Shown piece by piece: positions 1-64,000 of a DNA stretch of 64,000 nucleotides. Numbering within the stretch: position 1 is the first letter of the stretch; the number at the start of each line of letters is the position of its first letter. The notes beneath the pieces are model-generated. The model was not told the DNA's origin. It ran no database searches and saw nothing but the letters and a program-made list of their open reading frames with translations. Position numbers and translations under genes: made by a program. Source of the DNA: Massilia sp. (GTDB taxonomy: Bacteria; Pseudomonadota; Gammaproteobacteria; Burkholderiales; Burkholderiaceae_D); contig NZ_JBKBOV010000025.1 in the NCBI RefSeq assembly GCF_046293535.1, positions 6,588 through 70,587 of the forward strand, in the 5' to 3' direction.

Positions 1-704
1 TTGGCCCGCGCCGCCGCGTCCTTCTCGCCGGCCAGCGCCAGGATCTTCTCGACGTGCACCTGGTACTTGGCGCGGATATCGGCCAGCTTGGCGTCATCCA
101 TCTTCAGGTAGTAATCGCGGTCCGGCATACCCAGGCCGCTCTGCGAGATGTACGTGGCATGCTGGGTCGATGCGCGCATGTCCTGGGTAACGTAGATGCC
201 GTACGGGGTGGCGACGCCAATCTTCGACAGGTGGGCGACCAGTGCCGGCAAGCCCTTCTTGTCCTTCAGCGAACGGATTTTTTGCAGTTCTGCGCCCAGT
301 GGCTTGACGCCGAGGGCATCGCGGCGCGCTTCGTCCATGTAGCTGGCGTACAAGTCGCCGATCTTCTGGGTCTCGGTCCCGGCCTTGGCCGCCTTGTCGG
401 CCTGCGCGGCTTCGATGATGGCCTTGAGCTGCGGCGTGGTGTCGTCGCGCAGCTTCATGAAGGTGCCCCAGCTGGACTTGTCGGCCGGGATCTCGGTCTC
501 CTTCAGCCATTTGCCGTTCACGTAGGTGAAGAAGTCGTCCTGCGGGCGCACGCTGGTGTCGATGTATTGGGTGTCGATGCCCGAGATCGGCGCGGCGACC
601 GGCTTGGCAGTGGCAGCAACTGCGGCTGCGGCCGGCTTGTCGGCCGCGTGGGCAAAGGCTGCCGCCAGGGACAGCGTCAGGGTGCTCAGAAGGATTCGCT
701 TCAC
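1..704 (-). CDS. M13 family zinc metallopeptidase (PepO/neprilysin-like), N-terminal part; runs off the window edge
   Basis: Manual translation from GTG at 704 (GAGGA RBS upstream): signal peptide MKRILLSTLTLSLAAAFAHA, then RPQDDFFTYVNGKW and GLGMPDRDYY, typical of the M13 N-terminal domain. Confidence 0.9.
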   Translation of the reverse strand, partial: MKRILLSTLTLSLAAAFAHAADKPAAAAVAATAKPVAAPISGIDTQYIDTSVRPQDDFFTYVNGKWLKETEIPADKSSWGTFMKLRDDTTPQLKAIIEAAQADKAAKAGTETQKIGDLYASYMDEARRDALGVKPLGAELQKIRSLKDKKGLPALVAHLSKIGVATPYGIYVTQDMRASTQHATYISQSGLGMPDRDYYLKMDDAKLADIRAKYQVHVEKILALAGEKDAAARA

Positions 705-1015
705 GGAATGGTCCTCGATTGCTTGGAATACTGGGGTTGAAAAAGCGGCCGGCTCGTGGCCGGTCTGATCGTTGTGCGCCCGCAGCGTTTCACTGTTGGC
801 CGTCTCACCCGCCGTCCTCGACGGTAAGGGCTACAAGCATTCTAGCGGGTGGGCAAGGGGCAGAAAGGGCCTGGAGGGCTTTTTTACTTTTCGATACATG
901 CAGAGAGGGGCATATCGCATATGCATGTGTTGGTACGTCACAACAACGTTGCTGCCTCGGCAGAGCCTTACTCTTGGGAATGTACAATGCCGGGGCCGGG
1001 CAGGGAAACGGGCAT

Positions 1016-1043
1016 AAAAAAGCCCGCGGAGGGGGCCGCGGGC
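1016..1043 (-). terminator. Rho-independent terminator-like hairpin on minus strand
   Basis: GCCCGCGG-aggggg-CCGCGGGC 8-bp stem with A6 tract on the left (U-tract on minus strand). Confidence 0.65.
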
Positions 1044-1296
1044 AAAGACCACTTCAAAAGTGGAGAGAGAGAAAAACTGAGATTGACTATAGGACCCCTC
1101 CCCCCTGTCCGCTTCGACTCTTACAATTGCTTACCAAGCTGGGCAATCCGTAACAAGGTCTTTACATTTCTCTACAGTGTCAGCTTGTCCGCAGATGGTT
1201 TGGCCTGCTTCGCAGCGCCCCTTGGCGTTCGGGTTTATACTGGACTTGCGCTACCTCATGTGCAATTACGGCCGCAGCGCTCACATCGGGTAATCC

Positions 1297-2724
1297 ATGG
1301 GCTCTACTTTCAAGAATTCCTGTCTCGTCGGCCTGGGCGCCATCGCCGGGGTCGCGGTGACCATGCAGTTTTCCGCGCTGGCCCAGAAGCCGGTCGAAGC
1401 CGGCATGCCCATGGCCGAGCTGCGCCAACTGGCCGACGTCTACGGCGTCATCAAGTCCACCTATGTCGAGCCGGTCGAGGACAAGGCCCTGCTGTCGGAA
1501 GCGATTTCCGGCATGGTGGCCTCGCTCGACCCGCATTCGGCCTACCTCGACCCGCGCGCCTACCGCGAGCTGCGCGAAGGCACCGAAGGCCGCTTCGTCG
1601 GCTTGGGGATAGAGATTTCCGAGAGCGAGGACGGTTTCGTGGAAATCGTCGCCCCGATCGAGGACTCCCCCGCCTGGCACGCCGGCATCAAGGAGGGCGA
1701 CCTGATCACCCAGATCGACGGCCAGCCGGTGCAGGGCTTGCCGATCGACGAGGCGATCAAGCGCATGCGCGGCGAGCCCGGCACCCGGGTGACCTTGACC
1801 ATCGCGCGCAAGGCTAGTGCCGTACCGCTGCGCTTCACCATCACACGCGGCGAAATCGTCCAGAAGAGCGTCAAGGCGAAAATGGTCGAGCCGGGCTACG
1901 CGTGGCTGCGTATCGCCCAGTTCCAGGAGCCCACCGTGGACGACATGGCGGCCAGGCTGCAGGCCCTGTACCGCGACAACCCCGACATGAAAGGCCTGGT
2001 GCTCGACCTGCGCAACGACCCCGGCGGCCTGCTGCAAGGTGCGATCGGGGTTGCCGCCGCCTTCCTGCCCAAGGATGCCGAGATCGTCTCGACCAACGGC
2101 CAGCTGGCGGACTCGCGCCAGCGCTTCTACGGCCGCCCCGAGTTCTACATGCTGCGCAGCGGCGCCGATCCGCTGGCCAGCCTGCCGCCCGCCTTCAAGA
2201 AGCTGCCGATGGTGGTGCTGGTGAACACCGGCTCGGCCTCGGCTTCCGAGATCGTGGCCGGCGCCCTGCAGGACTACAAGCGCGCCACCATCCTGGGCAG
2301 CCAGACCTTCGGCAAGGGCTCGGTGCAGACCATCCGCCCGATCGGCCGCGACGCCGCCGTCAAGCTGACCACGGCGCGCTACTACACCCCGGCCGGGCGT
2401 TCGATCCAGGCGCGCGGCATCATTCCCGACCTGCCGGTCGACGAAACGCTCGATGGCGACGGCCTGAATGCGCTGCGCATGCGCGAAGCCGACCTCGAGC
2501 GACATCTGTCGAACGACCGCGGGAACGAAGCCGCGACCCGCCAGGAAGACATCGAGGAGCAGATGCGCCTGTGGGCAGACGCGCGCACGCGCAAGCCGGT
2601 CGACTACGGCAGCGCCGACGACTTCCAGCTGGCCCAGGCCCTGCGCCACCTCAAGGGAGAAAAGGTGCAGTTGTCCAAGCGTGCCGGTGCGGCCGGCACC
2701 ACGCTGGCGCAGCACGCACGGTGA
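1297..2724 (+). CDS. ctpA: S41 family carboxy-terminal processing protease with PDZ domain
   Basis: LDPHSAYL, PDZ (GLGIEI), LDLRNDPGGLL, catalytic GSASASEIVAG and GKGSVQ motifs. Confidence 0.92.
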   Translation: MGSTFKNSCLVGLGAIAGVAVTMQFSALAQKPVEAGMPMAELRQLADVYGVIKSTYVEPVEDKALLSEAISGMVASLDPHSAYLDPRAYRELREGTEGRFVGLGIEISESEDGFVEIVAPIEDSPAWHAGIKEGDLITQIDGQPVQGLPIDEAIKRMRGEPGTRVTLTIARKASAVPLRFTITRGEIVQKSVKAKMVEPGYAWLRIAQFQEPTVDDMAARLQALYRDNPDMKGLVLDLRNDPGGLLQGAIGVAAAFLPKDAEIVSTNGQLADSRQRFYGRPEFYMLRSGADPLASLPPAFKKLPMVVLVNTGSASASEIVAGALQDYKRATILGSQTFGKGSVQTIRPIGRDAAVKLTTARYYTPAGRSIQARGIIPDLPVDETLDGDGLNALRMREADLERHLSNDRGNEAATRQEDIEEQMRLWADARTRKPVDYGSADDFQLAQALRHLKGEKVQLSKRAGAAGTTLAQHAR

Positions 2725-2837
2725 GCTAGGTTTACCTCTCTAAACTGTCGTTTTCGACAATTCCCAGGTCCGGTCCGAGGGTGTAGAATCGGCGCATCTC
2801 GCGGGCAACTCCCGTTATTTTCTTGAAAGTCCCCCAC

Positions 2838-3959
2838 ATGAAACCTGTCGTGATCAGCGGCACCGGCCTGTTTACGCCGCCGTACTCCATCTCCAACGAC
2901 GAGCTGGTAACGGCGTACAACGCCTACGTCGAGCTGTACAACCAGGAACACGCCGCCGCCATCGCCGCCGGCGACACCACCGCGCTCGAGCCGTCGAGCA
3001 GCGCCTTCATCGAAAAAGCCTCGGGCATCAAGTCGCGCTACGTGATGGAGAAGGAAGGCATCCTCGACCCGGCCCACATGACCGCGCGCATCCCCGAACG
3101 CGCCGACGAACAGGTGTCGCTGCAGGCCGAGATGTGCGTGGCCGCCGCGCGCCAAGCGCTGGAGCGCGCCGGCAAGCAGCCCTCCGACATCGACATGGTG
3201 CTGGTGGCCTGCTCGAACATGCAGCGACCCTACCCGGCCATGGCGGTCGAGGTGCAGGATGCGCTGGGCATCGATGGCTTCGGCTTCGACATGAACGTGG
3301 CCTGCTCCTCGGCCACCTTCGGCATCCAGACCGCGGTCGACGCGGTGCGCAGCGGCCGCGCGCGCGCCGTCCTGATGCTGAACCCGGAAATCACCAGCGG
3401 CCACCTGAACTTCCGCGACCGCGACAGCCACTTCATCTTTGGCGACGCCTGCACGGCCGTGATCGTCGAAGCCGCGGACACCGCGACCAGCGCCCACCAG
3501 TGGGAAATCCTGGACAGCAAGCTGAAGACCAAGTTCTCGAACAACATCCGCAACAACTTCGGCTTCATGAACCGCTTCGACGAAGCCGGCATCGGCGCGC
3601 CGGACAAGCTGTTCCGCCAGCAGGGCCGCAAGGTGTTCAAGGAAGTGTGCCCGATGGCGGCCGAGATGATCGCCGAGACTGTGCAGAACGCCGGCCTGAA
3701 GATCGCGGACGTGTCGCGCTACTGGCTGCACCAGGCCAACCTGAACATGAACCTCTTGATCGCCCGTACCCTGCTGGGCCGCGATGCCGAGCCGAACGAA
3801 GCGCCGGTGATCCTCGATACCTATGCGAATACCTCGTCGGCGGGGTCGATCATTGCGTTCCACAAGTACCAGGATGACCTGCCCTCGGGTTCGAACGGCG
3901 TGATCTGCTCGTTCGGCGCGGGTTACTCGATCGGTTGCGTGGTGGTGCGCAAGAAGTAA
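2838..3959 (+). CDS. beta-ketoacyl-ACP synthase III, long FabH-like (PA3286-type)
   Basis: Cys-His-Asn triad motifs DMNVACSS, WLHQAN, ANTSSAG; start MKPVVISGTG. Confidence 0.88.
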   Translation: MKPVVISGTGLFTPPYSISNDELVTAYNAYVELYNQEHAAAIAAGDTTALEPSSSAFIEKASGIKSRYVMEKEGILDPAHMTARIPERADEQVSLQAEMCVAAARQALERAGKQPSDIDMVLVACSNMQRPYPAMAVEVQDALGIDGFGFDMNVACSSATFGIQTAVDAVRSGRARAVLMLNPEITSGHLNFRDRDSHFIFGDACTAVIVEAADTATSAHQWEILDSKLKTKFSNNIRNNFGFMNRFDEAGIGAPDKLFRQQGRKVFKEVCPMAAEMIAETVQNAGLKIADVSRYWLHQANLNMNLLIARTLLGRDAEPNEAPVILDTYANTSSAGSIIAFHKYQDDLPSGSNGVICSFGAGYSIGCVVVRKK

Positions 3960-3977
3960 GGCTACGCTAAAGAACTT

Positions 3978-4152
3978 GGATCCCCGCCTGCGCGGGGATG
4001 ACGTTGTCCGCTGCGCGGGGATGACGTTGTCCGCCTGCGCGGGGGAGTCATGGGTGCCAGTGGCGTGCATGACGTTGTTCTAGTGTGCGAGTAAGTTAAG
4101 TCAGCGCTTTAGCCCGCGCCCGTAGCACGTCGTCCCCGCGTAGGCGGGGACC
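3978..4152. repeat. REP-like palindromic repeats (GGATCCCCGCCTGCGCGGGGATGAC family): three tandem partial copies plus one inverted copy
   Basis: ggatccccgcctgcgcggggatgac at 3978-4002, two truncated repeats to about 4045, inverted gtcgtccccgcgtaggcggggacc at about 4129-4152, between convergent genes. Confidence 0.8.
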
Positions 4153-4183
4153 AAATTTTGCCGGCGCAGCCACCAACGCAACA

Positions 4184-6250
<2,067 letters not shown>

Positions 6251-6270
6251 TTACTAAACGCTCGGGATAC

Positions 6271-6723
6271 TCAGGCCAGATGGCTTTCGCGGTCGCGCAG
6301 CTCGGCGAAGCCTTCGATGCTGCCGATGTCGACGGTCACCGGGCGCAGGACCGCGCTCGGGGACATCGAGCGCCAGGCGAACTGCCATTCCTTTTCCTGG
6401 GCCTGGCCGGCGCCCTTGGTGAAGGCCGCGCCCAGGCGCGAGCGCACGCCGTACTCGACCGGCCCGTCGATGCCGGCCCAGTCGGGCAAGGTACGCTGCA
6501 CCGCGCGGTGCAGGCGTTCGCCGAACAGCTCGGTGTTGTGGATCACCAGGCAGCTGTCGGCCGGGCCAAGCACGTCGAACAGGCGCTTGTCCCACACGGT
6601 CGAGAACGACACGGTCAGGAAGAAACCGCTGGGAACCAGGCGGAACTGGCCGCGCAGCGCGGCTTCGAGTTCGGGGCGCGTCGCGTAGCGGTGCAGGGTC
6701 GGGGGACGTTGGTAGTCGTGCAT
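6271..6723 (-). CDS. hypothetical protein (150 aa)
   Basis: ORF fills the gap between co-oriented genes; host-like codon usage; no recognised motif. Confidence 0.7.
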   Translation of the reverse strand: MHDYQRPPTLHRYATRPELEAALRGQFRLVPSGFFLTVSFSTVWDKRLFDVLGPADSCLVIHNTELFGERLHRAVQRTLPDWAGIDGPVEYGVRSRLGAAFTKGAGQAQEKEWQFAWRSMSPSAVLRPVTVDIGSIEGFAELRDRESHLA

Positions 6724-6730
6724 GTTCGGT

Positions 6731-7198
6731 TCAATCTTTGAGGGTGGTGCGCTGGTGCGGCTGCTGGAGCGAATACGTGTGCTGCATGCGCATGAAGCGC
6801 GAAGCGATCAGGACCTCGCGCAGGAAGTAGACGAAGCTGCTGATCAGGCCGATCATGGCGAGCACGAACAGGCCGGCGATGTACTGGTCCAGCGGGATGT
6901 TCATGGTATCTCCGAGGAACAGCATCGCGATCACCAGGCAGATCAGGAGGCCGCAGGCGGTGCTGGAGCCGATCGCCGTGTTGACCAGGTGCGAGCGGAC
7001 GTACAGGATCTCGAGTTCGGCCGAGTATTCGGCGTCCGGCCCCTTGCGCAGGCGGTCTTCGAGCACGCGGGTGCGGTCGATGATGCGCGCCAGCCGGTTG
7101 GTCAGCACGGTCAGCTTGGTCGCCACGCCAGTCAGCAGGAATACCGGGGCGATCGCCAACTGGATGACGTGGCCGATGTCGCTAAGCTGGAGATTCAT
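6731..7198 (-). CDS. DUF2721-family membrane protein
   Basis: IQLAIAPVFLLTGV...LTNRLARIIDRTR signature and several hydrophobic helices. Confidence 0.8.
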   Translation of the reverse strand: MNLQLSDIGHVIQLAIAPVFLLTGVATKLTVLTNRLARIIDRTRVLEDRLRKGPDAEYSAELEILYVRSHLVNTAIGSSTACGLLICLVIAMLFLGDTMNIPLDQYIAGLFVLAMIGLISSFVYFLREVLIASRFMRMQHTYSLQQPHQRTTLKD

Positions 7199-7249
7199 GG
7201 GAATGCTTCGTGTTCGTTATTCTAGGTTTTCTTCATAGTGTAACAGTCC

Positions 7250-8206
7250 TCAATCAAAGCGGCCGTGGCGCTTGAACTGCTCGGTGGCGTTCACCAGCGC
7301 GCGGGCGATGCCGGTCTCGAGGGCGCCGTGGCCGCCGTCCGGAATCATGTGCAGTTTCGCGCCCGGCCAGGCCTGGTGCAGGCGCCAGGCCGACAGCGGC
7401 GGGCAGATCACGTCGTAGCGGCCCTGCACGATGGAGGCCGGCAGGTGGGCAATGCGGCCAATGTCGCGCACCAGCTGGTCTTCTTCGAGAAAAGCGCCGT
7501 GCAGCATGTAGTGCGACTCCAGGCGGCCGACGCCGAGGTCGAGCGCATCCGACGAAGGCTCGTCCGGCTGCGGCAGCAAGAACACGCGCCGGCCTTCGAA
7601 GCGGCTCCAGGCGCGCGCGGCCGGCCAGTAGACGGCGGGATCGTGGCACAGCAGGCGTTCGCAATAAGCCTTGAGCAGGTCGCCTCGCTCGGCCTGCGGG
7701 ATCGGCGCCACGAATTCCTCGTACAGCTCGGGATAGAACCACTTGACCCCGTTGATGAACCAGTCGACTTCGGCCTTCGTGCACAGGAAGATCCCGCGCA
7801 GCACGAAGCCGAGGCAGCGCTCCGGGTGGGCCTGGCCATAGGCCAGCGCCAGGGTCGAGCCCCAGGAGCCGCCGAACACCAGCCACTGCTTGACGCCGAA
7901 CATCTGCCGCAGGCGCTCGATGTCGTCGATCAGGAGCTGGGTCGTGTTGTTGCGCCATTCGCCCAGCGGCGTCGACTTGCCGGCCCCGCGCTGATCGAAC
8001 AGGATCACGCGGTAGGCGCTCGGGTCGAAGAAGCGGCGGTGCTGCGGCGACAGGCCCGCGCCCGGCCCGCCGTGCAGGAACAGCACCGGGATGCCGTTGG
8101 GGTTGCCGACTTCTTCCCAGTAGATCGTGTGCAGCTCGTCGACGGCGAGCATGCCGTGGCGGATGGGCTGGATCGGCGGGAACAGGGACGGCGGTGTGGC
8201 AGGCAT
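7250..8206 (-). CDS. pip: prolyl aminopeptidase (proline iminopeptidase)
   Basis: LHGGPG, FDQRGAGKS, FGGSWGSTL nucleophile motif. Confidence 0.93.
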   Translation of the reverse strand: MPATPPSLFPPIQPIRHGMLAVDELHTIYWEEVGNPNGIPVLFLHGGPGAGLSPQHRRFFDPSAYRVILFDQRGAGKSTPLGEWRNNTTQLLIDDIERLRQMFGVKQWLVFGGSWGSTLALAYGQAHPERCLGFVLRGIFLCTKAEVDWFINGVKWFYPELYEEFVAPIPQAERGDLLKAYCERLLCHDPAVYWPAARAWSRFEGRRVFLLPQPDEPSSDALDLGVGRLESHYMLHGAFLEEDQLVRDIGRIAHLPASIVQGRYDVICPPLSAWRLHQAWPGAKLHMIPDGGHGALETGIARALVNATEQFKRHGRFD

Positions 8207-8260
8207 GGGACTCGGCTCTCTCGGCGGGTGGAAACCGATTGTAGCGTAGAGCCTATTCTT

Positions 8261-9583
8261 TCAGAAGAAGGTGGTCAGCGCCTCGCGCACGTTGTAGGCG
8301 TCGTCCACCGCCAGCATGACTTGCCACTTGTCGAAAGTGGTGCACGGGTGCGAGATGCCGCAGCCGACCAGGTCGCCCACCTGCAGATTGTCGCGAATGT
8401 CTCCCTCCGGCAGCGCCAGGTAGGCATGCTGGTCGTTCATCTTGAAGATCGTGCAGCCGGGTGGCAGCGCTGCGGGCGCCGCCGCCTCGCTGCCCGGACG
8501 GTGGGTGAACAGCGGCGTCGGCAGCGCTTCGTCGTAGGAGGCGTCGCGCTTGCCCATGGTGAGGATGGCCAGGCCCGGTTCGGGGCGCGACTGCACGCTG
8601 CTCCATACTTCCAGCGCCGGGCGCAATCCTTCCACGGTGTGCGCTTCGCGCGCATCGAGCTGGGCCAGCAGGCGCTGGTAGGAACCGTGGTCGCTGGTGA
8701 GGTAGCAGCCGCTGCGCAGCACGGGGCGCACCGGGCGCGACAGGCCTTCCATGCCCGCGAACCCGCGCGCCACCAGGTCGAAATAGGACGAGCCGCCGGC
8801 CGAAATCAGGATCTCGGCAGCGCCGAACAGGCCCTCGCCATCCGCCGTTTCCACCAGGTCCACCAGCTCGGCCAGGAAGGCTTTCACGGCGCGCAGGTCG
8901 GCATCGCGGTCGTCGCTGACCAAGAGGCCTTCGTAGCCTTCGAAGCCCGCCAGGGTCAGGCCATCGGCAGCGGCAATGGCGCGTGCGACCACCATCGCTT
9001 CTTCGCTCGTCCGGCAGCCGGCGCGCTTGCCGCCCAAGCCGAGTTCGACCAGCACCGGCAGGGGACGGGCCAGGCCGCGCGCGCTCATCGCCGTCGAGAG
9101 GCGCGCCACGCCCTCGATCGAGTCGGCCAGCACGAAGCATTCGAAATCGGGGTCCTCATGCAGCAGCGCCAATACCGCCTCGATGTCGGCGCGCGCCACC
9201 AGCTGGTTGGCCAGCAGCACGCGGCGCACGTTGAAGCGGTGCGCCACCTGCACCTGCGTGGCGCTGGCCAGCGTGATGCCCCAAGCGCCGTTGGCCAGCT
9301 GGGCCGCGAACAGCTGCGGGCTCATCGTGGTCTTGCCGTGCGGCGCCAGCGTGACACCGTGGCGCGCGCAGAAGTCGCGCATCCAGGCCAGGTTGTGCTG
9401 GAGCGCCGACACCTTGAGCACGGCGACCGGGAAAGAGGTGTCGCCGCGCAGCACGTTCCAGCCCTGCACGCCGATCGCGCCCTGGCGCAACGGCTCTGTC
9501 AATGGCAAGCCCTTGGTACCGGGTAGCAAGAATTGTTCGTCGAGGCTGGACAGAGCGAGGCCGTCGCGGGGCAAGGTGTGCAT
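8261..9583 (-). CDS. PLP-dependent amino acid deaminase (D-serine dehydratase/D-threonine aldolase-like, alanine racemase fold)
   Basis: LAPHGKTTMSP PLP-lysine motif, SAGGSSYFD, LRSGCY, GISHPCTTFDKW. Confidence 0.82.
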   Translation of the reverse strand: MHTLPRDGLALSSLDEQFLLPGTKGLPLTEPLRQGAIGVQGWNVLRGDTSFPVAVLKVSALQHNLAWMRDFCARHGVTLAPHGKTTMSPQLFAAQLANGAWGITLASATQVQVAHRFNVRRVLLANQLVARADIEAVLALLHEDPDFECFVLADSIEGVARLSTAMSARGLARPLPVLVELGLGGKRAGCRTSEEAMVVARAIAAADGLTLAGFEGYEGLLVSDDRDADLRAVKAFLAELVDLVETADGEGLFGAAEILISAGGSSYFDLVARGFAGMEGLSRPVRPVLRSGCYLTSDHGSYQRLLAQLDAREAHTVEGLRPALEVWSSVQSRPEPGLAILTMGKRDASYDEALPTPLFTHRPGSEAAAPAALPPGCTIFKMNDQHAYLALPEGDIRDNLQVGDLVGCGISHPCTTFDKWQVMLAVDDAYNVREALTTFF

Positions 9584-9874
9584 GAGAATCCGTTAATTCA
9601 ATAAAAGCGCTTGTCGGTTTAGTGTTAATTGCATAATTAAGAGAAAGTCTTGTTTACAAGCGATTTGCGATTACGGCAGTGTTTGATCTACTCGGCTTCT
9701 GCACACTATAAGATCATTTCTCTTTGAATTTTCTCAATATTTAAATCAACAAAAAGTTGCACTCCATCAATATAGCGATTAGATAAAATTTTATACTAGA
9801 AACTGCCAACTGACCATCTACTGATGGCAGGTCACATTGGCGCAAAATTTTAACCACTTCAAACGGAGCATAAA

Positions 9875-10054
9875 ATGCAAAATTTAAGTTCTTCTGAAAT
9901 TGATAAAATCGGCGGTGGCTATTTGCACTTGACAGATGTCGATGCATTTTTGAAATTGAATAATAATTTCAAGGGGGGCATTTTGCATGTTACACCAAAC
10001 CCTCCAGTCCGTAAGGAAAGAAATTTTCCGACATCACCAGCATTACTAGATTGA
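9875..10054 (+). CDS. double-glycine-leader peptide precursor 1 (59 aa; not in ORF track)
   Basis: Manual translation MQNLSSSEIDKIGGG/YLHLTDVDAFLKLNNNFKGGILHVTPNPPVRKERNFPTSPALLD; GGAG RBS; leader fits LSxxELxxIxGG; terminator follows. Confidence 0.7.
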   Translation: MQNLSSSEIDKIGGGYLHLTDVDAFLKLNNNFKGGILHVTPNPPVRKERNFPTSPALLD

Positions 10055-10072
10055 CTAAAGAGTGAAATCGGG

Positions 10073-10100
10073 TTGCGGTTGCTACCCAACCGCAATTTTT
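10073..10100 (+). terminator. Rho-independent terminator after precursor 1
   Basis: TTGCGGTTG-ctacc-CAACCGCAA 9-bp stem followed by TTTTT. Confidence 0.7.
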
Positions 10101-10235
10101 AAAGTTTTTGGAGAATTCCTTGAATGGAATTTTCATATAAATCCTAATAATCTAGAATCTACTTAGAGCTTTTATTCATTTGGGCAGTGCCTGGAGTAGT
10201 GAGATCATATCCTTCTGCGGCAGACCGTTGCCAAA

Positions 10236-10480
10236 CTATTGAGTCCGTTCGATCCTGATGGGCTTATCGAATGATTCTGGCCGTTCCTGCTTCCATTCCT
10301 TGAGTTCAAGAATAGGCTTTTTAAGGTCGATTACATGTTACAAATCATAGTAATTGTACGACTTCAATAGTTCACCAACATGGGCTGCAGGTTGTCCCGT
10401 TCTCGAAGCAGGTCTAGTACAGCAGGTCGCATATGCGAAACGTTGAAGAGAGCTCGTTTAGTCCCGCATGTTGCGCCGTT
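10236..10480 (-). pseudogene. possible heavily decayed IS481-like transposase C-terminal remnant
   Basis: Broken frames give RICDLLY*TCFENG and LLKSYNYYDL*HVIDLKKPILELKEWKQERPESFDKP, reminiscent from memory of IS481-family C-termini; weak. Confidence 0.25.
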
Positions 10481-10984
10481 TCACAGCGTTCGCTAATGTA
10501 ATCATATAGGTCTGACGCTTAATGATTAGCCGCGCCAAATCTTGGTGTCTGCCAAACTCTCGGGTACTACGAACTTGCGCGTGACATTATGAACTCATGC
10601 TGAAAACTGCTCTTGATGCGTTTGATGCCGCGTCTATTAACCCAATAAAGTCTTTGCGTGCAAAAAGCCAGTTACAGTAAGTTGAATTAGCACGCGAAAC
10701 AAATAATCTAATAGGTGAGCTTGCTCGTCAAGAATGTCCAGTCTTCAGCGGATACCTATCCGTTGCTGTTTTCCGCATCCAAATACAACTTTTTGTCAAT
10801 GCTTACCAAGTCTGAAGGAAAGCCTGTCATGTGCATTGATCACATGATTTGAGCCACGTCATAATAAATACTTGATTAGACAGGAGCAATGCTAACTCGA
10901 TAGATTGTTCTTTCGCAGAACGCTAACGCATATTGGAGCATGTAAAGTTGGGCTTCACATAAATTTGCATAGCGGATACATATA

Positions 10985-11029
10985 TTGCGCAACTGCAATA
11001 CCCTGTTATAAATTAGTATTATTATTATC
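10985..11029 (+). promoter_or_regulatory. candidate sigma70 extended -10 promoter for precursor 2, overlapped by a Fur-box-like 19-mer
   Basis: TTGCGC-16 nt-TATAAA with TG at the extended -10 position; AATTAGTATTATTATTATC (11011-11029) matches 13/19 of GATAATGATAATCATTATC. Confidence 0.35.
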
Positions 11030-11095
11030 TCAGCCGCGAATTTTATTGTTTGTCGGCTTTAGCAACCTCCCTACCAAATCGATGGAGAAATTAAA

Positions 11096-11317
11096 ATGCA
11101 AGTACTTAATGTTGAAGAAATCCAAGAAGTTTCTGGTGGTGTCCAGGATAAAGTCGTACCAGCTGCGTTTATTTCTGCAGGCGGATACCTTGGCAGTTAT
11201 CTCTCAGCAGCGCGCTTTGGTGCCACACTTGGGGCAGCAGCTGGGCCGATTGGCGCTATCGTTGGCGGCGTAGCTGCCGGCGTGTTCGTCTATTATTACT
11301 ACGATCAAAAGCGCTGA
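11096..11317 (+). CDS. class II microcin/bacteriocin-like precursor 2 (73 aa, GG leader, glycine-zipper core)
   Basis: Leader MQVLNVEEIQEVSGG (15 aa, ColV-like), Gly/Ala-rich hydrophobic core GATLGAAAGPIGAIVGGVAAG, GGAG RBS, upstream of a PCAT exporter. Confidence 0.85.
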   Translation: MQVLNVEEIQEVSGGVQDKVVPAAFISAGGYLGSYLSAARFGATLGAAAGPIGAIVGGVAAGVFVYYYYDQKR

Positions 11318-11395
11318 CCGAGAGCCGATTTAGGGCTGCGGTTAACTGAGGAGTCGGCTTAGTGTCGACTCTTCTTTCAATACGGTGAACTAATC

Positions 11396-11890
11396 ATGAC
11401 AAACTTAAAAGAAATTAATTCCATATCAAAAACCTACTTCCCACTTCCATTGTGGCGCTATATTTTAATTTTCCAATCTTGGCAACAGTTACTATCTTGG
11501 ATGGTTATTGTTTCAGCAACTGCGTTTTCGGTCTACTTTTTGCTAAATATTCTCGATCCTAGGTCTGTACCAATCGAAGCAATTTTGTTGGGTGTAGCTT
11601 TTGGATCTATGTTCTCAGTTATTATGGTTATTCCTGTGGAAATTCATTTCAAAGGTAAAACTAATCGCCTCACATACATTCTAGTTGAAAAGCTTTATAG
11701 CGTAGGCTACATTCAAGATTCACAGGCAGGAGAAATTACCACATTCAAACAAAAATTCTCTTCTCGGTTAAAATGGACCGAAGGAAATGTTGTAATTAAA
11801 AAACTTGATCATGAAATCGTAGTGACTGGAGGCTGGTTTATTTTGGGAAACTTACGTCGCGCTATAAAAATATCCTATTTTAAAGATTAA
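11396..11890 (+). CDS. 2-TM membrane protein, candidate immunity protein
   Basis: 164 aa, very AT-rich, two hydrophobic segments, directly downstream of precursor 2. Confidence 0.6.
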   Translation: MTNLKEINSISKTYFPLPLWRYILIFQSWQQLLSWMVIVSATAFSVYFLLNILDPRSVPIEAILLGVAFGSMFSVIMVIPVEIHFKGKTNRLTYILVEKLYSVGYIQDSQAGEITTFKQKFSSRLKWTEGNVVIKKLDHEIVVTGGWFILGNLRRAIKISYFKD

Positions 11891-12012
11891 CCTTTTATTT
11901 GTTACTTGATAAAAATATAATATATTAGCTTTATATAACGATATTCGACCTTTTTTAATTATTTGTCACAATGAGAATCCGGCAGCCAGCTTAAAAAGTA
12001 AGGAGAGATAAC

Positions 12013-13347
12013 TTGCGCGACGCCGACATCACTTCAGAAAAAACTCGGAAGAGCCTTCTCCCCGATCAAACTTCGGAATCCCCACCAAGAAGTTTGTTTC
12101 GTCAGCAAGCTATTGAGCATAGCAAGGTACGCCAATACGGAACGGTCATAGTAACCCGTCCTGTTAGCCATATAGTTCTTACTTTTATATCTATTTTCCT
12201 TGCTCTCCTGCTCATCTTGTTCTTCCTCTTTTTCGAAACAACTCGTAAAGTAATAATCCATGGCATGTTAGTCCCTACGGCAGGGGTAATCAGAGTTTTT
12301 CCTAATCAAGCGGGTATCATCAAGGAGGTCCGTATCAAGGAAGGCCAATTCGTGCGTGAAGGTGATATCCTTTTCATTGTCTCCAGTGAGCGTAGCAATG
12401 CCGAAGCTAGCTCTACCGAAGCCTTGATTTCTGACTTACTAATGCGACGACGCGAAAGCTTCCAAGCTGAGCTGCTCCAAGCTAAGGTGCAGGTCGGACA
12501 GCGCCGCGCGGCTCTTCGGCAGCGTACACATGATCTCCAAGAAGAACTCAAGCGACTTGAAACCCAGGCGCATATTCAGAAGCAGCGCATCGCCTTAACC
12601 GAGCAGGCAGTGGCGCGTTTTACGCAATTGAAGGCGACCAATTACATATCAGCAGCGCAACTGCAAGAGCGCGAAGCCGAGTTACTCGACCAGCACCAGC
12701 GCCTGTTCGAGATTGAGCGCATTCGCTCTAGCACCCAACGCGACCTAGCCAGCACTCAGGCGGAAGAACTTGATGTCGCAGTGCAGGCCCTGCGCGACGA
12801 AAACGTTCTCCGCCGCAATGCTTCCACGCTCGAACAGGATCTGACCGAGAACGAGGCGCGACGCGAAGTCTCAATACGGGCGCGCCAGAGCGGAACAGTT
12901 ACGGCAATAGCCGCCAATCTCGGCCAAACCGTCGGTATTTCCACTGCTCTAGGATCGATCCTGCCTGAGGGAAACAAGCTGGAAGCGGAAATGTATGTGC
13001 CATCGCGCGCAGTCGGCTTTATCAAACCAAGAATAACGGCCCTGCTGCGCTACCAGGCTTTCCCATATCAGAAATTTGGCCAGCATACCGCACGCGTGCG
13101 CGAAGTAGCCACGACCTCGGTGCGGCCCGAGGAACTCCCAACTTCAGCTGCGACGTTGCCGGGCGCTGCCCAATCCGAGCCGGTATATCGTGTACGGCTC
13201 GAGCTCGACCAGCAAACTGTGCGCGCGTACGGGACTGCGATGCCGCTACGTTCTGGCATGCTAGTCGATGCCAGCATCATGCTCGAACGCCGCAAGCTCT
13301 ACGAATGGGTGCTGGAACCATTGTTCAGTATTTCGGGCCGATTGTAA
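12013..13347 (+). CDS. HlyD-family membrane fusion protein (CvaA/MchE-type bacteriocin secretion adaptor)
   Basis: TTG start with AAGGAG RBS; LFRQQAI, single TM, long coiled coil, QAFPYQKFG, LRSGM..DASIMLERRKLYEW. Confidence 0.92.
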   Translation: MRDADITSEKTRKSLLPDQTSESPPRSLFRQQAIEHSKVRQYGTVIVTRPVSHIVLTFISIFLALLLILFFLFFETTRKVIIHGMLVPTAGVIRVFPNQAGIIKEVRIKEGQFVREGDILFIVSSERSNAEASSTEALISDLLMRRRESFQAELLQAKVQVGQRRAALRQRTHDLQEELKRLETQAHIQKQRIALTEQAVARFTQLKATNYISAAQLQEREAELLDQHQRLFEIERIRSSTQRDLASTQAEELDVAVQALRDENVLRRNASTLEQDLTENEARREVSIRARQSGTVTAIAANLGQTVGISTALGSILPEGNKLEAEMYVPSRAVGFIKPRITALLRYQAFPYQKFGQHTARVREVATTSVRPEELPTSAATLPGAAQSEPVYRVRLELDQQTVRAYGTAMPLRSGMLVDASIMLERRKLYEWVLEPLFSISGRL

Positions 13348-13424
13348 GCGGGCAAAGCTCGTTCCCATAAACTAGTGGCGGTAATGAGTTTTTACGGCCA
13401 GCTCATCCTGATAATAGTTAAATT

Positions 13425-15569
13425 ATGCTATTTCCCATTCTTTCCCAGCTCACGTTCTTGAACCGCCGTAGGCTACCCGTTATGCTGCAGACCGAAGGGG
13501 CAGAATGTGGCTTGGCATGCTTGGCAATGGTCGCCAGTTATTGGGGCCATCGAATAGATATTCCAAGCATGCGTCGCCGCTTCTCGGTATCGATGAAGGG
13601 CGTTAACCTGAAGGGCATGATGGCGATGGCAAACGGCCTGTCCCTGCAGACCCGCCCGCTCAAGTTGGACCTTCAGCACTTGCCTGAATTGAAGTTACCC
13701 TGTGTAACGCACTGGGACCTGAACCACTTTGTCGTGCTCAAGTCAGTCTCGGCAAAGCATGTCGTCGTACATGATCCAAGTATCGGCGAACGGCGTATGC
13801 CACTCGAAGAATTTGCCAAGCACTTTACCGGTATCGCGCTCGAGCTGACACCGAGTGCACAGTTCGAGGCCAAGGAAGAACGTCAGCAATTTTCTCTGTT
13901 CTCGTTGATGGGAAATGTGGTCGGTCTGCGCCGCAGCTTGCTCCAAGTGCTGGCGCTCGGTCTGGCCCTTCAGATCTGCGCCCTGATCGCGCCCTTCTAT
14001 ATGCAGTGGATTGTCGACGAAGCCCTGCTGGCGTCGGACCGCGACCTGATCAAGGTGCTTGGCTGCGGCTTCTTGCTCCTGGTACTGCTTCAGACCACAA
14101 TCGGCGCCGTCCGCTCATGGGTTACCACCGTGCTAGCCACCAGCCTGAACCTACAATGGCTGGGCAACGCCTTTGCCCATCTAATAAAGCTACCATTGCC
14201 CTACTTCGAGAAGCGCCATACCGGCGACATCGTCTCACGCTTCGGTTCAATCCAGCAGATTCAGACGAGCCTAACGACACAGTTTGTCGAAGGCATCATC
14301 GACGGTGTACTGGTGCTGGGCACCCTGATCATGATGCTGCTATATAGCCCCAAGTTGGCTGCAGTGGCCTGCGTTGCAGTACTGTTGTACGCGCTACTGC
14401 GTTTGGCAATGTTCCGCCCACTGCGCGATGCGAACGCCGAAGAGATCATCCATACCGCGAAACAGCAAAGCCACTTCATGGAAACTGTGCGCGGTATGCA
14501 AAGTATTCGCCTGTTCGGGCGCAGCGAAGAGCGTCGTTCAGCCTGGATAAACTCGCTGACCGACGAGTTCAACGCTCAGTTGCGTATCGCGAGGCTGGCC
14601 GTCTCGTACCAGACATCCAATACCCTGCTATTCAATGGGGAGCGCGTGATCGTGATCTGGCTTGCAGCCCTCTCCGTGCTCAGTAATGAATTCTCGGTCG
14701 GAATGGTATTTGCATTTATTAGCTACAAGGATCAGTTTAGCCAGCGAATGGCCAGTCTGATCGACAAACTGTTCGAATTACGGATGATGCGCTTGCATGG
14801 CGAGCGCGTGGCCGATATCGTGCTGGCCGAAGCAGAACCGGACGATGACGTCGTCGAAGTCGACGCAAACCAGATCATGCCTTCAATCGAGATCAAAAAC
14901 CTGAGTTTCCGTTATTCCGACAGCGAGCCCGAAGTCATCCGTGAACTCAACCTGAGCATCCCCGCTGGGCAATGTGTGGCAATTACTGGACCTTCTGGCT
15001 GCGGGAAGACGACATTGATGAAATTGCTGCTGGGCCTGCTCGTACCAACCGGAGGTGAAATTCGCATCGGGGGAGTACCCTTGGGTACACTCGGCCTGTC
15101 GAACTATCGCCGACTGCTAGGCACGGTGATGCAGGATGATACATTGTTTGCCGGATCGATCTCAGACAACATTAGTTTTTTCGATCCCCTGATCGACATG
15201 CAACGCGTCCATGTGTGCGCTGAACTAGCCGCCATCGAGCCTGAGATCTCTACCATGCCGATGGCCTTCAACACCCTGGTCGGCGATATCGGCACCGGCC
15301 TGTCGGGCGGACAGCAGCAGCGCGTCCTTTTGGCACGTGCACTGTACAAGAACCCGAAAATCTTGGTGCTTGACGAAGCGACCAGCCACTTGGACGTGTG
15401 GAATGAACAGGCTGTCAACGCAGCCATCCAGAAGATTCCACTTACCCGAATTATCGTCGCGCACCGTCCAGAAACGATCCAAATGGCAGAGCGTGTGATC
15501 GTCCTGCATAACGGTCAAGTTGCCCAAGATGTGACTAAGTCGACTCCCGAAGATAAGCAGGCAGCTTGA
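13425..15569 (+). CDS. peptidase-containing ABC transporter (C39 peptidase + TMD + NBD; CvaB/MchF-type)
   Basis: QTEGAECGLACLAM (catalytic Cys), HWDLNHFVVL (His), Walker A GPSGCGKT, LSGGQQQR, ILVLDEATSHLD all intact. Confidence 0.95.
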   Translation: MLFPILSQLTFLNRRRLPVMLQTEGAECGLACLAMVASYWGHRIDIPSMRRRFSVSMKGVNLKGMMAMANGLSLQTRPLKLDLQHLPELKLPCVTHWDLNHFVVLKSVSAKHVVVHDPSIGERRMPLEEFAKHFTGIALELTPSAQFEAKEERQQFSLFSLMGNVVGLRRSLLQVLALGLALQICALIAPFYMQWIVDEALLASDRDLIKVLGCGFLLLVLLQTTIGAVRSWVTTVLATSLNLQWLGNAFAHLIKLPLPYFEKRHTGDIVSRFGSIQQIQTSLTTQFVEGIIDGVLVLGTLIMMLLYSPKLAAVACVAVLLYALLRLAMFRPLRDANAEEIIHTAKQQSHFMETVRGMQSIRLFGRSEERRSAWINSLTDEFNAQLRIARLAVSYQTSNTLLFNGERVIVIWLAALSVLSNEFSVGMVFAFISYKDQFSQRMASLIDKLFELRMMRLHGERVADIVLAEAEPDDDVVEVDANQIMPSIEIKNLSFRYSDSEPEVIRELNLSIPAGQCVAITGPSGCGKTTLMKLLLGLLVPTGGEIRIGGVPLGTLGLSNYRRLLGTVMQDDTLFAGSISDNISFFDPLIDMQRVHVCAELAAIEPEISTMPMAFNTLVGDIGTGLSGGQQQRVLLARALYKNPKILVLDEATSHLDVWNEQAVNAAIQKIPLTRIIVAHRPETIQMAERVIVLHNGQVAQDVTKSTPEDKQAA

Positions 15570-15584
15570 CGAGGACAGTCTGCT

Positions 15585-15626
15585 AAAAAAAATGGCCCGG
15601 ACGATTACTCGTCCAGGCCAGCTTTT
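15585..15626. terminator. bidirectional terminator between the exporter and phbB
   Basis: A-tract, TGGCCCGGACGA-ttac-TCGTCCAGGCCA (1 mismatch), TTTT. Confidence 0.7.
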
Positions 15627-15663
15627 GCAACTCAAGCGTCTTGTCTACGCGCTTGGTCGATAA

Positions 15664-16404
15664 TCACTGCATGTGCTGCCCACCATTGATGGCAATGTTG
15701 GCGCCAGTCACGAAGGCCGCCTCTTCCGACGACAGGTAAGCAACCAGGCCGGCGACTTCTTCCGGCTTGCCCAGGCGGCCCATCGGAATCTGCGGGATGA
15801 TCTTGCTTTCCAGCACTTCGCTCGGGATGTCCATCACCATCTTGGTGCCAATGTAGCCCGGCGAGATGGTGTTGACGGTCACGCCCTTGCGCGCCACTTC
15901 CAGGGCCAGGGCCTTAGTAAAACCGTGCATGCCGGCCTTGGCCGCCGAATAGTTGGTCTGGCCGAAGGCGCCCTTCTGGCCGTTCACCGACGAGATGTTG
16001 ATGATCCGGCCCCAGCCGCGCTCGACCATGCCGTCGCAGACCGGCTTGGTCATGTTGAACACGGAATCCAGGTTGGTCTTCATGACCGCATCCCAGTTCG
16101 GCTTGTCCATCTTCTTGAAGGTCATGTCGCGCGTGATGCCGGCGTTGTTCACCAGCACGTCGACCGGGCCGACTTCCTGCTCGACCTGGCGCACGCAGGC
16201 CTGGGCCGAATCGTAGTCCGACACGTCGCAGGGATAGGCCTTGAAGTCGTAGCCCTGCTCTTTCATCTGGCTCAGCCAGCTTTCCGCCTTCGTGTTCCCC
16301 GGCGAATACGTAGTGACGACCTTATAACCCAAAGCTGCCAGCTTGATGCACACCGCTTCGCCCAGACCGCCCATGCCGCCCGTCACCAATGCTACTCGTG
16401 CCAT
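15664..16404 (-). CDS. phbB: acetoacetyl-CoA reductase
   Basis: MARVALVTGGMGGLG, NNAGITRD, GQTNYSAAKAG; downstream of a thiolase. Confidence 0.95.
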   Translation of the reverse strand: MARVALVTGGMGGLGEAVCIKLAALGYKVVTTYSPGNTKAESWLSQMKEQGYDFKAYPCDVSDYDSAQACVRQVEQEVGPVDVLVNNAGITRDMTFKKMDKPNWDAVMKTNLDSVFNMTKPVCDGMVERGWGRIINISSVNGQKGAFGQTNYSAAKAGMHGFTKALALEVARKGVTVNTISPGYIGTKMVMDIPSEVLESKIIPQIPMGRLGKPEEVAGLVAYLSSEEAAFVTGANIAINGGQHMQ

Positions 16405-16480
16405 TGTCTTCTCCAGTTTTATAGTCAATCACTTCCTGCGAACCGGGCAGCCGCGCCGGGCTGCCCGGACACAAGCTTTC

Positions 16481-17659
16481 TTAATCGCGCTCGACCGCCA
16501 GCGCCACGCCCATGCCGCCGCCGATGCACAGGCTGGCCAGCCCGCGCTTGGCGTCGCGGCGCACCATCTCGTGCAGCAGGGTGACCAGCACGCGGCAGCC
16601 CGAGGCGCCGATCGGGTGGCCCAGCGCGATCGCGCCGCCGTTCACGTTGATCTTCGACGTATCCCAGCCCATTTCCTTGTTGACCGCGATGGCCTGGGCC
16701 GCGAAGGCCTCGTTGATTTCCATCAGGTCGACGTCTTCATGGGTCCAGCCGGCCTTCTGCAGGCACAGCTGGGTGGCCGAGACCGGGCCCATGCCCATGA
16801 TCGACGGATCCAGGCCGGCCGAGGCGTAGGCCTTGATGCGCGCCAGCGGGGTCAAGCCCAGCTCTTTCGCCTTCGAGGCGCTCATCATGATGACGGCCGC
16901 GGCGCCGTCGTTGATGCCGGAGGCGTTGCCGGCGGTGACCGTGCCTTCCTTGTTGAAGGCCGGACGCAGGCTGCTCAGCGCTTCGAGCGTCGAGCCGTGC
17001 TTCGGGTATTCGTCGGTGTCGAAGACGGTCGGGCCTTTCTTGGACGGGATCTCGACGGGGATGATCTCGTCCTTGAACTTGCCTTCCTTCTGGGCCGCTT
17101 CGGCCTTGAGCTGCGACTGCAGCGCGAATTCATCCTGCTCGGCGCGCGACACCTCGTACTTGCGCGCCACGTTCTCGGCGGTCACGCCCATGTGGTACTG
17201 GTTGTACACGTCCCACAGGCCGTCGACGATCATGGTGTCGACCAGCTTGGCGTCGCCCATGCGGAAACCGTCGCGCGAGCCGTTGAGCACGTGCGGCGAG
17301 GCGCTCATGTTTTCCTGGCCGCCGGCGATGACGATCTGGGCGTCGCCGCACTTGATGGCCTGGGCCGCGAGGTGGGTGGCCTTCAGGCCGCTGCCGCACA
17401 CCATGTTGATGGTCTGGGCCGGCACCATGTCGGGCAGCCCGCCCTTGATGACGGCCTGGCGGGCCGGGTTCTGGCCGGCGCCGGCGGTGAGGACCTGGCC
17501 CATGATCACCTCGCTGACCGAGGCGGGATCGATGCCGGTCTTGGCCAGCAGTTGGCGAATCACGTGCGCGCCGAGCTCGGCGGCAGGTATCTTGGCCAGC
17601 GTGCCGCCGAATTTACCGACTGGCGTGCGGCCGGCGGCCACGATGACGACGTCTTCCAT
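16481..17659 (-). CDS. phaA: acetyl-CoA C-acetyltransferase (beta-ketothiolase)
   Basis: [37 protein letters not shown]; co-oriented with phbB. Confidence 0.92.
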
Positions 17660-17936
17660 GTTGCTCTCCCTAGTTCCGGTCTGGCCGGGATTGTTAAGAA
17701 CCATGCATCTTACGGTTTGCGCAATGCCCATGTTTAAGCGAAATCAATCTTATCAGCTTATTCACCGATTACAACCGCACGATGACAGGCTGTCACGTTC
17801 TTGCTTACTTATTTTTGAACGTGCATCGACTGGTCGTGGCAACACCCATTTCTACTAGGAATCATGCGTACGCAAATGTCCTTTCGGTCAAATTTCACAG
17901 TAGAATGCACGAGCGCAACGCCAACCAGACCGTTTT

Positions 17937-18722
17937 ATGCTGAAGACCCCATCCTCGCTGCCCATCGAAATCAAGATCTCCACGGTTGTCGCCATTTCGA
18001 CGATCCTGCATTCGGCCGACCCGGTCACGATCGACGCGGCACTGAACCAGATGACCGGCGGGGTCTCGGATTTCTTCGAGGACGAGTTCGCGGTGATCGA
18101 CATCGCCGCCATCGCCCACGAGGCACCCGTCATCGACTGGCCGGCCCTGGTGGCGCTGCTAAAGAAATACCGGCTCAATGCGGTGGCCGTGCGCGGCGCC
18201 GGACCGGAGATGGCGGAGGCGATCCGCGCCCACGGCCTGTCGCTGGACGACGGCTCGAGCGGCGTGCGTGCGCCGGAGAAGGAAGCGCCGGCCGCGCCGG
18301 CAACCGCGCCCGAACCCGAGCCCGAGACGGCCCCGGCGGCCGCGCCGCCGGCGCCCGCCCCCGCCCCGGCTTTGATTCCCGCGATGATCATCGACACCCC
18401 GGTGCGCGCCGGCCAGCGCGTCTACGCGCGCGGCACCGACCTGATCATCACCGCGGTCGTCAACAATGGCGCGGAGATCATCGCCGACGGCAGCATCCAC
18501 GTGTACGCGGCCCTGAACGGCCGCGCACTGGCGGGCGCATCCGGCAATCCGGAGGCGCGCATCTTCGCCCTGTCGATGCAGCCGGAACTGGTATCGATCG
18601 CGGGCGTGTACCGCACCTTCGACGACGGCTTCCCGAATGACCTGACGCGCCAGCCGGCGCAGATCAAGCTGGTCGGCGACCGGCTGGCGATCTCGTCGCT
18701 GGCGCCGGCATCCCGCGCATAA
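17937..18722 (+). CDS. minC: septum site-determining protein MinC
   Basis: PVRAGQRVYA, GAEIIADGSIHVY, GRALAG; first gene of minCDE. Confidence 0.93.
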   Translation: MLKTPSSLPIEIKISTVVAISTILHSADPVTIDAALNQMTGGVSDFFEDEFAVIDIAAIAHEAPVIDWPALVALLKKYRLNAVAVRGAGPEMAEAIRAHGLSLDDGSSGVRAPEKEAPAAPATAPEPEPETAPAAAPPAPAPAPALIPAMIIDTPVRAGQRVYARGTDLIITAVVNNGAEIIADGSIHVYAALNGRALAGASGNPEARIFALSMQPELVSIAGVYRTFDDGFPNDLTRQPAQIKLVGDRLAISSLAPASRA

Positions 18723-18766
18723 ACCCTTCGACCGCAGATACTGCTAGAACTGTAAAGGACCTTTTT

Positions 18767-19582
18767 GTGGCAAGAATTATTGTTGTGACGTCCGGCAAGG
18801 GCGGTGTGGGCAAAACCACTTCGAGCGCAAGTTTTTCCAGCGGCCTGGCCCTGCGCGGCCACAAGACCGCGGTCATCGACTTCGACGTCGGCCTGCGCAA
18901 CCTCGACCTGATCATGGGTTGCGAACGCCGCGTGGTCTACGACCTGATCAACGTGATCAACGGCGAGGCGACCCTGAACCAGGCGCTGATCAAGGACAAG
19001 CACACCGACAACCTGTTCATCCTGCCGGCCTCGCAGACGCGCGACAAGGAAGCGCTGAGCGAAGAAGGCGTCGAGCGCGTGCTGAACGAGCTGGTCAAGA
19101 TGGGCTTCGAGTTCATCATCTGCGATTCGCCCGCCGGCATCGAGCACGGCGCGCTGATGGCGCTGACCTTCGCGGACGAGGCGATCATCGTCACCAATCC
19201 GGAAGTGTCCTCGGTGCGCGACTCCGACCGCATCCTCGGCATCCTGCAAGCCAAGTCGCGCCGCGCCCAGAGCGGTTCGGAGCCGGTCAAGGAGCACCTC
19301 CTGATCACCCGCTACTCGCCGAAGCGCGTGGAAGCCGACGAAATGCTGTCCTACCAGGACGTGCAGGAAATCCTGCGCATTCCCTTGATCGGCATCATTC
19401 CGGAATCGGAATCGGTGCTGCACGCCTCGAACCAGGGCAACCCGGCGATCCATTTCAAGGGCACCGACGTGGCCGATGCCTACGAGGACGTGATCGCCCG
19501 CTTCCTGGGCGAAGAGCGTCCACTGCGTTTCACCACCTACGAAAAGCCGGGCCTGTTCCAGCGCATTTTTGGAGCCAAGTGA
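18767..19582 (+). CDS. minD: septum site-determining ATPase MinD
   Basis: [30 protein letters not shown]-terminal amphipathic helix. Confidence 0.97.
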
Positions 19583-19583
19583 T

Positions 19584-19835
19584 ATGGCACTTCTCAACTT
19601 TCTGTTCCCGGAGAAAAAGAAGAGCGCGTCAGCCGCCAAGGAACGCTTGCAGATCATCATCGCCCGCGAGCGCAGCAGTGTCACCGGTCCGGACTTCTTG
19701 CCCGCCCTGCACCGCGAGCTGATCGAGGTCATCTCGAAATACACCAAGGTCAGCGCCGACGACATCAAGATCTCGCTCGACCGCCAGGGCAACCTGGAAG
19801 TGCTCGACGTGAACGTGGTGCTGCCGGACGCGTAA
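19584..19835 (+). CDS. minE: cell division topological specificity factor MinE
   Basis: [28 protein letters not shown]. Confidence 0.95.
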
Positions 19836-19850
19836 GCGAATCCCCACCCC

Positions 19851-19888
19851 GATAAACAAATGCCCGCTCAAGCGGGCATTTGTTTATC
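19851..19888. terminator. 17-bp perfect inverted repeat, likely bidirectional terminator
   Basis: GATAAACAAATGCCCGC-tcaa-GCGGGCATTTGTTTATC between convergent genes. Confidence 0.7.
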
Positions 19889-20428
19889 CACCTGTGCCGT
19901 TCCCGCATCGATTGCGCGCAGTTTCTGCAGTTCGCGCGCCACCTTGGCGCAGGCGTCCACGTGCTGGTAGCCCATCTTGCGAAACAGCGCGAAGCCGATC
20001 GCCGCCGATGCCACCTGTCCCGCCAGCGGCACCACCTTGGCCACCGTCTTGGCCGCGATCCTCACCCCGGCGCGCTTGAACAGCACCAGCACCAACCGCT
20101 TGGTCACCAGTTTCCCGACCAGCATGCCGCCGACCGAGGCCGCGGCCTGGTAAGCCAGGACCCGCAGGCGTGGATGCAGGCGCTCGATCTGCTGCTGGCT
20201 CAGGCCGAACTCCTTGTTGACCTCTTCCACCAGCAAGGTAAAGGTGCTCAGGTCCGACAGCACGTCCACGCCCGGCAAGGGCACCGCCGCCACTCCGGCC
20301 GAGACCAGGGCGCGCTTGCGTACCATCTCGCGGCAGCGCTCGCGCACCACCTCGATCTCGGCCCCGCTCACCGGCGTGGCTGGCGCTTCAGCCGCGACGA
20401 CATCCTTCTTTTTGCGTCGAAACAACAT
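19868..20428 (-). CDS. hypothetical protein (DUF697/EcsC-like helical membrane-associated)
   Basis: AGVAAVPLPGVD and KVVPLAGQVASAAIG motifs. Confidence 0.65.
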   Translation of the reverse strand: MLFRRKKKDVVAAEAPATPVSGAEIEVVRERCREMVRKRALVSAGVAAVPLPGVDVLSDLSTFTLLVEEVNKEFGLSQQQIERLHPRLRVLAYQAAASVGGMLVGKLVTKRLVLVLFKRAGVRIAAKTVAKVVPLAGQVASAAIGFALFRKMGYQHVDACAKVARELQKLRAIDAGTAQVDKQMPA

Positions 20429-20616
20429 ATCGTCCCCCGGTTACTTCGTACTGACAAGTGTATCGCGGGGCCCGTGTTCTCCTGAACACAACAGAACCGC
20501 ATTTCCTGAAAAAAATACCTCATTTTGCTGTAGCGCTATTTTGTGAAAGTCTGCTATATTCGGTTTAACCCTTGTAGGAGCCTTCCTACAAGGCTAACCT
20601 GACCAGTAGATGTCCC

Positions 20617-21306
20617 ATGAAGATTGCCGTTCTCGAACAAGACCGCAGCCAGGCAGAACTCATTTGCCAGGTGCTGACCGCCGCCGGCCATAGCTGCCAG
20701 CCGTACGACAGCGCCAAGGAATGCCTCGCGCAACTGCGCAAGGAAAATGCGGACATGCTGGTCATGGACTGGAACGTCCCCGACCTCGACGGCGCCGAAG
20801 TGCTGCGCCGCGCCAAGGAAAAGATGGCGGCCAGCGCACCGGTCATTTTCCTGGTCGGTAACAATGCCGAGGACGACATCATCGCCGGCGTCACTGCGGG
20901 CGCCGACGACTACCTGGTCAAGCCGCTGCGCCGCGGCGAGCTGGTGGCGCGCGTCTCGGCCCTGCTGCGCCGCGCCTATCCGTCGCAGAACAGCGCCGAG
21001 CAGCTGCAGTTCGGTCCCTTCACTTTCGAGACCCGCCCGGGGCGCCTGCTCAAGGACGGTTCGATCATCGACGTGACCCAGAAGGAATTCTCGCTGGCGC
21101 TGCTGTTCTTCCGTAACATTGGCCGCCCGCTGTCGCGCGCCTACATCCACGAATCGGTCTGGGTGCGCGATACCGACGTGCCTTCGCGCACCATGGACAC
21201 CCACGTCTCGCGCGTGCGCAACAAGCTCAGCCTGCGCCCGGAAAACGGCTTCCGCCTGGTGCCGGTCTACAGCTATGGCTACCGTCTGGAAAAACTGGGC
21301 GCCTGA
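20617..21306 (+). CDS. OmpR/PhoB-family response regulator (no adjacent kinase)
   Basis: REC domain (VMDW, GADDYLVKP) and winged HTH (RTMDTHVSRVRNKL, VYSYGYRL). Confidence 0.92.
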   Translation: MKIAVLEQDRSQAELICQVLTAAGHSCQPYDSAKECLAQLRKENADMLVMDWNVPDLDGAEVLRRAKEKMAASAPVIFLVGNNAEDDIIAGVTAGADDYLVKPLRRGELVARVSALLRRAYPSQNSAEQLQFGPFTFETRPGRLLKDGSIIDVTQKEFSLALLFFRNIGRPLSRAYIHESVWVRDTDVPSRTMDTHVSRVRNKLSLRPENGFRLVPVYSYGYRLEKLGA

Positions 21307-21413
21307 GTCCTTGTTAGCCTTGCGCTAACACGGTCGGGCGGCCCCGGCGGCCCGCTGAAACCCTGCTCGCGTAAGGGTATAATGAGCGCACACCCGTTCA
21401 CCCCCGCCCCACC

Positions 21414-22700
21414 ATGCAACTGCTTGCCGTTGGCCTGAACCACACGACCGCCCCGGTCTCGCTGCGCGAGCAGCTGGCGCTTGCGCCCGACCAGCTCGGC
21501 CGGGCGGTGCAGGCGGCGCGCGGCTGGTTCGCGCGCCAGGGGGCGCACGGCGGGGCAGGCGGCGGCAACGAAGCGGCCATCCTGTCGACCTGCAACCGCA
21601 CCGAGATGTATGCGGCCAGCGACATCGCCAATCCGCTCGACGCCTCGGCCCAGTTCCTGGCCCACTATCACGCGCTGAACTTCGCCGAACTGCGCCCGCA
21701 CCTCTACATGCTGCCGCAAGACAGCGCGGTGCGCCACGCCTTCCGCGTCGCCTCGGGGCTCGATTCCATGGTGCTGGGCGAGCCGCAGATCCTCGGCCAG
21801 ATGAAAGACGCGGTGCGCACCGCCGAGCAAGCCGGCGGCCTGGGCACCTACCTGCACCAGCTGTTCCAGCGCAGCTTTGCCGTAGCCAAGGAAGTGCGCA
21901 GCACCACCGAGATCGGCGCCCACAGCGTATCGATGGCGGCCGCCGCGGTGCGCCTGTCGCAGCGCATCTTCGACAGCATCGCCGACCAGCACGTGCTGTT
22001 CATCGGCGCCGGCGAAATGATCGAACTGTGCGCCGCCCACTTCGCCGCGCACAACCCGAAGTCCGTCACCATCGCCAACCGCAGCATGGAGCGCGGCCAG
22101 CTTCTCGCCACCCGCTACAACGGCGAAGCGATCCGCCTGGCCGAGCTGCCCGAGCGCCTGCACGGCTTCGACATCGTGATCTCCTGCACCGCCTCGACCC
22201 TGCCCCTGATCGGCCTCGGCATGGTCGAACGCGCGGTCAAGGCGCGCCGCCACCGTCCGGTGTTCATGGTCGACCTGGCGGTGCCGCGCGACATCGAACC
22301 CGAAGTCGCGCGCCTGGACGACGTGTTCCTGTACACCGTGGACGACCTGGCCCAGGTGGTCCAGACCGGCATCGAGAGCCGCCAGGCCGCCGTGGCCCAG
22401 GCCGAAGCCATTATCGAAACGCGCGTGCAGTCCTTCATGCACTGGATCGGCGACCGCGCCATGGTGCCGGTGATCCGCGACCTGCACGAGTCGAGCGAGG
22501 CGCTGCGCCTGGCCGAACTCGAACGCGCACGCAAGCTGCTGGCGCGCGGCGACGACCCCGAGGCCGTGTTAGAGGCGCTGTCCAAGGGCCTGACCGCCAA
22601 GTTCCTGCACGGCCCGCAGCAGGCGCTGCACCATGCCCAGGGCGACGAGCGCGCCCGCCTCGCCAGCCTGCTGCCCCAGCTGTACCGCGGCCGCCGTTAG
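21414..22700 (+). CDS. hemA: glutamyl-tRNA reductase
   Basis: [39 protein letters not shown]. Confidence 0.96.
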
Positions 22701-22784
22701 CGGCCCTTCCCTTTTCTTTCGTCGTGCGCTTCGCTGGAAGCGCGTCCCGGCCGCCCCGCGGCTACCCAGACTATACGAACACCC

Positions 22785-23861
22785 ATGAAACCATCCATGC
22801 TGGCCAAGCTGGACCAACTGGCCAACCGACTCGTCGAACTGGACGAACTCCTGATGTCCGAAGGCGCCACCGCCAACATGGACAGCTACCGCAAGATGAC
22901 CCGCGAGCACGCCGAGCTCTCGCCGCTGGTCGCCCTGTACCGCCAGTACGGCGCGGCGCAGGACGACATCGCGGCCGCGCAGGAGATGGCGCAGGACCCG
23001 GAGATGAAGGACTTCGCCCAGGAAGAAATCGAAGAAGCCAAAGCACGCCTGGCCGCCCTGGAGCTTGATCTCCAAAAAATGCTGCTGCCGAAGGACGAAA
23101 ACGACGAGCGCAACATCTTCCTCGAGATCCGCGCCGGCACCGGCGGCGACGAATCGGCCCTGTTCGCCGGCGACCTGCTGCGCATGTACACCCGCTTCGC
23201 GGAGCGCAACCGCTGGCAGGTCGAGCTGGTGTCGGAATCGCCCTCGGACCTGGGCGGCTACCGCGAAGTCATCGTGCGCATCATCGGCAACGGCGTGTAT
23301 TCGAAGCTGAAGTTCGAATCGGGCGGCCACCGCGTGCAGCGCGTGCCCGCCACCGAGACGCAAGGCCGCATCCACACCTCGGCCTGCACGGTCGCCGTGA
23401 TGCCGGAAGCCGACGAGGTCGAGGACGTGAACATCAACCCGGCCGACCTGCGCATCGACACCTACCGGGCCTCGGGCGCCGGCGGCCAGCACATCAACAA
23501 GACCGACTCCGCGGTGCGCATCACCCACCTGCCCACCGGCATCGTGGTGGAGTGCCAGGACGACCGCAGCCAGCACAAGAACAAGGCGCAGGCGCTGAAG
23601 GTGCTGGCGGCGCGCATCAAGGACGTGCAGCTGCGCGAGCAGCAATCGAAGGAGGCGGCCACCCGCAAGAGCCTGATCGGTTCGGGCGACCGCAGCGAGC
23701 GGATCCGCACCTACAACTTCCCGCAGGGCCGCCTGACCGACCACCGCATCAACCTGACCTTGTACAAGCTGGACTTCATCATGGACGGCGACCTGCTGGA
23801 ACTGACCAATGCGCTGTCGGCCGAGCACCAGGCAGAGCTGCTGGCCGCCCTCGGCGACTGA
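22785..23861 (+). CDS. prfA: peptide chain release factor 1
   Basis: PAT tripeptide (VPATE), [15 protein letters not shown]. Confidence 0.97.
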
Positions 23862-23865
23862 TGTT

Positions 23866-23978
23866 GTAGGGTGGACGGCTTCGCCGTCCGCGCGGTGATA
23901 GTTGTCTGCCCCGCTCTCGTGCGGGATGATCTTGCCGCTAACTATCACCGCGTGGGCGGGAAGACCCGCCCACCCTAC
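23866..23978. repeat. GTAG-type REP doublet (REPIN-like)
   Basis: GTAGGGTGGACGGCTTCGCCGTCC...GCGGTGATAGTT / AACTATCACCGC...GGGCGGGAAGACCCGCCCACCCTAC in inverted orientation. Confidence 0.85.
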
Positions 23979-24055
23979 GGTTAAGCAAAGAATAAAGTAG
24001 CCATTCGGGCTTCATGCGAGAATTGCCCCGTCTTCGTACAACACCTATAACAACC

Positions 24056-24535
24056 ATGATGCTGCCCTCCAACCGCCAGATCCTGTTCGCCATCTCCTCG
24101 ATCTGCTTCGCCCTGATCGGCGTCGCCCTCTACCTGCAGCACGTCCACGACATGCTGCCTTGTCCGCTGTGCGTGATCCAGCGCTACATGTTCCTGGGCG
24201 TCGGCGTGGCCAGCCTGGTGGGAGCCATCAGCGGGAAGGTGCGCGAAGGCACGGTGCTGGCGCTGCTGGCGGCGCTGGGCGGCCTGTATACGGTCGGCAA
24301 GCACCTGTACGTGATCGCCAACCCGGGCTTCAGCTGCGGCATCGACCCGATGGAGACCTTCCTCAACAAGATCCCCACCGCCGAATACCTGCCCTGGCTG
24401 TTCCGCGCCGACGGCCTGTGCGCAGGCGCCACCGACGGCATCATGGGCCTGGCGATCCCGCAGTGGTCGGCGATCTGGTTCGTGGTGCTGACCGTGCTGC
24501 TGGCCTTCGTCCTGCTGCGCAAGAAGCGCGCATGA
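24056..24535 (+). CDS. dsbB: disulfide bond formation protein B
   Basis: PCPLCVIQR CxxC motif, second Cys pair (SCG...GLC), 4 TM. Confidence 0.9.
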   Translation: MMLPSNRQILFAISSICFALIGVALYLQHVHDMLPCPLCVIQRYMFLGVGVASLVGAISGKVREGTVLALLAALGGLYTVGKHLYVIANPGFSCGIDPMETFLNKIPTAEYLPWLFRADGLCAGATDGIMGLAIPQWSAIWFVVLTVLLAFVLLRKKRA

Positions 24536-25359
24536 CGCACGCCATCCAGGCCGGGACGACCATCCGCCAGCTGCTGGCCGCCCTGCCGCTCGACCCGCTC
24601 GAAAACCGCATCCTGCTGTGCCACGCGCTGGGGATGTCGCGCGTGGCCCTGATCACCCAGTCCGAACGCACACTGGATGAGGATGAAGCGGCGCGTCTCG
24701 GCGCGCTGGTGCGGCGGCGCCTGGCCGGCGAACCGATCGCTTACATCGTCGGCGAACGCGAATTCTTCGGCCTGTCCTTCCGGGTCGGCCCGGGTGTCCT
24801 GATCCCGCGCCCCGATACCGAACTGATCGTCGAGCTCAGCCTCGAGCGCCTGCCGCCGCGCGGCCGCCTGCTCGACATGGGCACCGGCAGCGGCGCCATC
24901 GCCGTGGCCTGCGCCCACTCGCGCCGCGATGCCAGCGTCACCGCGCTCGACCTCAGCGAAGACGCGCTCGCCATCGCGCGCGCCAACGCCGCGGCCAATG
25001 GCGCGCAGGTGCGCTTCCTGCGCAGCGACTGGTTCGCCGGCGTGCAAGGGGAACGCTTCGAACTGATCGCCTCCAACCCACCCTATATCGCCGCCGGCGA
25101 CGCGCACCTGTCGCAGGGCGACCTGCGCTTCGAACCCGTCGGCGCGCTCACCGACCACGCCGACGGCCTGTCGGCCCTGCGCAACATCGTCGAGGGTGCC
25201 CCCGAGCACCTGGAAGCGGGCGGCTGGCTGCTGCTCGAGCATGGCTACGACCAGGCCGGGGCCGTGCGCGCCCTGCTGGCGGCGCGCGGTTTCCTTGACG
25301 TACAAAGCTGGCGCGACCTGGCCGGCATCGAGCGTGTCAGCGGCGGCCGCCTATCCTGA
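24532..25359 (+). CDS. prmC: release factor glutamine methyltransferase
   Basis: GEPIAYIVG, VLIPRPDTE, DMGTGSG, SNPPYI; ATGA overlap with dsbB. Confidence 0.95.
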   Translation: MTHAIQAGTTIRQLLAALPLDPLENRILLCHALGMSRVALITQSERTLDEDEAARLGALVRRRLAGEPIAYIVGEREFFGLSFRVGPGVLIPRPDTELIVELSLERLPPRGRLLDMGTGSGAIAVACAHSRRDASVTALDLSEDALAIARANAAANGAQVRFLRSDWFAGVQGERFELIASNPPYIAAGDAHLSQGDLRFEPVGALTDHADGLSALRNIVEGAPEHLEAGGWLLLEHGYDQAGAVRALLAARGFLDVQSWRDLAGIERVSGGRLS

Positions 25360-25417
25360 CGGGCGCGCCGCCGGGACCGATCTTGCTAAAATGACCAGCC
25401 CACACCTTGGGCCCGGC

Positions 25418-27217
25418 ATGCGCAAACTGTTCGTCTCGATCGTCCTGCTCGCTCCCTTCGTCTGCGGCGCCGCCGACACGACGACCGACGCCGCGCGCCT
25501 GCTGTTCGAGCGCGAATGGCAGTGGCAGCTGCGCCAGCAGCCCGAGTTCGCGACCGCCATCGGCGAACACCGATTCGACGCCACCCTGAGCGACACCAGC
25601 CTGGCCGCACGCGCCGCGGCCGTCGAGCACACGCGCCAGGTCTTGCAGGAAGTACGCCAGCTCGACCGCGCCAAACTCGCCGACCAGGACCGGCTCTCCT
25701 ACGACCTGTTCATCGCCCAGCGCGAACAGCGCCTGGCGGCCAATGCCTTCACGCCCTTCGATCCGCAAGCGCTCAACGGCGTCGACGGCCTGCATGTGCG
25801 CCTGCCCCGCCTGGTCGCCGCGATGCCCTTCACCAGCGAACCTGACTACCGCAATTACCTGGCGCGCCTCGCGGCCCTGCCCGCGCACGTGGACGGCCTG
25901 GTCGAGCAGCTGCGCGCCGCCATGCACGCCGGCTGGACCCAGCCGAAATCCGTGATGGCGCCGGTCCCGGCGGCCCTGCACGCGCTGCACGAGGAGATCG
26001 CCACCGGCGCCCTGTTCGCACCTTTCCTGCGCATTCCCGCGACGATCGAGCCGGAGGCAAGGGAAAAGCTGCTGGTGGACGGCATCTCGGCGCTGGCGAA
26101 TGCCGCCCAGGCCCTGCACCGGCTGGAGGAGTTCGTGCGCCTGGAGTACTTGCCGGCGGCGCGCGAGACCATCGGCGCGTCCAGCCTGCCGGGCGGCGCC
26201 GACTGGTACGCCTTCCTGGTGCGCCATGCCACCACCACCCGCCTCACGCCGGCCCAGGTGCACGCGATCGGCCTGCGCGAAGTCGCGCGCCTGCGCGCCG
26301 AGATGGCCGCGCTGGTGCCGCGCACCGGTTTTCGCGGCAACCTGGCGCAGTTCCTGAGCTTCGCACGCACCGACCGGCGCCTGTTCTTCCAGGACCAGGA
26401 AGCCCTGCTGGCGCGCTACCGCAAGGCGGTGGCGCGCGCCAGCGCCAAGCTGCCCCAGGTCGTGACGACGGTGCCGGAGGCCGGCATCGCGGTCAAGCCG
26501 ATGTCCGCGGAAGGCCCGGGCCAGCCGCTCGCCTATTACGAAGGCGGCAACGCAAGCCGCAGCGCCGCGCTGGTGGTGAACGTGGCGCAGCCCGGCCAGC
26601 GGCCGGTGTGGCAGGTCGACAGCGTGGCCCTGCACGAGGCGCTGCCGGGCCACCACCTGCAGGTGGCGCGCGCCCAGGAGCTCGCGTTGCCGGCCTTCCG
26701 CCGCCACGGCTGGTACCAGGCCTTCGGCGAAGGCTGGGCCACCTATGCCGAGGGCCTCGGCCCGGAACTGGGCTTCTTCCAGGACCCGTTCTCGCGTTTC
26801 GGCCACCTGAACGAAGAGATGCTGCGCGCGGCGCGCCTGGTGGTGGACACCGGCATCCACCTGCTTGGCTGGTCGCGCAAGGGCGCGCTCGACTACCTGA
26901 ACGCCCACACCGCCAATCCGCCGCTCGACAACGAGGCGGAAGTCGAGCGCATCATCGCCCAGCCGGCGCAGGCGCTCGGCTACAAGATCGGCCAAATGCG
27001 CATCGCCGCGCTGCGCGAGCGCGCCGCCGGCGTGCTGGGGCGGCGTTTCGACCTGCGGCGCTTCCACGATACGGTGCTGGGCAGCGGCGCCCTGCCGCTG
27101 GACGAACTGCAGCGCCAGGTCGAGCGCTGGATCGCGGCCGAACAGGCGCCGGCGAAGGCGCCGGAAACAGCGAAACCGCCGTCGCCTACCCCTGTCCCCG
27201 GCTCCCCCAAAGAATGA
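25418..27217 (+). CDS. DUF885 family exported protein (putative metallopeptidase)
   Basis: Signal peptide, LHEALPGHHLQ, EGWATYAE, RAARLVVDTGIH, PAQALGYKIG. Confidence 0.87.
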   Translation: MRKLFVSIVLLAPFVCGAADTTTDAARLLFEREWQWQLRQQPEFATAIGEHRFDATLSDTSLAARAAAVEHTRQVLQEVRQLDRAKLADQDRLSYDLFIAQREQRLAANAFTPFDPQALNGVDGLHVRLPRLVAAMPFTSEPDYRNYLARLAALPAHVDGLVEQLRAAMHAGWTQPKSVMAPVPAALHALHEEIATGALFAPFLRIPATIEPEAREKLLVDGISALANAAQALHRLEEFVRLEYLPAARETIGASSLPGGADWYAFLVRHATTTRLTPAQVHAIGLREVARLRAEMAALVPRTGFRGNLAQFLSFARTDRRLFFQDQEALLARYRKAVARASAKLPQVVTTVPEAGIAVKPMSAEGPGQPLAYYEGGNASRSAALVVNVAQPGQRPVWQVDSVALHEALPGHHLQVARAQELALPAFRRHGWYQAFGEGWATYAEGLGPELGFFQDPFSRFGHLNEEMLRAARLVVDTGIHLLGWSRKGALDYLNAHTANPPLDNEAEVERIIAQPAQALGYKIGQMRIAALRERAAGVLGRRFDLRRFHDTVLGSGALPLDELQRQVERWIAAEQAPAKAPETAKPPSPTPVPGSPKE

Positions 27218-27301
27218 GGCGGTCGCCGACGCTTTCCGCGTTTTTCGGTTACTCTCTGCTCCAATCGAATTGGTAGTACAAGAAAGGAAACACCCGTGGG
27301 T

Positions 27302-28906
27302 ATGCAACCAGAGCCGAACCAACTCCAGCGCCGCCTGGCCCTGCTCGACGACGATGAGCACCGCGCCCTGCTCGGACAGGGCCTGCGCGGCATCGAACGC
27401 GAAACCCTGCGCGTCGACCACGGCGGCCACCTGGCGCGCACCCCGCATCCGGTCGAGCTCGGTTCGGCACTGACCCATCCGCAGATCACCACCGACTACG
27501 CCGAAGCCCTGCTGGAGTTCATCACGCCGGCCGAGCACGACATCTCGGTGGTACTGAACCACCTGGACGCCATCCACCGCTTCGCGCATGCGCGCCTGAA
27601 GGGCGAGATGCTGTGGAGCGTCTCGATGCCGGGCGAACTGCCGCCGGAACAAGACATCGAGATCGCCTGGTACGGCAAGTCGAACATCGGCATGCTCAAG
27701 CACGTCTACCGGCGCGGCCTGGCGCTGCGCTACGGGAAGGCGATGCAGTGCATCGCGGGCATCCATTACAACTACTCGCTGCCGGAAAAGCTGTGGCAGC
27801 TGGTGGCCGCCAGCGAAGGCATCGCGGAAGAACGCCGCCATGCGCTGCGCGACTTCCAGTCCGAGAGCTACATCGCGATGATCCGCAACTTCCGGCGCTA
27901 CAGCTGGCTCTTGATGTACCTGTTCGGCGCCACCCCGGCCCTGAGCACCAGCTTCCTGCGCGGCCGCCCGCACAAGCTGGAAACGCTGTCCGACGACACC
28001 CTCTACCTGCCCTACGCGACCAGCCTGCGCATGAGCGACCTGGGTTACCAGAACGACGCCCAGTCCGGCCTGCGCCCGCACGAGAACAGCCTGGAGAGCT
28101 ACGTCACCAGCCTGATGGCGGCCGTGAACACGCCCTATGAACCGTATGCGGCGCTCGGCACCAAGCGCGATGGCGAATGGATCCAGCTGTCGACCAACGT
28201 GCTGCAGATCGAGAACGAGTATTACTCGACGATCCGCCCGAAACGCGTGATCCGCACCGGCGAGCGTCCGGTGCAGGCGCTGTGCAACCGCGGGGTGCAG
28301 TACATCGAGGTGCGCTGCCTCGACGTCGACCCGTTCGAGCCGGTCGGCATCAGCCTGGAAACCGGCCGCTTCCTCGACGCCTTCCTGCTGTTCTGCGCCT
28401 TCGAAGAGAGCCCCCTGATCAGCGCCCACGAAGGCCAGGTCCATGCGCGCAACTTCGCCCGCACCGTCAAGGAAGGCCGCGACCCGGCCTTGACGCTCAC
28501 CCGCGACGGCATCGAAGTGCCGCTCAAGGACTGGGCGCTGGAACTCGTCGAGCGCATCCGCCCGGTGGCGCAGCTGCTCGACGACCAGCACAACGACGGC
28601 AACGTGCACGAGTCTTCGCTCAACCTGCAGAAGGCCAAGATCATCAACCCGGCGCTGACCCCGTCGGCGCGGGTGCTGGAAGAGATCCGCAGCCTCGGCT
28701 CGGCCACCGCCTTCGGCCTGCGCCAGAGCGAGCTGCACGCCGCGAGCTTCAAGGACAGCCCCTTGATGCCGGCCGAGGAAGCCCTGTTCGACGAACTGGC
28801 CCGCAAGTCGCTGGACGAACAGGCCGCGATCGAACAGCAGGACAGCGGCAGCTTCGACGATTTCGTCGCCGCCTACAACAGCAGCAAACTGTGCAGCAAC
28901 CAGTAA
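27302..28906 (+). CDS. gshA: glutamate--cysteine ligase
   Basis: [58 protein letters not shown]. Confidence 0.96.
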
Positions 28907-28936
28907 AAGCGCTCCAAGGCCGATATCATCCCGCGC

Positions 28937-29929
28937 ATGCTCACGTTCTACAACGAACACCACGCCCGGCAAGGCGCCTGCGCCGAGCCGGCGCCGTGGG
29001 ACGAGCAGCCTGACGCGGTCGCGCTGACGCTGGCGGAACTCGAGCGGCGCGGCCTGGGCCGCATCGTCACCCCGCACGGCGTGCCGCTGGTCTCGCTCGA
29101 GCGCGTGCACACGCCGCGCTACCTGCACTTCCTGCGCACGGCGTGGAACGCATGGAGCACCTTTGACGCGAGCGCCGATGCCGGCAAGCCGCTGCTGCCG
29201 GCCCTGTGGCCGCCGCGCGGCGCGCCGGGCGAGCCGGAGCCGGAGGACTTGTTTGCCCGCCTCGGCCTGTTCGCGTCCGACGCCCGCACGCCCATCACGG
29301 AAGGCAGCTGGAGCGCGGCCAGGCTGGGCGCCGACTGCGCCATCAATGCCGCGCACGCGCTGCGCCTGGGCGAGCGCGCCAGCTTCGCGCTGACGCGGCC
29401 GGCAGGCCAGCATGCGCGCGCCGAGGGCTTCGGCGGCGGTTGCTTCCTGAACAATGCCGCGCTGGCGGCCCAGCACCTGCTGGACGACGGCCTGGGACGG
29501 GTGGCGATCCTCGACATCGCCCGCCACCACGGCCACGGCACCCAGGACATCTTCTATGCGCGCGCCGAGGTGCTGTTCGTGTCGATCCACCTCGACCCGC
29601 GCCAGGCCTACCCCTTCTATGCCGGCCATGCCGGCGAACAGGGCGCGGGCGCGGGGCTGGGGGCCAACATGAACCTGCCGCTGGCCCCGGATTGCGGCAG
29701 CGCTTCTTGGTTCGCGGCGCTGGAAACGGCCAGCGTCAAGCTGGCGATGTTCCGGCCCGAGGCCCTGGTGGTCTCGCTGGGCGGTCCCGCACCCGGCTTC
29801 GGACTGCAGGGGGGCGACCTGCTGCGCATCGGCGAGCGCATCGCCCATCTCGGCCTGCCCACCATCTTCGTGTTCGAAGGCGGCGCCGGCACCGTCAACG
29901 TCCTCGAAGGTTTCGAAACCGCCGCGTGA
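28937..29929 (+). CDS. histone deacetylase/acetylpolyamine amidohydrolase-family protein with degenerate active site
   Basis: APAH-like scaffold (ERVHTPRYL, TPITEGSW, GGCFLNNAA, HHGHGTQDIFY), but RPAGQHA, DIARHH, SLGGP and EGGA replace catalytic motifs. Confidence 0.85.
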   Translation: MLTFYNEHHARQGACAEPAPWDEQPDAVALTLAELERRGLGRIVTPHGVPLVSLERVHTPRYLHFLRTAWNAWSTFDASADAGKPLLPALWPPRGAPGEPEPEDLFARLGLFASDARTPITEGSWSAARLGADCAINAAHALRLGERASFALTRPAGQHARAEGFGGGCFLNNAALAAQHLLDDGLGRVAILDIARHHGHGTQDIFYARAEVLFVSIHLDPRQAYPFYAGHAGEQGAGAGLGANMNLPLAPDCGSASWFAALETASVKLAMFRPEALVVSLGGPAPGFGLQGGDLLRIGERIAHLGLPTIFVFEGGAGTVNVLEGFETAA

Positions 29930-29969
29930 GCACCCCGCCGCGCGGCCCCTCACCATCCCGACTTATCCC

Positions 29970-30422
29970 ATGATCGACTGGCAGTTCTCCCATTTCAACG
30001 ACCTCAGTCCCGCCGCGCTGTACGAGGTGCTGGCCCAGCGCCAGGACGTGTTCATCCTCGAGCAGACCTGCCTCTACCCCGACATCGACGGCCTCGACCC
30101 GGTGGCGCACCACCTGCTGGGCTGGCGCACGGTCGACGGCGAGCGCCGGCTGGCCGCCTACCTGCGCGTGCTGGGCCCGGGCGTGAAGTACCCGGAGATG
30201 TCGCTTGGCCGCGTCATCACGACCAAGGCCGCGCGCGGCAGCGGCGCCGGCCGCGCCCTGCTGGCGGAAGGCATCGCGCGGGCCGAAGCGCTGTATCCAG
30301 GCCACCGCATCCGCATCGGGGCCCAGCAATACCTGGAAAAGTTCTACCAGGGCTTCGGCTTCGAGACCGTCTCGGCGCCGTATGACGAGGACGGCATCAT
30401 GCACATCGACATGCTGCGTTAA
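29970..30422 (+). CDS. GNAT family N-acetyltransferase (ElaA-like)
   Basis: LYEVLAQRQDVFILEQ, YPDIDGLD, SLGRVIT, RGSGAG, AQQYLEKFY. Confidence 0.9.
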   Translation: MIDWQFSHFNDLSPAALYEVLAQRQDVFILEQTCLYPDIDGLDPVAHHLLGWRTVDGERRLAAYLRVLGPGVKYPEMSLGRVITTKAARGSGAGRALLAEGIARAEALYPGHRIRIGAQQYLEKFYQGFGFETVSAPYDEDGIMHIDMLR

Positions 30423-31516
30423 GCAGGCTGGGAAAAGCGCAGGCTGTCGCGCCTGCCCGTCCTGCGCCGCCCCGCCAGCAGGACCAGCCCGGCCGTCAGC
30501 AGCGCATAGCTGCCCGGCTCGGGCACCGCGGAGACCAGGTCGAGCCGCACCGACAGGCACTCGTCGTCCCGGCAGGCCTTGCCGAGGATCTGCCGGGCGT
30601 CGTTGATGTCGTAGGCTTCGACGATCCTCCAGCCGTCCGCGCCCTCGACCAGCCGATCCAGGCTGATCAGATCGCCGCCGGTGTAGAGAAACGCGTCCTT
30701 CGGCTCGCCCACACCGGACTGCGTCCAGCCGACTACCATCCCCGCGTTGTTGATGGCAATGGCTTCGCCTCCGGCATAGTAGTCGTAGCGGCCCAGCAGG
30801 CGCATGGCGCCGTCGGCGTAGATGAAAGGCAGCCGGTCTTGCGTTTCGTCCGTGGTCCAGCCGACGACCTGGCCGGCATCGTTGATGTCGTTGGCAAAGC
30901 TGTCCCAGCCTCCGAGAGTGCCGAGGTCGACCATGGTTCCGTCCTGGTACAGGAAGGCGTGTCCGGTCCAGCGGTCCTGGGCCCCTGCGTAGGTCGAGCC
31001 GCCCACGACCTGTCCGCGCTTGTTGATCGCCGCCGCGACCGACCAGGTCGGCATGCCGCTCAAGGTGCCGAGCATGCGTACGCTGCCATTCGCATCGACC
31101 CAGGCATGCCCGCCGCCTCCGAGGGTGGCGTATTCGCCGGCCACCTGGCCCAGGTCGTTGAGAGCGTTGGCGCGCCCGGCCTGGAATTCGTCGAGCTCGG
31201 GCCCAGCATGCCGCACCAGGCCGGAGGTATGGAGGAAGGGCCGGCCATACTCTCCGTACAGGGAGCCGGCGACATCACCACGGTTGTTGATCGCGTAGGC
31301 GTAGCTGTCCGGCCCGAGTCCGAGATCGATGAGCGCACTGCCGTTCCAGATGCCCGCGCCCGCACTGCTGTTGCCGACAATATGGCCGGCGCCGTTCATG
31401 GCCCTGCCATCGAAGCCCGCCGGCAGGAAGGACATCGAGTAGATCGGTTCCGCCAGCGCCACGAACGGGCAGGCCAGCATTGCCAGCAAGCATCCACGAA
31501 AAATTTTTCCAATCAT
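30419..31516 (-). CDS. HAF-repeat extracellular protein with C-terminal PEP-CTERM sorting signal
   Basis: Signal peptide, HAFLY..GTMVDLGTLGG repeats, VPEPGSYALLTAGLVLLAGRRR tail. Confidence 0.88.
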   Translation of the reverse strand: MIGKIFRGCLLAMLACPFVALAEPIYSMSFLPAGFDGRAMNGAGHIVGNSSAGAGIWNGSALIDLGLGPDSYAYAINNRGDVAGSLYGEYGRPFLHTSGLVRHAGPELDEFQAGRANALNDLGQVAGEYATLGGGGHAWVDANGSVRMLGTLSGMPTWSVAAAINKRGQVVGGSTYAGAQDRWTGHAFLYQDGTMVDLGTLGGWDSFANDINDAGQVVGWTTDETQDRLPFIYADGAMRLLGRYDYYAGGEAIAINNAGMVVGWTQSGVGEPKDAFLYTGGDLISLDRLVEGADGWRIVEAYDINDARQILGKACRDDECLSVRLDLVSAVPEPGSYALLTAGLVLLAGRRRTGRRDSLRFSQPA

Positions 31517-31635
31517 GATCGCCTCTTGGCCTTATCGGAAGAACAAGCTTGAGGCATGCATGAATGGAGACTCTGCGCTAGCTCAGGCGGGCACGGGAAG
31601 CGCCGGCGCAGCGGCGCCTCCCGATGGCGGAGGGA

Positions 31636-32625
31636 TCAGAGCTCGAGCAGCACCGCGCGGCATTCGCCGTACAGGGTGCAGGCATAAGCCGCGATCTGCT
31701 GGGCGTCGTTGATGCCGACCGCATCGAGCACCGTCCAGATGCCGCGCTTGGCGACCAGGTCGTTCAGGTCATGCATCACGCCGTCGCGGTACAGGAAGGC
31801 GTGCGAGAAACTCGCGCCGGGCACGTGGTTCGCCTGGGTCGAGTAGCCGACCACCATCCCGGCATTGTTCAGGGCCCGCGCGTCGGTGTAGGGACCGCCG
31901 AGCGAGCCGATGTCGACCATGGCGCCGCCGCGGTACAGGAAGGCGTGTTGGACGTCGTCGTTGACGAAGCTCATGCCGGCCACCTCGCCGCGCTCGTTGA
32001 TGGCCGCGGCCGTGCTGGTGGGGCCGCCGAGCGTGCCGAGGTCCTTCATCACGCCTTTCGCGTACGTGAAGGCGTGCTGGGCCGTGAAACCGCGCAGGAA
32101 GGACATGCCGACCACCGTGCCGGCGCCGTTGATCCCGGTTGCGCGTGCGACGCCGCTGCCGAGGCTGCCGATCGCGCTCATCTTGCCGCCGGAGACCACG
32201 AAAGCACGGTCGTTGCCGTTGCGGTCCAGGGCGTAGCCGGCCACCTGGCCGCTTGCATTGATGGCCGTGCCGAAGCTCGGCCGGCCGTTCAGCATGCCGA
32301 GGTCGCGCAGCGCGCCGCCCTGGAACACGAAGGCGTGGGACACCCCGTTCTTCGCCTCCGAGGAACCGGCGACCTGGGCGTTGGCGCCGATGGCCGACGC
32401 CGTGCTGCCGGCGCCGCCGAGCGTGCCCAAGCGCGTGATCACGCCGCGCGCCCACAGGAAACCGCGCCCATCGGCCCCGACGCCCACGATGCGCCCGTTG
32501 GCATCGATCGCGTGGGGTGTGGTGTCGCGAGGGAGAAACGTCATTTTGTAGAAAGGCTGGCTGTGCGCGGTGAGCGGAGCGGCGAGCGAGGAGGACAGCA
32601 GGAGGGCGAGCAGGGAATGACGCAT
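31636..32625 (-). CDS. HAF-repeat extracellular protein lacking a PEP-CTERM tail
   Basis: Signal peptide, repeated LGTLGG/SHAFVF/QHAFLY units; ends RAVLLEL. Confidence 0.87.
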   Translation of the reverse strand: MRHSLLALLLSSSLAAPLTAHSQPFYKMTFLPRDTTPHAIDANGRIVGVGADGRGFLWARGVITRLGTLGGAGSTASAIGANAQVAGSSEAKNGVSHAFVFQGGALRDLGMLNGRPSFGTAINASGQVAGYALDRNGNDRAFVVSGGKMSAIGSLGSGVARATGINGAGTVVGMSFLRGFTAQHAFTYAKGVMKDLGTLGGPTSTAAAINERGEVAGMSFVNDDVQHAFLYRGGAMVDIGSLGGPYTDARALNNAGMVVGYSTQANHVPGASFSHAFLYRDGVMHDLNDLVAKRGIWTVLDAVGINDAQQIAAYACTLYGECRAVLLEL

Positions 32626-32775
32626 GACGTACCTTTGATGCTTGAGTGAAGGGGACTTTCAGCATCTCGAATAGCCGAGCCAGCAGGTTTGAGATAGATC
32701 AATGTCCAAAATCTCATTTCCTCAGGCAGTTTCAAGCACGCGTTTCATGCTCCGGCTGAGTAGCGTAATAGCTAC

Positions 32776-32958
32776 TCAGCCGTGCCTGTGCGCCGCCAGC
32801 CTTCCCGCCATGCACACGATCAGTCCCGCCAGCAATAACCAGCCATCCGGCTCGCCTTGTGGCGCGGGCAGTACCGTGCAGGCTGGAGGCACGGTGGGGG
32901 CTGCGGCGCCGGCGAGCGGGGAACAGAAGAGGAAGACGAGGAAAAGAAAGGCTCGCAT
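32776..32958 (-). CDS. small protein: signal peptide plus PEP-CTERM-like tail (60 aa)
   Basis: MRAFLFLVFLFCSPLAGA, then PAPQGEPDGWLLLAGLIVCMAGRLAAHRHG; RBS weak. Confidence 0.4.
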   Translation of the reverse strand: MRAFLFLVFLFCSPLAGAAAPTVPPACTVLPAPQGEPDGWLLLAGLIVCMAGRLAAHRHG

Positions 32959-33039
32959 GATGCACGGGAGGCTGGTCGGGATCAGCAGCTTCGGGCATGA
33001 AGCGGACCCGGCCTGTGCGCCAGCTCAGGCGTGCGCGCG

Positions 33040-33065
33040 AAAAAAAACCGGGGCAGCGCCCCGGT
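33040..33065 (-). terminator. terminator after FKBP gene
   Basis: ACCGGGGC-agc-GCCCCGGT with A8 tract on the left. Confidence 0.75.
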
Positions 33066-33082
33066 CCTTGCATGCCCTTGTT

Positions 33083-33520
33083 TTATTCGATCTTGGTCAG
33101 GCTGATCTCGAAGACCAGGCCATTGTTGGGCGGAATGCGATCGGAACCGCGCTCGCCATAGGCCAGGCTGGCCGGCACCTCGATGGTACGCTTGCCGCCC
33201 ACCTTCATGCCGAGCACACCCTGCTGGAAGCCGGGGATGACGTTGGTCGAGCCCAGCAGGAAGGAGAAGCTGTTCGATTCGAGCTGGACGCCCTTGTGGT
33301 CGGCGGCGCCGGCGCTGTACAGCCACAAGGTATAGGTCACGGTGGCGGTCTTGCCGTTGACGGCCTCGGCGCCGGTGCCCAGGACGTTGTCGGTCTTGAC
33401 CAGGGCGGTCGGGTTGTTCGGGTTGACAGCCGGCGGGCTGGAATCGCCGCCGCCACCGCCGCAGGCGGTCAGGCTCAGGATGGCGACGAAGGCGGCGATC
33501 AGGGGGAACTTCAGTTTCAT
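33083..33520 (-). CDS. FKBP-type peptidyl-prolyl isomerase, lipoprotein
   Basis: Lipobox LTAC, VIPGFQQGVLGMKVGGKRTIEVPASLAYG. Confidence 0.92.
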   Translation of the reverse strand: MKLKFPLIAAFVAILSLTACGGGGGDSSPPAVNPNNPTALVKTDNVLGTGAEAVNGKTATVTYTLWLYSAGAADHKGVQLESNSFSFLLGSTNVIPGFQQGVLGMKVGGKRTIEVPASLAYGERGSDRIPPNNGLVFEISLTKIE

Positions 33521-33648
33521 GGGGCGGATCCTCGGGTACGAAAGTGCGGAAAGTTTATGCAGCGAAACTCCGCACCTTACCCCAGCCCTCCATGGGCGTC
33601 TGTCCCCGACTGTCCGCCTTTTGTATTTTTCTGTAATGAACTACTCGC

Positions 33649-35526
33649 CTAGATTTCCACCTGGGTGCCGAGCTCGATGACCCGGTTGGGTGGAATCTGG
33701 TAATAGTCGGCCGCGGCGCGCGCATTGCGCGACAACATCACGAACAGGTGCTCGCGCCACGGGGCCATGCCGCCTCCCGGCGTCGAGACCACGGTCTGGC
33801 GCGCGATGAAGAACGAGGTCTCCATCATCTCGAAGTTCAAGCCCAATCCGCCGCACTGGCGCAGGATGCCGGGAATGTCCGGCTCGTCCTTGAAGCCGTA
33901 CTGGACGTTGAGCTGGAAGCAGTTGTGGCCGAGTTCCACCACCTCGACCTGTTCTTCCGCCGCCACCCAGGGCACTTCGCGCATGTGCACCGTGAGGAAG
34001 ACCACGCGTTCGTGCAGGACCTTGTTGTGCGACAGGTTGTGCAGCAGCGCATGCGGCACGCCGTCGCTTTCGCCGCGCAGGAACAGCGCGGTGCCGGGCA
34101 CGCGCGCCGGCGGCGCCACGAACAGCGACTCCATGAAGGCGTCGAGCGGGATCGCGTGCTTTCCCAGGTTCTCGAACACCAGTTCGCGGCCGCGCTTCCA
34201 GGTCAGCATCAGGGTCAGCAGGACGGTGCCGAGCAGCAGCGGGAACCAGCCGCCGTGGAACAGCTTGAGCGTGGTCGACGAGAACAGCAGGACATCGATG
34301 ACCAGGAAGAAGCCGGTCGCGCCCAGGCACACCACCAGCGGCAGCCGCCAGCGGTAGCGGGTGACGAAGAAGGTGAGGATGGTGGTCGCCATCATGGTCG
34401 CGGTCACGGCGATGCCGTAGGCGCCGGCCAGCTCGTCCGAGGAACCGAAGCCGATCACGGCGATCAGGACGATCGCCAGCTGCAGCCAGTTCACCGCCGG
34501 GATGTAGATCTGGCCGATCTCGCTTTCCGAGGTGTGCAGGATGCGCATGCGCGGCAGCAAGCCCAGCGCGATCGCCTGCTTGGTCATCGAATAGGTGCCG
34601 GAGATCGTGGCCTGCGAGGCGATCACGGCCGCCATGGTCGACAGGATCACCAGCGGGATCACGCTCCAGGTGCCGAGCTGGTGGAAGAAGGGATTTTCGA
34701 CCGCGCTCGGGTCCCCGATCAACAGGCCGCCCTGGCCCAGGTAGTTCAGCACCAGCGCCGGGTAGGCGATCGCGAACCAGGCCAGGCGGATCGGCTTGCG
34801 GCCGAAGTGGCCCATGTCGGCATACAGCGCCTCGGCCCCGGTGATCGCCAGCACCACCGCGCCCAGCGCGACGAAGGCCAGCAGCTTGTTCTCGAGCATG
34901 AAGTGCAGCGCGTAATAGGGGTTGAGCGCATTCAGGATCACCGGCGTCTGGATGATGTTGATGACGCCCAGGACGGCCAGCGTGACGAACCAGACCAGCA
35001 TGACCGGCCCGAAGAAGCGGCCGATGCCGGCGGTGCCGTGGCGCTGCACGCTGTAGAGAAGCACCAGCACCACCACCGCCAGCGGCACCACGTAGTGCGA
35101 CATGCCAGGCGCCGCCACTTCCAGGCCCTCGATCGCGCCCAGCACCGAGATCGCGGGCGTGATCACGCTGTCGCCGTAGAACATGGTGGCGCCGACCACG
35201 CCGATCACCAGCAGCGGGAAATGCCAGCGCGAGGCGCGGGTGACGGAATTGGTGGCCAGGGCCATCAAGGCCATGATGCCGCCTTCGCCGCGGTTGTCGG
35301 CGCGCAGCACCAGCGTGACGTACTTGAGCGAGACGATGACCGTCAGGCTCCAGAAGATCAGGGAAATGACGCCGAGGATGTTGGGGGTGTTGAGGGGAAG
35401 GCCGTGCTCGTGGTGGAAGATCGCGCGCAGGGTGTAGAGAGGGCTGGTGCCGATGTCGCCGTAGACGATGCCGATGGCGGCCAGCGTCAGCGCCGCGACG
35501 CTGCTCTTCTTGTTTTCGGTACTCAA
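33649..35526 (-). CDS. kup: low-affinity potassium uptake protein Kup
   Basis: GIVYGDIGTSPLY, ADNRGEGG, GAEALYADMGHF, GQIYIP; likely TTG start at 35526. Confidence 0.96.
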   Translation of the reverse strand: MSTENKKSSVAALTLAAIGIVYGDIGTSPLYTLRAIFHHEHGLPLNTPNILGVISLIFWSLTVIVSLKYVTLVLRADNRGEGGIMALMALATNSVTRASRWHFPLLVIGVVGATMFYGDSVITPAISVLGAIEGLEVAAPGMSHYVVPLAVVVLVLLYSVQRHGTAGIGRFFGPVMLVWFVTLAVLGVINIIQTPVILNALNPYYALHFMLENKLLAFVALGAVVLAITGAEALYADMGHFGRKPIRLAWFAIAYPALVLNYLGQGGLLIGDPSAVENPFFHQLGTWSVIPLVILSTMAAVIASQATISGTYSMTKQAIALGLLPRMRILHTSESEIGQIYIPAVNWLQLAIVLIAVIGFGSSDELAGAYGIAVTATMMATTILTFFVTRYRWRLPLVVCLGATGFFLVIDVLLFSSTTLKLFHGGWFPLLLGTVLLTLMLTWKRGRELVFENLGKHAIPLDAFMESLFVAPPARVPGTALFLRGESDGVPHALLHNLSHNKVLHERVVFLTVHMREVPWVAAEEQVEVVELGHNCFQLNVQYGFKDEPDIPGILRQCGGLGLNFEMMETSFFIARQTVVSTPGGGMAPWREHLFVMLSRNARAAADYYQIPPNRVIELGTQVEI

Positions 35527-35689
35527 GTTTGCACCATGGTTTGTTATTGGTGCAGCGCACCATAAAATAACAGCAAGAAAATTGCAAGAAGATTTCGTAT
35601 TGATAGTACACCCGCTAAAAAACCGTTTGCGCCAGCAGAGAAATTGCGCATCAGGGATAATGTCACCCCAGCAATCGCCCTCCTCTCCC

Positions 35690-36583
35690 ATGCGCTCCGG
35701 TATCCTGTCTGCCGCCCTCGCCTTCCTGGCCTGGGGCCTGTTCCCTATTTATTTCCATGCGCTGGGCGACGTGCCGCCGGTGCAGATCCTGGCGCATCGG
35801 GTGCTGTGGTCGCTCGCTTTTCTCCTCCTGGTGCTGGGCTTCCGGCGCCAGTGGAAATGGCTGGCGCTGGTACGCCAGCCGCGCGTGTTCTGGAGCTTCG
35901 TCGCCTCGGCCCTCCTGCTCTCGGCCAACTGGCTGGTGTACATCTGGGCGGTGAAGAACGGGCACGTGATCGAGGCCAGCCTCGGCTACTTCATCAATCC
36001 GCTGGTCAACATCATGTTCGGGTTCCTGATACTGAAGGAACGCATGCGTCCGGCGCAATGGGGCGCCATCGCGATCGCCGCGCTGGGCGTGGGCTGGCTC
36101 ACCTGGCAGTCGGGCTCGGTGCCCTGGATCGCGCTGTTCCTGGCCGCGTCCTTCGGCGGCTACGGCCTGCTGCGCAAGACCGCGGCGCTCGGCGCGCTCG
36201 AGGGCCTGTCCTTCGAGACGATGGTGCTGTTCCCGTTCGCGGCCGCCTATGTCGGCTGGCTGACCGTGACCGGCGACAACGTTTTCCTGAACGCGCCGCT
36301 GGACGCGACCCGCATCCTCCTGATCATGGCCGGCCCGATCACGGCGATCCCGCTGCTGCTGTTCGCCACCGGCGCGCGCAAGATCCCGCTGTCGATCCTG
36401 GGCCTGCTGCAGTACCTGTCGCCGACCATCCAGTTCCTGCTGGGCGTGTGGCTGTTCCATGAAGCCTTCAGCAGCGACCGCCTGGTCGGCTTCCTGATGA
36501 TCTGGGCCGCGCTGGCGCTGTTTGCCGGCGAAGGCCTGTGGCGCAACCGGAGCGCGGCAAGCCGCGCGGCGCAGGCAGGCTGA
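35690..36583 (+). CDS. rarD: EamA-family transporter RarD
   Basis: WGLFPIY, ILAHRVLWS, EASLGYFINPL, GLLQYLSPT. Confidence 0.92.
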   Translation: MRSGILSAALAFLAWGLFPIYFHALGDVPPVQILAHRVLWSLAFLLLVLGFRRQWKWLALVRQPRVFWSFVASALLLSANWLVYIWAVKNGHVIEASLGYFINPLVNIMFGFLILKERMRPAQWGAIAIAALGVGWLTWQSGSVPWIALFLAASFGGYGLLRKTAALGALEGLSFETMVLFPFAAAYVGWLTVTGDNVFLNAPLDATRILLIMAGPITAIPLLLFATGARKIPLSILGLLQYLSPTIQFLLGVWLFHEAFSSDRLVGFLMIWAALALFAGEGLWRNRSAASRAAQAG

Positions 36584-36673
36584 TTCCGCCCCGCGCCCGG
36601 ACAGACGAAAGTCCTATCTCGGGCGCGGGTTCTGTCGTATCCTCTGCACCTTAAACAACACCAGAGTTAAAGC

Positions 36674-38341
36674 ATGGCCAATTACGTCTATACCATGAAT
36701 CGCGTGGGCAAAATCGTCCCGCCAAAACGTCAAATCCTGAAAGATATTTCCCTGTCCTTCTTCCCGGGTGCGAAGATCGGCGTGCTGGGCCTGAACGGCT
36801 CGGGCAAGTCGACCCTGCTGAAGATCATGGCCGGCATCGACACTGACATCCAGGGCGAAGCGCGCCCGATGCCGGGCCTGAACATCGGCTACCTGCCGCA
36901 GGAACCGCAGCTCGATCCGGAAAAGACCGTGCGCCAGGAAGTGGAATCGGGCCTGGGCGAAGCCTTTGAAGCGCAAGCCAAGCTGGAAGCCGTGTACGCC
37001 GCCTATGCGGAAGAAGACGCCGACTTCGACGCCCTGGCGAAAGAGCAGGAGCGCCTGGAATCGATCATCGCCGCGGCCGACGGCGGCAACCTGAACCTGC
37101 AGATGGAAATGGCCGCCGACGCGCTGCGCCTGCCGCCGTGGGACCAGAAGATCGGCGTGCTGTCGGGCGGCGAGAAGCGCCGCGTGGCGCTGTGCAAGCT
37201 GCTGCTGTCCAAGCCGGACATGCTGCTGCTGGACGAACCGACCAACCACCTGGACGCCGAATCGGTCGAGTGGCTGGAGCAATTCCTGCTGCGCTTCCCG
37301 GGCACCGTGGTGGGCATCACCCACGACCGCTACTTCCTGGACAACGCCGCCGAATGGATCCTGGAACTGGACCGCGGTTCGGGCATCCCCTGGAAGGGCA
37401 ATTACTCGTCCTGGCTGGACCAGAAACAGGCGCGCCTGAAGCAGGAAGAAGCGACCGAGTCCGCGCGCCAGAAGGCGCTGGCCAAGGAACTCGAGTGGGC
37501 GCGCCAGAACCCGAAGGCACGCCAGGCCAAGTCCAAGGCGCGCCTGGCCCGCTTCAACGAGCTCTCCGAATACGAATACCAGAAGCGCAACGAGACCCAG
37601 GAGATCTTCATTCCCGTGGCCGAGCGCCTGGGCAACGAAGTCATCGAGTTCAAGAACGTCTCCAAGGCTTTCGGCGACCGCCTGCTGATCGACAACCTGT
37701 CCTTCACCGTGCCGCCGGGCGCGATCGTCGGCATCATCGGCCCGAACGGCGCCGGTAAGTCGACCCTGTTCAAGATGATCGCCGGCAAGGAACAGCCGGA
37801 CAGCGGCGAAGTCGTGATCGGCAAGACCGCCAAGGTCTCGCTGGTGGACCAGAGCCGCGACGAACTGGCCAACAACAAGACCGTGTTCGAGGACGTCACC
37901 GGTGGCGCCGACATGCTCAGCGTGGGCCGCTTCGAGATGCCGTCGCGCGCCTATCTCGGCCGCTTCAACTTCAAGGGCTCGGACCAGCAGAAGGTGGTCG
38001 GCAACCTGTCGGGCGGCGAACGCGGCCGCCTGCACCTGGCCAAGACCCTGCTGCAGGGCGGTAACGTGCTGCTGCTGGACGAACCGTCGAACGACCTCGA
38101 CGTGGAAACCCTGCGCGCGCTGGAAGACGCCCTGCTCGAGTTCGCCGGCAGCGTGATGGTGATCTCGCACGACCGCTGGTTCCTGGACCGCATCGCGACC
38201 CACATCCTGGCCTTCGAAGGCAATTCGCAGGTCACCTTCTTCGACGGTAACTACCAGGAATACGAAGCCGACAAGAAGAAACGTCTGGGTGAAGAAGGCG
38301 CCAAGCCGAAGCGTATCCGCTACAAGCCGCTGACGACCTGA
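36674..38341 (+). CDS. ettA: energy-dependent translational throttle protein (ABC-F)
   Basis: Two NBDs (GLNGSGKST, GPNGAGKST), 555 aa, no TM, KRIRYKPL C-terminus. Confidence 0.96.
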   Translation: MANYVYTMNRVGKIVPPKRQILKDISLSFFPGAKIGVLGLNGSGKSTLLKIMAGIDTDIQGEARPMPGLNIGYLPQEPQLDPEKTVRQEVESGLGEAFEAQAKLEAVYAAYAEEDADFDALAKEQERLESIIAAADGGNLNLQMEMAADALRLPPWDQKIGVLSGGEKRRVALCKLLLSKPDMLLLDEPTNHLDAESVEWLEQFLLRFPGTVVGITHDRYFLDNAAEWILELDRGSGIPWKGNYSSWLDQKQARLKQEEATESARQKALAKELEWARQNPKARQAKSKARLARFNELSEYEYQKRNETQEIFIPVAERLGNEVIEFKNVSKAFGDRLLIDNLSFTVPPGAIVGIIGPNGAGKSTLFKMIAGKEQPDSGEVVIGKTAKVSLVDQSRDELANNKTVFEDVTGGADMLSVGRFEMPSRAYLGRFNFKGSDQQKVVGNLSGGERGRLHLAKTLLQGGNVLLLDEPSNDLDVETLRALEDALLEFAGSVMVISHDRWFLDRIATHILAFEGNSQVTFFDGNYQEYEADKKKRLGEEGAKPKRIRYKPLTT

Positions 38342-38371
38342 GCTCATCAGTAAGTGTTTGTTTCGTAAAAG

Positions 38372-38397
38372 AAAAACCCCGCATCAGCGGGGTTTTT
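38372..38397 (+). terminator. terminator after ettA
   Basis: AAAAACCCCGC-atca-GCGGGGTTTTT. Confidence 0.8.
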
Positions 38398-38507
38398 TAC
38401 TAGCGGAAACGAACGCAGCCAAGTCCACCCCATGTGTAAAATCCTTGGCGTTGGGCCGCTGGCCCGGGATGTCCGCTGCCTTTGCAAGGCAGGCGTTGAC
38501 GGAGCCT

Positions 38508-39041
38508 ATGATTGATTACCGCAACAACCGTGTCCCAGGCGGGACGTTTTTTTTCACGGTGCGCCTGCTCCAACGCGGGAGCACTTTGTTGACAGACCAT
38601 ATCTCCGCCTTCGGCGAAGCCATGCGCCTGGCGCGCGTGCGCAAGCCCTTCCATGTCGATGCGTGGATCGTCCTGCCGGACCATGCGCATGCGATGTGGA
38701 CCTTGCCGCCGGGCGACCACGACTGCTCGAGCCGCTGGCGCGCGGTCAAGATCGCCTTTTCCAAAGCCTTGCGCAAGTCCACCGTGCCGGAGGCGGCCGA
38801 TGGCACGATCTGGGAACGCCACTACCAGCACTACCGGGTCGGGGACGACGACGAATACGCGGCCCTGGTCGACTACACCCACCTCGATGCGGTCCGGCAC
38901 GGCTTCTGCACCCATCCCCACGAATGGCCGTGGTCATCGCTGCACCGCTTCGTCAGCGCCGGGCATGCGATGCCGGCGCCGGAACTGGTGGTGCCGCCCT
39001 GGGTACAGCGGCCGCAGTCGCACGGCTACGCGCGGCTGTAA
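38508..39041 (+). CDS. REP-associated tyrosine transposase (RAYT/Y1 HUH family), divergent
   Basis: YRNNRVPGGTFFFTV, AWIVLPDHAHAMWTLPPGD (HUH), DYTHLDA (Tyr kept, NP lost), WPWSSLHRF; GGAG RBS. Confidence 0.85.
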   Translation: MIDYRNNRVPGGTFFFTVRLLQRGSTLLTDHISAFGEAMRLARVRKPFHVDAWIVLPDHAHAMWTLPPGDHDCSSRWRAVKIAFSKALRKSTVPEAADGTIWERHYQHYRVGDDDEYAALVDYTHLDAVRHGFCTHPHEWPWSSLHRFVSAGHAMPAPELVVPPWVQRPQSHGYARL

Positions 39042-39058
39042 GCTGGCGCGAGAAAAAC

Positions 39059-39080
39059 AAAAGGCCCCGCAGGGCCTTTT
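39059..39080. terminator. bidirectional terminator between RAYT and beta-barrel gene
   Basis: AAAAGGCCC-cgca-GGGCCTTTT. Confidence 0.75.
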
Positions 39081-39100
39081 TGGTTCCGAGTGAAGCGCGT

Positions 39101-39673
39101 TTAGAAGGCGTACTTCGCACCGATGGTCAGGACGTCGGCCTTGGCGCCGAAGTCCTTGCTCTTGCCATAGCGCTCGTATTCGCCGACCAGCGACACGTTC
39201 TGGTTCAGCTTGTACTCCGCGCCGAGTGCGCCGTAGGCTTCGGTCTTGCTACGGCTCATGTTTTGCGAAGCATTGATCAATTCCAGCTCGCTTTTGGTGC
39301 GCGCAGCGCCGAGCTTGCCGTAAACCGAGAACTGCTCGTTCACCGGCAAGGTCGCCTTGCCCGCCAGGTAGAAGGCGTGGCCATCGGTCTCGCCGCGGTT
39401 GTTCACGCCGCCGATCGAATAGCTGACGTCCGCCTTGCGGAAGTCGGTATAGCCCGCTTCGACACCCCAGTTCTGGTTGAACTCGTAGCCGCCGAAGATC
39501 TTGCCGGAAGCCTTGTAGCCTTCGACATCGACATTGGTCGCGCCTGCCGCCTTGAATTCATGGTCGACGCTGGCCACGCCGGCGCCCACATAGGCGCGCG
39601 GTGCGGTGGTCTGGGCCTGGGCAGCCGACATGGCGGCAGCGGATGCGATCAGTGCAACGATGAGCTTTTTCAT
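39101..39673 (-). CDS. small outer-membrane beta-barrel protein (OmpA-like transmembrane domain)
   Basis: Signal peptide, GGYEFNQNWGVEAGY, C-terminal IGAKYAF aromatic terminus. Confidence 0.88.
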   Translation of the reverse strand: MKKLIVALIASAAAMSAAQAQTTAPRAYVGAGVASVDHEFKAAGATNVDVEGYKASGKIFGGYEFNQNWGVEAGYTDFRKADVSYSIGGVNNRGETDGHAFYLAGKATLPVNEQFSVYGKLGAARTKSELELINASQNMSRSKTEAYGALGAEYKLNQNVSLVGEYERYGKSKDFGAKADVLTIGAKYAF

Positions 39674-39845
39674 GCGAATCCTCTTACTAGACTGGTTCGC
39701 GATTCCCATTGAATCGCGATACTGCCAAGGTAGCATCGGATTTCATTTATTAAAGTCCCAAGTCCGTAAAAACTGTAAGCAGTTGTAAATTACTGACTCG
39801 TGCGTAAGATATTTATCGGAAAAGATACGGAAAATAGCCTGCTGC

Positions 39846-40439
39846 TTAAACGATGTTGCGGAAAGTTAGATTCACACGCGGTCCGACCGGCCTCGCCGTT
39901 TTGTTGATTCCATGCATCCAGTTGGCCTGCATGGCGCCGGCCATGAACAGCAGGCTGCCGTCCGTCAGCGGCAGCCTCAAGGTTTCTTTCGTGATTTTGT
40001 GGCGCAGGACGAAGGGCCTGGTCGCGCCGAAACTGAGCGAGGCGATGGCGGGCTCCGCACCGAGTTCCGCTTCGTCGTCGCTATGCATGCCCATGCTGTC
40101 GCGGCCGTCGCGGTAATAGTTCAGGAGCACGCTGTTGTACTCCCGGCCGGTGACAGCCTCGGCGGCCTGGCGCAGGGTGTCGAGCAGCGGCGTGAACGGC
40201 AGCGGCGCCAGGCTCAGGCCGGAATAGCGGTAAGCCTTGTCGCCATGCCAGGCGCTCAGGCGCGGTTGCAGGTGGCGCTTGCCGTAGACGATCACGGATT
40301 CCTCGCGCCAGGCGGTTTCCGCGATCAGGCGCGCCAGCACCACGGCGTTCGGCCAGGGCAGCGGCAATTGGGACAGGAAGGCCAGTTCACCATCTCGGAT
40401 GGGGATGGGCGTCAACGTGGCTGAGGTAAACAAATCCAT
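39846..40439 (-). CDS. AlkB-family alpha-ketoglutarate-dependent dioxygenase
   Basis: QPRLSAWHG, LNYYRDGRDSMGMHSDDE (HxD), WMHGI, RVNLTFR. Confidence 0.9.
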   Translation of the reverse strand: MDLFTSATLTPIPIRDGELAFLSQLPLPWPNAVVLARLIAETAWREESVIVYGKRHLQPRLSAWHGDKAYRYSGLSLAPLPFTPLLDTLRQAAEAVTGREYNSVLLNYYRDGRDSMGMHSDDEAELGAEPAIASLSFGATRPFVLRHKITKETLRLPLTDGSLLFMAGAMQANWMHGINKTARPVGPRVNLTFRNIV

Positions 40440-40490
40440 TGTGCGTTATATGGCTATGATGAGGCTTTCCCGTCACCGGCCTATTTTCGC

Positions 40491-41078
40491 ATGGACAAAC
40501 GTCACTTCCTGGGCGCGGCACTTGCCTCCAGCACCCTGCCCGCCATTGCCGCAGCTTCCTCGCCCCCCGCGCGCGGGCCTGCCCTGCTCACGATCACGGG
40601 TGACATCAAGCGCAGCAATCGCGGCCCCCTCGATCCGGTGCGCGACCAGATGATGTTCAAGCAAAAGCTGGCATTCACGCGGGCCTTCACGCTGGATTTC
40701 GCCGCGATTGCGGCCCTGCCACAGCAAACCATCCGGCCGACGCTGGAATACGACGGCAAGCCGCATACGCTGCGCGGGCCCTTGCTGGCGGACGTATTGG
40801 CCCTGGCCGGCACGCGTCCCCGCGACACCAGCCAACTGCTCCTGCGTGCGGTGGACGGCTACGCCGCCGCCGTCCCGATGGGCCAGCTGCGTGCCTGGAA
40901 ATTCATCGTCGCGACCCACCTCGACGGCCAGCCGATGGCGCTGGGCGGACTGGGGCCCTTGTGGGCGCTGTACGACGCGGACCGCGTGCCGGAGATGGCG
41001 GCGCGGCCGGTCAGGGAACGCTTCGGCGCCTGCCCCTGGGCGCTGTACCACATCGAGGTACAGGCTTCACCCGGTTAA
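40491..41078 (+). CDS. periplasmic molybdopterin-oxidoreductase-like domain protein with Tat-like signal
   Basis: DKRHFLG Tat-like motif, RGPLLADVL, RAVDGY, GGLGPLWALY. Confidence 0.65.
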   Translation: MDKRHFLGAALASSTLPAIAAASSPPARGPALLTITGDIKRSNRGPLDPVRDQMMFKQKLAFTRAFTLDFAAIAALPQQTIRPTLEYDGKPHTLRGPLLADVLALAGTRPRDTSQLLLRAVDGYAAAVPMGQLRAWKFIVATHLDGQPMALGGLGPLWALYDADRVPEMAARPVRERFGACPWALYHIEVQASPG

Positions 41079-41437
41079 GCGTAGGCTTCGGCCAGGCTCA
41101 TGACGCGTGGCGTCACCGTGATGCCGACGTTGCCGAACAGCGCCTCGATTGCCGCCAGGTTGGCCGTGCATTCCTCGGCTTTCCAGCCGTTGAACAGGTC
41201 GGTGCCGTCCTTCTGGAAGTGCAGGTCCAGCACTTTGCCCTTGTCCTTGTGGACATAGCTCTGCTGGTGGGTGTTCTTGAAGCCGAGTTCGGCCAGGCCC
41301 GCCAGCACGGTTTGCGGCGGATTGTCCGGATCGGTTGCGAGGAAGACGCCGAAGGTCTTGCCCGGCGGTTTGGCGGCAACATCGACTTCATAGATGCCCG
41401 GCGCCTTCGTGGCGCTGGTGCTCTTCAGGAACAGCAT
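41075..41437 (-). CDS. hypothetical protein (120 aa)
   Basis: AGGAG RBS, host-like codon usage. Confidence 0.75.
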   Translation of the reverse strand: MLFLKSTSATKAPGIYEVDVAAKPPGKTFGVFLATDPDNPPQTVLAGLAELGFKNTHQQSYVHKDKGKVLDLHFQKDGTDLFNGWKAEECTANLAAIEALFGNVGITVTPRVMSLAEAYA

Positions 41438-41559
41438 GTGGTCTCCTTCTTCTGTTGCCCGCTCGGCCATGGGCGGCGGGCGGATCGCTGATGGGTGTCA
41501 GCGTCCTAGCTTATTGCTCTCCGGGAACTTTGTCGATGACTGTATGCACTTTTTTGGCG

Positions 41560-41937
41560 TTAGCGCAGCAACAGGCCCCACATGGTGCCGCCAATTAACA
41601 ACGCGCAAGCGAGCATGCCCGTGATAAAACCGAATTCGCGCCGGGCCGGATCGCGGTAATAGCCGAGCGCATAGGCGATGCGGCCCAGGCACCACAGCAT
41701 GCCGCCGGCCGCCGCCCACAGGTCGCCCAGATAAAAGGCGCACAGCCACAAGGGCACCAGCACCAGGGGCAGCTGTTCGAGGGTATTGGCCTGTACGCGC
41801 TGGCAGCGCAGGAATTCTTCCGGCCCCGCCATCGAGGGCGCCGGCACATGGTGGCGAATGCGGGCGCGACCGGCATTCACGCCGGTCCAGAAATACACGC
41901 CGAGCACGGCCAGGGTCGCCCAGGCCGTGAAAAACAT
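41560..41937 (-). CDS. MAPEG family membrane protein
   Basis: FLRCQRVQANTLEQ, LGRIAYALGY. Confidence 0.87.
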   Translation of the reverse strand: MFFTAWATLAVLGVYFWTGVNAGRARIRHHVPAPSMAGPEEFLRCQRVQANTLEQLPLVLVPLWLCAFYLGDLWAAAGGMLWCLGRIAYALGYYRDPARREFGFITGMLACALLIGGTMWGLLLR

Positions 41938-41946
41938 CGGAACATC

Positions 41947-42092
41947 TGTGGATAAAGCTTGGGATAAGAACATGGAAAAGCCTTGGAAAAACCCTGGAAA
42001 AGGGCTTGGATAAGCCCTGAACAAGTGCTGGACAAGCCTTGTATAAGGGGATGGATATCTACGGGAAAAGCGTTGGACAAGCCCTGGATAAG
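41947..42092. repeat. 13-unit degenerate tandem array with 11-12 bp period, consensus about CYTGGAHAAG; first unit is a perfect DnaA box
   Basis: TGTGGATAA at 41947-41955; core positions 41950, 41962, 41974, 41985, 41996, 42008, 42019, 42030, 42041, 42053, 42064, 42075, 42086. Confidence 0.8.
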
Positions 42093-42093
42093 T

Positions 42094-42921
42094 TCAGGCT
42101 TGCCCGCGCTTGCGGCGCGCCAGCTCGGCGGTCGGCGGCACCAGTGCTTCGTACAGGCGGCCGGTGGCGGGATCCCAGCGCGTCACGGCGTCCTGCTGGC
42201 GCGCCACGGTGGCGAAGTCGCCGCGCGCGACCGGACCGCTGAGCGCCGCTTCGGGGCCGAGGCGGAACACGTTGGCCAGGGCTTCGGTAGCGAGCGGCTG
42301 CGCCAGTTCGCGCGCCACGCTTGCCGGCACGCCGGCCGCCTCATAGGCGCGCAGGGCGGCGTCGACCACCGTGACCAGGTAATTCGACGCGAACACGGCG
42401 GCCGCGTGGTAGACCGTCTTGGCGGCCGGGTCGATGCGCACCAGGCGCGCGCCGATCGCCGCGAAGGCCGGCTCCAGCAGCGCCAGCGCGCCCTGGTCGC
42501 CCTCGATGCCGCAGAAGGTGCCGGCGAAGTCCGCAGCGACGGCTTGCGGGTCGGCAAAGCTGCGCACCGGGTGCACGCTGGCGACATGGGCGCCGGCCGC
42601 GCGCGCCGCCTGCAGTTCGCTGGACGCCTTGGCGCCGCTGCAATGGAACACGACCGCCCCCGCCAGCCGCCCCTCCTGGGCCAGCGCCGCGCAGGCCGGC
42701 GCGATGGCGTCGTCGCCCACCGCCAGCATCCACACCTCGGCCGGGCGCATCTGCGCGAGCGTGGCGCAGGCATGGCCGGCGCCGATGAAATCCACCGCCT
42801 CCCGGGCGCTGGCCGCGTTACGGGTCAGGACGTCCTGCACGGCAAAAGCGCCGCTGGACGCGAACAGGCGCCCGAGCGCCCGGCCGACGTGGCCGGCGCC
42901 CACCAGGTTCAGCGTCGCCAC
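42094..42921 (-). CDS. Rossmann-like/DUF2520 oxidoreductase-like protein
   Basis: VGAGHVG, VFHCSGA, SVHPVRSF, YHAAAVFASNY, ALSGPVARGD. Confidence 0.87.
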   Translation of the reverse strand: MATLNLVGAGHVGRALGRLFASSGAFAVQDVLTRNAASAREAVDFIGAGHACATLAQMRPAEVWMLAVGDDAIAPACAALAQEGRLAGAVVFHCSGAKASSELQAARAAGAHVASVHPVRSFADPQAVAADFAGTFCGIEGDQGALALLEPAFAAIGARLVRIDPAAKTVYHAAAVFASNYLVTVVDAALRAYEAAGVPASVARELAQPLATEALANVFRLGPEAALSGPVARGDFATVARQQDAVTRWDPATGRLYEALVPPTAELARRKRGQA

Positions 42922-42922
42922 C

Positions 42923-43501
42923 TCAGAAACCGGAGCCGGGCAGCGCCAGGTAGGCCAGCTCTTCCGGGCTCGAGGCGCGGCCGAGGATCGGATTGCGGTG
43001 CGGGAAGCGGCCGAAGCGGGCGATCACGCCGCGGTGGCGGTGGGCGTAATCGAGCGCCTCGGCGAAGCCTTCGTGCTGGGCGGCCAGCTCGGTGAACAGG
43101 GTCACGGCCTGCTCCTGCATGCGCGCGTCTTCCGCGTGCTCGAAGGGCATGTAGGCGAACTGGCGCTCGACCGGCGACAAATCCAGGTGCGCGCCCGCCT
43201 CCACCAGTTGCTGCGCGCTGGCCAGCGCCAGCGTGTCGCCGGCGAAGGATTCCGGCTTGCCGCGGAACGCGTTGCGGGTGAACTGGTCGAGCACGATGAT
43301 GCGCGCCAGCGTGCCGCGCGGGCCCAGCTCGTCCCATTCGCGCAGCCCGCCCGCCACCGCCTGGTGGATGAGGGCGCCGAAGCGCTCGCGCAGCGCCGCG
43401 TCGAAGGCCTCGTCCTTGCGGAACCATTCGATGCGCTGTTTGCCATGGCCCTCGGCGCCTTGCGGCAGGAACCAGAAATCGAGAACGTCTTGTGCTTGCA
43501 T
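42923..43501 (-). CDS. DUF924 family protein
   Basis: VLDFWF, IIVLDQFTRN, YMPFEHAED, RFGRFPHRN. Confidence 0.92.
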   Translation of the reverse strand: MQAQDVLDFWFLPQGAEGHGKQRIEWFRKDEAFDAALRERFGALIHQAVAGGLREWDELGPRGTLARIIVLDQFTRNAFRGKPESFAGDTLALASAQQLVEAGAHLDLSPVERQFAYMPFEHAEDARMQEQAVTLFTELAAQHEGFAEALDYAHRHRGVIARFGRFPHRNPILGRASSPEELAYLALPGSGF

Positions 43502-43550
43502 TGATGACCCCCAGTTCTGAATAAACCGATTTATTGTTGTTGGATTTTTC

Positions 43551-44294
43551 TTAATTACGGGCGTGCGACAGCTGGAAGGCTTCCAGTCCCTCGAAGGCGG
43601 CCAGTTCCTGTGCCAGTTCCGACAAGGGTGCGCCGCTGCGGTTCGACAGCGCCAGCGCCACGAAGCGCCATTCCTGGCGGCCTTCGTCGCTGCTGATGGT
43701 GAGCGAGCTGCCCGCGATCTCGTAGCCGCGCTCGAGCGCGGCCTGGCGCAGGATTTCTTCGCGCGGCATCACCTGCGGCTTGAAGCGCATGCGCACCGCC
43801 ACCGCGTGGCGCGAAGGCAGGATGGTCTCCAGGCGGTTCAGGTAGATCATGATCATGCCGGCAAAGAAGGCCAGGCCCATGGCCGCCAGGTAGAAGCCGA
43901 CCCCGACCAGGATGCCGATCGCGGACGAGGCCCAGATCGAGGCCGCCGTGGTCAGGCCGCTGATGTTGAAGCCTTCGCGCATGATGACGCCGGCGCCGAG
44001 GAAGCCGATGCCGGTGACCACGCCCTGGATGATGCGGGTCGGGTCGACCGGCGCCAGCACGCCGCCATGGCCGCCGTACCAGAAGTCCGGGTAGCCGGCC
44101 AGGATGGTCAGCGCGGCCGAGGCCATGCACACCAGGCCGTAGGTGCGCATGCCGGCGGCGCGGCCGTGGTAGGCCCGCTCGTAGCCGACCAGCAGGCCGA
44201 GCGCCAGCGCGCCGGCCAGGTGCAGCAGGATCAGGCCGTTGGTGATGATGCTGGGTTCGGACCAGTAGGCGGCCAGCAGGGCGTTGGAAGGCAT
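43551..44294 (-). CDS. MgtC/SapB family membrane protein
   Basis: VGYER...AGMRT, DPTRIIQGVVTGIGFLGAG, GLTTAASIW. Confidence 0.9.
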   Translation of the reverse strand: MPSNALLAAYWSEPSIITNGLILLHLAGALALGLLVGYERAYHGRAAGMRTYGLVCMASAALTILAGYPDFWYGGHGGVLAPVDPTRIIQGVVTGIGFLGAGVIMREGFNISGLTTAASIWASSAIGILVGVGFYLAAMGLAFFAGMIMIYLNRLETILPSRHAVAVRMRFKPQVMPREEILRQAALERGYEIAGSSLTISSDEGRQEWRFVALALSNRSGAPLSELAQELAAFEGLEAFQLSHARN

Positions 44295-44303
44295 GGCGGG
44301 TCG

Positions 44304-44570
44304 TTACGCTCCCGGCTTCTTGCGCACCAGCTGCTTTTCGAACGCCTCGTCGTGCTTGCTGATCCGCTTGACCTCCTGCGGGCCGAGGCCGTTCACGAAG
44401 GCGACGAAGTCATCCAGTTCGAGCGGCGCATTGAGCGCGGGCGCGCCCGGGGCTTCGGACAGGTAGAACAGCCCGTCGCCGGTGCGCGCCATCGAATACG
44501 CGGCATTCCCGGTGCGCTTCTTGAGACGCTCGACCGCCGCGCTGGCGCGGGTGGAACGGGAGCTCGCCAT
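44304..44570 (-). CDS. hypothetical protein (88 aa)
   Basis: Start overlaps the aminopeptidase stop codon; host-like codon usage. Confidence 0.7.
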   Translation of the reverse strand: MASSRSTRASAAVERLKKRTGNAAYSMARTGDGLFYLSEAPGAPALNAPLELDDFVAFVNGLGPQEVKRISKHDEAFEKQLVRKKPGA

Positions 44571-46396
44571 CAGATCGCCTCCGTGCGTTTCAAGAGCCAG
44601 TCGCGCGCCGCGCCCGTCACATGCTGCTCGAGGCGTGCGCGCACCGTGGCGTGGTAGGCGTTCAGCCAGGCGACTTCGTCCTCGCGCAGCAGCGAGCGAT
44701 CCAGCGGACGGGTGTCGATCGGGCACAGGGTGAGCGTCTCGAAGCCCAGGTATTCGCCGAACTCGGTGCTGTCCACGACCTGGTTCAGCACCAGGTTCTC
44801 GATGCGGATGCCCCAGCGTCCCGGGCGGTAGATGCCCGGCTCGATCGAGGTGATCATGCCCGGCTCCATCGCGGTGTGCGGGTCCGGCGGCACCGCGGGC
44901 GAAATCGTCTGCGGGCCTTCGTGCACGTTCAGGAAGTAGCCGACGCCATGGCCGGTGCCGTGGCCGTAGTCGATGCCGGCGGCCCAGATCGGCGCGCGCG
45001 CGATCGCGTCCAGCATTGGCGAACGGGTGCCGCGCGGGAAGCGCGTCGCCGACAGGTTGATCAGGCCCTTCAGCACCAGGGTGTAGTCGCGTTTCTGCGC
45101 TTCGCTCGGGGTGCCGACCGGGATCACGCGCGTGATGTCGGTGGTGCCGCCCAGGTACTGGCCGCCCGAATCGATCAGCAGCAGGCCGTCGCCCTCGATC
45201 GTCGCGCAGGTTTCCTGCGCGGCGCGGTAGTGCATGATCGCGCCGTTGCTGTTGAAGCCGGCGATGGTCGAGAAGCTCGGGCTGATGAAATTCGGCCGGC
45301 GGCTTCTAGCTGCGGTGATGTGGGTGTCGATCGCCACTTCGTCCAGCGGGGCGCGCCCCGGGTTGGCCAGTTCGGCTTCCAGCCAGGAGAAGAATTCGCA
45401 CAGCGCGGCGCCGTCCTGCTCCATGGCGGCGCGCACGTTGACCGCTTCGCTGTCGAGCTTGCGCGACTTGGCGAAGGTGGTCGGGTTGATCGCTTCCACC
45501 ACGTTCACGCCCTGGGCCACCGCCGCGCGCATGCCGGCCGTTACCCGGCGCGGGTCGAGCAGCAGGGTGGCGCCGTCCGGCAGCGCGCTCAGTGCGGTGG
45601 CGGCGTTCGCGTACGGCGCGAGGTGCACGCCGTCGGACTCCAGGCGCGCACGCACCTCGGCGGACACCTTGCCCTCGCCGACGAACAGGGTGGCGTCGGC
45701 GCGGCCGATCAGCGCATGCGCCAGGAACACCGGATTGAAGCTGACGTCGGCGCCGCGCAGGTTGAACAGGTAGGCGATGTCGTCCAGCGTCGAGATGAAA
45801 TGGAAGCCGGCGCCGTGGTGTTCCATGGCGGCGCGGGTGGCGGCCAGCTTCTCAAGGCGGCTCATCGTCGCGTAGGGCGGCAGGTGTTCGAACACCGGGT
45901 CGGCCGGCAATGCGGGCCGCTCCTGCCAGACCTCGTCGAGCAGGTCGAGGTCGGTGCGCAGCATGATGCCCTTGGCCGACAGGGCGTCCGAGAGCAGGCG
46001 CGCGCCGGCCAGGCCGAGCACGCGCGCATCCACCGCCACCGTCTGGCCGGCCGCCAGGTTCGCCGCCAGCCAGTCCACGTGCAGCTGGCTCGCCGCGCCC
46101 GGGATCTTCATCAGGGCGATCTCGCTGCCGGCCAGCTCGGTCTCGGCCTGGGTCCAGTAGCGGCCGTCGGTCCAGACACCGGCGAAGTTCGCGGTGGCGA
46201 TGAAGGTGCCGACCGAGCCGGTGAAGCCGGACAGCCACTCCCTGCCCTTCCAGTGGCCCGGCAGGTATTCCGACAGGTGCGGATCGCTCGACGGCACGAC
46301 ATAGGCGTCGATGCCGGCGCGCGCCATCGCGCTGCGCAGTTGGGCCAGGCGGCTGGCAATGGCGGACAGCGGGGCTGGTTCGAATTCGGTGCACAT
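44570..46396 (-). CDS. aminopeptidase P family (M24B) Xaa-Pro peptidase
   Basis: SDPHLSEY, GTTDITR, HGTGHGVG, VHEGP, EPGIY, GIRIEN. Confidence 0.93.
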   Translation of the reverse strand: MCTEFEPAPLSAIASRLAQLRSAMARAGIDAYVVPSSDPHLSEYLPGHWKGREWLSGFTGSVGTFIATANFAGVWTDGRYWTQAETELAGSEIALMKIPGAASQLHVDWLAANLAAGQTVAVDARVLGLAGARLLSDALSAKGIMLRTDLDLLDEVWQERPALPADPVFEHLPPYATMSRLEKLAATRAAMEHHGAGFHFISTLDDIAYLFNLRGADVSFNPVFLAHALIGRADATLFVGEGKVSAEVRARLESDGVHLAPYANAATALSALPDGATLLLDPRRVTAGMRAAVAQGVNVVEAINPTTFAKSRKLDSEAVNVRAAMEQDGAALCEFFSWLEAELANPGRAPLDEVAIDTHITAARSRRPNFISPSFSTIAGFNSNGAIMHYRAAQETCATIEGDGLLLIDSGGQYLGGTTDITRVIPVGTPSEAQKRDYTLVLKGLINLSATRFPRGTRSPMLDAIARAPIWAAGIDYGHGTGHGVGYFLNVHEGPQTISPAVPPDPHTAMEPGMITSIEPGIYRPGRWGIRIENLVLNQVVDSTEFGEYLGFETLTLCPIDTRPLDRSLLREDEVAWLNAYHATVRARLEQHVTGAARDWLLKRTEAI

Positions 46397-46507
46397 GGCT
46401 TGGTCGTTCGGTTGTTATCCAAGCCACGTATCATACGCCGAACGGCGCGTTAGAATGTTGTCTGAGACGAACAAACGACCGGCGCTCACGCCGGCACAGG
46501 AGACCAG

Positions 46508-46858
46508 ATGGATTTCGAAGCGGCCAAGACCTTGTGCCGCAGCTTCCCGGGCTGCACTGAAGACACCAAGTGGGACCACGACACCGTCTTTTCGGTCGGC
46601 AGCAAGATGTTTGCCGTGACCAACAAGGACGGCCCCTCGACCGGCTTCAGCCTGAAGGCCGACGACGCGCGCTTCCTCGAACTGACCGACCGGCCCGGCA
46701 TCGTCCCGGCCCCTTACCTGGCGCGCGCCAAGTGGGTCTTCGTGACGCCCGAGGCCCGGCTCGACGACGCGGAGTTCGCGGCCCTGCTGCGCCGCTCGTA
46801 CGAGCTCGTTTTCGCCAAGCTCACCCGTAAGCTGCAGCGCGAAATCGGGGGCGCCTGA
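46508..46858 (+). CDS. MmcQ/YjbR family protein
   Basis: KWDHDTVFSVGSKMF, PAPYLARAKW, LRRSYELV. Confidence 0.88.
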   Translation: MDFEAAKTLCRSFPGCTEDTKWDHDTVFSVGSKMFAVTNKDGPSTGFSLKADDARFLELTDRPGIVPAPYLARAKWVFVTPEARLDDAEFAALLRRSYELVFAKLTRKLQREIGGA

Positions 46859-46934
46859 TTCCAACAGGAACGCGCCCACGCACCCGATTGGCGCATAATC
46901 GGTACGCCATCCTGACACCAGAAGACAGAACGAC

Positions 46935-47561
46935 ATGCAAGACTACCACCATGACCGCGCCCGCGCGCTGCTCGCCAACGCCACCCAGATCGTCACGCCC
47001 GAGGAAGTCCAGGCCGCGGTGGCGCGCGTCGCCGCCCAGCTGAACGCGCGCTTCGGCAATCCCAACGAGAAGTCCTTCCCGCTGGTGCTGGGCGTGATGG
47101 GCGGCGCCGTCGTGTTCACCGGCCACCTGCTGCCCCAGCTCGACTTCCCGCTCGAATTCGACTACATCCACGTGAGCCGCTACGGCGACGCCGACCGCGG
47201 CGGCCAGATCGTGTGGAAGGTCATCCCGCGCCAGGACGTGGCGGGCCGCACCATCGTCGTGGTCGACGACATCCTCGACGAAGGCGAGACCCTGGCCCAC
47301 GTGAAGCAGCGCCTGCTCGACATGGGTGCGGCCGAAGTGATCGTCGCGGTATTCGCCGACAAGGACCTGAAACGCGCCAAGCCGATCAAGGCCGACCTGG
47401 TCGGCCTGACGCTGCCGAACGAGTTCGTGGTCGGCTTCGGCATGGACGTGTACAACTACTGGCGCAACCTGCCGGGGCTGTGGTCGATCGATCCGGACGA
47501 CCTGAGCGCGGCGGAACCGCCGCCGCCGTTCCCCACCCCTGACGCGAAACGCCTGGATTAG
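46935..47561 (+). CDS. hpt: hypoxanthine-guanine phosphoribosyltransferase
   Basis: DYIHVSRY, VVDDILDEGET, FVVGFGMD, WRNLP. Confidence 0.88.
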   Translation: MQDYHHDRARALLANATQIVTPEEVQAAVARVAAQLNARFGNPNEKSFPLVLGVMGGAVVFTGHLLPQLDFPLEFDYIHVSRYGDADRGGQIVWKVIPRQDVAGRTIVVVDDILDEGETLAHVKQRLLDMGAAEVIVAVFADKDLKRAKPIKADLVGLTLPNEFVVGFGMDVYNYWRNLPGLWSIDPDDLSAAEPPPPFPTPDAKRLD

Positions 47562-47591
47562 TAGGGTGGACGGCGAAGCCGTCCACCCTAC
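47561..47591. repeat. GTAG-type REP, perfect palindrome
   Basis: GTAGGGTGGACGGC-gaa-GCCGTCCACCCTAC, 14-bp stem starting in the hpt stop codon. Confidence 0.85.
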
Positions 47592-47594
47592 GAT

Positions 47595-48551
47595 TCAAAC
47601 CAGCGCCAGGCGCGCCCGCGCCGCCGCGTATTCCGCCTTCAAGCGCTCGACCATCTCGGCCACGCTCGGCACGTCATCCATCAAACCCACGCCCTGGCCC
47701 GCGCCCCAGATGTCGCGCCAGGCCTTGGCGCTGCCCGCGCCAAAGCTCATCTTGCTCTTGTCCGATTCCGGCAGGTTGTCGGGATCGAGCCCGGCGGCGA
47801 CGATCGATTTCTTCAGGTAGTTGCCGTGCACGCCAGTGAACAGGTTGGTATACACCACGTCGGCCGCCGCCGATTCCACGATCGCGTCGCGGTAGGCGTC
47901 GCTGACGTTCGATTCTTTCGTTGCCAGCCAGCGCGAGCCGATGTAGGCGAAGTCGGCGCCCATGGCCTGGGCCGCGAGGATCGCGTCGCCGGTGGCGATC
48001 GAGCCGGACAGGGCGATCGGCCCCTTGAAGAACTTGCGCACCTCGCCCACCAGCGCGAAGGGCGACAGCGCGCCCGCATGGCCGCCGGCGCCGGCCGCCA
48101 CCAGGATCAGGCCGTCCACGCCGGCCTCCAGCGCCTTTTCCGCGTGGCGGATCGAGACCACGTCGTGCATCACGATGCCGCCATAGGCGTGCACCGCATC
48201 GAGCATCTCCTTCGGCGGCGCGCGCAGCGAGGAGATGATGATCGGCACCTGGTGCTTCACGCAGACCTCGACGTCGTGCGCCAGGCGGTCGTTCGAGGCA
48301 TGCACGATCTGGTTCACCGCGATCGGGCCCACCTTCGCGCCCGGGTTGGCCTCCTGGTAGGCGGCCAGTTCGCGCTGCAGGTCGGTCAGCCAGGTGTCCA
48401 GCAGTTCGGCCGGGCGCGCGTTCAGGGCAGGGAAAGAGCCGACGATGCCGGCCTTGCACTGGGCCGCCACCAGCGCGGGACCGCTGGCGATGAACATCGG
48501 CGAAGCGATGACAGGGAGGGACAGGTCTTGCAGCACGGGTGGCAGCGTCAT
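47595..48551 (-). CDS. nitronate monooxygenase family flavoprotein
   Basis: PVIASPM, AGGHAG, ALSGSI, AMGADFAYIGSRW. Confidence 0.9.
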   Translation of the reverse strand: MTLPPVLQDLSLPVIASPMFIASGPALVAAQCKAGIVGSFPALNARPAELLDTWLTDLQRELAAYQEANPGAKVGPIAVNQIVHASNDRLAHDVEVCVKHQVPIIISSLRAPPKEMLDAVHAYGGIVMHDVVSIRHAEKALEAGVDGLILVAAGAGGHAGALSPFALVGEVRKFFKGPIALSGSIATGDAILAAQAMGADFAYIGSRWLATKESNVSDAYRDAIVESAAADVVYTNLFTGVHGNYLKKSIVAAGLDPDNLPESDKSKMSFGAGSAKAWRDIWGAGQGVGLMDDVPSVAEMVERLKAEYAAARARLALV

Positions 48552-48635
48552 GGATGGCTCTCGATGGTCGGTTGAACAAACGTATTCAGGGCATTATAGC
48601 CCTGAAAAAAGAACGATCGTGCTAGATTCTGGACT

Positions 48636-49547
48636 CTAAACGTCGGTCAAGCGGTCGCCGTCGATCCGGGCGGCGCCGGCGCGCACCAGTGCCGCGCAGG
48701 CCCACTGCGCCAACTCGTCCGCCTCCATGGCCAGCACCTTGGCGCGCACCCGCTCCACCAGCGGAATCGACGTCAGCAGGCCGGGAAGCGCATCCAGCGC
48801 CAGCGTGCGCCGCTCCAGCAGCAGGAATTTCAACAGCACCTTGACCGCGTTCTGCGCATTGCGCACCGGATCGGCGCTCAGGTAATCGAGACGCGACCTG
48901 GCGCGCGCCAGCGCTTGGGGGACGTCGCCGAACAGCGCGCCGTGGCCGGGAATGACCACGCGCGCATCCAGGGTGGCGATCAGCTCGAGGGTCGCGGCGA
49001 CCTCGCCGAAGCCCGCCTCTCCCGCCAGTTCCGGGAACACCACGCCAAAGCCGTTTTCCCACAGCGCGTCGCCGGAAACCAGGATACCTTCGCTTGCGCA
49101 GAAGAACAGCAGCGCATGCGGGTCGTGCCCGGGCGCCGCCAGGACCTGCCAGCGCAGGTCTCCCAGCACCAGGGAGTCGCCCGGCGCCAGGGTGGCATCG
49201 AAATGAAAACGCGCGCACTGCTGGCCGGTGGCGCGGTAGCTGAGCGCCTCTTCGTCCCATGCGGCCACCTTGGCGGCGTCAAGCCCGGGGATCGCGATGC
49301 GGCAGCCGTAGGCCTGCGCCAGCAGGGCATTGCCGCCGCAGTGGTCCGAGTGCAGGTGGGTGTTGAGCAGGCGGTCGAGCGGGCGTCCGGCAAGCGCATG
49401 GCGCACCAGCGCCAGGGTCTGCGCCGCATGCGTCACGTAGCCGCTGTCGACCAGCGCCGTTTCGTCAGCGCCGGTGAAGAGGATGCTGTTGGACGAGAGC
49501 CAGCCGCGCTCGAAGACGTGGATCGACGGGGGCAGGCGCAGGTCCAC
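48636..49547 (-). CDS. metallo-beta-lactamase fold hydrolase
   Basis: THLHSDHCGG, PGHD, SGDAL, IPGHG. Confidence 0.9.
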   Translation of the reverse strand: MDLRLPPSIHVFERGWLSSNSILFTGADETALVDSGYVTHAAQTLALVRHALAGRPLDRLLNTHLHSDHCGGNALLAQAYGCRIAIPGLDAAKVAAWDEEALSYRATGQQCARFHFDATLAPGDSLVLGDLRWQVLAAPGHDPHALLFFCASEGILVSGDALWENGFGVVFPELAGEAGFGEVAATLELIATLDARVVIPGHGALFGDVPQALARARSRLDYLSADPVRNAQNAVKVLLKFLLLERRTLALDALPGLLTSIPLVERVRAKVLAMEADELAQWACAALVRAGAARIDGDRLTDV

Positions 49548-49548
49548 C

Positions 49549-49743
49549 TCAGCCCCAGTCGATCTCGGCTTCGCGGCGCCGGATCTCGGCCCACACGGCG
49601 CGCTTGTAGTCGTCGCCGGCGCTGCCCCAGGCGACGATCTCGTCGATCGTGCGCAGGCAGCCCCGGCACAGGCCGGTAGCAGGCTCCATCTGGCACACGT
49701 TGATGCAGGGAGAGGGGACGGGGCTTTGCAGATCTGGCTTCAT
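49549..49743 (-). CDS. DUF1289 family Cys-rich protein
   Basis: SPCINVCQM...CRGCLRTIDEIVAW. Confidence 0.9.
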   Translation of the reverse strand: MKPDLQSPVPSPCINVCQMEPATGLCRGCLRTIDEIVAWGSAGDDYKRAVWAEIRRREAEIDWG

Positions 49744-51215
49744 TGCAGCAGCGCCGAAACGTCGATGAAGTGGGCGCAGATGGCGACCAGCACCATCAGG
49801 CCCACGGCCAGCCGGCTGCCGCGGTCCTTCAGCGCATACAGCACCGGGTCGTCGTCCATCTCGCCGCGCGCGGTCTTGATCCACAGGCGGCCGAGCCAGT
49901 AGATCATCAGGCCCGCCAGGCCCCACAGCAGCATCGGGCTGGCGTAGCGCTGTTCGGTCTCCGGCGCATTGATGAACAGGCCCAGCACCACCACCGCCGC
50001 CAGCGCCGAGGCCAGTCCCATCGGCCACAGCACGGCCAGGTCGGCCACGCGGTAGTCGCGTCCGTGCGCGCTGGCGTGGCCGCGCTCCTGCAGCGACTGC
50101 AGCTCGGAGCAGCGCTTCACCAGCGCCAGGCTGAGGAACACGAACAGCGAAAAGGCCAGCAGCCAGGACGTGGTGTGGATACCGACCGCCACCGAGCCGG
50201 TGACGATGCGCATCGTGTACAGCAGCGACAGCATCAGGACGTCGAGCAGCACGCGCTCCTTGAGCCACCAGCTGTAGGCCGTGGTCAGGACGACGTAGGC
50301 CAGCAGCATGGCCACGAAACCGGTATTGATCGTGAAGGCGAGCGCGAAGGCGCCGCACAGCAGCAGCAGCGCCGCGGCCATGCCCGAGGTGATCGGCAGG
50401 GCCCCGCTGGCGAAGGGACGCAGGCGCTTGCGCGGATGGAGGCGGTCGTTGCCGAGGTCCCACAGGTCGTTCGCGATGTACGTGGCCGACGCAGCCGTCG
50501 AAAAGCACAGGAAAGCCAGCGCCATGGTGGCGAGGTCGGCGGGCAGGAAGGAAAAGGCGGTCAGCAGCGGCACGAACAGCAGCAGGTTCTTGGCCCACTG
50601 GTGCATGCGCAAGGCCTTGCGCCAGGTGCGCAGGCCGGCCGCCGGGTGCGCGAATTCCTTTTCGATCGGGTGCCTGCTGCGCACGGTGCGCGCCAGGCTG
50701 TTCGATGCGCCCACCAGCACGGCGGCCTGCGCGCCTTCCCACACCGCCAGGTCGGCCGTGCTGTCGCCGGCATAGGCGAAGGCCGGTCCCACTTCCTCGC
50801 GGATGGCGGCCAGCTTGTTGGATCCCTTCAGGTTGCGCGTGCCGTCGGTGGCCAGCACGCGGTCGAACAAGCCCAGGTGCTGCGCGACGCCGTCGGCGAT
50901 CGACTGGTGCGCGGCCGTGGCCAGCACCAGTTCGCGCCCTGCGGCTTTTTCCTGGCGCAGGTAGTCGAGCAGTTCTTCGCGGTAAGGCAGTTGTTCCGGC
51001 GCCACAGTCACGCGGCGGGCGATTTCGGATTTCATCACCTCGCGGCCGCGCGCCAGCCACAGGGGGAGCCTGAACAGGTCGAGCGGGGACTGCTTGGCCA
51101 GCAGGAGCACCGATTCCACCAGGGTATCGGTCGGGGTCAGGGTGCCGTCGAGGTCGACCACCAGTGGGATGGACGCCTGCCGGGAATCCAGCACGGAGGT
51201 TTCAGCCGAGGTCAT
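49740..51215 (-). CDS. HAD-like domain plus UbiA-family prenyl/phosphoribosyltransferase fusion
   Basis: N-terminal VDLDGT, YAGDSTAD; C-terminal RMHQWAKNLLLF, YIANDLWD..NDRLHPRKRLRPFASG, multi-TM. Confidence 0.88.
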   Translation of the reverse strand: MTSAETSVLDSRQASIPLVVDLDGTLTPTDTLVESVLLLAKQSPLDLFRLPLWLARGREVMKSEIARRVTVAPEQLPYREELLDYLRQEKAAGRELVLATAAHQSIADGVAQHLGLFDRVLATDGTRNLKGSNKLAAIREEVGPAFAYAGDSTADLAVWEGAQAAVLVGASNSLARTVRSRHPIEKEFAHPAAGLRTWRKALRMHQWAKNLLLFVPLLTAFSFLPADLATMALAFLCFSTAASATYIANDLWDLGNDRLHPRKRLRPFASGALPITSGMAAALLLLCGAFALAFTINTGFVAMLLAYVVLTTAYSWWLKERVLLDVLMLSLLYTMRIVTGSVAVGIHTTSWLLAFSLFVFLSLALVKRCSELQSLQERGHASAHGRDYRVADLAVLWPMGLASALAAVVVLGLFINAPETEQRYASPMLLWGLAGLMIYWLGRLWIKTARGEMDDDPVLYALKDRGSRLAVGLMVLVAICAHFIDVSALLQ

Positions 51216-51305
51216 CAAGATCCAGAGAGATAGATAATTGCAACGTGACCGCGCATTATCGCTCATCACGTGAGCGCAGGCATCGCGCCACGTCAGGCAT
51301 GCTGC

Positions 51306-51749
51306 TCATTCCTGCTTCGCCATGGCGCGCCACTGCGCCTGCTTGCGCGCCACCTTGTCCCTGAAGCGCACCGGGTCGATCAGGTGGCGCTCGTGGATGC
51401 CTTCACAGACTTTCTCCACCTCGTCCCAGGCTTCGACCCGGAAACGCACCCGGCGTCCCTCCACTTCCAGCACTTCACCCTGGATTCGCAGGCGCATGCC
51501 CGGCGGCGTCGGCGCCAGGTGGCGGAAGTTCACCATCGTCCCCAGGCTCTGCTCCTGCGGCCAGTCGACGTAGGGCATCATTCCATGCAAACAGGCAAGT
51601 TCCATCATGCCAACAAGGTAACCCGTGGCCAGCACCTTCGGCATATCACGGCAAAACAAGGTATCGTGGTAAAGCTCGGGCACGCTAGCGCGTTCCGGGA
51701 CAGTGTAGTGCCATTCGAAGCGAAGGCCGGGCTGGAAAGTGGGATGCAT
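51306..51749 (-). CDS. hotdog-fold thioesterase (FlK-like)
   Basis: VLATGYLVGMMELAC, FRHLAPTPPG, GIHERHLI. Confidence 0.85.
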   Translation of the reverse strand: MHPTFQPGLRFEWHYTVPERASVPELYHDTLFCRDMPKVLATGYLVGMMELACLHGMMPYVDWPQEQSLGTMVNFRHLAPTPPGMRLRIQGEVLEVEGRRVRFRVEAWDEVEKVCEGIHERHLIDPVRFRDKVARKQAQWRAMAKQE

Positions 51750-51828
51750 GGGCGCAGCTTAGCGCATTGCAAGGCTGCCGTAAGCATGGGCAGGGAGATT
51801 GCAAGCAATGGCACGAACAGGAGGGCCA

Positions 51829-52896
51829 ATGAAGCTGAACAAGAAACTGATGGCACAGATGCGTGCCGCCACCCGCTCGACGGTGCGCTCTTTCCTGCAC
51901 ACGGGGCCGGCGGCGGCAGACACCATGATCCAGGAAACGCTCAAGAGCGCCACCGCCTTGCAGCGCGAAGCCCAGCGCCAGATGCGCAGCGTCGGCGTGG
52001 GAAGCGCGGCGGCGGCAAGCGATCCTTTCGAAGCCGAACTCGGCGTCAGCCTGCCGGGCAAGTTCATCGACGGCAGCCACACCACTCCCGCCGGCACCCG
52101 CGACTACAAGCTCTACGTCCCCGCGAGCTACACCGGCAAGCCGCTGCCGCTGCTGGTGATGCTGCATGGCTGCACCCAGGATCCGGAGGATTTCGCCAAT
52201 GGCACCGGCATGAATGAGCTGGCCGAGGAAACGCCCTGCCTGGTGCTGTATCCGGCCCAGAGCAAGGCGGCCAACTCCTCGCGCTGCTGGAACTGGTTCA
52301 ACGCGCTCGACCAGCAGCGCGACCAGGGCGAGCCTTCGATCATCGCCGGCATGACGCGCGCGGTCATGGAGCAGTACATGGTCGATCCGGAACAGGTGTA
52401 CGTGGCGGGCCTGTCGGCCGGCGGCGCGATGGCGACCATCATGGGCACGCTCTACCCGGACCTGTACGCGGCCGTGGGCGTGCACTCGGGCCTGCCGTTC
52501 GCCTCGGCGCACGACCTGCCCTCGGCGCTGGCGGCGATGAAGGGCGAGTTCCGGCGCGCGCAAGCGCACGCCCAGCTGCCCGGACGCCCGCTGCCGGTCA
52601 TCGTCTTCCATGGCGACCAGGACACCACCGTGCACCCGGCGAATGCCGACCAGCTCATCGCCCAGGGCGCGCGCCAGGCGACACGCCGCGCCGCGCAGCC
52701 GGGACGGGTGCCCGACGGCCATGCCTATACGCGCACCCTGCACCACCGCGAGGACGGAGCGGTGCATGCCGAGCACTGGCTGATCCACGGGGCGGGCCAT
52801 GCCTGGTCGGGCGGGCGCGCGCGCGGCAGCTATACCGACGGGCGCGGACCGGACGCGAGCAGGGAGATGTTGCGGTTTTTCCGGACGCGGCGCTAA
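51829..52896 (+). CDS. PHB depolymerase family esterase (LpqC-like)
   Basis: LHGCTQ, CWNWF, VAGLSAGG, VFHGDQD, HGAGHAWSGG. Confidence 0.9.
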   Translation: MKLNKKLMAQMRAATRSTVRSFLHTGPAAADTMIQETLKSATALQREAQRQMRSVGVGSAAAASDPFEAELGVSLPGKFIDGSHTTPAGTRDYKLYVPASYTGKPLPLLVMLHGCTQDPEDFANGTGMNELAEETPCLVLYPAQSKAANSSRCWNWFNALDQQRDQGEPSIIAGMTRAVMEQYMVDPEQVYVAGLSAGGAMATIMGTLYPDLYAAVGVHSGLPFASAHDLPSALAAMKGEFRRAQAHAQLPGRPLPVIVFHGDQDTTVHPANADQLIAQGARQATRRAAQPGRVPDGHAYTRTLHHREDGAVHAEHWLIHGAGHAWSGGRARGSYTDGRGPDASREMLRFFRTRR

Positions 52897-53025
52897 CGGT
52901 GGGTGCACGGCTACGCCGTGCGCGCGTTCAACCGGCCGAGGAACAGCCGTGCAGGCAGTATTACCGTGATTTGAACGCGCGGTCGGCAGAGCGTGGTCCA
53001 GTCCACTGGACTGGACCACCCCTAC
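52897..53025. repeat. degenerate GTAG-type REPIN
   Basis: Left arm GGGTGCACGGCTACGCCGTGCGCGCGTTCAA; right arm TTGAACGCGC...GCGTGGTCCAGTCCACTGGACTGGACCACCCCTAC. Confidence 0.7.
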
Positions 53026-53225
53026 GAACCTTGACGCTTTGTTAGCTCGGCTTCGATATGGGCGCGCAGGCAGGCCGGACACCAGCAGCCGACGGCTTCC
53101 TGCGGCACCGGCACGGCGGGCGGCAGCGTGGTGCACCAGCAAGGCTCGGGGCTGCCTTGGAGCATCGCGCAGCCGAATTCGGCGCCGCAGCGGCTGCATG
53201 GTCTCGGGGTGGAAACGCTACTCAT
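53022..53225 (-). CDS. cysteine-rich CWC-family small protein
   Basis: CSRCGAEFGC...CWC...CWCPACL. Confidence 0.82.
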   Translation of the reverse strand: MSSVSTPRPCSRCGAEFGCAMLQGSPEPCWCTTLPPAVPVPQEAVGCWCPACLRAHIEAELTKRQGS

Positions 53226-53335
53226 GGTTCTTTACGGTGGGGATCGAGCCCATAAAATACAACAAGACGCCATATAATCAGCACAAGTACTACCCTGTTG
53301 CCTTAAAATCTTGCGACATTTAATTTGGACCCTCC

Positions 53336-54265
53336 ATGAACGCTACTCTGACCAGCCTGAACACCGACGACCAGCCCAACGATCTGACGAAAGTATCGCC
53401 GCAGATCAAGGCGCAGATCCTGGCCGAGGCGCTTCCCTACATCCGTAATTTCCACGGCAAGACCATCGTCATCAAGTATGGCGGCAACGCCATGACCGAC
53501 GAGCGCCTGAAACACGGCTTCGCCCGCGACGTCATCCTGCTCAAGCTGGTGGGCATGAATCCGGTCGTGGTGCATGGCGGCGGTCCGCAGATCGACAATG
53601 CGCTCAAGAAGATCGGCAAGCAGGGCACCTTCGTGCAGGGGATGCGCATCACCGACGAGGAAACCATGGAAGTGGTCGAGTGGGTGCTGGGCGGCGAGGT
53701 CCAGCAGGACATCGTCATGCTGATCAACCACTACGGCGGCCAGGCCGTGGGCCTGACCGGCAAGGACGGCGGCCTGATCCGCGCACGCCGCATGAGCATG
53801 CCGGACAAGGAAAAGCCGGGCGAATTCCTGGACATCGGTTTCGTCGGCGAGATCGAGGCGATCAACCCGGCCGTCGTCAAGGCGCTGCAGGACGACGCCT
53901 TCATCCCGATCATCTCGCCGATCGGCTTCGGCCAGGATGGCCAGGCCTACAACATCAATGCCGACGTCGTCGCCGGCAAGATCGCCGAGATCCTGAAGGC
54001 CGAAAAGCTCATCATGATGACCAATATCGCCGGCGTGCAGGACAAGGCAGGCAACCTGGTCACCGACCTGTCGGCGCGCGAGATCGACGAGATGTTCGAA
54101 GACGGCACGATTTCGGGCGGCATGCTGCCGAAAATCTCGTCGGCGCTGGACGCCGCCAAGTCGGGCGTGAATACCGTGCACATCATCGACGGACGCATCG
54201 AACACAGTTTGTTGCTGGAAGTCTTGACCGAGCAGGCATTTGGCACTATGATCCGGTCTCACTAA
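53336..54265 (+). CDS. argB: acetylglutamate kinase
   Basis: [29 protein letters not shown]. Confidence 0.96.
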
Positions 54266-54308
54266 TTTTTTTGTGGCGGAAATATCCGCCACAGAAAATG
54301 ACCTGAAT

Positions 54309-54383
<75 letters not shown>

Positions 54384-54410
54384 TTCTTCTTCCTGCAGTA
54401 CCCTCCCCCT

Positions 54411-55313
54411 TTAGTAGATCCGCTCCACCTTGATGCCGCGCTTGCGCAGCAGCTCGGGCAGTCCGCCTTGTCCCAGCAGGTGCAGCAGGCCCACCGCCAC
54501 CACCGCATTGTTTTCGCGCGCCAGCAGCGCCGCCACCTTGTCCGCCATCGGCCCATTGCGCTCGTCGAGCAGGAGCTCGCGCGTGAACTTCCCGCTCAGG
54601 CTGTCGTCGCTCTCCAGCCGCCGCATGAGCGCTTCCTGCGCGCGACGGTCGGCGCGTTCGTAGGCATCGAGCAGCTCGCGCGTTTCGCGCAACTGGCGGC
54701 CCGAAGCCATGTCTTCCAGCGTTTCTTCCAGCAGGCGCCACTGTTCTTCGTCAGACAGGCGGTTCAGCAAGCTGGCCTGGTACTGCATGGTCTCGAGCTC
54801 GGCGATGCGGGTCTTGCCCTGGCGCGCCAAGGTGGCGAGGTGGTCGTCGACGCCCAGGGCCGGGTCGTAGCCCAGCTTGACGGTGTCGAACACGGCAAGC
54901 ATCGTCACCAGCATCCAGGGTTTCAATTGCGCCACCGCGGCAGGCTCCAGCCCATGCTTGCGCAGGGCCGCCTCGATGCGCGCGCGGCGCTCGGGCGCCA
55001 GGCCCGCATAGCCCGGGCTGCCGGGCGGGAACATGCCATGCTGCTGGACCGCGGCCGCGGGCGCGGCCGGGTCGCCCTTCATGTCGATTTCCAGCGCCAG
55101 CGTGGGCGCGGCGGCGATCGCCGTCCGGATGCGCGGCTCGAGCGGATAGAAGTCGGCGCGGCCGACGTGCATGGTGCCGTACAGGTACAAGGTATTGCCC
55201 TTGTCCGTGGCCTTGAACAGCGCGCCCCGCGCCGTGCCCACTTCGGCCGCCATCGCCTGGAAGGCCAGCAGGAACAAGCTGAGGAACACCACTATAATCG
55301 GACGTCGTCGCAT
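54411..55313 (-). CDS. TraB/GumN family exported protein
   Basis: Signal peptide, LYLYGTMHV, GVDDHL, LETMQYQ, ERNGPMA, VGLLHL. Confidence 0.88.
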   Translation of the reverse strand: MRRRPIIVVFLSLFLLAFQAMAAEVGTARGALFKATDKGNTLYLYGTMHVGRADFYPLEPRIRTAIAAAPTLALEIDMKGDPAAPAAAVQQHGMFPPGSPGYAGLAPERRARIEAALRKHGLEPAAVAQLKPWMLVTMLAVFDTVKLGYDPALGVDDHLATLARQGKTRIAELETMQYQASLLNRLSDEEQWRLLEETLEDMASGRQLRETRELLDAYERADRRAQEALMRRLESDDSLSGKFTRELLLDERNGPMADKVAALLARENNAVVAVGLLHLLGQGGLPELLRKRGIKVERIY

Positions 55314-55353
55314 TCATTTCCCCTTGTTGTGTTTGCGCTTTTAAACTGAAACT

Positions 55354-56097
55354 GTGGCAAATCATACCCTCCCCTCCCCCGTCTGGCTGTTCGACCTCGA
55401 CAACACCCTGCACGATGCCTCGCATGCGATCTTCCCGGCCATCAGCGCCAACATGAACGCCTACATCGGGCGCGTGCTGGGCGACGGCAGCACGCCCGCC
55501 ACCCAGGCGCAGGTCGATGCGGCGCGCCTGGGCTACTGGAAGCGCTACGGCGCCACCCTGCTCGGCATGATCCGCCACCACGGGGTGTCGGCGGCCGACT
55601 TCCTGCACGTCACGCACGATCTCGGCGCCCTCGACAAGCTGGTGCGCGCGGAAAAGGGACTGGGCACGCTGCTGCGCCGCCTGCCGGGCCGCAAGATCCT
55701 GCTCACCAACGCGCCCACGCGCTACTCGACCGACGTGATGCGCCACCTGGGCCTGAGCCGGCACTTCGCGCACCACGTCGCGATCGAGCACATGCACGTG
55801 CACCGCCAGCTGCGCCCCAAGCCGTCAAGCCTGATGCTGCGCCGCCTGCTGCGCAAGCACGGCGTGGCCGCGCGCCGCTGCATCCTGGTCGAGGACACGC
55901 TGGCCAACCTGAAAAGCGCCAGCCGCCTCGGACTGCGCACCGTCTGGGTGACGCAGTACCTGCGCATGAGCGACCCGATCGGCAAAGCCGGGCCGCGCAT
56001 CGGACCACTGCCGCGGACCCTGAAACGCCCCGGCTACGTCGATGTCAAAGTAAAATCCGTGCGGCAGCTTCCGGCGCGTCTGCACCGGCTGCGCTAA
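55354..56097 (+). CDS. pyrimidine 5'-nucleotidase (HAD family)
   Basis: FDLDNTLH, YWKRYGATL, LTNAP, PKP, VEDTLANL. Confidence 0.88.
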   Translation: MANHTLPSPVWLFDLDNTLHDASHAIFPAISANMNAYIGRVLGDGSTPATQAQVDAARLGYWKRYGATLLGMIRHHGVSAADFLHVTHDLGALDKLVRAEKGLGTLLRRLPGRKILLTNAPTRYSTDVMRHLGLSRHFAHHVAIEHMHVHRQLRPKPSSLMLRRLLRKHGVAARRCILVEDTLANLKSASRLGLRTVWVTQYLRMSDPIGKAGPRIGPLPRTLKRPGYVDVKVKSVRQLPARLHRLR

Positions 56098-56127
56098 TAC
56101 CAACAACAACACGACACTAGGGATCAC

Positions 56128-56703
56128 ATGGCAACCAAGCCAGGTCAGCGCAAACTGCAAATCCTCCAGGCCCTGGCCTCGATGCTCGAGCAGCCCAAGG
56201 GCGACAAGATCACCACGGCGGCGCTGGCGGCGCGCCTGTCGGTATCCGAGGCGGCGCTGTACCGCCATTTCGCCAGCAAGGCGCAGATGTACGAAGGCCT
56301 GATCGAGTTCATCGAATCGAGCGTCTTCGGCCTGATCAACCAGATCGCCGAGCGCGAGGAAGACGGCGTGCACCAGGCGCACGCGATCCTGCAGATGCTG
56401 CTGTCCTTCGCCGCCAACAACCCGGGCATGACCCGGGTGCTGATCGGCGACGCGCTGGTGGGCGAGGACGAGCGCCTGCAGCTGCGCATGAACGGCTTCT
56501 ACGACCGGATCGAAATGGCGTTCAAGGGCGCCTTGCGGGTTGCCGTCACCCAGGGCCACGGCCTCGAGACCGACGTCGCGGCCCGCGCCAGCCTCCTGGT
56601 GAGCTACGTGACCGGGCGCTGGCACCGCTTCGCCAAGAGCGGCTTCAAGCAGAACCCGGCCGAAGGCACGGCCCTGCAGCTGTCGCTGCTGCTGGCGGCA
56701 TAA
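56128..56703 (+). CDS. slmA: nucleoid occlusion factor (TetR family)
   Basis: ITTAALAARLSVSEAALYRHFASKAQMYEGLIEFIE. Confidence 0.9.
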   Translation: MATKPGQRKLQILQALASMLEQPKGDKITTAALAARLSVSEAALYRHFASKAQMYEGLIEFIESSVFGLINQIAEREEDGVHQAHAILQMLLSFAANNPGMTRVLIGDALVGEDERLQLRMNGFYDRIEMAFKGALRVAVTQGHGLETDVAARASLLVSYVTGRWHRFAKSGFKQNPAEGTALQLSLLLAA

Positions 56704-56723
56704 AGGCTTCCTGCACAGGCATC

Positions 56724-58559
56724 ATGGACACCCAGGAAGTATTCGCATTGCTGGACGACGCCGGCGCCGCAGGCGACGCCCGCTCGCGCCTGTACAGCCG
56801 CCACGCCGGCACCCTGCACTGCATCGATGCCGCCGGCTGGCCGCAGCTGCTGCGCGAGCTGCAGGAAGCGCTGGGACGCGGCCTGTACGCGGTGCCGCTC
56901 CTCACCTACGAACTGGGCGCGCAGCTGCAAGGCGTGCCGGCGCACCCGGTGGAAGGCGCACTGGCGCAGGTGCTGCTGTTCGAGCAATGCGAGCACCTGG
57001 ATGCAAGCCAGGTCGAGGCCTGGATCGCCACCCGCGCGCCGGCGAACGAACGGGCGGGCGTGGCCGGCATCAGGCCCAACGTGGACGAGGCGGCCTTCAC
57101 CGAGGCGATTGGCCGCATCCGCGACTACATCGCCGCCGGCGACACCTACCAGGTGAACTACACCTACCGCCTGCGCTTCGAGACCTACGGCTCGCTCCTC
57201 AAGCTGTATGCGCGCCTGCGGGAGCGCCAGCGCGTGCCCTACGGCGCCCTGGTGGCCCTGGCGGACGGCAGCGCCGTGCTGTCCTTCTCGCCCGAACTGT
57301 TCGTGCGCCACGACGCCGGCAGGCTGCTGGCGCGCCCGATGAAGGGCACCGCCCCGGCCAGCGGCATCGATGCCGTCGACGACGAACGCGCCAAGGCGCT
57401 TTCCGCGGACAGCAAGAACCGCGCCGAGAACCTGATGATCGTCGACCTGCTGCGCAACGACCTGGGACGGGTCGCCGCCACCGGCAGCGTCGAGGTGCCC
57501 GCGCTGTTCGAGGTGCGCCGCTACGGCAGCGTGCTGCAGATGACCTCGACCGTGCAGGCGCGCCTGCGCGAGGATGCGAGTCTGGAGCAGGTATTCGCCG
57601 CGCTCTACCCCTGCGGCTCGATCACGGGCGCGCCGAAGCGCCGCACCATGGAGATCATCCACGAACTCGAGCCAAGCGCGCGCGGCATGTATACCGGTGC
57701 GATCGGCTGGTTCGACCCGCCCGCCCCAGGCGGCGGCAAGGCCTTCGGTGATTTCTGCCTGTCGGTCCCGATCCGCACCCTGGCGCTGGGGGCGCCGCAA
57801 GGCGGCACCCGCAAGGGCGAGCTGGGCGTCGGCGCCGGCATCGTCTACGACAGCGAGGCCGCCTCCGAATATGCCGAATGCCAGCTCAAGGCGCGCTTCC
57901 TCACCGGCCTGCACAACGAGTTCGAGATTTTTGAAACCCTGCGCGCCTCCCGGGACGAGGGCTGCCGCCACGTCGAGCAGCACCTCGACCGCCTGGCAGC
58001 ATCCTGCCGCTACTTCGGCCATCCGTTCGATTACGGCGCGGCCCGCGCGGCCCTGAACGACGCCTGCCTGGCCCTGCCCCAGGGCCAACTGCACCGGCTG
58101 CGCCTGGCCGTGGCGCACAGCGGCGCGCTGGCCGTGCAGGCGGCGCCGCAGGTCCCCTTGCGCGAACCGGTGGCGCTGCTGCTGGCGAAGGACAGCACCC
58201 ATTCGGGCGACGTCTTCCTGCGCCACAAGACCAGCGTGCGCAGCCGCTACGACGCGGCCTGGCGCGCCGCCGAGGCGCAAGGCGCTTTCGACGCCCTGTT
58301 CTTCAACGAGCGCGGGGAACTGACCGAGGGGGGACGCAGCAACGTGTTCCTGCGTTTCGGCAGCGAGTGGATCACGCCGCCCGTGTCGAGCGGCCTGCTG
58401 CCGGGCGTGATGCGGGCGGTGCTGCTGCAGGCGCCGGCCTGGCGCGCCAGCGAACAGACCATCACGCGCGCGATGCTGGCGGAGGCGGACGACATCGTCG
58501 TCTGCAATGCCTTGCGCGGGCCGCTGCGGGCGGTCCTGCTGGACGACCCGCAAGCTTGA
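56724..58559 (+). CDS. aminodeoxychorismate synthase component I fused to class IV aminotransferase/ADC lyase (PabB-PabC-like)
   Basis: GDTYQVN, SPELF, PMKGT, KNRAENLMIVDLLRNDLGR, CGSITGAPK, RHKTS, EGGRSNVF. Confidence 0.9.
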   Translation: MDTQEVFALLDDAGAAGDARSRLYSRHAGTLHCIDAAGWPQLLRELQEALGRGLYAVPLLTYELGAQLQGVPAHPVEGALAQVLLFEQCEHLDASQVEAWIATRAPANERAGVAGIRPNVDEAAFTEAIGRIRDYIAAGDTYQVNYTYRLRFETYGSLLKLYARLRERQRVPYGALVALADGSAVLSFSPELFVRHDAGRLLARPMKGTAPASGIDAVDDERAKALSADSKNRAENLMIVDLLRNDLGRVAATGSVEVPALFEVRRYGSVLQMTSTVQARLREDASLEQVFAALYPCGSITGAPKRRTMEIIHELEPSARGMYTGAIGWFDPPAPGGGKAFGDFCLSVPIRTLALGAPQGGTRKGELGVGAGIVYDSEAASEYAECQLKARFLTGLHNEFEIFETLRASRDEGCRHVEQHLDRLAASCRYFGHPFDYGAARAALNDACLALPQGQLHRLRLAVAHSGALAVQAAPQVPLREPVALLLAKDSTHSGDVFLRHKTSVRSRYDAAWRAAEAQGAFDALFFNERGELTEGGRSNVFLRFGSEWITPPVSSGLLPGVMRAVLLQAPAWRASEQTITRAMLAEADDIVVCNALRGPLRAVLLDDPQA

Positions 58560-58566
58560 GCGCTAG

Positions 58567-59178
58567 TTAAAACCGGTAGCCGAGGCCGAGGCCGAAGAGC
58601 ACCGGATCGACCTTCACCGCGCTTGCCCTGGCGCCGCCGACCATCACGTCGCTGCGGATGTTCACTTTTTTCACGTCGAGGTTCAGCGACCAGCGTGCAT
58701 CGAGCCGGATGTCGACGCCTGCCTGCAGCGCCAGGCCCCAGCTGTCGTTCTCGAGGTCGCCCGCACCACCGAGCAGCTTCACGCGCGAGATCCGCGTGTA
58801 GTTCAGGCCCGCGCCTAAGTAAGGGCTTACTTTCGCCTGCGGCGCGAAGTGGTACTGGGCGCTCAAGGTCGGCGGCAAGTGACGGAAGCTGCCGATGCGC
58901 GCGCCATCCAGGGTGACGTCGTGCTTTTGAGGATAGGTGAGGATCAGTTCGGCCGCGAGGTGCGGCGTGAAGAAGTAGGAGATATCGACTTCCGGGATGG
59001 TCTTGCTGGCCACGTGGATGCGGTCGGCGGCGCCGCTGCCGGCCAGGGGCGCGGAATGCTTGGCGGGATCGATGTGGACGGCGCGGGCGCGCAGCATCCA
59101 GTTGGAATCCTGTGCCAGGGCCTGGGTGCCGGCGAGCGCGAGAGACATCGCCAGCACATGCTTGAACAAGGTTTTCAT
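58567..59178 (-). CDS. ompW: OmpW family outer membrane protein
   Basis: Signal peptide, LPPTLSAQYHF, PYLGAGLNY, VDPVLFGLGLGYRF. Confidence 0.88.
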   Translation of the reverse strand: MKTLFKHVLAMSLALAGTQALAQDSNWMLRARAVHIDPAKHSAPLAGSGAADRIHVASKTIPEVDISYFFTPHLAAELILTYPQKHDVTLDGARIGSFRHLPPTLSAQYHFAPQAKVSPYLGAGLNYTRISRVKLLGGAGDLENDSWGLALQAGVDIRLDARWSLNLDVKKVNIRSDVMVGGARASAVKVDPVLFGLGLGYRF

Positions 59179-59288
59179 GTTTTTCTTCCTTTCGTCATGT
59201 AACGAAAGGAAGAATATTGATGCAGAGCAAAAAAATCGTTGATCTGGATCAAAATAACCACATTAAGAATGTGGTTATTGGTTCCGAC

Positions 59289-59888
59289 TCACATGGCGAG
59301 CGCCTGCTCGATCTTGCCGACCAGGGCCGGGTCTTCCGGCGTCACCTTGCTCGGGAAATGTTCAAGCACCTTGCCGTCGCGGCCGATCAGGTATTTGGTG
59401 AAGTTCCACTTCGGCGCCTGGCCGGTGGCCTTGGCGAGGCTGGCGTGCAGCGGGTTGGCTTCCGGACCGGTGACCACGCTCTTGGCGAACATCGGGAACT
59501 TGACGCCATAGGTGTTGAAGCAGAAGTCGGCGATTTCCTTGGCATTGCCCGGTTCCTGCTTGCCGAAGTCGTTCGAGGGGAAGCCCAGCACAACCAGGCC
59601 GCGTCCGCCGTATTTCGCATACAGCTTCTCCAGCCCTTCGTACTGCTTGGTGAAACCGCAGTAGCTGGCCGTGTTCACGACCAGCACCACCTTGCCGGCA
59701 TACTGGCACAGGTCCTGCGGCGCGTCGTCCTGCAGGCGCTTGAAGTTCTGCTTGAGGATGGCGGGGCAGCTCATCGGCATGCGCGCGGCGGCCGGCGCGC
59801 CCGGCGTGGACGTGGCCTGTGCGGCGGCAGGAAGAGCGGCGCTGGCTGCGGCAAAGGCAGCGAACAGCAGGGCGGTGGTCTTGATCAT
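59289..59888 (-). CDS. glutathione peroxidase family protein, exported
   Basis: NTASYCGFT, GFPSNDF, WNFTKYL; signal peptide. Confidence 0.92.
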   Translation of the reverse strand: MIKTTALLFAAFAAASAALPAAAQATSTPGAPAAARMPMSCPAILKQNFKRLQDDAPQDLCQYAGKVVLVVNTASYCGFTKQYEGLEKLYAKYGGRGLVVLGFPSNDFGKQEPGNAKEIADFCFNTYGVKFPMFAKSVVTGPEANPLHASLAKATGQAPKWNFTKYLIGRDGKVLEHFPSKVTPEDPALVGKIEQALAM

Positions 59889-59982
59889 GGCGGGGAGTTC
59901 CCTGGTTGGTGATGCCACGATTGTAACGCAGCCGCCGCCTGTAAAGACCGCCGGCCGCCCGCGGCGCCCGGACGATATCCGT

Positions 59983-60408
59983 TCAGCCCGCGTTCAGGCT
60001 GCGGTGCTCGATCTTGATGCAGTGGTTCATGACGACGTCGAGGCCGGCGGCGCGCGCCAGGTCGGCGGCGGCCTGGTTCTCGATGTCGAGTTGCATCCAC
60101 AGGCAGCCGGCGCGCACGGCGACGGCGTCGCGCGCGATCGGCGGGATGTCCTCGGACTTGCGGAAGCAGTCGACGATGTCGATCCGCTGGCCGCTGCCGG
60201 CCAGGGCGTCGGCCGCATCCTGCAGCGTGGCGTGGACCTGTTCGCCCAGGATGGTCTCGCCCGCATAGCTCGGGTTCACCGGCACGATGCGGTAGCCGTG
60301 CTCCTGCAGGTAGGCGGCCACCTCGTGGCTGGCGCGGTCGGGTTTGTTCGACAGGCCGACGATGGCGATGGTCTTGCTGTCATTGAGGATCTGGGCAATG
60401 CTTCTCAT
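59983..60408 (-). CDS. CoA-binding domain protein (YccU-like)
   Basis: IVGLSNKPDRAS, IVPVNP, DIVDCFR, WMQL, VVMNHCIKIE. Confidence 0.9.
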   Translation of the reverse strand: MRSIAQILNDSKTIAIVGLSNKPDRASHEVAAYLQEHGYRIVPVNPSYAGETILGEQVHATLQDAADALAGSGQRIDIVDCFRKSEDIPPIARDAVAVRAGCLWMQLDIENQAAADLARAAGLDVVMNHCIKIEHRSLNAG

Positions 60409-60520
60409 GGTGGCTTGGCTCGATGGTGATTCGGCTTTCAGCTTATCAGATTCGCATCACTGCTGGCGTCGCGGGCGCAAACGTGAAAAGATGCGGGCAC
60501 CTTTGATTTCCATGCCCAAC

Positions 60521-61138
60521 ATGCGCCCTACCGCCCTTTCCCTGCTCGCCGCCCTGCTTCTCTCGCTGCCCGTCCACGCGGCCGAACCGCTGGCCGCGGT
60601 GGAACGCGCCATCGTCCCCGTGGCGAACTGGGGCGGAACCCCGGCCGACGCGTCAAAGGCGCGCCGCCACGCCATCACCCAGATCACCCTGCACCACCAG
60701 GGCGAGCCCTTCAAGGCGGGCACCGATCCGCAAGCCTACCTGCGCCGCCTGCAGTCCTGGTCGCGCGCCAGCAAGGGCTGGCTCGACATCCCCTACCACT
60801 ACGTGATCGACCTCGATGGCCGCATCTACGAGGCGCGCAACATCGACTTCGCGGGCGACACCAATACCGAGTACGACCCCAGCGGGCACGCCCTGATCGA
60901 GGTGGTCGGCAACTTCGAGGAAGTGGAGCCGAACCAGCGGCAGCTCGATGCCGTGGTCGACCTGATGGCGCTGCTGGCGGCGAAGTACAAGGTGTCGCTG
61001 GACGCTATCCGCAGCCACCGGGACTATTCAAGCAAGACCGTGTGCCCGGGGGCGAACCTGTACCGCTACGTCAAGGAAGACTGGTTCCGCCACAAGGTGG
61101 CGCTGCGCCTGGCGGGCGAACAAGCCCAGAAACGCTAG
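60521..61138 (+). CDS. N-acetylmuramoyl-L-alanine amidase (Amidase_2/PGRP-like), exported
   Basis: ITLHH, PYHYVIDLDGRIYEAR, SHRD, VCPG (His/His/Cys Zn ligands). Confidence 0.85.
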   Translation: MRPTALSLLAALLLSLPVHAAEPLAAVERAIVPVANWGGTPADASKARRHAITQITLHHQGEPFKAGTDPQAYLRRLQSWSRASKGWLDIPYHYVIDLDGRIYEARNIDFAGDTNTEYDPSGHALIEVVGNFEEVEPNQRQLDAVVDLMALLAAKYKVSLDAIRSHRDYSSKTVCPGANLYRYVKEDWFRHKVALRLAGEQAQKR

Positions 61139-61153
61139 AGCAGCCGCGATAAC

Positions 61154-61284
61154 GTAGGGTGGGCGGGTCTCCCGCCCACGCGTTCAAACCAGGCTAGATC
61201 TGCCCGCGCGTAGTCTCATCCACTAACTATCACCGCGTGGGGTAATCTGGGCCAGTGGCCCAGATTACAAGCCGCCCACCCTAC
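61154..61284. repeat. GTAG-type REPIN with a nested 13-bp palindrome
   Basis: GTAGGGTGGGCGGGTCTCCCGCCCACGCGTTCAA...AACTATCACCGCGTGGG[GTAATCTGGGCCA-g-TGGCCCAGATTAC]AAGCCGCCCACCCTAC. Confidence 0.8.
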
Positions 61285-61293
61285 GAAACCCCA

Positions 61294-62964
61294 TCAAAGC
61301 TTGCGCGCCGGGATGCTGCGCCCGCCCTGCTTCAGCACCAAGCCCTGGCCGGCCGCCGGCTCGAAACTGATCTCGGCATCGACCTCGTTCGAGAAGAACA
61401 CGGTCTCGCTCATCGGGAATATCTCCAGCTTCGGCTGCCCGGTGGCCTGGGCAAAATAGCGGTCGCCCTCGCGGCTCAGCTCCATCACGAAGCCGGGACG
61501 CAATTCGTAGCGGCCGACGCGGGTATCGAAGGCCGCGCTGGCGATCTTTACCGCCTTGCGCCCGGCCGGTGCGTCGCCGATGCGCTGATGGACCAGCGCG
61601 TTGCCATCCTGGTGCAGCGTCACGGCCGTCACCTGGCCTGCAGCGTCACGCTGGAATTCGAACCAATCCAGGCCGCCCGGCACGAAGAAGGTATCTTTCG
61701 ACGCGGCCTTCAGTGCTACCGGCGGCCGGCCGCTGCGCTGCATGACCAGGCCATCTCCGCCGCGGCGGAACACGCGCTGTACGCCTTTCTCGACCTCGTA
61801 GGTGCCGGTCACCGCGTCGAGCGCTGCGCCATCCAGCGCCACCTCCTTGAATTCGCGGTAGGGCTTGCCGATGGCGATGCCGGCCGCCTTGCGCGCCACC
61901 AGACCCGGATTGGCCGGCCCGCTGTCGCTGTTGGTCAGCACCGCCACGTAGACCTTCCGGTCCGGGACGTGCAGCGCATGGGTACTGAAGCCGTTGATGC
62001 CGCCGCCGTGGCCCATCGCCGTCTCGCCCTGCACCTTGCTGACGTCCCAACCGTAGCCATAGCCGGTGGCCTTGCCGTCGGCCAGGCGATACGAAGTGAA
62101 CGCTCGCTGCCAGCTGGAAGGCTTGAGCAGGCGGCCCTTGGCGATCGCCGCATCCCAGCGCGCCAGGTCGTCCACCGTGGACACGAGCGAGCCGGCCGCA
62201 TAGGGCTGGGTCATGCTGAGCGGCGCGGCGGCGCCATAGCCCTTTTCGGCGCGGCTATGGCCGGCCGCCACCGGCGCCTTGCTGTTGCCGAAGCCTTCAT
62301 AATAGGTGTCGCGCATGCCGAGCGGCTTGAAGATGCGCTGCTCGAGGAAGCCGGCATAGGTCTGGCCCGAGATCTTCTCGATGATCGCACCGAGCAGGAA
62401 GTAGCCCGAGTTGTTGTAGCGGTACTGGCTGCCCGGCTCGAACTCGAGCGGATCGTTCTTGAAGCTGTCGATCATCTGGGCGACAGTGACGTCCTGTGCC
62501 ATGTTGAGCATGTAGCCCGGTTTGCCCGTATAGCTGGGGATGCCCGAGGTATGCGTCAGCAGGTGCTCGATCGTGATCTTCTTTCCCTTGGCCGGGTAGC
62601 CCGGCAGGTGCTTCGTGATGTCGTCGTCCAGCGACAGCTTGCCTTCATCAAGCAGCATCAGGATGGCGGTCGCCGTGAACTGCTTGGTGATGGAACCGAG
62701 GCGCAGCGCCATTTCGGGCGTCATTTTCACACCCTTCGCCGTATCGGCCATGCCGTAGGCCTGACGGAGCACGGGCTTGCCGTCCTTGACCACGATGATC
62801 GTGGCGCCCGGCGCGTCGGCCTTGAAATACGGCGCGATGGCGGCGTCGATGCGGCTGGCCAGGTCTTGCTCGGCAGTCGCGGATTTGACGGCATCCTGGG
62901 CAAATGCAGCCTGCGGTTGGCACAACAGCAGCACGGCAGCACACATGGCGGTACGAAGCAGCAT
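61294..62964 (-). CDS. serine hydrolase (class C beta-lactamase/PBP family) with C-terminal DUF3471-like domains
   Basis: SxxK GSITKQ, LLTHTSG, YNNSGY, GHGGGING; signal peptide. Confidence 0.9.
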   Translation of the reverse strand: MLLRTAMCAAVLLLCQPQAAFAQDAVKSATAEQDLASRIDAAIAPYFKADAPGATIIVVKDGKPVLRQAYGMADTAKGVKMTPEMALRLGSITKQFTATAILMLLDEGKLSLDDDITKHLPGYPAKGKKITIEHLLTHTSGIPSYTGKPGYMLNMAQDVTVAQMIDSFKNDPLEFEPGSQYRYNNSGYFLLGAIIEKISGQTYAGFLEQRIFKPLGMRDTYYEGFGNSKAPVAAGHSRAEKGYGAAAPLSMTQPYAAGSLVSTVDDLARWDAAIAKGRLLKPSSWQRAFTSYRLADGKATGYGYGWDVSKVQGETAMGHGGGINGFSTHALHVPDRKVYVAVLTNSDSGPANPGLVARKAAGIAIGKPYREFKEVALDGAALDAVTGTYEVEKGVQRVFRRGGDGLVMQRSGRPPVALKAASKDTFFVPGGLDWFEFQRDAAGQVTAVTLHQDGNALVHQRIGDAPAGRKAVKIASAAFDTRVGRYELRPGFVMELSREGDRYFAQATGQPKLEIFPMSETVFFSNEVDAEISFEPAAGQGLVLKQGGRSIPARKL

Positions 62965-63065
62965 GGTCGGTCCCTTTCTTGTTGTAGAGGCCTGAAAAGC
63001 ATAGGCCCGGCTTGCCTGGACGGCAAACGCCGGGCGACGAATGGTTGTTTACACGGTCCAGGCGG

Positions 63066-64000
63066 TCAAATCCGGCGACCGGAGAAATGGCGGCTGCCCT
63101 GCGTGAAGCGCAGGGTCTGGCCTTCGAAACTGAGCTCGGCGTCGACGTCGCGGGCGAAGAAGCGGGTTTCGCTCAGCGGGAAGATCTCGACCCGGCGCTG
63201 GCCGCTCGGCTGCACGAAATAGCGGCTGCCGTCGCGCGTCACTTCGAACACCATGCCCGGCTGGATCTCGTAGCGGCCGGCATGCGCATCGAAAACCGCA
63301 TCCGCGATCTTCGCCACGATGCGCGGCGGCGGCGCCTCGCCGCTGCGCACGTGGTTCAACGCCCTGCCATCCTGGTGGTAGGTCACGCCCGTGACCTTGC
63401 CCCCTTCGCGCTGGAACACGAACCAGTCCGCCGTATCCGGCACGAAAAACTCGTTGGCCGACATGGCCCGCAAGACCAGGGGACCACGGTTGGGGCGCAG
63501 CAGGGAAAGGAATTCGCCATCGCGCCGGAATACGCGTTGCGTGTCCTTCTCAAACGTGTACGCACCGGCCACCGCGTCAATCGCCGCTGCATCGAGCGCC
63601 ACTTCCCTGAATTCCGGCAGCGGCTTGCCGATGGCGACGGCGGCAGCCCGGCGTGCCACCACGTCCGGCACCACCGTGCCGGCGTCGCCGTTGGTCAGCA
63701 CCGCCACGTACACGCCCTTGCTCGGGACGCGCAGGCCGTAGGAGCGAAAGCCCCGGGTCGAGCCGCTATGGCCGATGGTCGGCTCGCCCTGGATCAGGGT
63801 CAGCTCCCAGCCATAGCCGTAGTGGCTATCCTTGCCGTCCGCCAGCTTGTAGGACGTGAAGGCGCGCTGCCAGGTCGCCGGCTTGAGGAGCTGGCGGCCG
63901 ACGGCCGCGTCCCATTTCGCCAAGTCGTCCACGGTCGACACCAGCTCGCCGCCGGCATAGGACTGGTTCTTGCCGAGCGGCCGGGCCGCACCAAACCCTT
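63066..64000 (-). CDS. second serine hydrolase paralog, C-terminal part (starts beyond the window)
   Basis: YAGGELVSTVDDLAKWD, GYGW, GHSG; similar to 61294-62964. Confidence 0.85.
   Translation of the reverse strand, partial: GFGAARPLGKNQSYAGGELVSTVDDLAKWDAAVGRQLLKPATWQRAFTSYKLADGKDSHYGYGWELTLIQGEPTIGHSGSTRGFRSYGLRVPSKGVYVAVLTNGDAGTVVPDVVARRAAAVAIGKPLPEFREVALDAAAIDAVAGAYTFEKDTQRVFRRDGEFLSLLRPNRGPLVLRAMSANEFFVPDTADWFVFQREGGKVTGVTYHQDGRALNHVRSGEAPPPRIVAKIADAVFDAHAGRYEIQPGMVFEVTRDGSRYFVQPSGQRRVEIFPLSETRFFARDVDAELSFEGQTLRFTQGSRHFSGRRI

What the first reader, a model, noticed from the sequence alone, without database searches (positions are those of the whole stretch)
9590..15590. Apparently complete double-glycine peptide (class II microcin/bacteriocin-like) export island in a Massilia-like genome
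Seen: an AT-rich block with two GG-leader precursors (9875-10054, 11096-11317), a 2-TM gene, a HlyD adaptor and a PCAT with intact C39 Cys/His and ABC motifs, closed by a terminator at about 15590. Known: CvaA/CvaB-type PCATs cleave about 15-aa GG leaders and export microcins through TolC encoded elsewhere; Caulobacter CdzCD are T1SS-exported glycine-zipper toxins with a membrane immunity protein. Neither core has Cys (unlike ColV/MccL) or a Ser-rich tail (unlike class IIb), and there are no modification enzymes. Inference: an uncharacterised antagonism or signalling peptide system; I know of no characterised example in this group, but could not check.
Basis: partly seen in the sequence, partly recalled or inferred. 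Interest (0 to 1): 0.88.

Follow-up and report, generated by a model that had tools for sequence, protein, structure and literature searches.

The report
Microcin-type peptide export locus in Massilia
A foreign-looking 6-kb stretch in a Massilia genome encodes a cut-and-export pump, two small secretion-tagged peptides and a probable self-protection protein: most likely an antibacterial peptide weapon of a well-known kind, built from peptide and protection-protein families that nobody has described.

Summary
Window 9590-15640 is a low-GC block (GC3 0.31-0.67; neighbouring genes 0.84-0.92). It carries two ORFs with canonical double-glycine (GG) leaders (pep1, pep2), a 164-aa two-TM protein (p164), a HlyD adaptor and an intact C39-ABC exporter (PCAT, 40% identical to CvaB).

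New evidence:
- pep2 and p164 form a conserved two-gene module. They were adjacent in 12 of 14 loci with a p164 homologue: Massilia-like contigs, Janthinobacterium, Roseateles and metagenomes. The pairing holds with, without or inverted relative to an exporter.
- Two p164 homologues have no peptide, as expected for a toxin-immunity pair.
- All three cargo genes are under purifying selection.
- The exporter pair sits at the same dsd-like/phbB site in at least eight Massilia/Telluria species, each with different GG-peptide cargo. It is an old exporter dock with swappable cargo, not a strain-specific island.
- The p164 family (65 representative clusters) has no Pfam, NCBIfam or PDB match.
- pep1 has one homologue, its own terminator and no nearby immunity gene. 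Its role is open.

Verdict: a new member of a known kind (class II microcin-type system, now reported as widespread in Gram-negative bacteria). Activity, export and immunity are inferred, not shown. Interest is moderate.

The parts
9590..15640 (.). Low-GC block between the dsd-like gene (8261-9583, -) and phbB (15664-16428, -)
   Evidence: GC is 0.32-0.58 against 0.65-0.71 in the flanks. GC3 is 0.31-0.67 against 0.84-0.92.
9875..10054 (+). pep1: 59-aa GG-leader precursor. The leader is MQNLSSSEIDKIGGG. The predicted 44-aa mature peptide is hydrophilic (GRAVY -0.36), Pro-rich at its C-terminus, and has no Cys.
   Evidence: There is one homologue at L023:551-742: 52% identity, E=8e-15, with FKGGIL and NPxVRKExxFPxSxALLD conserved. 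pN is 0.25 against pS 0.76. It is absent from L018-L020, where DNA similarity stops at its ATG.
10070..10103 (+). Intrinsic terminator of pep1: 12-bp G+C-rich stem followed by UUUUU
   Evidence: Fold energy -19.2 kcal/mol, z = -2.8.
10104..10964 (.). ORF-free spacer found only in this genome; probably decayed or junk cargo DNA
   Evidence: No ORF longer than 45 aa. No blastn or tblastx match in about 100 related loci or elsewhere in the window. No Rfam hit.
10965..11095 (+). Conserved region upstream of pep2. It holds an invariant block at 10979-11000 (CATATATTGCGCAACTGCAATA, containing the palindrome TTGCGCAA), an inverted repeat AGCCG/CGGCT at 11032-11058, and a GGAG Shine-Dalgarno sequence. 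It is a probable promoter/operator plus 5' UTR.
   Evidence: Alignment of the window, L019 and L023. DNA similarity resumes at 10965.
11096..11317 (+). pep2: 73-aa GG-leader precursor. The leader is MQVLNVEEIQEVSGG. The 58-aa mature peptide is Gly/Ala-rich (38%), carries stacked small-xxx-small motifs, a conserved AARFGATLGAAAGPIG block and a YYYY tail. It is the putative membrane-active microcin.
   Evidence: Its family has only 8 clusters among 5.8e9 proteins, plus relatives in Roseateles, Janthinobacterium and metagenomes. dN/dS is 0.14-0.18. The Pfam Bacteriocin_IIc match scores 16.5 bits, below the 27.1 cut-off. It is 30% identical to CvaC over the leader and Gly-rich half. The low-confidence fold is helix-break-helix.
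11348..11374 (+). 11-bp hairpin followed by UUCUUU, between pep2 and p164; a possible partial terminator or attenuator
   Evidence: Fold energy -28.3 kcal/mol for the 78-nt spacer, z = -3.1.
11396..11890 (+). p164: 164-aa protein with a juxtamembrane motif WRYxLxFQSWxQxxSW, two TM helices (29-53 and 60-76) and an 85-aa basic C-terminal alpha/beta domain (invariant E129). It is the putative cognate immunity protein of pep2.
   Evidence: AF2 model with pLDDT 83.5 and pTM 0.70. The family has 65 representative clusters at E<=1e-3 (alignments A1/A2). No match in Pfam, NCBIfam or PDB. It lies directly downstream of a pep2-type peptide in 12 of 14 loci. dN/dS is 0.17-0.28. Charge distribution suggests both termini are cytoplasmic.
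11891..12012 (+). AT-rich spacer with a promoter-like site (TTGTTA-16-TATATT, 11899-11926) and an AAGGAG Shine-Dalgarno sequence before the TTG start of HlyD
   Evidence: No stable fold.
12013..13347 (+). HlyD/CvaA-type periplasmic adaptor (membrane fusion protein), 444 aa
   Evidence: Pfam HlyD_3 and Biotin_lipoyl_2. TIGR01843 E=1e-35, below cut-off. 22% identity to CvaA over 433 residues, E=2e-38.
13425..15569 (+). PCAT: C39 peptidase-containing ABC exporter, 714 aa, with all catalytic and ATPase motifs intact
   Evidence: 39.8% identity to CvaB and about 41% to MchF. It is the only PCAT in this genome.
15593..15620 (.). Hairpin between the convergent PCAT and phbB genes, acting as a bidirectional terminator. 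It has a T8 run on the phbB side and a weaker U-run on the PCAT side.
   Evidence: z = -3.5.

Best explanation
This is a class II microcin-type (unmodified, double-glycine-leader) bacteriocin locus.

Proposed mechanism:
1. pep2 is made as a 73-aa precursor.
2. The C39 domain of the PCAT cuts after Gly15. The PCAT, the HlyD adaptor and a TolC-like outer-membrane channel encoded elsewhere export the 58-aa Gly/Ala-rich peptide in one step.
3. In susceptible relatives the peptide inserts into the inner membrane, as a helical hairpin packed through small-xxx-small motifs, and damages it.
4. p164 is an inner-membrane protein with two TM helices and a cytoplasmic domain. It protects the producer.
5. 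pep1 is a second, independently transcribed cargo of the same exporter. Its activity is unknown.

In this Massilia subclade the exporter pair is a long-resident 'dock' at the dsd-like/phbB site, and cargo cassettes are exchanged next to it.

What is shown here:
- Gene integrity, motifs and leader consensus.
- Purifying selection on the cargo genes.
- Co-occurrence of pep2 with p164.
- Cargo turnover at the same chromosomal site.

What is inferred:
- Cleavage and export.
- Antibacterial activity and the membrane as target.
- The immunity role of p164.
- The use of a TolC-like channel.
For: - **Exporter:** C39, ABC_membrane and ABC_tran domains are present, and a HlyD adaptor lies next to it. 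It is 40% identical to CvaB and 41% to MchF. The residues matching CvaB Cys32/His105 are conserved (PMC3335142 for CvaB). Walker A, signature, Walker B and H-loop are intact.
- **Leaders:** both peptides match the GG-leader consensus in register and have good Shine-Dalgarno sites.
- **pep2 core:** 38% Gly+Ala with 11 overlapping small-xxx-small-xxx-small motifs, similar to the N-terminal half of CvaC.
- **Toxin-immunity signature:** a pep2-type peptide lies immediately upstream of a p164 homologue in the window, L018-L024, L027, L045, L048 and L057. This holds when the pair is inverted relative to the exporter (L021, L022), lies between HlyD and the PCAT (L024), or has no exporter nearby (L027). 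Peptide-less p164 homologues occur in L025 and L026.
- **Co-divergence:** pep2 drops from 88% to 56% identity while p164 drops from 81% to 28% across the same loci.
- **Selection:** dN/dS is 0.14-0.28 for pep2 and p164.
- **Cargo turnover:** at least eight Massilia/Telluria species carry the exporter at the same site with unrelated GG peptides. 66 of 80 PCAT loci of this lineage have at least one ORF matching the GG-leader pattern, though some matches are false positives inside known genes.
- **Literature fit:** microcin immunity proteins are small (216 aa or less), carry TM helices and are encoded next to the microcin (PMC12219008, section 19).
Against: - No experiment or expression data.
- No outer-membrane factor lies in the window.
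- pep2 does not reach the threshold of any bacteriocin family model: Bacteriocin_IIc scores 16.5 against a cut-off of 27.1.
- p164 is unrelated to Cvi. It has an unusually large, conserved cytoplasmic domain for an immunity protein.
- The pep2 structure model is of low confidence (pLDDT 57).
- pep1 is hydrophilic, has no adjacent immunity candidate, and has only one known homologue.
Confidence: 0.75

Rival explanations
1. Cdz-like contact-dependent weapon or self-assembling surface/biofilm material. After export, pep2 stays on the producer surface as insoluble aggregates, favoured by its glycine zipper and YYYY tail. It then kills on contact or builds matrix instead of acting as a diffusible microcin.
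For: - The core is rich in glycine-zipper motifs and has a Tyr-rich tail.
- CdzC/CdzD are T1SS-exported glycine-zipper proteins that aggregate on the cell surface (PMC5380434).
- The Acinetobacter microcin MccAB1 self-assembles and promotes biofilm formation (PMC13188072).
Against: - There is only one glycine-zipper peptide here, whereas Cdz needs CdzC plus CdzD.
- p164 (2 TM helices plus a cytoplasmic domain) does not resemble the 3-TM CdzI described in PMC5380434.
- The exporter is closest to the CvaB/MchF microcin exporters.
- Nothing in the sequence separates soluble from surface-bound behaviour.
Confidence: 0.15
2. One or both peptides are signals rather than toxins. pep1 in particular (hydrophilic, Pro-rich, no immunity partner, own transcription unit) would be a PCAT-exported signalling or host-interaction peptide.
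For: - The pep1 core is hydrophilic (GRAVY -0.36) and lacks small-xxx-small motifs.
- pep1 has its own terminator.
- No conserved neighbouring small membrane ORF exists.
- PCATs export non-bacteriocin peptides in other Gram-negative bacteria, for example RaxX through RaxB (bioRxiv 10.1101/442517).
Against: - No sensor kinase, response regulator or other receptor gene lies in or beside the block.
- pep1 is dispensable for the module, since it is absent in L018-L020.
- Validated class II microcins are very diverse in sequence (PMC12219008).
- For pep2, the tight pairing with p164 and the peptide-less p164 copies fit toxin-immunity better than signalling.
Confidence: 0.1
3. The cargo is a decaying remnant. 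The exporter is kept for some other substrate, and pep1, pep2 and p164 are no longer functional.
For: - A 0.86-kb ORF-free spacer unique to this genome sits between pep1 and pep2.
- Cargo is lost or replaced in relatives.
- M. alkalitolerans carries a truncated PCAT copy.
Against: - All five genes are intact.
- pep2 and p164 have dN/dS of 0.14-0.28 across three lineages, and pep1 has pN much lower than pS.
- Shine-Dalgarno sites, terminators and the region upstream of pep2 are conserved.
- This is the only PCAT in the genome, and no other GG-leader gene was seen in the window.
Confidence: 0.04

Closest known systems
Microcin V (colicin V) system of E. coli: cvaC-cvi plus cvaA-cvaB, with TolC
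   Same: - Unmodified precursor with a 15-aa GG leader.
- PCAT exporter 39.8% identical to CvaB over 688 residues, with the catalytic Cys and His conserved.
- HlyD adaptor 22% identical to CvaA.
- Gly/Ala-rich N-terminal core: pep2 and CvaC are 30% identical over the leader and the Gly-rich half.
- A membrane protein gene lies next to the peptide gene, and no outer-membrane factor is in the locus.
   Different: - pep2 is 58 aa when mature, against 88 aa for MccV. It lacks MccV's C-terminal uptake/toxic half and its disulfide Cys pair.
- p164 (164 aa, 2 TM helices plus a cytoplasmic domain) shows no similarity to Cvi (78 aa).
- Gene order is peptide-immunity-adaptor-PCAT on one strand, whereas cvi-cvaC is convergent with cvaAB.
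- The locus is chromosomal and in a betaproteobacterium.
Expanded set of class II microcins (PMC12219008, PMC9746304; Acinetobacter MccAB1/McaI, PMC13188072)
   Same: - Same operational definition: a small GG-leader protein next to a PCAT and adaptor, with an adjacent small TM immunity protein.
- The immunity gene is often unannotated.
- Some members are Gly/Ala-rich, permeabilise the inner membrane and self-assemble.
   Different: - None of the papers I could search mentions Massilia, Janthinobacterium or Oxalobacteraceae.
- McaI is a 56-aa protein made only of two TM helices. p164 adds a conserved 85-aa cytoplasmic domain.
- No cupin (McaB-like) accessory gene is present here.
Cdz system of Caulobacter crescentus (CdzAB, CdzC/D, CdzI; PMC5380434)
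   Same: Small glycine-zipper proteins exported by a type I system, with a TM immunity protein encoded beside them.
   Different: - Cdz is a two-protein toxin (86 and 84 aa) that stays bound to the cell surface.
- CdzI is predicted to have three TM helices.
- Here there is one glycine-zipper peptide plus an unrelated hydrophilic peptide.
- I did not compare sequences with the Cdz proteins.
Class IIc/IIb bacteriocins of Gram-positive bacteria (Pfam PF10439, Bacteriocin_IIc)
   Same: GG leader, GxxxG-rich hydrophobic core, and export by an AMS/PCAT-type transporter. pep2 gives a weak match (E=0.0087).
   Different: - The score (16.5 bits) is below the family cut-off of 27.1.
- The host is Gram-negative, so export needs an adaptor and an outer-membrane channel.

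Membership tests
Class II microcin system (MccV-type) | Precursor under about 120 aa with an N-terminal 15-18 aa double-glycine leader (hydrophobic at -4, -7, -12; Glu at -8; GG/GA at -2/-1) | tested here: met
   pep1 and pep2 both fit the consensus in register.
Class II microcin system (MccV-type) | Dedicated PCAT with a catalytic C39 Cys/His and a functional ABC cassette | tested here: met
   Pfam domains. C28 and H101 align with CvaB C32 and H105. Walker A/B, LSGGQ and H-loop are present.
Class II microcin system (MccV-type) | Adjacent membrane-fusion (HlyD/CvaA) adaptor | tested here: met
   22% identity to CvaA, E=2e-38.
Class II microcin system (MccV-type) | TolC-type outer-membrane channel available in the genome | not testable with these tools
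   None among the ORFs of plausible size tested in the window.
Class II microcin system (MccV-type) | Cognate small TM immunity protein encoded next to the microcin | tested here: inconclusive
   p164 fits by position, by its TM helices and by strict co-occurrence with pep2-type peptides in 12 of 14 loci. The immunity function itself was not tested.
Class II microcin system (MccV-type) | No post-translational modification genes (class IIa), or a Ser-rich tail plus siderophore-attachment genes (class IIb) | tested here: met
   There are no modification genes in the block, so the IIa-like condition holds. The IIb features are absent, and so are the Cys pairs of MccV/MccL.
Class II microcin system (MccV-type) | Antibacterial activity of the exported mature peptide | not testable with these tools
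   This needs an experiment.
Pfam PF10439 Bacteriocin_IIc | Score at or above the gathering threshold of 27.1 bits | tested here: not met
   pep2 scores 16.5 bits, E=0.0087.
NHLP/Nif11 bacteriocin export system (TIGR03796/TIGR03794) | PCAT and adaptor reach the equivalog cut-offs, and NHLP-type precursors are present | tested here: not met
   The PCAT scores 483.8 against 853.3 and HlyD scores 74.5 against 156.2. The precursors are short GG peptides, not NHLP-type.
Bacterial PH (bPH) domain membrane proteins (a source's label on the distant p164 homologue P0031) | Recognisable bPH domain by sequence profile or fold | tested here: not met
   No bPH Pfam hit in any of 22 family members at E<=1. 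No significant PDB fold match, best E=0.05. No PDB sequence match.
Cdz contact-dependent glycine-zipper system | Two co-acting glycine-zipper proteins held on the cell surface, plus a CdzI-type immunity protein | not tested
   Only one glycine-zipper peptide is present. Localisation cannot be read from sequence, and no sequence comparison with Cdz proteins was run.

The most novel reading that the evidence does not exclude
The p164 family may be a previously unrecognised class of microcin immunity protein. Its conserved cytoplasmic alpha/beta domain (invariant E129; near-invariant Y105, W127, G145) and polar juxtamembrane stripe (Q27, S28, Q31, S34) stay constant while the partner peptides diverge. 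That pattern suggests p164 does not simply mask the peptide. It could act on a conserved host component, for example the inner-membrane receptor or a membrane-repair or signalling partner. Together with the pep2-type 'GP-hinge, Tyr-tail' peptides it would define a new microcin family across Burkholderiales. In addition, pep1 could be a non-toxic signal exported by the PCAT.
Probability: 0.2. Interest if true: 0.65.

Novelty: new member of a known kind. Interest (0 to 1): 0.42.

Why it matters
- **Taxonomic reach.** Experimentally studied class II microcins come almost entirely from Enterobacterales and Acinetobacter. This locus offers a clean, testable example in Oxalobacteraceae, a group of soil, water and rhizosphere bacteria.
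- **A new toxin-immunity pair.** The pep2/p164 module recurs across several Burkholderiales lineages and has no database family. How microcin immunity proteins work is still unresolved (PMC13188072, discussion). p164 folds confidently and has a conserved soluble domain, so it is more tractable for structural and interaction studies than the usual 50-80-aa immunity proteins.
- **Cargo exchange.** Identical exporter and flanking genes with different cargo in each species make a natural system for studying how bacteriocin cassettes are swapped.

Tried and rejected
- **bPH-domain reading of p164.** A UniRef label on homologue P0031 prompted it. I rejected it because there is no Pfam bPH hit in 22 members and no significant fold or sequence match in the PDB. 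The top Foldseek hits (BamC C-terminal domain, KA1 domains) have E >= 0.05 and TM < 0.5, so I did not use them.
- **Gene remnant or RNA gene in the 10104-10964 gap.** There is no ORF, no Rfam hit, and no blastn or tblastx similarity to about 100 related loci or to the rest of the window.
- **Insertion scars.** No convincing direct or inverted repeats bound the block, and no tRNA, integrase or transposase lies within it.
- **A second PCAT in the genome.** The only other C39 hit is a 229-aa secreted stand-alone peptidase in what looks like a Fap-type operon. It is unrelated.
- **Deeper search for pep1 homologues.** The word-index search found only the query itself. A pep1 HMM against all fetched loci found only L023.
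- **The search for related loci with the broad p164 alignment** failed because no stretch was conserved enough. The narrow alignment found no species-representative genome.
- **pep2 structure.** The model is of low confidence (pLDDT 57), so I treat it as weak support only.
- **** compared the p164 profile with itself and was uninformative.

Full report
**1. Observation**

The block at 9590-15640 is real. GC falls from 0.65-0.71 to 0.32-0.58. Third-position GC is 0.32 (pep1), 0.39 (pep2), 0.31 (p164), 0.56 (HlyD) and 0.67 (PCAT), against 0.84-0.92 for neighbouring genes.

The block holds five co-oriented genes:
- pep1, 9875-10054
- pep2, 11096-11317
- p164, 11396-11890
- a HlyD adaptor, 12013-13347 (TTG start behind an AAGGAG site)
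- a PCAT, 13425-15569

The flanking genes are on the minus strand: a D-serine-dehydratase-like/aldolase-like gene (8261-9583) and acetoacetyl-CoA reductase phbB (15664-16428), followed by a thiolase.

The PCAT has Peptidase_C39 (E=2e-36), ABC_membrane and ABC_tran domains. It aligns with CvaB at 39.8% identity over 688 residues. Q22/C28/H101/D117 match CvaB Q26/C32/H105/D121, and Walker A, LSGGQ, Walker B and H-loop are intact. PMC3335142 names Cys32 and His105 as the critical CvaB residues. It is the only PCAT in this genome. The second C39 hit is a secreted stand-alone peptidase in an unrelated locus.

Both peptide leaders fit the double-glycine consensus in register, and each gene has a GGAG site 8 nt before its ATG.

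**2. The small genes are real**

- pep2 has homologues in only 8 clusters of a 5.8-billion-protein collection. They share the blocks LGSYLxAARFGATLGAAAGPIGA and YYYY.
- pep1 has one homologue (L023:551-742, 52% identity, E=8e-15). FKGGIL and NPxVRKExxFPxSxALLD are conserved.
- Nei-Gojobori estimates give dN/dS of 0.14-0.18 for pep2 and 0.17-0.28 for p164. For pep1, pN is 0.25 against pS 0.76, with synonymous sites saturated. For comparison, HlyD gives 0.14 and the PCAT 0.07.
- pep1 ends in a strong intrinsic terminator with a 12-bp stem and a U5 run, z = -2.8.
- A second hairpin (z = -3.1) lies between pep2 and p164.
- About 130 nt upstream of pep2 are conserved in three lineages. This stretch includes an invariant 22-nt block with the palindrome TTGCGCAA.

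**3. pep2 and p164 form a module**

p164 belongs to a family of 65 representative clusters (E<=1e-3 among 1.84 billion representatives). Nearly all members are 150-170 aa and align end to end. The family has no Pfam or NCBIfam model and no PDB relative by sequence.

The AF2 model is confident (pLDDT 83.5, pTM 0.70). It shows a short N-terminal segment, two TM helices (29-53 and 60-76) and a beta-alpha-beta4-alpha domain. Foldseek finds nothing significant (best E=0.05). One source labels a distant member 'PH domain-containing', and the data do not support that label. Charge distribution (N-terminus +3/-1; C-terminal domain with 14 K+R) suggests both termini are cytoplasmic. This is an inference.

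Contexts of p164 homologues:

| Loci | Context |
|---|---|
| L018-L020, L023 | Syntenic with the window |
| L021, L022 | Metagenomes; the pair points away from the exporter |
| L024 (Roseateles sp. LYH14W) | The pair lies between HlyD and the PCAT |
| L027 | The pair sits beside a transposase, with no exporter within 7 kb |
| L045, L048, L057 (Janthinobacterium) | A shorter peptide with the same GPIGG hinge and aromatic tail |
| L025, L026 | p164 homologue with no peptide |

Counting the window, a pep2-type GG peptide lies immediately upstream of the p164 homologue in 12 of 14 loci. Peptide and partner diverge together: pep2 goes from 88% to 56% identity while p164 goes from 81% to 28%. Strict adjacency regardless of the exporter, co-divergence and peptide-less copies are the expected signature of a toxin-immunity pair. 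This matches the published working definition of microcin immunity genes: adjacent, 216 aa or less, with TM helices (PMC12219008).

**4. The exporter is a conserved dock with variable cargo**

PCAT orthologues at 86-92% identity occur in only 5 of 36 congeneric genomes. Named relatives are Massilia varians, M. alkalitolerans, M. consociata, M. suwonensis, M. oculi, M. timonae, Telluria sp. B2 and several unnamed Massilia strains. More distant copies (52-77% identity) occur in Janthinobacterium, Undibacterium, Pseudoduganella, Roseateles, Chromobacterium and Nitrosomonas.

In at least eight species the HlyD-PCAT pair lies between the same dsd-like and phbB genes. In six others it sits elsewhere. 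Cargo between dsd and HlyD ranges from 0.4 to 2.9 kb and is unrelated between species:
- Gly-rich 50-80-aa peptides.
- Small amphipathic peptides.
- In M. alkalitolerans, two peptides downstream of the PCAT, followed by a truncated second PCAT copy.

Of the 80 loci of this PCAT lineage, 66 have at least one ORF matching the GG-leader pattern within 7 kb. Some of these matches are false positives inside known genes such as phbB.

DNA comparison shows a modular structure. In L018-L020, similarity to the window runs up to the pep1 ATG (9879), breaks, and resumes at 10965. pep1 is therefore a variably present cassette. The 0.86-kb spacer at 10104-10964 is unique to this genome, has no ORF and matches nothing.

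**5. Mechanism**

The best-supported model is a class II microcin-type system.
1. The C39 domain removes the 15-aa leaders.
2. The PCAT, HlyD and a TolC-like channel encoded elsewhere export the peptides.
3. The 58-aa pep2 core acts on the inner membrane of sensitive relatives. It is 38% Gly+Ala, has eleven overlapping small-xxx-small-xxx-small motifs, GRAVY +0.61, no Cys, and a conserved Gly-Pro hinge between two predicted helices.
4. p164 protects the producer.

Everything after 'the genes are intact and co-inherited' is inference. The system may be Cdz-like (surface-bound aggregates, PMC5380434) or self-assembling like MccAB1 (PMC13188072). That is a sub-variant which sequence alone cannot resolve.

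pep1 is the odd component. It is hydrophilic (GRAVY -0.36) and Pro-rich, has its own terminator and no candidate immunity gene, and has a single known homologue. It may be a second toxin with a non-membrane target, or a signal. RaxX/RaxB shows that PCATs export signalling peptides in Gram-negative bacteria (bioRxiv 10.1101/442517). No receptor gene is nearby.

**6. Comparison and novelty**

In function the locus matches the MccV paradigm, measured against a pColV plasmid:
- PCAT against CvaB: 40% identity.
- HlyD against CvaA: 22% identity.
- pep2 against CvaC: 30% identity over the leader and the Gly-rich half. MccV's C-terminal half and disulfide are missing.
- p164 against Cvi: no similarity.

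pep2 misses the Bacteriocin_IIc threshold, and the exporter misses the NHLP equivalog cut-offs. Full-text searches found no paper linking Massilia, Janthinobacterium or Oxalobacteraceae with microcins, PCATs or GG peptides. However, class II microcins are now described as abundant and broadly distributed in Gram-negative bacteria (PMC12219008, PMC13188072). Other windows of this scan yielded several comparable loci that were judged ordinary.

I therefore class this as a new member of a known kind. Two components deserve attention: the undescribed pep2/p164 module, whose immunity candidate carries a conserved cytoplasmic domain, and the enigmatic pep1.

**7. Limits**

As a result I could not obtain expression data, search the whole genome for TolC, or run a formal empty-site test.

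Noticed in passing
L012 (G000 contig 21, 73254-76095); ORFs at L012:1357-2046(-), 2060-2476(-), 2531-2842(-): The only other C39 hit in this genome is a 229-aa stand-alone peptidase with a signal peptide. It lies next to Gly/Asn/Ser/Gln-rich repeat proteins. From memory this looks like a Fap-type functional-amyloid operon with a FapD-like peptidase. It is unrelated to the island.
   Followed up: partly
L013 (= L084, Massilia alkalitolerans DSM 17462): 13134-13535 and 14855-16138: In this relative the GG peptides lie downstream of the PCAT. They are followed by a truncated second PCAT copy (residues 285-714, 91% identity, one in-frame TGA). This looks like a recombination scar left by cargo exchange.
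   Followed up: partly
L024 (Roseateles sp. LYH14W, GCA_043555835.1): 9690-14459; L025 (Pseudorhodoferax): 7561-11377: In Roseateles, the module with a pep2-type peptide and p164 homologue is followed by a HlyC-family acyltransferase gene, a 564-aa gene and an M16 peptidase. In Pseudorhodoferax, a peptide-less p164 homologue is followed by an M16 peptidase and an Rce1/CPBP protease. This raises the possibility of accessory processing or acylation in some family members.
   Followed up: no
window 10979-11000 and 11032-11058: An invariant 22-nt block CATATATTGCGCAACTGCAATA (palindrome TTGCGCAA) and an inverted repeat AGCCG...CGGCT lie upstream of pep2. Both are conserved in three diverged loci. 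They are candidates for an operator, a promoter or a 5'-UTR structure.
   Followed up: partly
L028 (E. coli pColV plasmid NZ_CP104534.1): 745-1038: A DUF6404 gene lies 1.2 kb upstream of cvaA on the ColV plasmid. The TM part of two p164-family members gives weak DUF6404 hits (E=0.04-0.1). This may be coincidence, or a hint that DUF6404 proteins are orphan microcin immunity proteins.
   Followed up: no
L018:11640-14655 and L019:9614-12629: In the closest metagenomic relatives, three extra genes sit between the PCAT and phbB: a glycosyltransferase family 2 gene, a GtrA-like gene and a gene of about 535 aa for a protein with no family match. The site therefore also accepts non-bacteriocin cargo.
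   Followed up: no
L041 and L064 (Massilia timonae CCUG 45783, same supercontig): Two copies of this PCAT lineage (82% and 84% identity) lie on one chromosome. One of them has no HlyD match next to it.
   Followed up: no
L029 (Janthinobacterium lividum HAMBI_1919, 440-kb plasmid NZ_CP139977.1): 4654-8136: The best plasmid match for the exporter (75.8% identity) sits on a large non-mobilisable replicon, next to NRPS accessory genes (MbtH, a PPTase) and an SMI1/KNR4 immunity-like gene.
   Followed up: no

Follow-up and report, generated by a model that had tools for sequence, protein, structure and literature searches.

A conserved family of double-glycine-leader peptides at the head of a Massilia bacteriocin island: candidate secreted ligands

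The window analyzed here is a 64,000-nucleotide stretch of a Massilia sp. genome. It contains a low-GC block from about 9590 to 15600, in which the GC content is 35-58% compared to 63-71% in the flanks. A 59-codon open reading frame (ORF) is located at the left edge of this block. The island contains two peptide genes and genes for a 164-aa membrane protein, an HlyD-family protein and an ABC exporter. On the left it is bordered by a core gene, and on the right phaB is the next gene beyond the exporter. The features of the locus are as follows.

8261-9583, minus strand: D-Ser-dehydratase-like core gene in the left flank
9757-9770, plus strand: CRP/FNR-type box TTGCACTCCATCAA (TTG-N8-CAA), centered at about -41 from the predicted transcription start; the regulator is putative
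9792-9797, plus strand: -10 element TATACT (TATACT, TATATT or TAAAAT in orthologous promoters)
9804-9841, plus strand: inverted repeat TGCCAA-N27-TTGGC in the 5' UTR, its sequence kept in most loci
9865-9868, plus strand: Shine-Dalgarno GGAG, 6 nt 5' of the ATG
9875-10054, plus strand: peptide precursor ORF, 59 aa (MQNLSSSEIDKIGGGYLHLTDVDAFLKLNNNFKGGILHVTPNPPVRKERNFPTSPALLD)
9875-9919, plus strand: double-glycine leader MQNLSSSEIDKIGGG, 15 aa, its pattern conserved across the family
9920-10054, plus strand: predicted 44-aa core (YLHL...FKGGILH...RKERNFP...LLD) with conserved motifs, and stop codon
10070-10098, plus strand: terminator hairpin followed by a T-tract
10264-10345, no strand: insertion-sequence-end remnant in a 1-kb spacer; the same sequence ends contigs L018 and L022
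11096-11317, plus strand: cargo toxin A ('precursor 2'), a 73-aa Gly/Ala-rich GG-leader peptide, 76% identical (tblastn) to its L028 counterpart
11396-11890, plus strand: 164-aa membrane protein, candidate toxin A immunity protein, which co-occurs with toxin A in L028 (60% identity)
12013-13347, plus strand: HlyD-family membrane-fusion protein, adjoining the exporter gene
13425-15569, plus strand: C39-peptidase ABC exporter (PCAT; PF03412, E = 1.8e-36)

The spacer between the two peptide genes (10055-11095) was searched for a decayed or immunity gene. The only parts it has in common with other loci are the insertion-sequence scrap and the toxin A promoter. The sequence of the remnant also ends the M. 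varians contig C152 (L018), where it cuts hlyD. In L028, a 75-aa basic ORF (MGKDFRHGSILQQRVL...) is called at 1280-1507, just upstream of toxin A. Its counterpart in the window, 10961-11089, shares 73% DNA identity with it and is probably promoter sequence, not a gene. Outside the island, 5 kb beyond its right end, an OmpR-type response regulator (20617-21306) is found together with minC and other core genes. No kinase was found beside it in the ORFs scanned, and there is no sign that it is connected with the island.

The 59-codon ORF is a genuine, conserved gene. About 15 homologues were found, every one on Massilia-type contigs. Massilia varians CCUG 35299, from the same genus, has a 49%-identical ORF in the same chromosomal place. 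The M. varians orthologue keeps the start, stop, ribosome-binding site (RBS), promoter blocks, hairpin and flank, and the indels are multiples of three. The M. varians island is damaged: the peptide gene is followed by an insertion sequence, and hlyD is truncated where the contig ends in an insertion-sequence terminus. The intact ORF there is therefore weak evidence by itself. Further relatives surfaced only with a profile of two sequences. A single-sequence search of a 5.8-billion-protein collection returned the query itself as the sole match. Searched against 1.84 billion proteins, the two-sequence profile picked up full-length relatives, about a dozen in all, with lengths of 58-79 aa and E values from 3e-8 to 7e-30; its other matches were spurious repeat proteins only. 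A second search added four further relatives.

In the family alignment, M1, L4, I9, G14, F32, G34, I36 and L37 are invariant, and E8 and G15 are at least 90% conserved. The conserved blocks are the leader, YLRL, FKGGILH, RKEKxFP and a C-terminal L[LR]D; an acidic linker varies in length from 9 to 17 residues. The first-pass annotation of this DNA had proposed conservation in relatives and dN/dS as a check on the gene. The homologues keep the start, stop, frame and RBS, and the peptide is under purifying selection, with dN/dS mostly near 0.1-0.3. Pairwise dN/dS in the peptide frame ranges from 0.07 to 0.6, comparable with the neighboring genes, and is 0.12 for the least saturated pair (dN 0.078, dS 0.67). 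Two antisense ORFs, 9741-9947 and 9919-10095, were considered as the true gene and rejected. Their similarity is an echo, their lengths vary by locus, and one of them is broken in L025.

The family is narrowly distributed. A profile search of a family-level sample found the peptide in 2 of 401 species. Scanning 185,579 species genomes with an FKGGILH DNA pattern identified M. varians only, and the same scan of JGI metagenome contigs found nothing. Searches of Pfam, NCBIfam and PDB sequences with the window precursor (P0001) produced no meaningful match, nor did a Pfam search with all 15 family members. In the literature collection searched, no relevant paper joined Massilia and microcin. These ~60-aa double-glycine-leader peptides are a previously undescribed, Massilia-restricted family, and the window ORF is its founding member.

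The leader has the features expected of an exporter substrate. With cleavage assumed after G15, positions -12, -11, -8, -7, -4, -2 and -1 are L, S, E, I, I, G and G, exactly as first annotated. The leader of the 73-aa neighbor (MQVLNVEEIQEVSGG, 11096-11317) is also 15 residues long, as had been noted. PCAT substrates are characterized by N-terminal leaders of about 15-25 aa that end in GG, GA or GS and have hydrophobic residues at -4, -7 and -12. MQNLSSSEIDKIGGG has L at -12 and I at both -7 and -4, and this holds family-wide. Of the 48,896 genomic ORFs that start with ATG and encode 30-120 aa, only two have a strict leader pattern, M-x2-L-x3-E-[IL]-x2-[IV]-x-G-G, indicating that the precursor leader is far above chance. 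These two ORFs are the 59-aa precursor and the neighboring toxin, and both adjoin the only C39-peptidase ABC gene in the genome. The best solved relative of this exporter is PCAT1 (4RY2, E = 6e-94), to which its catalytic Cys and His align. Together, the toxin-type leader, the sole C39-ABC gene with both catalytic residues, the purifying selection and the linkage give good, though indirect, support to the earlier proposal that the peptide is a second substrate of the same exporter. A leader of this type, linked to the one exporter of its kind in the genome, makes it natural to expect that the precursor is exported and cut after Gly15. The calculated monoisotopic mass of the predicted 44-aa product, Tyr16-Asp59, is 4,970.7 Da.

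The predicted core differs from the neighboring toxins in composition. It had been described as polar, near neutral and Pro-rich at the C-terminus. Our calculations agree, giving a GRAVY of -0.36, a net charge of +1 and all five Pro within the last 20 residues. Gly and Ala make up 9% of the core, compared to 38-46% of the neighboring toxins. The core contains no hydrophobic window, the maximum 15-residue hydropathy being 0.23. An AlphaFold2 prediction for the peptide, from the 15-sequence alignment, has a mean pLDDT of 53, suggesting that the 44-aa core is probably disordered.

The peptide gene has its own expression signals. The GGAG RBS of the first-pass annotation is present and invariant across seven orthologous loci aligned. 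The terminator assigned to the gene was recovered as a 12-bp hairpin followed by TTTTTAAAGTTTTT (-15 kcal/mol, z = -2.3). The seven loci folded all have a hairpin in this place, and the stem sequence differs among them. A consensus terminator scan did not list it, and the T-tracts that follow are weak in several loci. Upstream, TTG-N8-CAA is located 21-22 nt before the -10 element in all aligned peptide promoters, at 21 nt in eight of nine, and no good -35 element is found in them. The geometry of the box is that of activator-dependent CRP/FNR-family promoters, and the missing -35 element would fit such a promoter. The same box is located 21 nt before the -10 elements of toxins A (window 10985-11025) and F (L022 10787), and 20 nt before that of toxin C (L023 3518). 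No such box was found upstream of toxin B, D or E or of hlyD. A loose version occurs six times in the cargo region of the window, compared to 0.76 expected. The common box suggests that at least some toxins may be co-expressed with the peptide. A genome-wide search with an extended promoter pattern revealed no regulon. The predicted transcript leader of about 75 nt holds the TGCCAA...TTGGC repeat. Tested as an RNA structure, the repeat is conserved and has no covariation or compensatory changes; it is possibly an operator or other protein-binding site, or an RNA stem.

Nine loci with the peptide could be compared: the window, M. varians and seven metagenomic or assembly contigs (L022, L023, L025, L027, L028, L053 and L054). 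In all nine, the peptide gene comes first after the same D-Ser-dehydratase-like core gene, and a variable cassette comes next. The cassettes are as follows.

Cassette A (window and L028): Gly-rich YYYY peptide and 164-aa membrane protein
Cassette B (L025 and L027): two-Cys peptide and Rce1-like protease, on the opposite strand
Cassette C (L023): Ala/Gly-rich peptide and rhomboid
Cassette D (L053): further toxin and Rce1-like protein
Cassette E (M. varians and L054): peptide behind an insertion sequence
Cassette F (L022): another peptide

The hlyD or exporter gene is found downstream in the six loci whose contigs extend far enough. In M. varians the copy lies on another contig, and L022 and L054 end before these genes are reached. 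Compared to the window (tblastn), HlyD is 73-85% identical, and the exporter is 86-92% identical where it is full-length on the contig. Between the core gene and the cassettes, no ORF apart from that of the peptide is conserved. The earlier remark that no immunity gene is adjacent to the peptide gene extends to all nine loci, in which no conserved or membrane-type ORF accompanies the peptide. In L027, only about 180 nt separate the peptide gene from the next gene. The toxin/immunity cassettes that follow members of this one family are of at least six unrelated kinds. The peptide is therefore not a dedicated partner of precursor 2, and the suggestion that it serves as a second toxin component in that sense is not supported.

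The exporter has a wider distribution than the peptide. An orthologous exporter, 82-91% identical, is present in about 13 other Massilia species. Six-frame profile searches of 13 such loci, up to ~9 kb upstream of the exporter gene, did not find the family. Most of these sister loci are at the same site, some with ordinary GG toxins and two empty. The absence of the family from them indicates that the peptide is not needed for the island to work. In these species (L040-L052), the interval between the core gene and hlyD is a cargo hot-spot that ranges from ~430 bp to ~3.9 kb, with L045 and L049 representing the empty site of ~430 bp. Their cargo consists of differing GG-leader toxins and immunity-type genes (rhomboid, Rce1-like). 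The first cargo gene of L047 (G496), at position 467, encodes another GG-leader peptide that is polar and charged and belongs to a different family, MNELTNEELEIISGAG/KIAEVFDDLEYVVERADRLYDKAIKTTTNMMCRFTGKC.

The peptide alleles are much more diverged than the genes beside them. Between the window and M. varians, the core genes (7250-9583) have a dS of 0.16-0.23 and 93-97% protein identity, compared to a dN of 0.43 and a saturated dS (>1) for the peptide. Between the window and L022, dS is 0.17-0.28 for core genes and 1.35 for the peptide. Since the dS of the peptide greatly exceeds that of the flanking core genes, its alleles greatly predate the species split. Despite the age of the alleles, the peptide is under purifying selection. 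The sequence comparison indicates that recombination exchanges the left part of the island, as is usual for bacteriocin and pherotype loci. The hlyD gene is strongly diverged as well (dS 1.9 compared to L028), and the ABC gene is not.

We infer cleavage, export and an extracellular role of the peptide, and propose the following mechanism. The peptide gene would be transcribed alone from an activator-type promoter with a CRP/FNR-like box, and transcription would end at its own hairpin. The precursor would be recognized by the C39-ABC exporter of the island and cut after Gly15. The 44-aa (4.97 kDa), hydrophilic, unstructured peptide would then leave through an ABC-HlyD-TolC route. Outside the cell, it would probably bind a partner through the linear motifs YLRL, FKGGILH, RKEKxFP and the C-terminal L[LR]D, serving either as a ligand with a signal-like role or as an effector on organisms that do not produce it. 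That its target is intracellular is purely speculative.

On balance, we consider it likely that the peptide is a secreted extracellular ligand and a substrate of the exporter, with a signal-like role or an effect on non-producers, and is not a self-toxic membrane-active microcin. The core has no hydrophobic segment, the gene has no immunity partner, and the peptide is kept while the cassettes are swapped; in combination, these make a self-toxic membrane-active microcin most likely the wrong description. Verified immunity proteins of class II microcins are small membrane proteins encoded immediately adjacent to the microcin, and susceptible producers without an immunity protein are self-inhibited (PMC12219008). 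The lack of an immunity partner in nine loci thus argues against a self-toxic microcin. Several considerations count against the ligand reading: for GG-leader peptides beside such exporters in Proteobacteria the prior favors bacteriocins (PMC12219008), and an immunity gene may lie elsewhere in the genome. In addition, the island encodes no receptor or sensor gene, the family was not found in the 13 sister loci, and it is hard for a 5-kDa peptide to get back into a Gram-negative periplasm.

The strongest rival is an ordinary antibacterial toxin similar to class II microcins, taken up through a receptor and acting on a non-membrane target. The producer would be protected by a gene elsewhere, by the exporter itself or by a missing receptor. 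Many features of the locus are compatible with such a toxin: the gene is in a bacteriocin island with a toxin-type leader and a toxin-type promoter, its distribution is patchy and cargo-like (2 of 401 species in the family-level sample), its alleles are old and diverged like those of toxins (dS >1, compared to 0.16-0.28 in flanking core genes), and class II microcins are reported to be very diverse in sequence (PMC12219008). [quoted passage not shown] The core lacks a hydrophobic or Gly-rich segment. Moreover, the peptide is retained across at least six different toxin/immunity cassettes. We regard the toxin as a possible but unlikely explanation.

The peptide could also be a pheromone like ComC, BlpC and PlnA of Gram-positive bacteria, with a sensor encoded elsewhere that switches on the island promoters. 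An orphan GG peptide, a transporter and a swappable toxin/immunity region form the layout of streptococcal blp loci. The Massilia locus has the same arrangement, with the peptide gene at its head under its own promoter and terminator. The promoter motif common to the peptide and toxin genes, as well as the strong divergence of the alleles, which resembles that of pherotypes, would be consistent with such a signal. On the other hand, no histidine kinase or response regulator is found in the island or its immediate flanks, the nearest (20617-21306) being among core genes, and the common box resembles a CRP/FNR site rather than a response-regulator direct repeat. At 44 aa, the mature peptide would be roughly double the length of a typical pheromone, and it is missing from sister islands that have toxins. 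Simple quorum sensing is also awkward for a 5-kDa peptide because of the outer membrane barrier. A pheromone of this kind is rather improbable.

Still less probable is a double cleavage, after GGG15 and after an internal FKGG35, that would free the 24-aa, Pro-containing ILHVTPNPPVRKERNFPTSPALLD (2.71 kDa) as the active species. The residues after both sites are alike (GG/YLHLT and GG/ILHVT), FKGGILH is the most conserved block of the family, and several members have F or L at -4, -12 and -15 before the internal GG. A profile-profile alignment sets the two sites in register, though weakly (P = 0.046, probability 1%). Nearly all members have a polar residue at -7, the internal site reads GR in one of them (P0008), and in the window the spacing is shifted by one residue. 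Finally, it is very improbable that the ORF encodes a non-exported cytoplasmic protein, is a regulatory leader ORF whose translation or hairpin governs read-through into the cassette, or is decaying or a product of chance: a hairpin does closely follow the stop codon in all loci, with weak T-tracts in several, but no part of the sequence is better conserved than the leader features on which C39 recognition depends, purifying selection extends over its whole length, the spacer to the cassette varies by locus from 0.2 to 2 kb with the cassette sometimes on the opposite strand, and the family profile matches and the genome-wide rarity of the leader exclude a chance origin.

The exported ligand that we favor has similarities to several known systems. 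Like the class II microcins exported by CvaAB (MccV/CvaC), it has a small ribosomal precursor with a double-glycine leader of about 15 residues, a linked C39-peptidase ABC exporter with an HlyD-type adaptor, and a location in a low-GC toxin/immunity island of a Gram-negative bacterium. Unlike them, the Massilia peptide has no adjacent immunity gene in nine loci and is retained while the toxin cassettes change, and its core is hydrophilic, Gly/Ala-poor and predicted to be disordered, with no match to bacteriocin models in Pfam or NCBIfam. Two marks of a class II microcin are thus missing: an immunity gene beside the peptide gene, and a core that is hydrophobic or Gly-rich or matches a family model. 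With ComC, BlpC and PlnA of the com, blp and pln loci, it shares an orphan GG-leader peptide without immunity, located beside a processing exporter and a variable bacteriocin/immunity region, and strongly diverged alleles. It differs from them in having no linked two-component system, in its predicted length of 44 aa compared to ~17-27 aa, in its Gram-negative host with an outer membrane, and in being missing from toxin-bearing sister islands.

Non-bactericidal peptides with such leaders are known. RaxX of Xanthomonas, also a Gram-negative precursor of about 60 residues, is processed and secreted by a peptidase-containing ABC transporter, RaxB, and its product is a Pro-containing, non-bactericidal receptor ligand (PMC6637879; bioRxiv 10.1101/442517). 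A prominent Tyr is present in both; in the Massilia peptide, it is the first residue after the predicted cleavage site. However, the Massilia island has no gene for a tyrosyl-sulfotransferase (RaxST), and the PSY-like DY-PPPG motif is absent from the peptide. By eye, no sequence similarity was seen between the two. EbfG1-4 of Synechococcus elongatus, which are associated with PteB, are likewise small GG-motif proteins in a Gram-negative-type cell, and their role is extracellular and non-antibiotic (PMC4997328). No EbfG-like proteins were found among the family profile-search matches. Given RaxX and EbfG, the kind of peptide is not new; the family is.

It is possible, though unlikely, that a non-bactericidal secreted ligand is kept at the island head as a signal of the microcin island, sensed at the surface or by a distant sensor, or as an effector on other organisms. 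If true, the signal version could be the first double-glycine-type peptide signal tied to a Gram-negative microcin island. Double-glycine-leader peptides in Gram-negative bacteria are almost always read as microcins. The locus raises the question of whether such export systems also carry non-toxic cargo in Betaproteobacteria. The Massilia peptide is a clean candidate for this question because selection on it is purifying, it is hydrophilic and lacks an immunity partner, and it stays fixed amid cassette swaps, although the family is confined to a small Massilia lineage. The locus is also a natural series for the rebuilding of a bacteriocin island by recombination. Between the same two core genes, it ranges from the empty site through toxins only to the peptide with at least six cassette types.

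Follow-up and report, generated by a model that had tools for sequence, protein, structure and literature searches.

Does the 73-codon open reading frame on the forward strand of a Massilia genome at positions 11096-11317 encode a bacteriocin, and if so, of which kind? The positions are those of the window, as we call the whole stretch of 64,000 nucleotides of DNA that was analyzed. Translation of the ORF yields MQVLNVEEIQEVSGG followed by a 58-residue core, VQDKVVPAAFISAGGYLGSYLSAARFGATLGAAAGPIGAIVGGVAAGVFVYYYYDQKR, that ends in YYYYDQKR. In our assessment, the ORF probably specifies the precursor of a one-peptide, unmodified bacteriocin of the class II microcin type that would be exported, act on membranes and be countered by an immunity protein encoded by a partner gene. 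The sequence family is new, its kind (class IIa microcin-like) is known, and we infer toxicity, immunity and target for it.

The peptide gene and its family

The core peptide is basic, has a mass of 5,847 Da (5.85 kDa) and contains neither cysteine nor a serine-rich tail. A first-pass annotation of the same DNA had described a leader, a 58-residue core with small-residue motifs and an end composed of four tyrosines and charged residues, all of which matches the translation. Its remark that cysteine and a serine-rich, siderophore-accepting tail are both lacking is likewise borne out. ORF 11096-11317 is a real gene and not a chance ORF, because it is preceded by a ribosome-binding site, exhibits a dN/dS ratio of 0.18, has about 30 homologues and is flanked by conserved elements (Table 1). 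The dN/dS value indicates purifying selection on the peptide gene and stems from a comparison with its orthologue on four metagenome contigs (L001-L004), with which the gene shares 87% DNA identity and from which it is separated by 17 synonymous and 11 non-synonymous changes.

A protein search with the window peptide yielded seven relatives with 52-88% identity. When a seven-sequence profile was run against 1.84 billion representative proteins, only 23 clusters were retrieved at E <= 1e-3, and the size of the family amounts to about 30 sequences. The window's own genome contains a single copy. Within the same taxonomic family, the profile matches nine of 401 genomes (about 2%), which fall into five of 64 genera. 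Elsewhere in the order, outside this taxonomic family, the peptide is essentially absent and the additional matches lie only within long unrelated frames; a tblastn search of plasmids gave no match. Some relatives show signs of decay: the gene in genome G013, which is devoid of a full-length PCAT frame, carries an in-frame stop, and the core encoded in G153 has suffered a deletion of 12 residues. Conservation within the family was assessed on an alignment of 33 sequences and on a closer subset of 22 sequences.

Judged from its residues, the leader fits the double-glycine consensus with hydrophobic residues at positions -4, -7, -12 and -15, glutamate at position -8 and a terminal GG. It is by hydrophobic residues at these four positions together with Glu -8 that double-glycine leaders are known to be recognized. 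Most of the leader is well preserved in the alignment (L4, E8 and G14 in 32, V12 in 30 and S13 in 28 of the 33 sequences).

Table 1. Features of the peptide locus, with positions counted from the first nucleotide of the window
Feature	Position	Strand	Remarks
Low-GC island with the whole cassette	9600..15620	+	GC content 32-58% vs 64-71% in the flanks
Second ORF with double-glycine leader, hydrophilic core	9875..10054	+	One of only two ORFs with a GG leader found when the island was scanned in six frames
Inverted repeat TATTGC-N6-GCAATA	10983..11000	.	Upstream of the peptide gene, conserved
Conserved 5' leader block with AGCCG...CGGCT	11018..11062	+	Conserved between window and L002
Ribosome-binding site GGAG	11084..11087	+	8 nt 5' of ATG, read directly; kept in L002
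Double-glycine leader, residues 1-15 (MQVLNVEEIQEVSGG)	11096..11140	+	Hydrophobic V -4, I -7, L -12, M -15; E -8
Mature N-terminal half, residues 16-40, with conserved Arg40 at its end	11141..11215	+	Moderately hydrophobic
Predicted transmembrane helix, residues 41-69, with glycine stripe and Pro51	11216..11302	+	Hydropathy, conservation
Tetra-tyrosine Y66-Y69, aromatic collar	11291..11302	+	Codons TAT TAT TAC TAC
Charged tail DQKR and stop codon	11303..11317	+	Post-collar length 0 to ~20 residues across the family
Intercistronic stem-loop followed by weak U-run	11348..11374	+	11-bp stem; same hairpin in L001
Partner gene, 164 aa, two TM helices and cytoplasmic domain, candidate immunity protein	11396..11890	+	Linkage, AF2
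HlyD-family membrane fusion protein (MFP)	12013..13347	+	Pfam HlyD_3, Biotin_lipoyl_2; NCBIfam type_I_hlyD 9.9e-36
Peptidase-containing ABC transporter (PCAT), 714 aa	13425..15569	+	Pfam Peptidase_C39 (1.8e-36), ABC_membrane, ABC_tran
12-bp GC-rich hairpin at the right edge of the island	15593..15620	-	Terminator-like site by scan; T-run on the minus strand

Glycine stripe and aromatic collar

GxxxG motifs start at residues 29, 42, 46, 53 and 58 of the window peptide, the residues from 42 to 62 reading GATLGAAAGPIGAIVGGVAAG. On an ideal helix, G42, G46, G50, G53 and G57 span an arc of 80 degrees, or of 100 degrees when position 61 is included, which is occupied by Ala in the window peptide and by Gly in 26 of 33 relatives. 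As the conserved glycines lie inside this arc of 80-100 degrees, they form one continuous stripe. Four of its members (G46, G50, G53 and G57) are invariant across the 33-sequence alignment and G42 is present in 32 sequences, as is P51, while G33 is found in 29, A39 in 27 and R40 in 24; among the 22 closest sequences, at least 90% have R40. A transmembrane glycine zipper has been defined as a GxxxGxxxG pattern with at least three small residues at i, i+4 and i+8 and with Gly in a hydrophobic helix (Kim et al., 2005, via PMC13188072). In the window peptide, such a pattern is formed by G42-G46-G50 and then by G53-G57 on to position 61.

Residues 41-69 are predicted to build a single membrane-spanning helix with Arg40 on one side and the tyrosines plus the charged tail on the other, since hydropathy according to Kyte and Doolittle in a 19-residue window peaks at 1.88 over residues 47-65. 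AF2 models the peptide as entirely helical, interrupted at residue 49, and assigns low confidence (pLDDT 53), so that support for the helix model comes from hydropathy and conservation. The near-invariant R40-G42 stretch as well as G46, G50 and P51 are conserved more strictly than generic lipid insertion would need, which suggests a specific protein contact.

The YYYYDQKR tail had originally been singled out as unusual. As a peptide-specific oddity this does not hold, because an aromatic cluster sits at the same place throughout the family: Tyr occupies position 66 in 25 of the 33 sequences, and position 68 carries Tyr (20) or Trp (5) in equally many. Position 69 is Tyr in 15, Phe in 5 and Leu in 5 sequences (25 of 33 in sum), and position 67 carries Tyr (11), Phe (4), Ile (4) or Val (4). 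YYYY as such is confined to the five closest sequences, i.e., the window's own clade, and more distant members contain CYYW, YMYY, YFYY, YAYL or AWAYFY at the site. As read from the alignment, an aromatic collar with the consensus Y-x-Y/W-aromatic is a trait of the family and YYYYDQKR is its local, extreme version. The residues beyond the collar are conserved neither in length nor in sequence and range from none at all to a proline-rich extension of 20 residues. A conserved collar next to a freely varying tail fits anchoring at the interface better than a conserved receptor-binding module, such that of the roles originally considered for the four tyrosines the former is favored and the latter is not. 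Most likely, the tetra-tyrosine anchors the end of the helix at the lipid-water interface, and the variable tail may play a role in strain-specific recognition. A related arrangement is part of the model for lactococcin G, where the aromatic-rich end has been proposed to reside in the interface and the cationic end to be driven through by the membrane potential (PMC2850506).

Export genes and partner protein

The peptide gene is part of an island of low GC content in which all five genes are intact (Table 1). The orthologous island in L001/L002 adjoins the same D-serine-dehydratase-like gene. Scans of the island for bounding repeats and an integrase found none, and Rfam and repeat scans gave nothing meaningful; neither genes for modification enzymes nor kinase or regulator genes were found within its borders. 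The PCAT aligns over its full length with PCAT1 (4RY2, 6e-94) and all residues of the C39 site are present, i.e., Gln/Cys in ECGLACL, His in NHFVV and Asp in HDP. The genome gives 18 matches to the OEP domain, corresponding to at least eight genes of the OEP/TolC family.

The gene located between that for the peptide and that for the membrane fusion protein deserves particular attention. A homologue of the encoded partner protein (~160 aa) follows the peptide gene 3' on the same strand in ten of ten family loci that were aligned, and these stem from several genera. Members share the motifs WRYxLxFQSW and LxRxLRW; in L017, a 161-residue ORF with these motifs is present that went undetected by tblastn. 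The peptide-partner pair is retained where the exporter genes are divergent (L005, L006) and also in four loci lacking an adjacent exporter (L019, L020, L021 and L023), the genomes of which carry C39 domains elsewhere. For the pairwise divergence of peptide and partner, the Pearson coefficient of 0.69 is driven by one close pair and Spearman's coefficient is -0.04; by rank, the two thus show no co-variation, and co-variation was set aside as evidence.

AF2 predicts the partner (pLDDT 73) to consist of transmembrane helices at residues 29-53 and 60-76 followed by a beta-alpha-beta4-alpha domain, and the distribution of charges points to a topology with both termini in the cytoplasm (N-in/C-in) in ten of ten homologues. 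The partner did not match curated families, and Foldseek returned no match at E <= 0.001; the cytoplasmic domain bears a weak likeness to KA1 (E 0.025, TM-score 0.29 for the query and 0.45 for the target). Published criteria for microcin immunity proteins comprise adjacency, a length of up to 216 residues and the presence of TM helices (PMC12219008), with which the position of the partner gene, the length of its product and its two helices agree.

The partner family is encoded in 47 of 401 genomes and thus extends beyond the peptide, which occurs in nine of these 401. Strong partner copies occur in L030, L034, L035 and L040 without any family peptide at a distance of up to 1.5 kb. Copies without a toxin gene are the familiar pattern of orphan immunity genes. 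Furthermore, a distant paralogue of the partner with host-like GC content is encoded at a separate site of the window's genome, on contig 3 at 154195-154662, and in roughly 15 of the 23 other genomes sampled from the same genus, with no peptide adjoining. Given this genus-wide paralogue, the partner fold may have a housekeeping role. The first-pass annotation had proposed a cognate exporter and an immunity-like neighbor, and this proposal gains support from the context, namely the C39-ABC and HlyD genes downstream and the linkage of the partner, the role of which is predicted.

Comparison with known bacteriocins

Class II microcins are defined by a signal of 15-18 residues ending in GG or GA, and a complete system has five parts: precursor, immunity protein, PCAT, MFP and TolC (PMC10233263). 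The window and the rest of its genome offer a counterpart for each, with the partner as the candidate immunity protein. The precursor is a ribosomal peptide whose core lies within the size range of the class (about 5-10 kDa), its 15-residue leader ends in G14-G15, a PCAT with C39 residues that align to those of PCAT1 is encoded close to an MFP, and outer-membrane factors of the TolC type are available in the genome; the presence of MFP and TolC-family genes indicates a diderm producer. Class IIa microcins bear no modification besides disulfides, and a Gly/Ser-rich C-terminus that accepts a siderophore would point to class IIb; in the window, modification genes are missing from the island and the peptide ends in YYYYDQKR and lacks cysteine. 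Class IIa is the closest formal class. By architecture, the locus shows those traits of this class that can be read from a sequence, with the immunity protein as a candidate.

With the class IIa microcins MccV/ColV, MccL and MccN, a set since enlarged (PMC12219008), the window peptide has in common that it is an unmodified peptide of less than 10 kDa with a 15-residue GG leader and a hydrophobic core rich in Gly and Ala. Its lack of cysteine is not unusual, because MccN is Cys-free as well (PMC10233263). There are also differences. At 58 residues, the core falls just below the 60-90 residues of ten classical class IIa examples, and an extended C-terminal uptake region such as MccV and MccL possess is missing. 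Unlike the classical representatives, the window locus is chromosomal and situated outside the Enterobacterales, and the partner possesses an additional cytoplasmic domain of about 85 residues when compared with class IIa microcin immunity proteins.

The relationship does not extend to established sequence families. Neither the peptide nor the family profile reached a threshold with any Pfam or NCBIfam model. The window peptide is not matched by the MccV model PF17508 (cut-off 27 bits), and five of the 22 relatives score 16-18 bits, below that cut-off and only over positions 1-48 or 1-55 of the 104 in the profile, i.e., over the leader and the Gly-rich N-terminus. With Bacteriocin_IIc (PF10439), the window peptide attains 16.5 bits (E 0.0087) vs a cut-off of 27.1, and 12 of the 22 relatives match, all of them below the cut-off among the scores displayed. 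PDB sequence searches with peptide and profile returned chance matches only, the best being an inovirus coat helix (E 0.45). Among the papers searched, none contains the motif strings of the family, and two microcin screening papers are free of Massilia or Oxalobacteraceae terms.

Gram-positive class IIb/IIc bacteriocins share with the window peptide the GG leader and helix packing mediated by GxxxG, and lactococcin G also resembles it in the aromatic character of a helix end and in possessing a cationic end (PMC2850506). Class IIb systems need two complementary peptides, in contrast to the single peptide of the window, which is encoded in a Gram-negative bacterium with genes for MFP and TolC-type proteins. 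When the peptide was originally likened to Cdz and to lactobin-type class IIb peptides, the glycine zipper was rightly stressed; the two-peptide make-up of these systems has no equivalent here, where one zipper peptide is accompanied by one partner. We rejected a two-peptide system on the grounds that the sole other ORF with a GG leader is located 1 kb away, encodes a hydrophilic product and is missing from the loci of the relatives.

Proposed mode of action and alternatives

On this basis, the following course of events can be envisaged. The adjacent ABC exporter, the parts of which are intact, would recognize the 15-residue leader with its C39 domain and cut after Gly15, upon which the 58-residue core would leave the cell via the PCAT, the HlyD adaptor and a TolC-type channel. 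The target would probably be a related bacterium that does not carry the partner gene. There, the peptide, arriving via the periplasm, would insert residues 41-69 into the inner membrane as one helix. Of the two interfaces, one would be occupied by Arg40 and the opposite one by the tyrosine collar together with the short tail of charged residues. Tight packing would be possible by way of the uninterrupted glycine face with its predicted kink at Pro51, and the helix may pack either on its own copies, giving rise to a pore or leak, or on a membrane protein that serves as receptor. Both modes of packing would lead to a collapse of membrane integrity or potential. The producer itself would be protected by the presumably co-transcribed partner with its two TM helices, as suggested by strict linkage and by the orphan copies found elsewhere. 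A bolder version can be conceived, in which toxin and antidote make up a self-contained, mobile two-gene cassette. Here, the helix would span the inner membrane such that the tyrosine collar and the basic tail reach the cytoplasmic leaflet, the tail would be captured by the KA1-like, lipid-facing cytoplasmic domain of the partner, and the fold of the latter would derive from the housekeeping paralogue. We consider this combination of assumptions unlikely. If true, it would amount to an immunity mechanism unlike that of known microcin immunity proteins, which are small and confined to the membrane, and the genus-wide housekeeping paralogue might even be the natural target of the toxin.

Other explanations for the locus start from the same features. 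Caulobacter crescentus produces Cdz, a two-protein toxin composed of CdzC and CdzD that is kept on the cell surface and comes with CdzI and CdzAB (PMC5380434). Like the window system, it combines small proteins carrying extended glycine zippers with type I secretion and a small immunity protein with several TM helices, and aggregation, predicted here as a possibility, would be a further parallel. It is therefore conceivable that the window peptide, being very hydrophobic, is a contact weapon that stays on the surface of the producer as SDS-resistant aggregates, held together by the glycine zipper and a tyrosine ladder, and kills touching neighbors only. The GVFVYYYY segment with its many beta-prone aromatic and branched residues would agree with this, and the class II microcins MccE492 and MccAB1 can indeed aggregate (PMC13188072). 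Still, Cdz requires two co-encoded zipper proteins, where the window and those loci of its relatives that we examined provide one each; Gly, Ala, Val and Ile make up 55% of the window core vs 75% of CdzC/D (PMC5380434); and the amphipathic N-terminal half, Arg40 and the charged tail are reminiscent of soluble secreted microcins, all of which renders a contact weapon doubtful. We regard it as rather improbable that the secreted peptide forms fibers of an extracellular matrix and serves as a functional amyloid or biofilm scaffold, with killing being secondary or absent. MccAB1 from Acinetobacter (A. baumannii) sets a precedent, as it is reported to self-assemble into matrix-building fibers (PMC13188072). 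Repeated small-residue motifs of the GAV/GAA type, which the window peptide shares with MccAB1 and MccE492, could promote self-assembly, GAAAG, GAIVG and GVAAG of the window peptide resemble the motifs required for amyloid formation by these two microcins (PMC13188072), and the run of tyrosines could stack. No sequence relationship to MccAB1 or MccE492 was detected. If the peptide were not toxic, it would be hard to explain why it is so strictly linked to a membrane partner and why partner genes also exist as orphans, and the sporadic spread of the family together with its residence in a low-GC island is better in line with a locus for competition than with a structural matrix protein.

A non-toxic function is also part of the reading in which the peptide is an exported signal or membrane modulator and the partner its receptor or sensor. 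Double-glycine leaders are indeed found on pheromones such as ComC, and the exporter counts PCATs of the ComA type among its structural relatives. In addition, the weak likeness of the partner's cytoplasmic domain to regulatory or membrane-binding domains of the KA1 type and the conservation of a host-GC paralogue across the genus could be reconciled with sensing. The 58-residue core with its full membrane-spanning zipper helix is unlike soluble pheromones, however, no kinase or regulator is encoded in the island and the match to the KA1 fold is weak; we therefore take a signaling role to be distinctly improbable. Hardly any credence can be given to the notion that the locus is a decaying remnant that has lost expression or export. 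Decay is seen in the relatives G013 and G153, whereas in the window five intact genes, the low dN/dS, the ribosome-binding site, the upstream elements and the catalytic residues have all been preserved. A secreted microcin-type bacteriocin with a dedicated immunity protein is the explanation that we prefer.

Implications

Class II microcins are abundant well beyond E. coli, and nearly all of the examples tested stem from the Enterobacterales (PMC12219008). To these, the locus contributes an example of the class II microcin type that is complete, compact and apparently free of modification and that comes from a soil-type bacterium with high GC content. As the family is small and well defined (~30 sequences), its invariant residues offer themselves as targets for mutation, i.e., Arg40, the glycine stripe, Pro51 and the aromatic collar. 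The uncharacterized partner family with its frequent orphan copies could serve as a model for immunity genes that spread ahead of toxins, and it is this protein family rather than the tyrosines that constitutes the most interesting loose end. Apart from these additions, the locus leaves the understanding of microcin systems unchanged. The peptide founds an undescribed sequence family, yet as a probable weapon it is ordinary, of a sort that is by now recognized as common.

Further elements of the island

ORF 9875-10054 encodes a probable second cargo of the same exporter. The product has no glycine zipper, and tblastn revealed no copy adjoining family peptides in other loci. A scan of the island for sigma-70 promoters gave results not above those for shuffled sequences. 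Upstream of the peptide gene, the block from 10976 to 11000 is near-identical in L002, and the intergenic surroundings have diverged; the inverted repeat contained within this block is a possible operator or promoter element. Between the genes for peptide and partner, the 86-nt region around the intercistronic stem-loop has a folding energy of -32.8 kcal/mol (z = -3.8 vs shuffles), and the stem-loop itself possibly acts as an attenuator or as a stabilizer of the mRNA.

GC content and surroundings of the peptide-partner cassette

The GC content of the island changes stepwise. The part with the glycine-zipper peptide and its partner, the candidate immunity protein (11400-12000), lies at 32-47%, whereas the part with the HlyD-type adaptor and the C39-peptidase ABC exporter (12400-15600) reaches 52-58%. 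This step suggests that a cargo module has been swapped into an older exporter module. In another genome of the same genus (G312, L019:6834-8842), a cassette of peptide plus partner gene occupies positions 7647-8450 and no exporter is present nearby. The cassette is flanked by a gene for a PP-loop ATPase and by a second copy of the 3' end of that gene, which comprises at least 370 nt and in a repeat search showed 95% identity over 300 nt. Its position between the gene and the 3'-end duplicate suggests that the pair of genes can insert as an independent unit.

Partner genes without a peptide and altered peptide copies

At four loci, L030, L034, L035 and L040 (genomes G353, G322, G287 and G387, respectively), the partner protein has strong homologues (E values of 1e-35 to 1e-41), and no family peptide gene was found within 1.5 kb of any of them. 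These homologues resemble orphan immunity genes. The genome carrying the island itself encodes a distant, 155-aa paralogue of the partner (contig 3, 154195-154662, corresponding to L041:4196-4663; E value 2.4e-9). Its gene has a host-like GC content of about 66% and no adjoining bacteriocin gene, and weak matches resembling it are present in about 15 of 23 other genomes sampled from the genus. The paralogue may represent either an orphan immunity gene that has become fixed or the housekeeping ancestor of the partner fold.

Some peptide copies are altered. The family peptide of G153 (L039:1219-1404) has lost 12 internal residues and with them the AARxGAxLGxAA block, which is conserved. This peptide is either a variant of naturally reduced length or a copy in decay. 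In G013, codon 2 of the peptide gene (L016:1501-1734) is an in-frame TAA, and the genome's sole C39 match resides within a 363-aa frame. Exporter and toxin may be decaying in this genome, with the partner gene left intact.

Non-coding DNA and additional double-glycine leader peptides

The two open reading frames with a double-glycine leader in the window are separated by about 1 kb of AT-rich DNA (10055-11095), in which neither a further convincing frame nor an Rfam match nor repeats were found. Two blocks of this spacer are retained in the orthologous island of L002 and the remainder has diverged. One may be an operator, the other a structured 5' leader.

Conserved non-coding blocks upstream of the peptide gene
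Element	Window position
Inverted repeat TATTGC-N6-GCAATA	10983-11000
Block with AGCCG...CGGCT	11018-11062

On metagenome contig L006 (5233-6026), the family pair is adjoined by a second, unrelated glycine-zipper peptide with a double-glycine leader, which is preceded by a 169-aa multi-TM open reading frame and ends in YAYDHYYGAGEKIYPQPKKLR. Bacteriocin-like peptides that are unrelated to one another can therefore share a tyrosine-rich end behind a glycine zipper. In G034, a hydrophilic, proline-rich open reading frame with a double-glycine leader (MQILTSLEISKVSGG...) lies 3' of the partner gene (L013:934-1092) and is reminiscent of the first such frame of the window (9875-10054).
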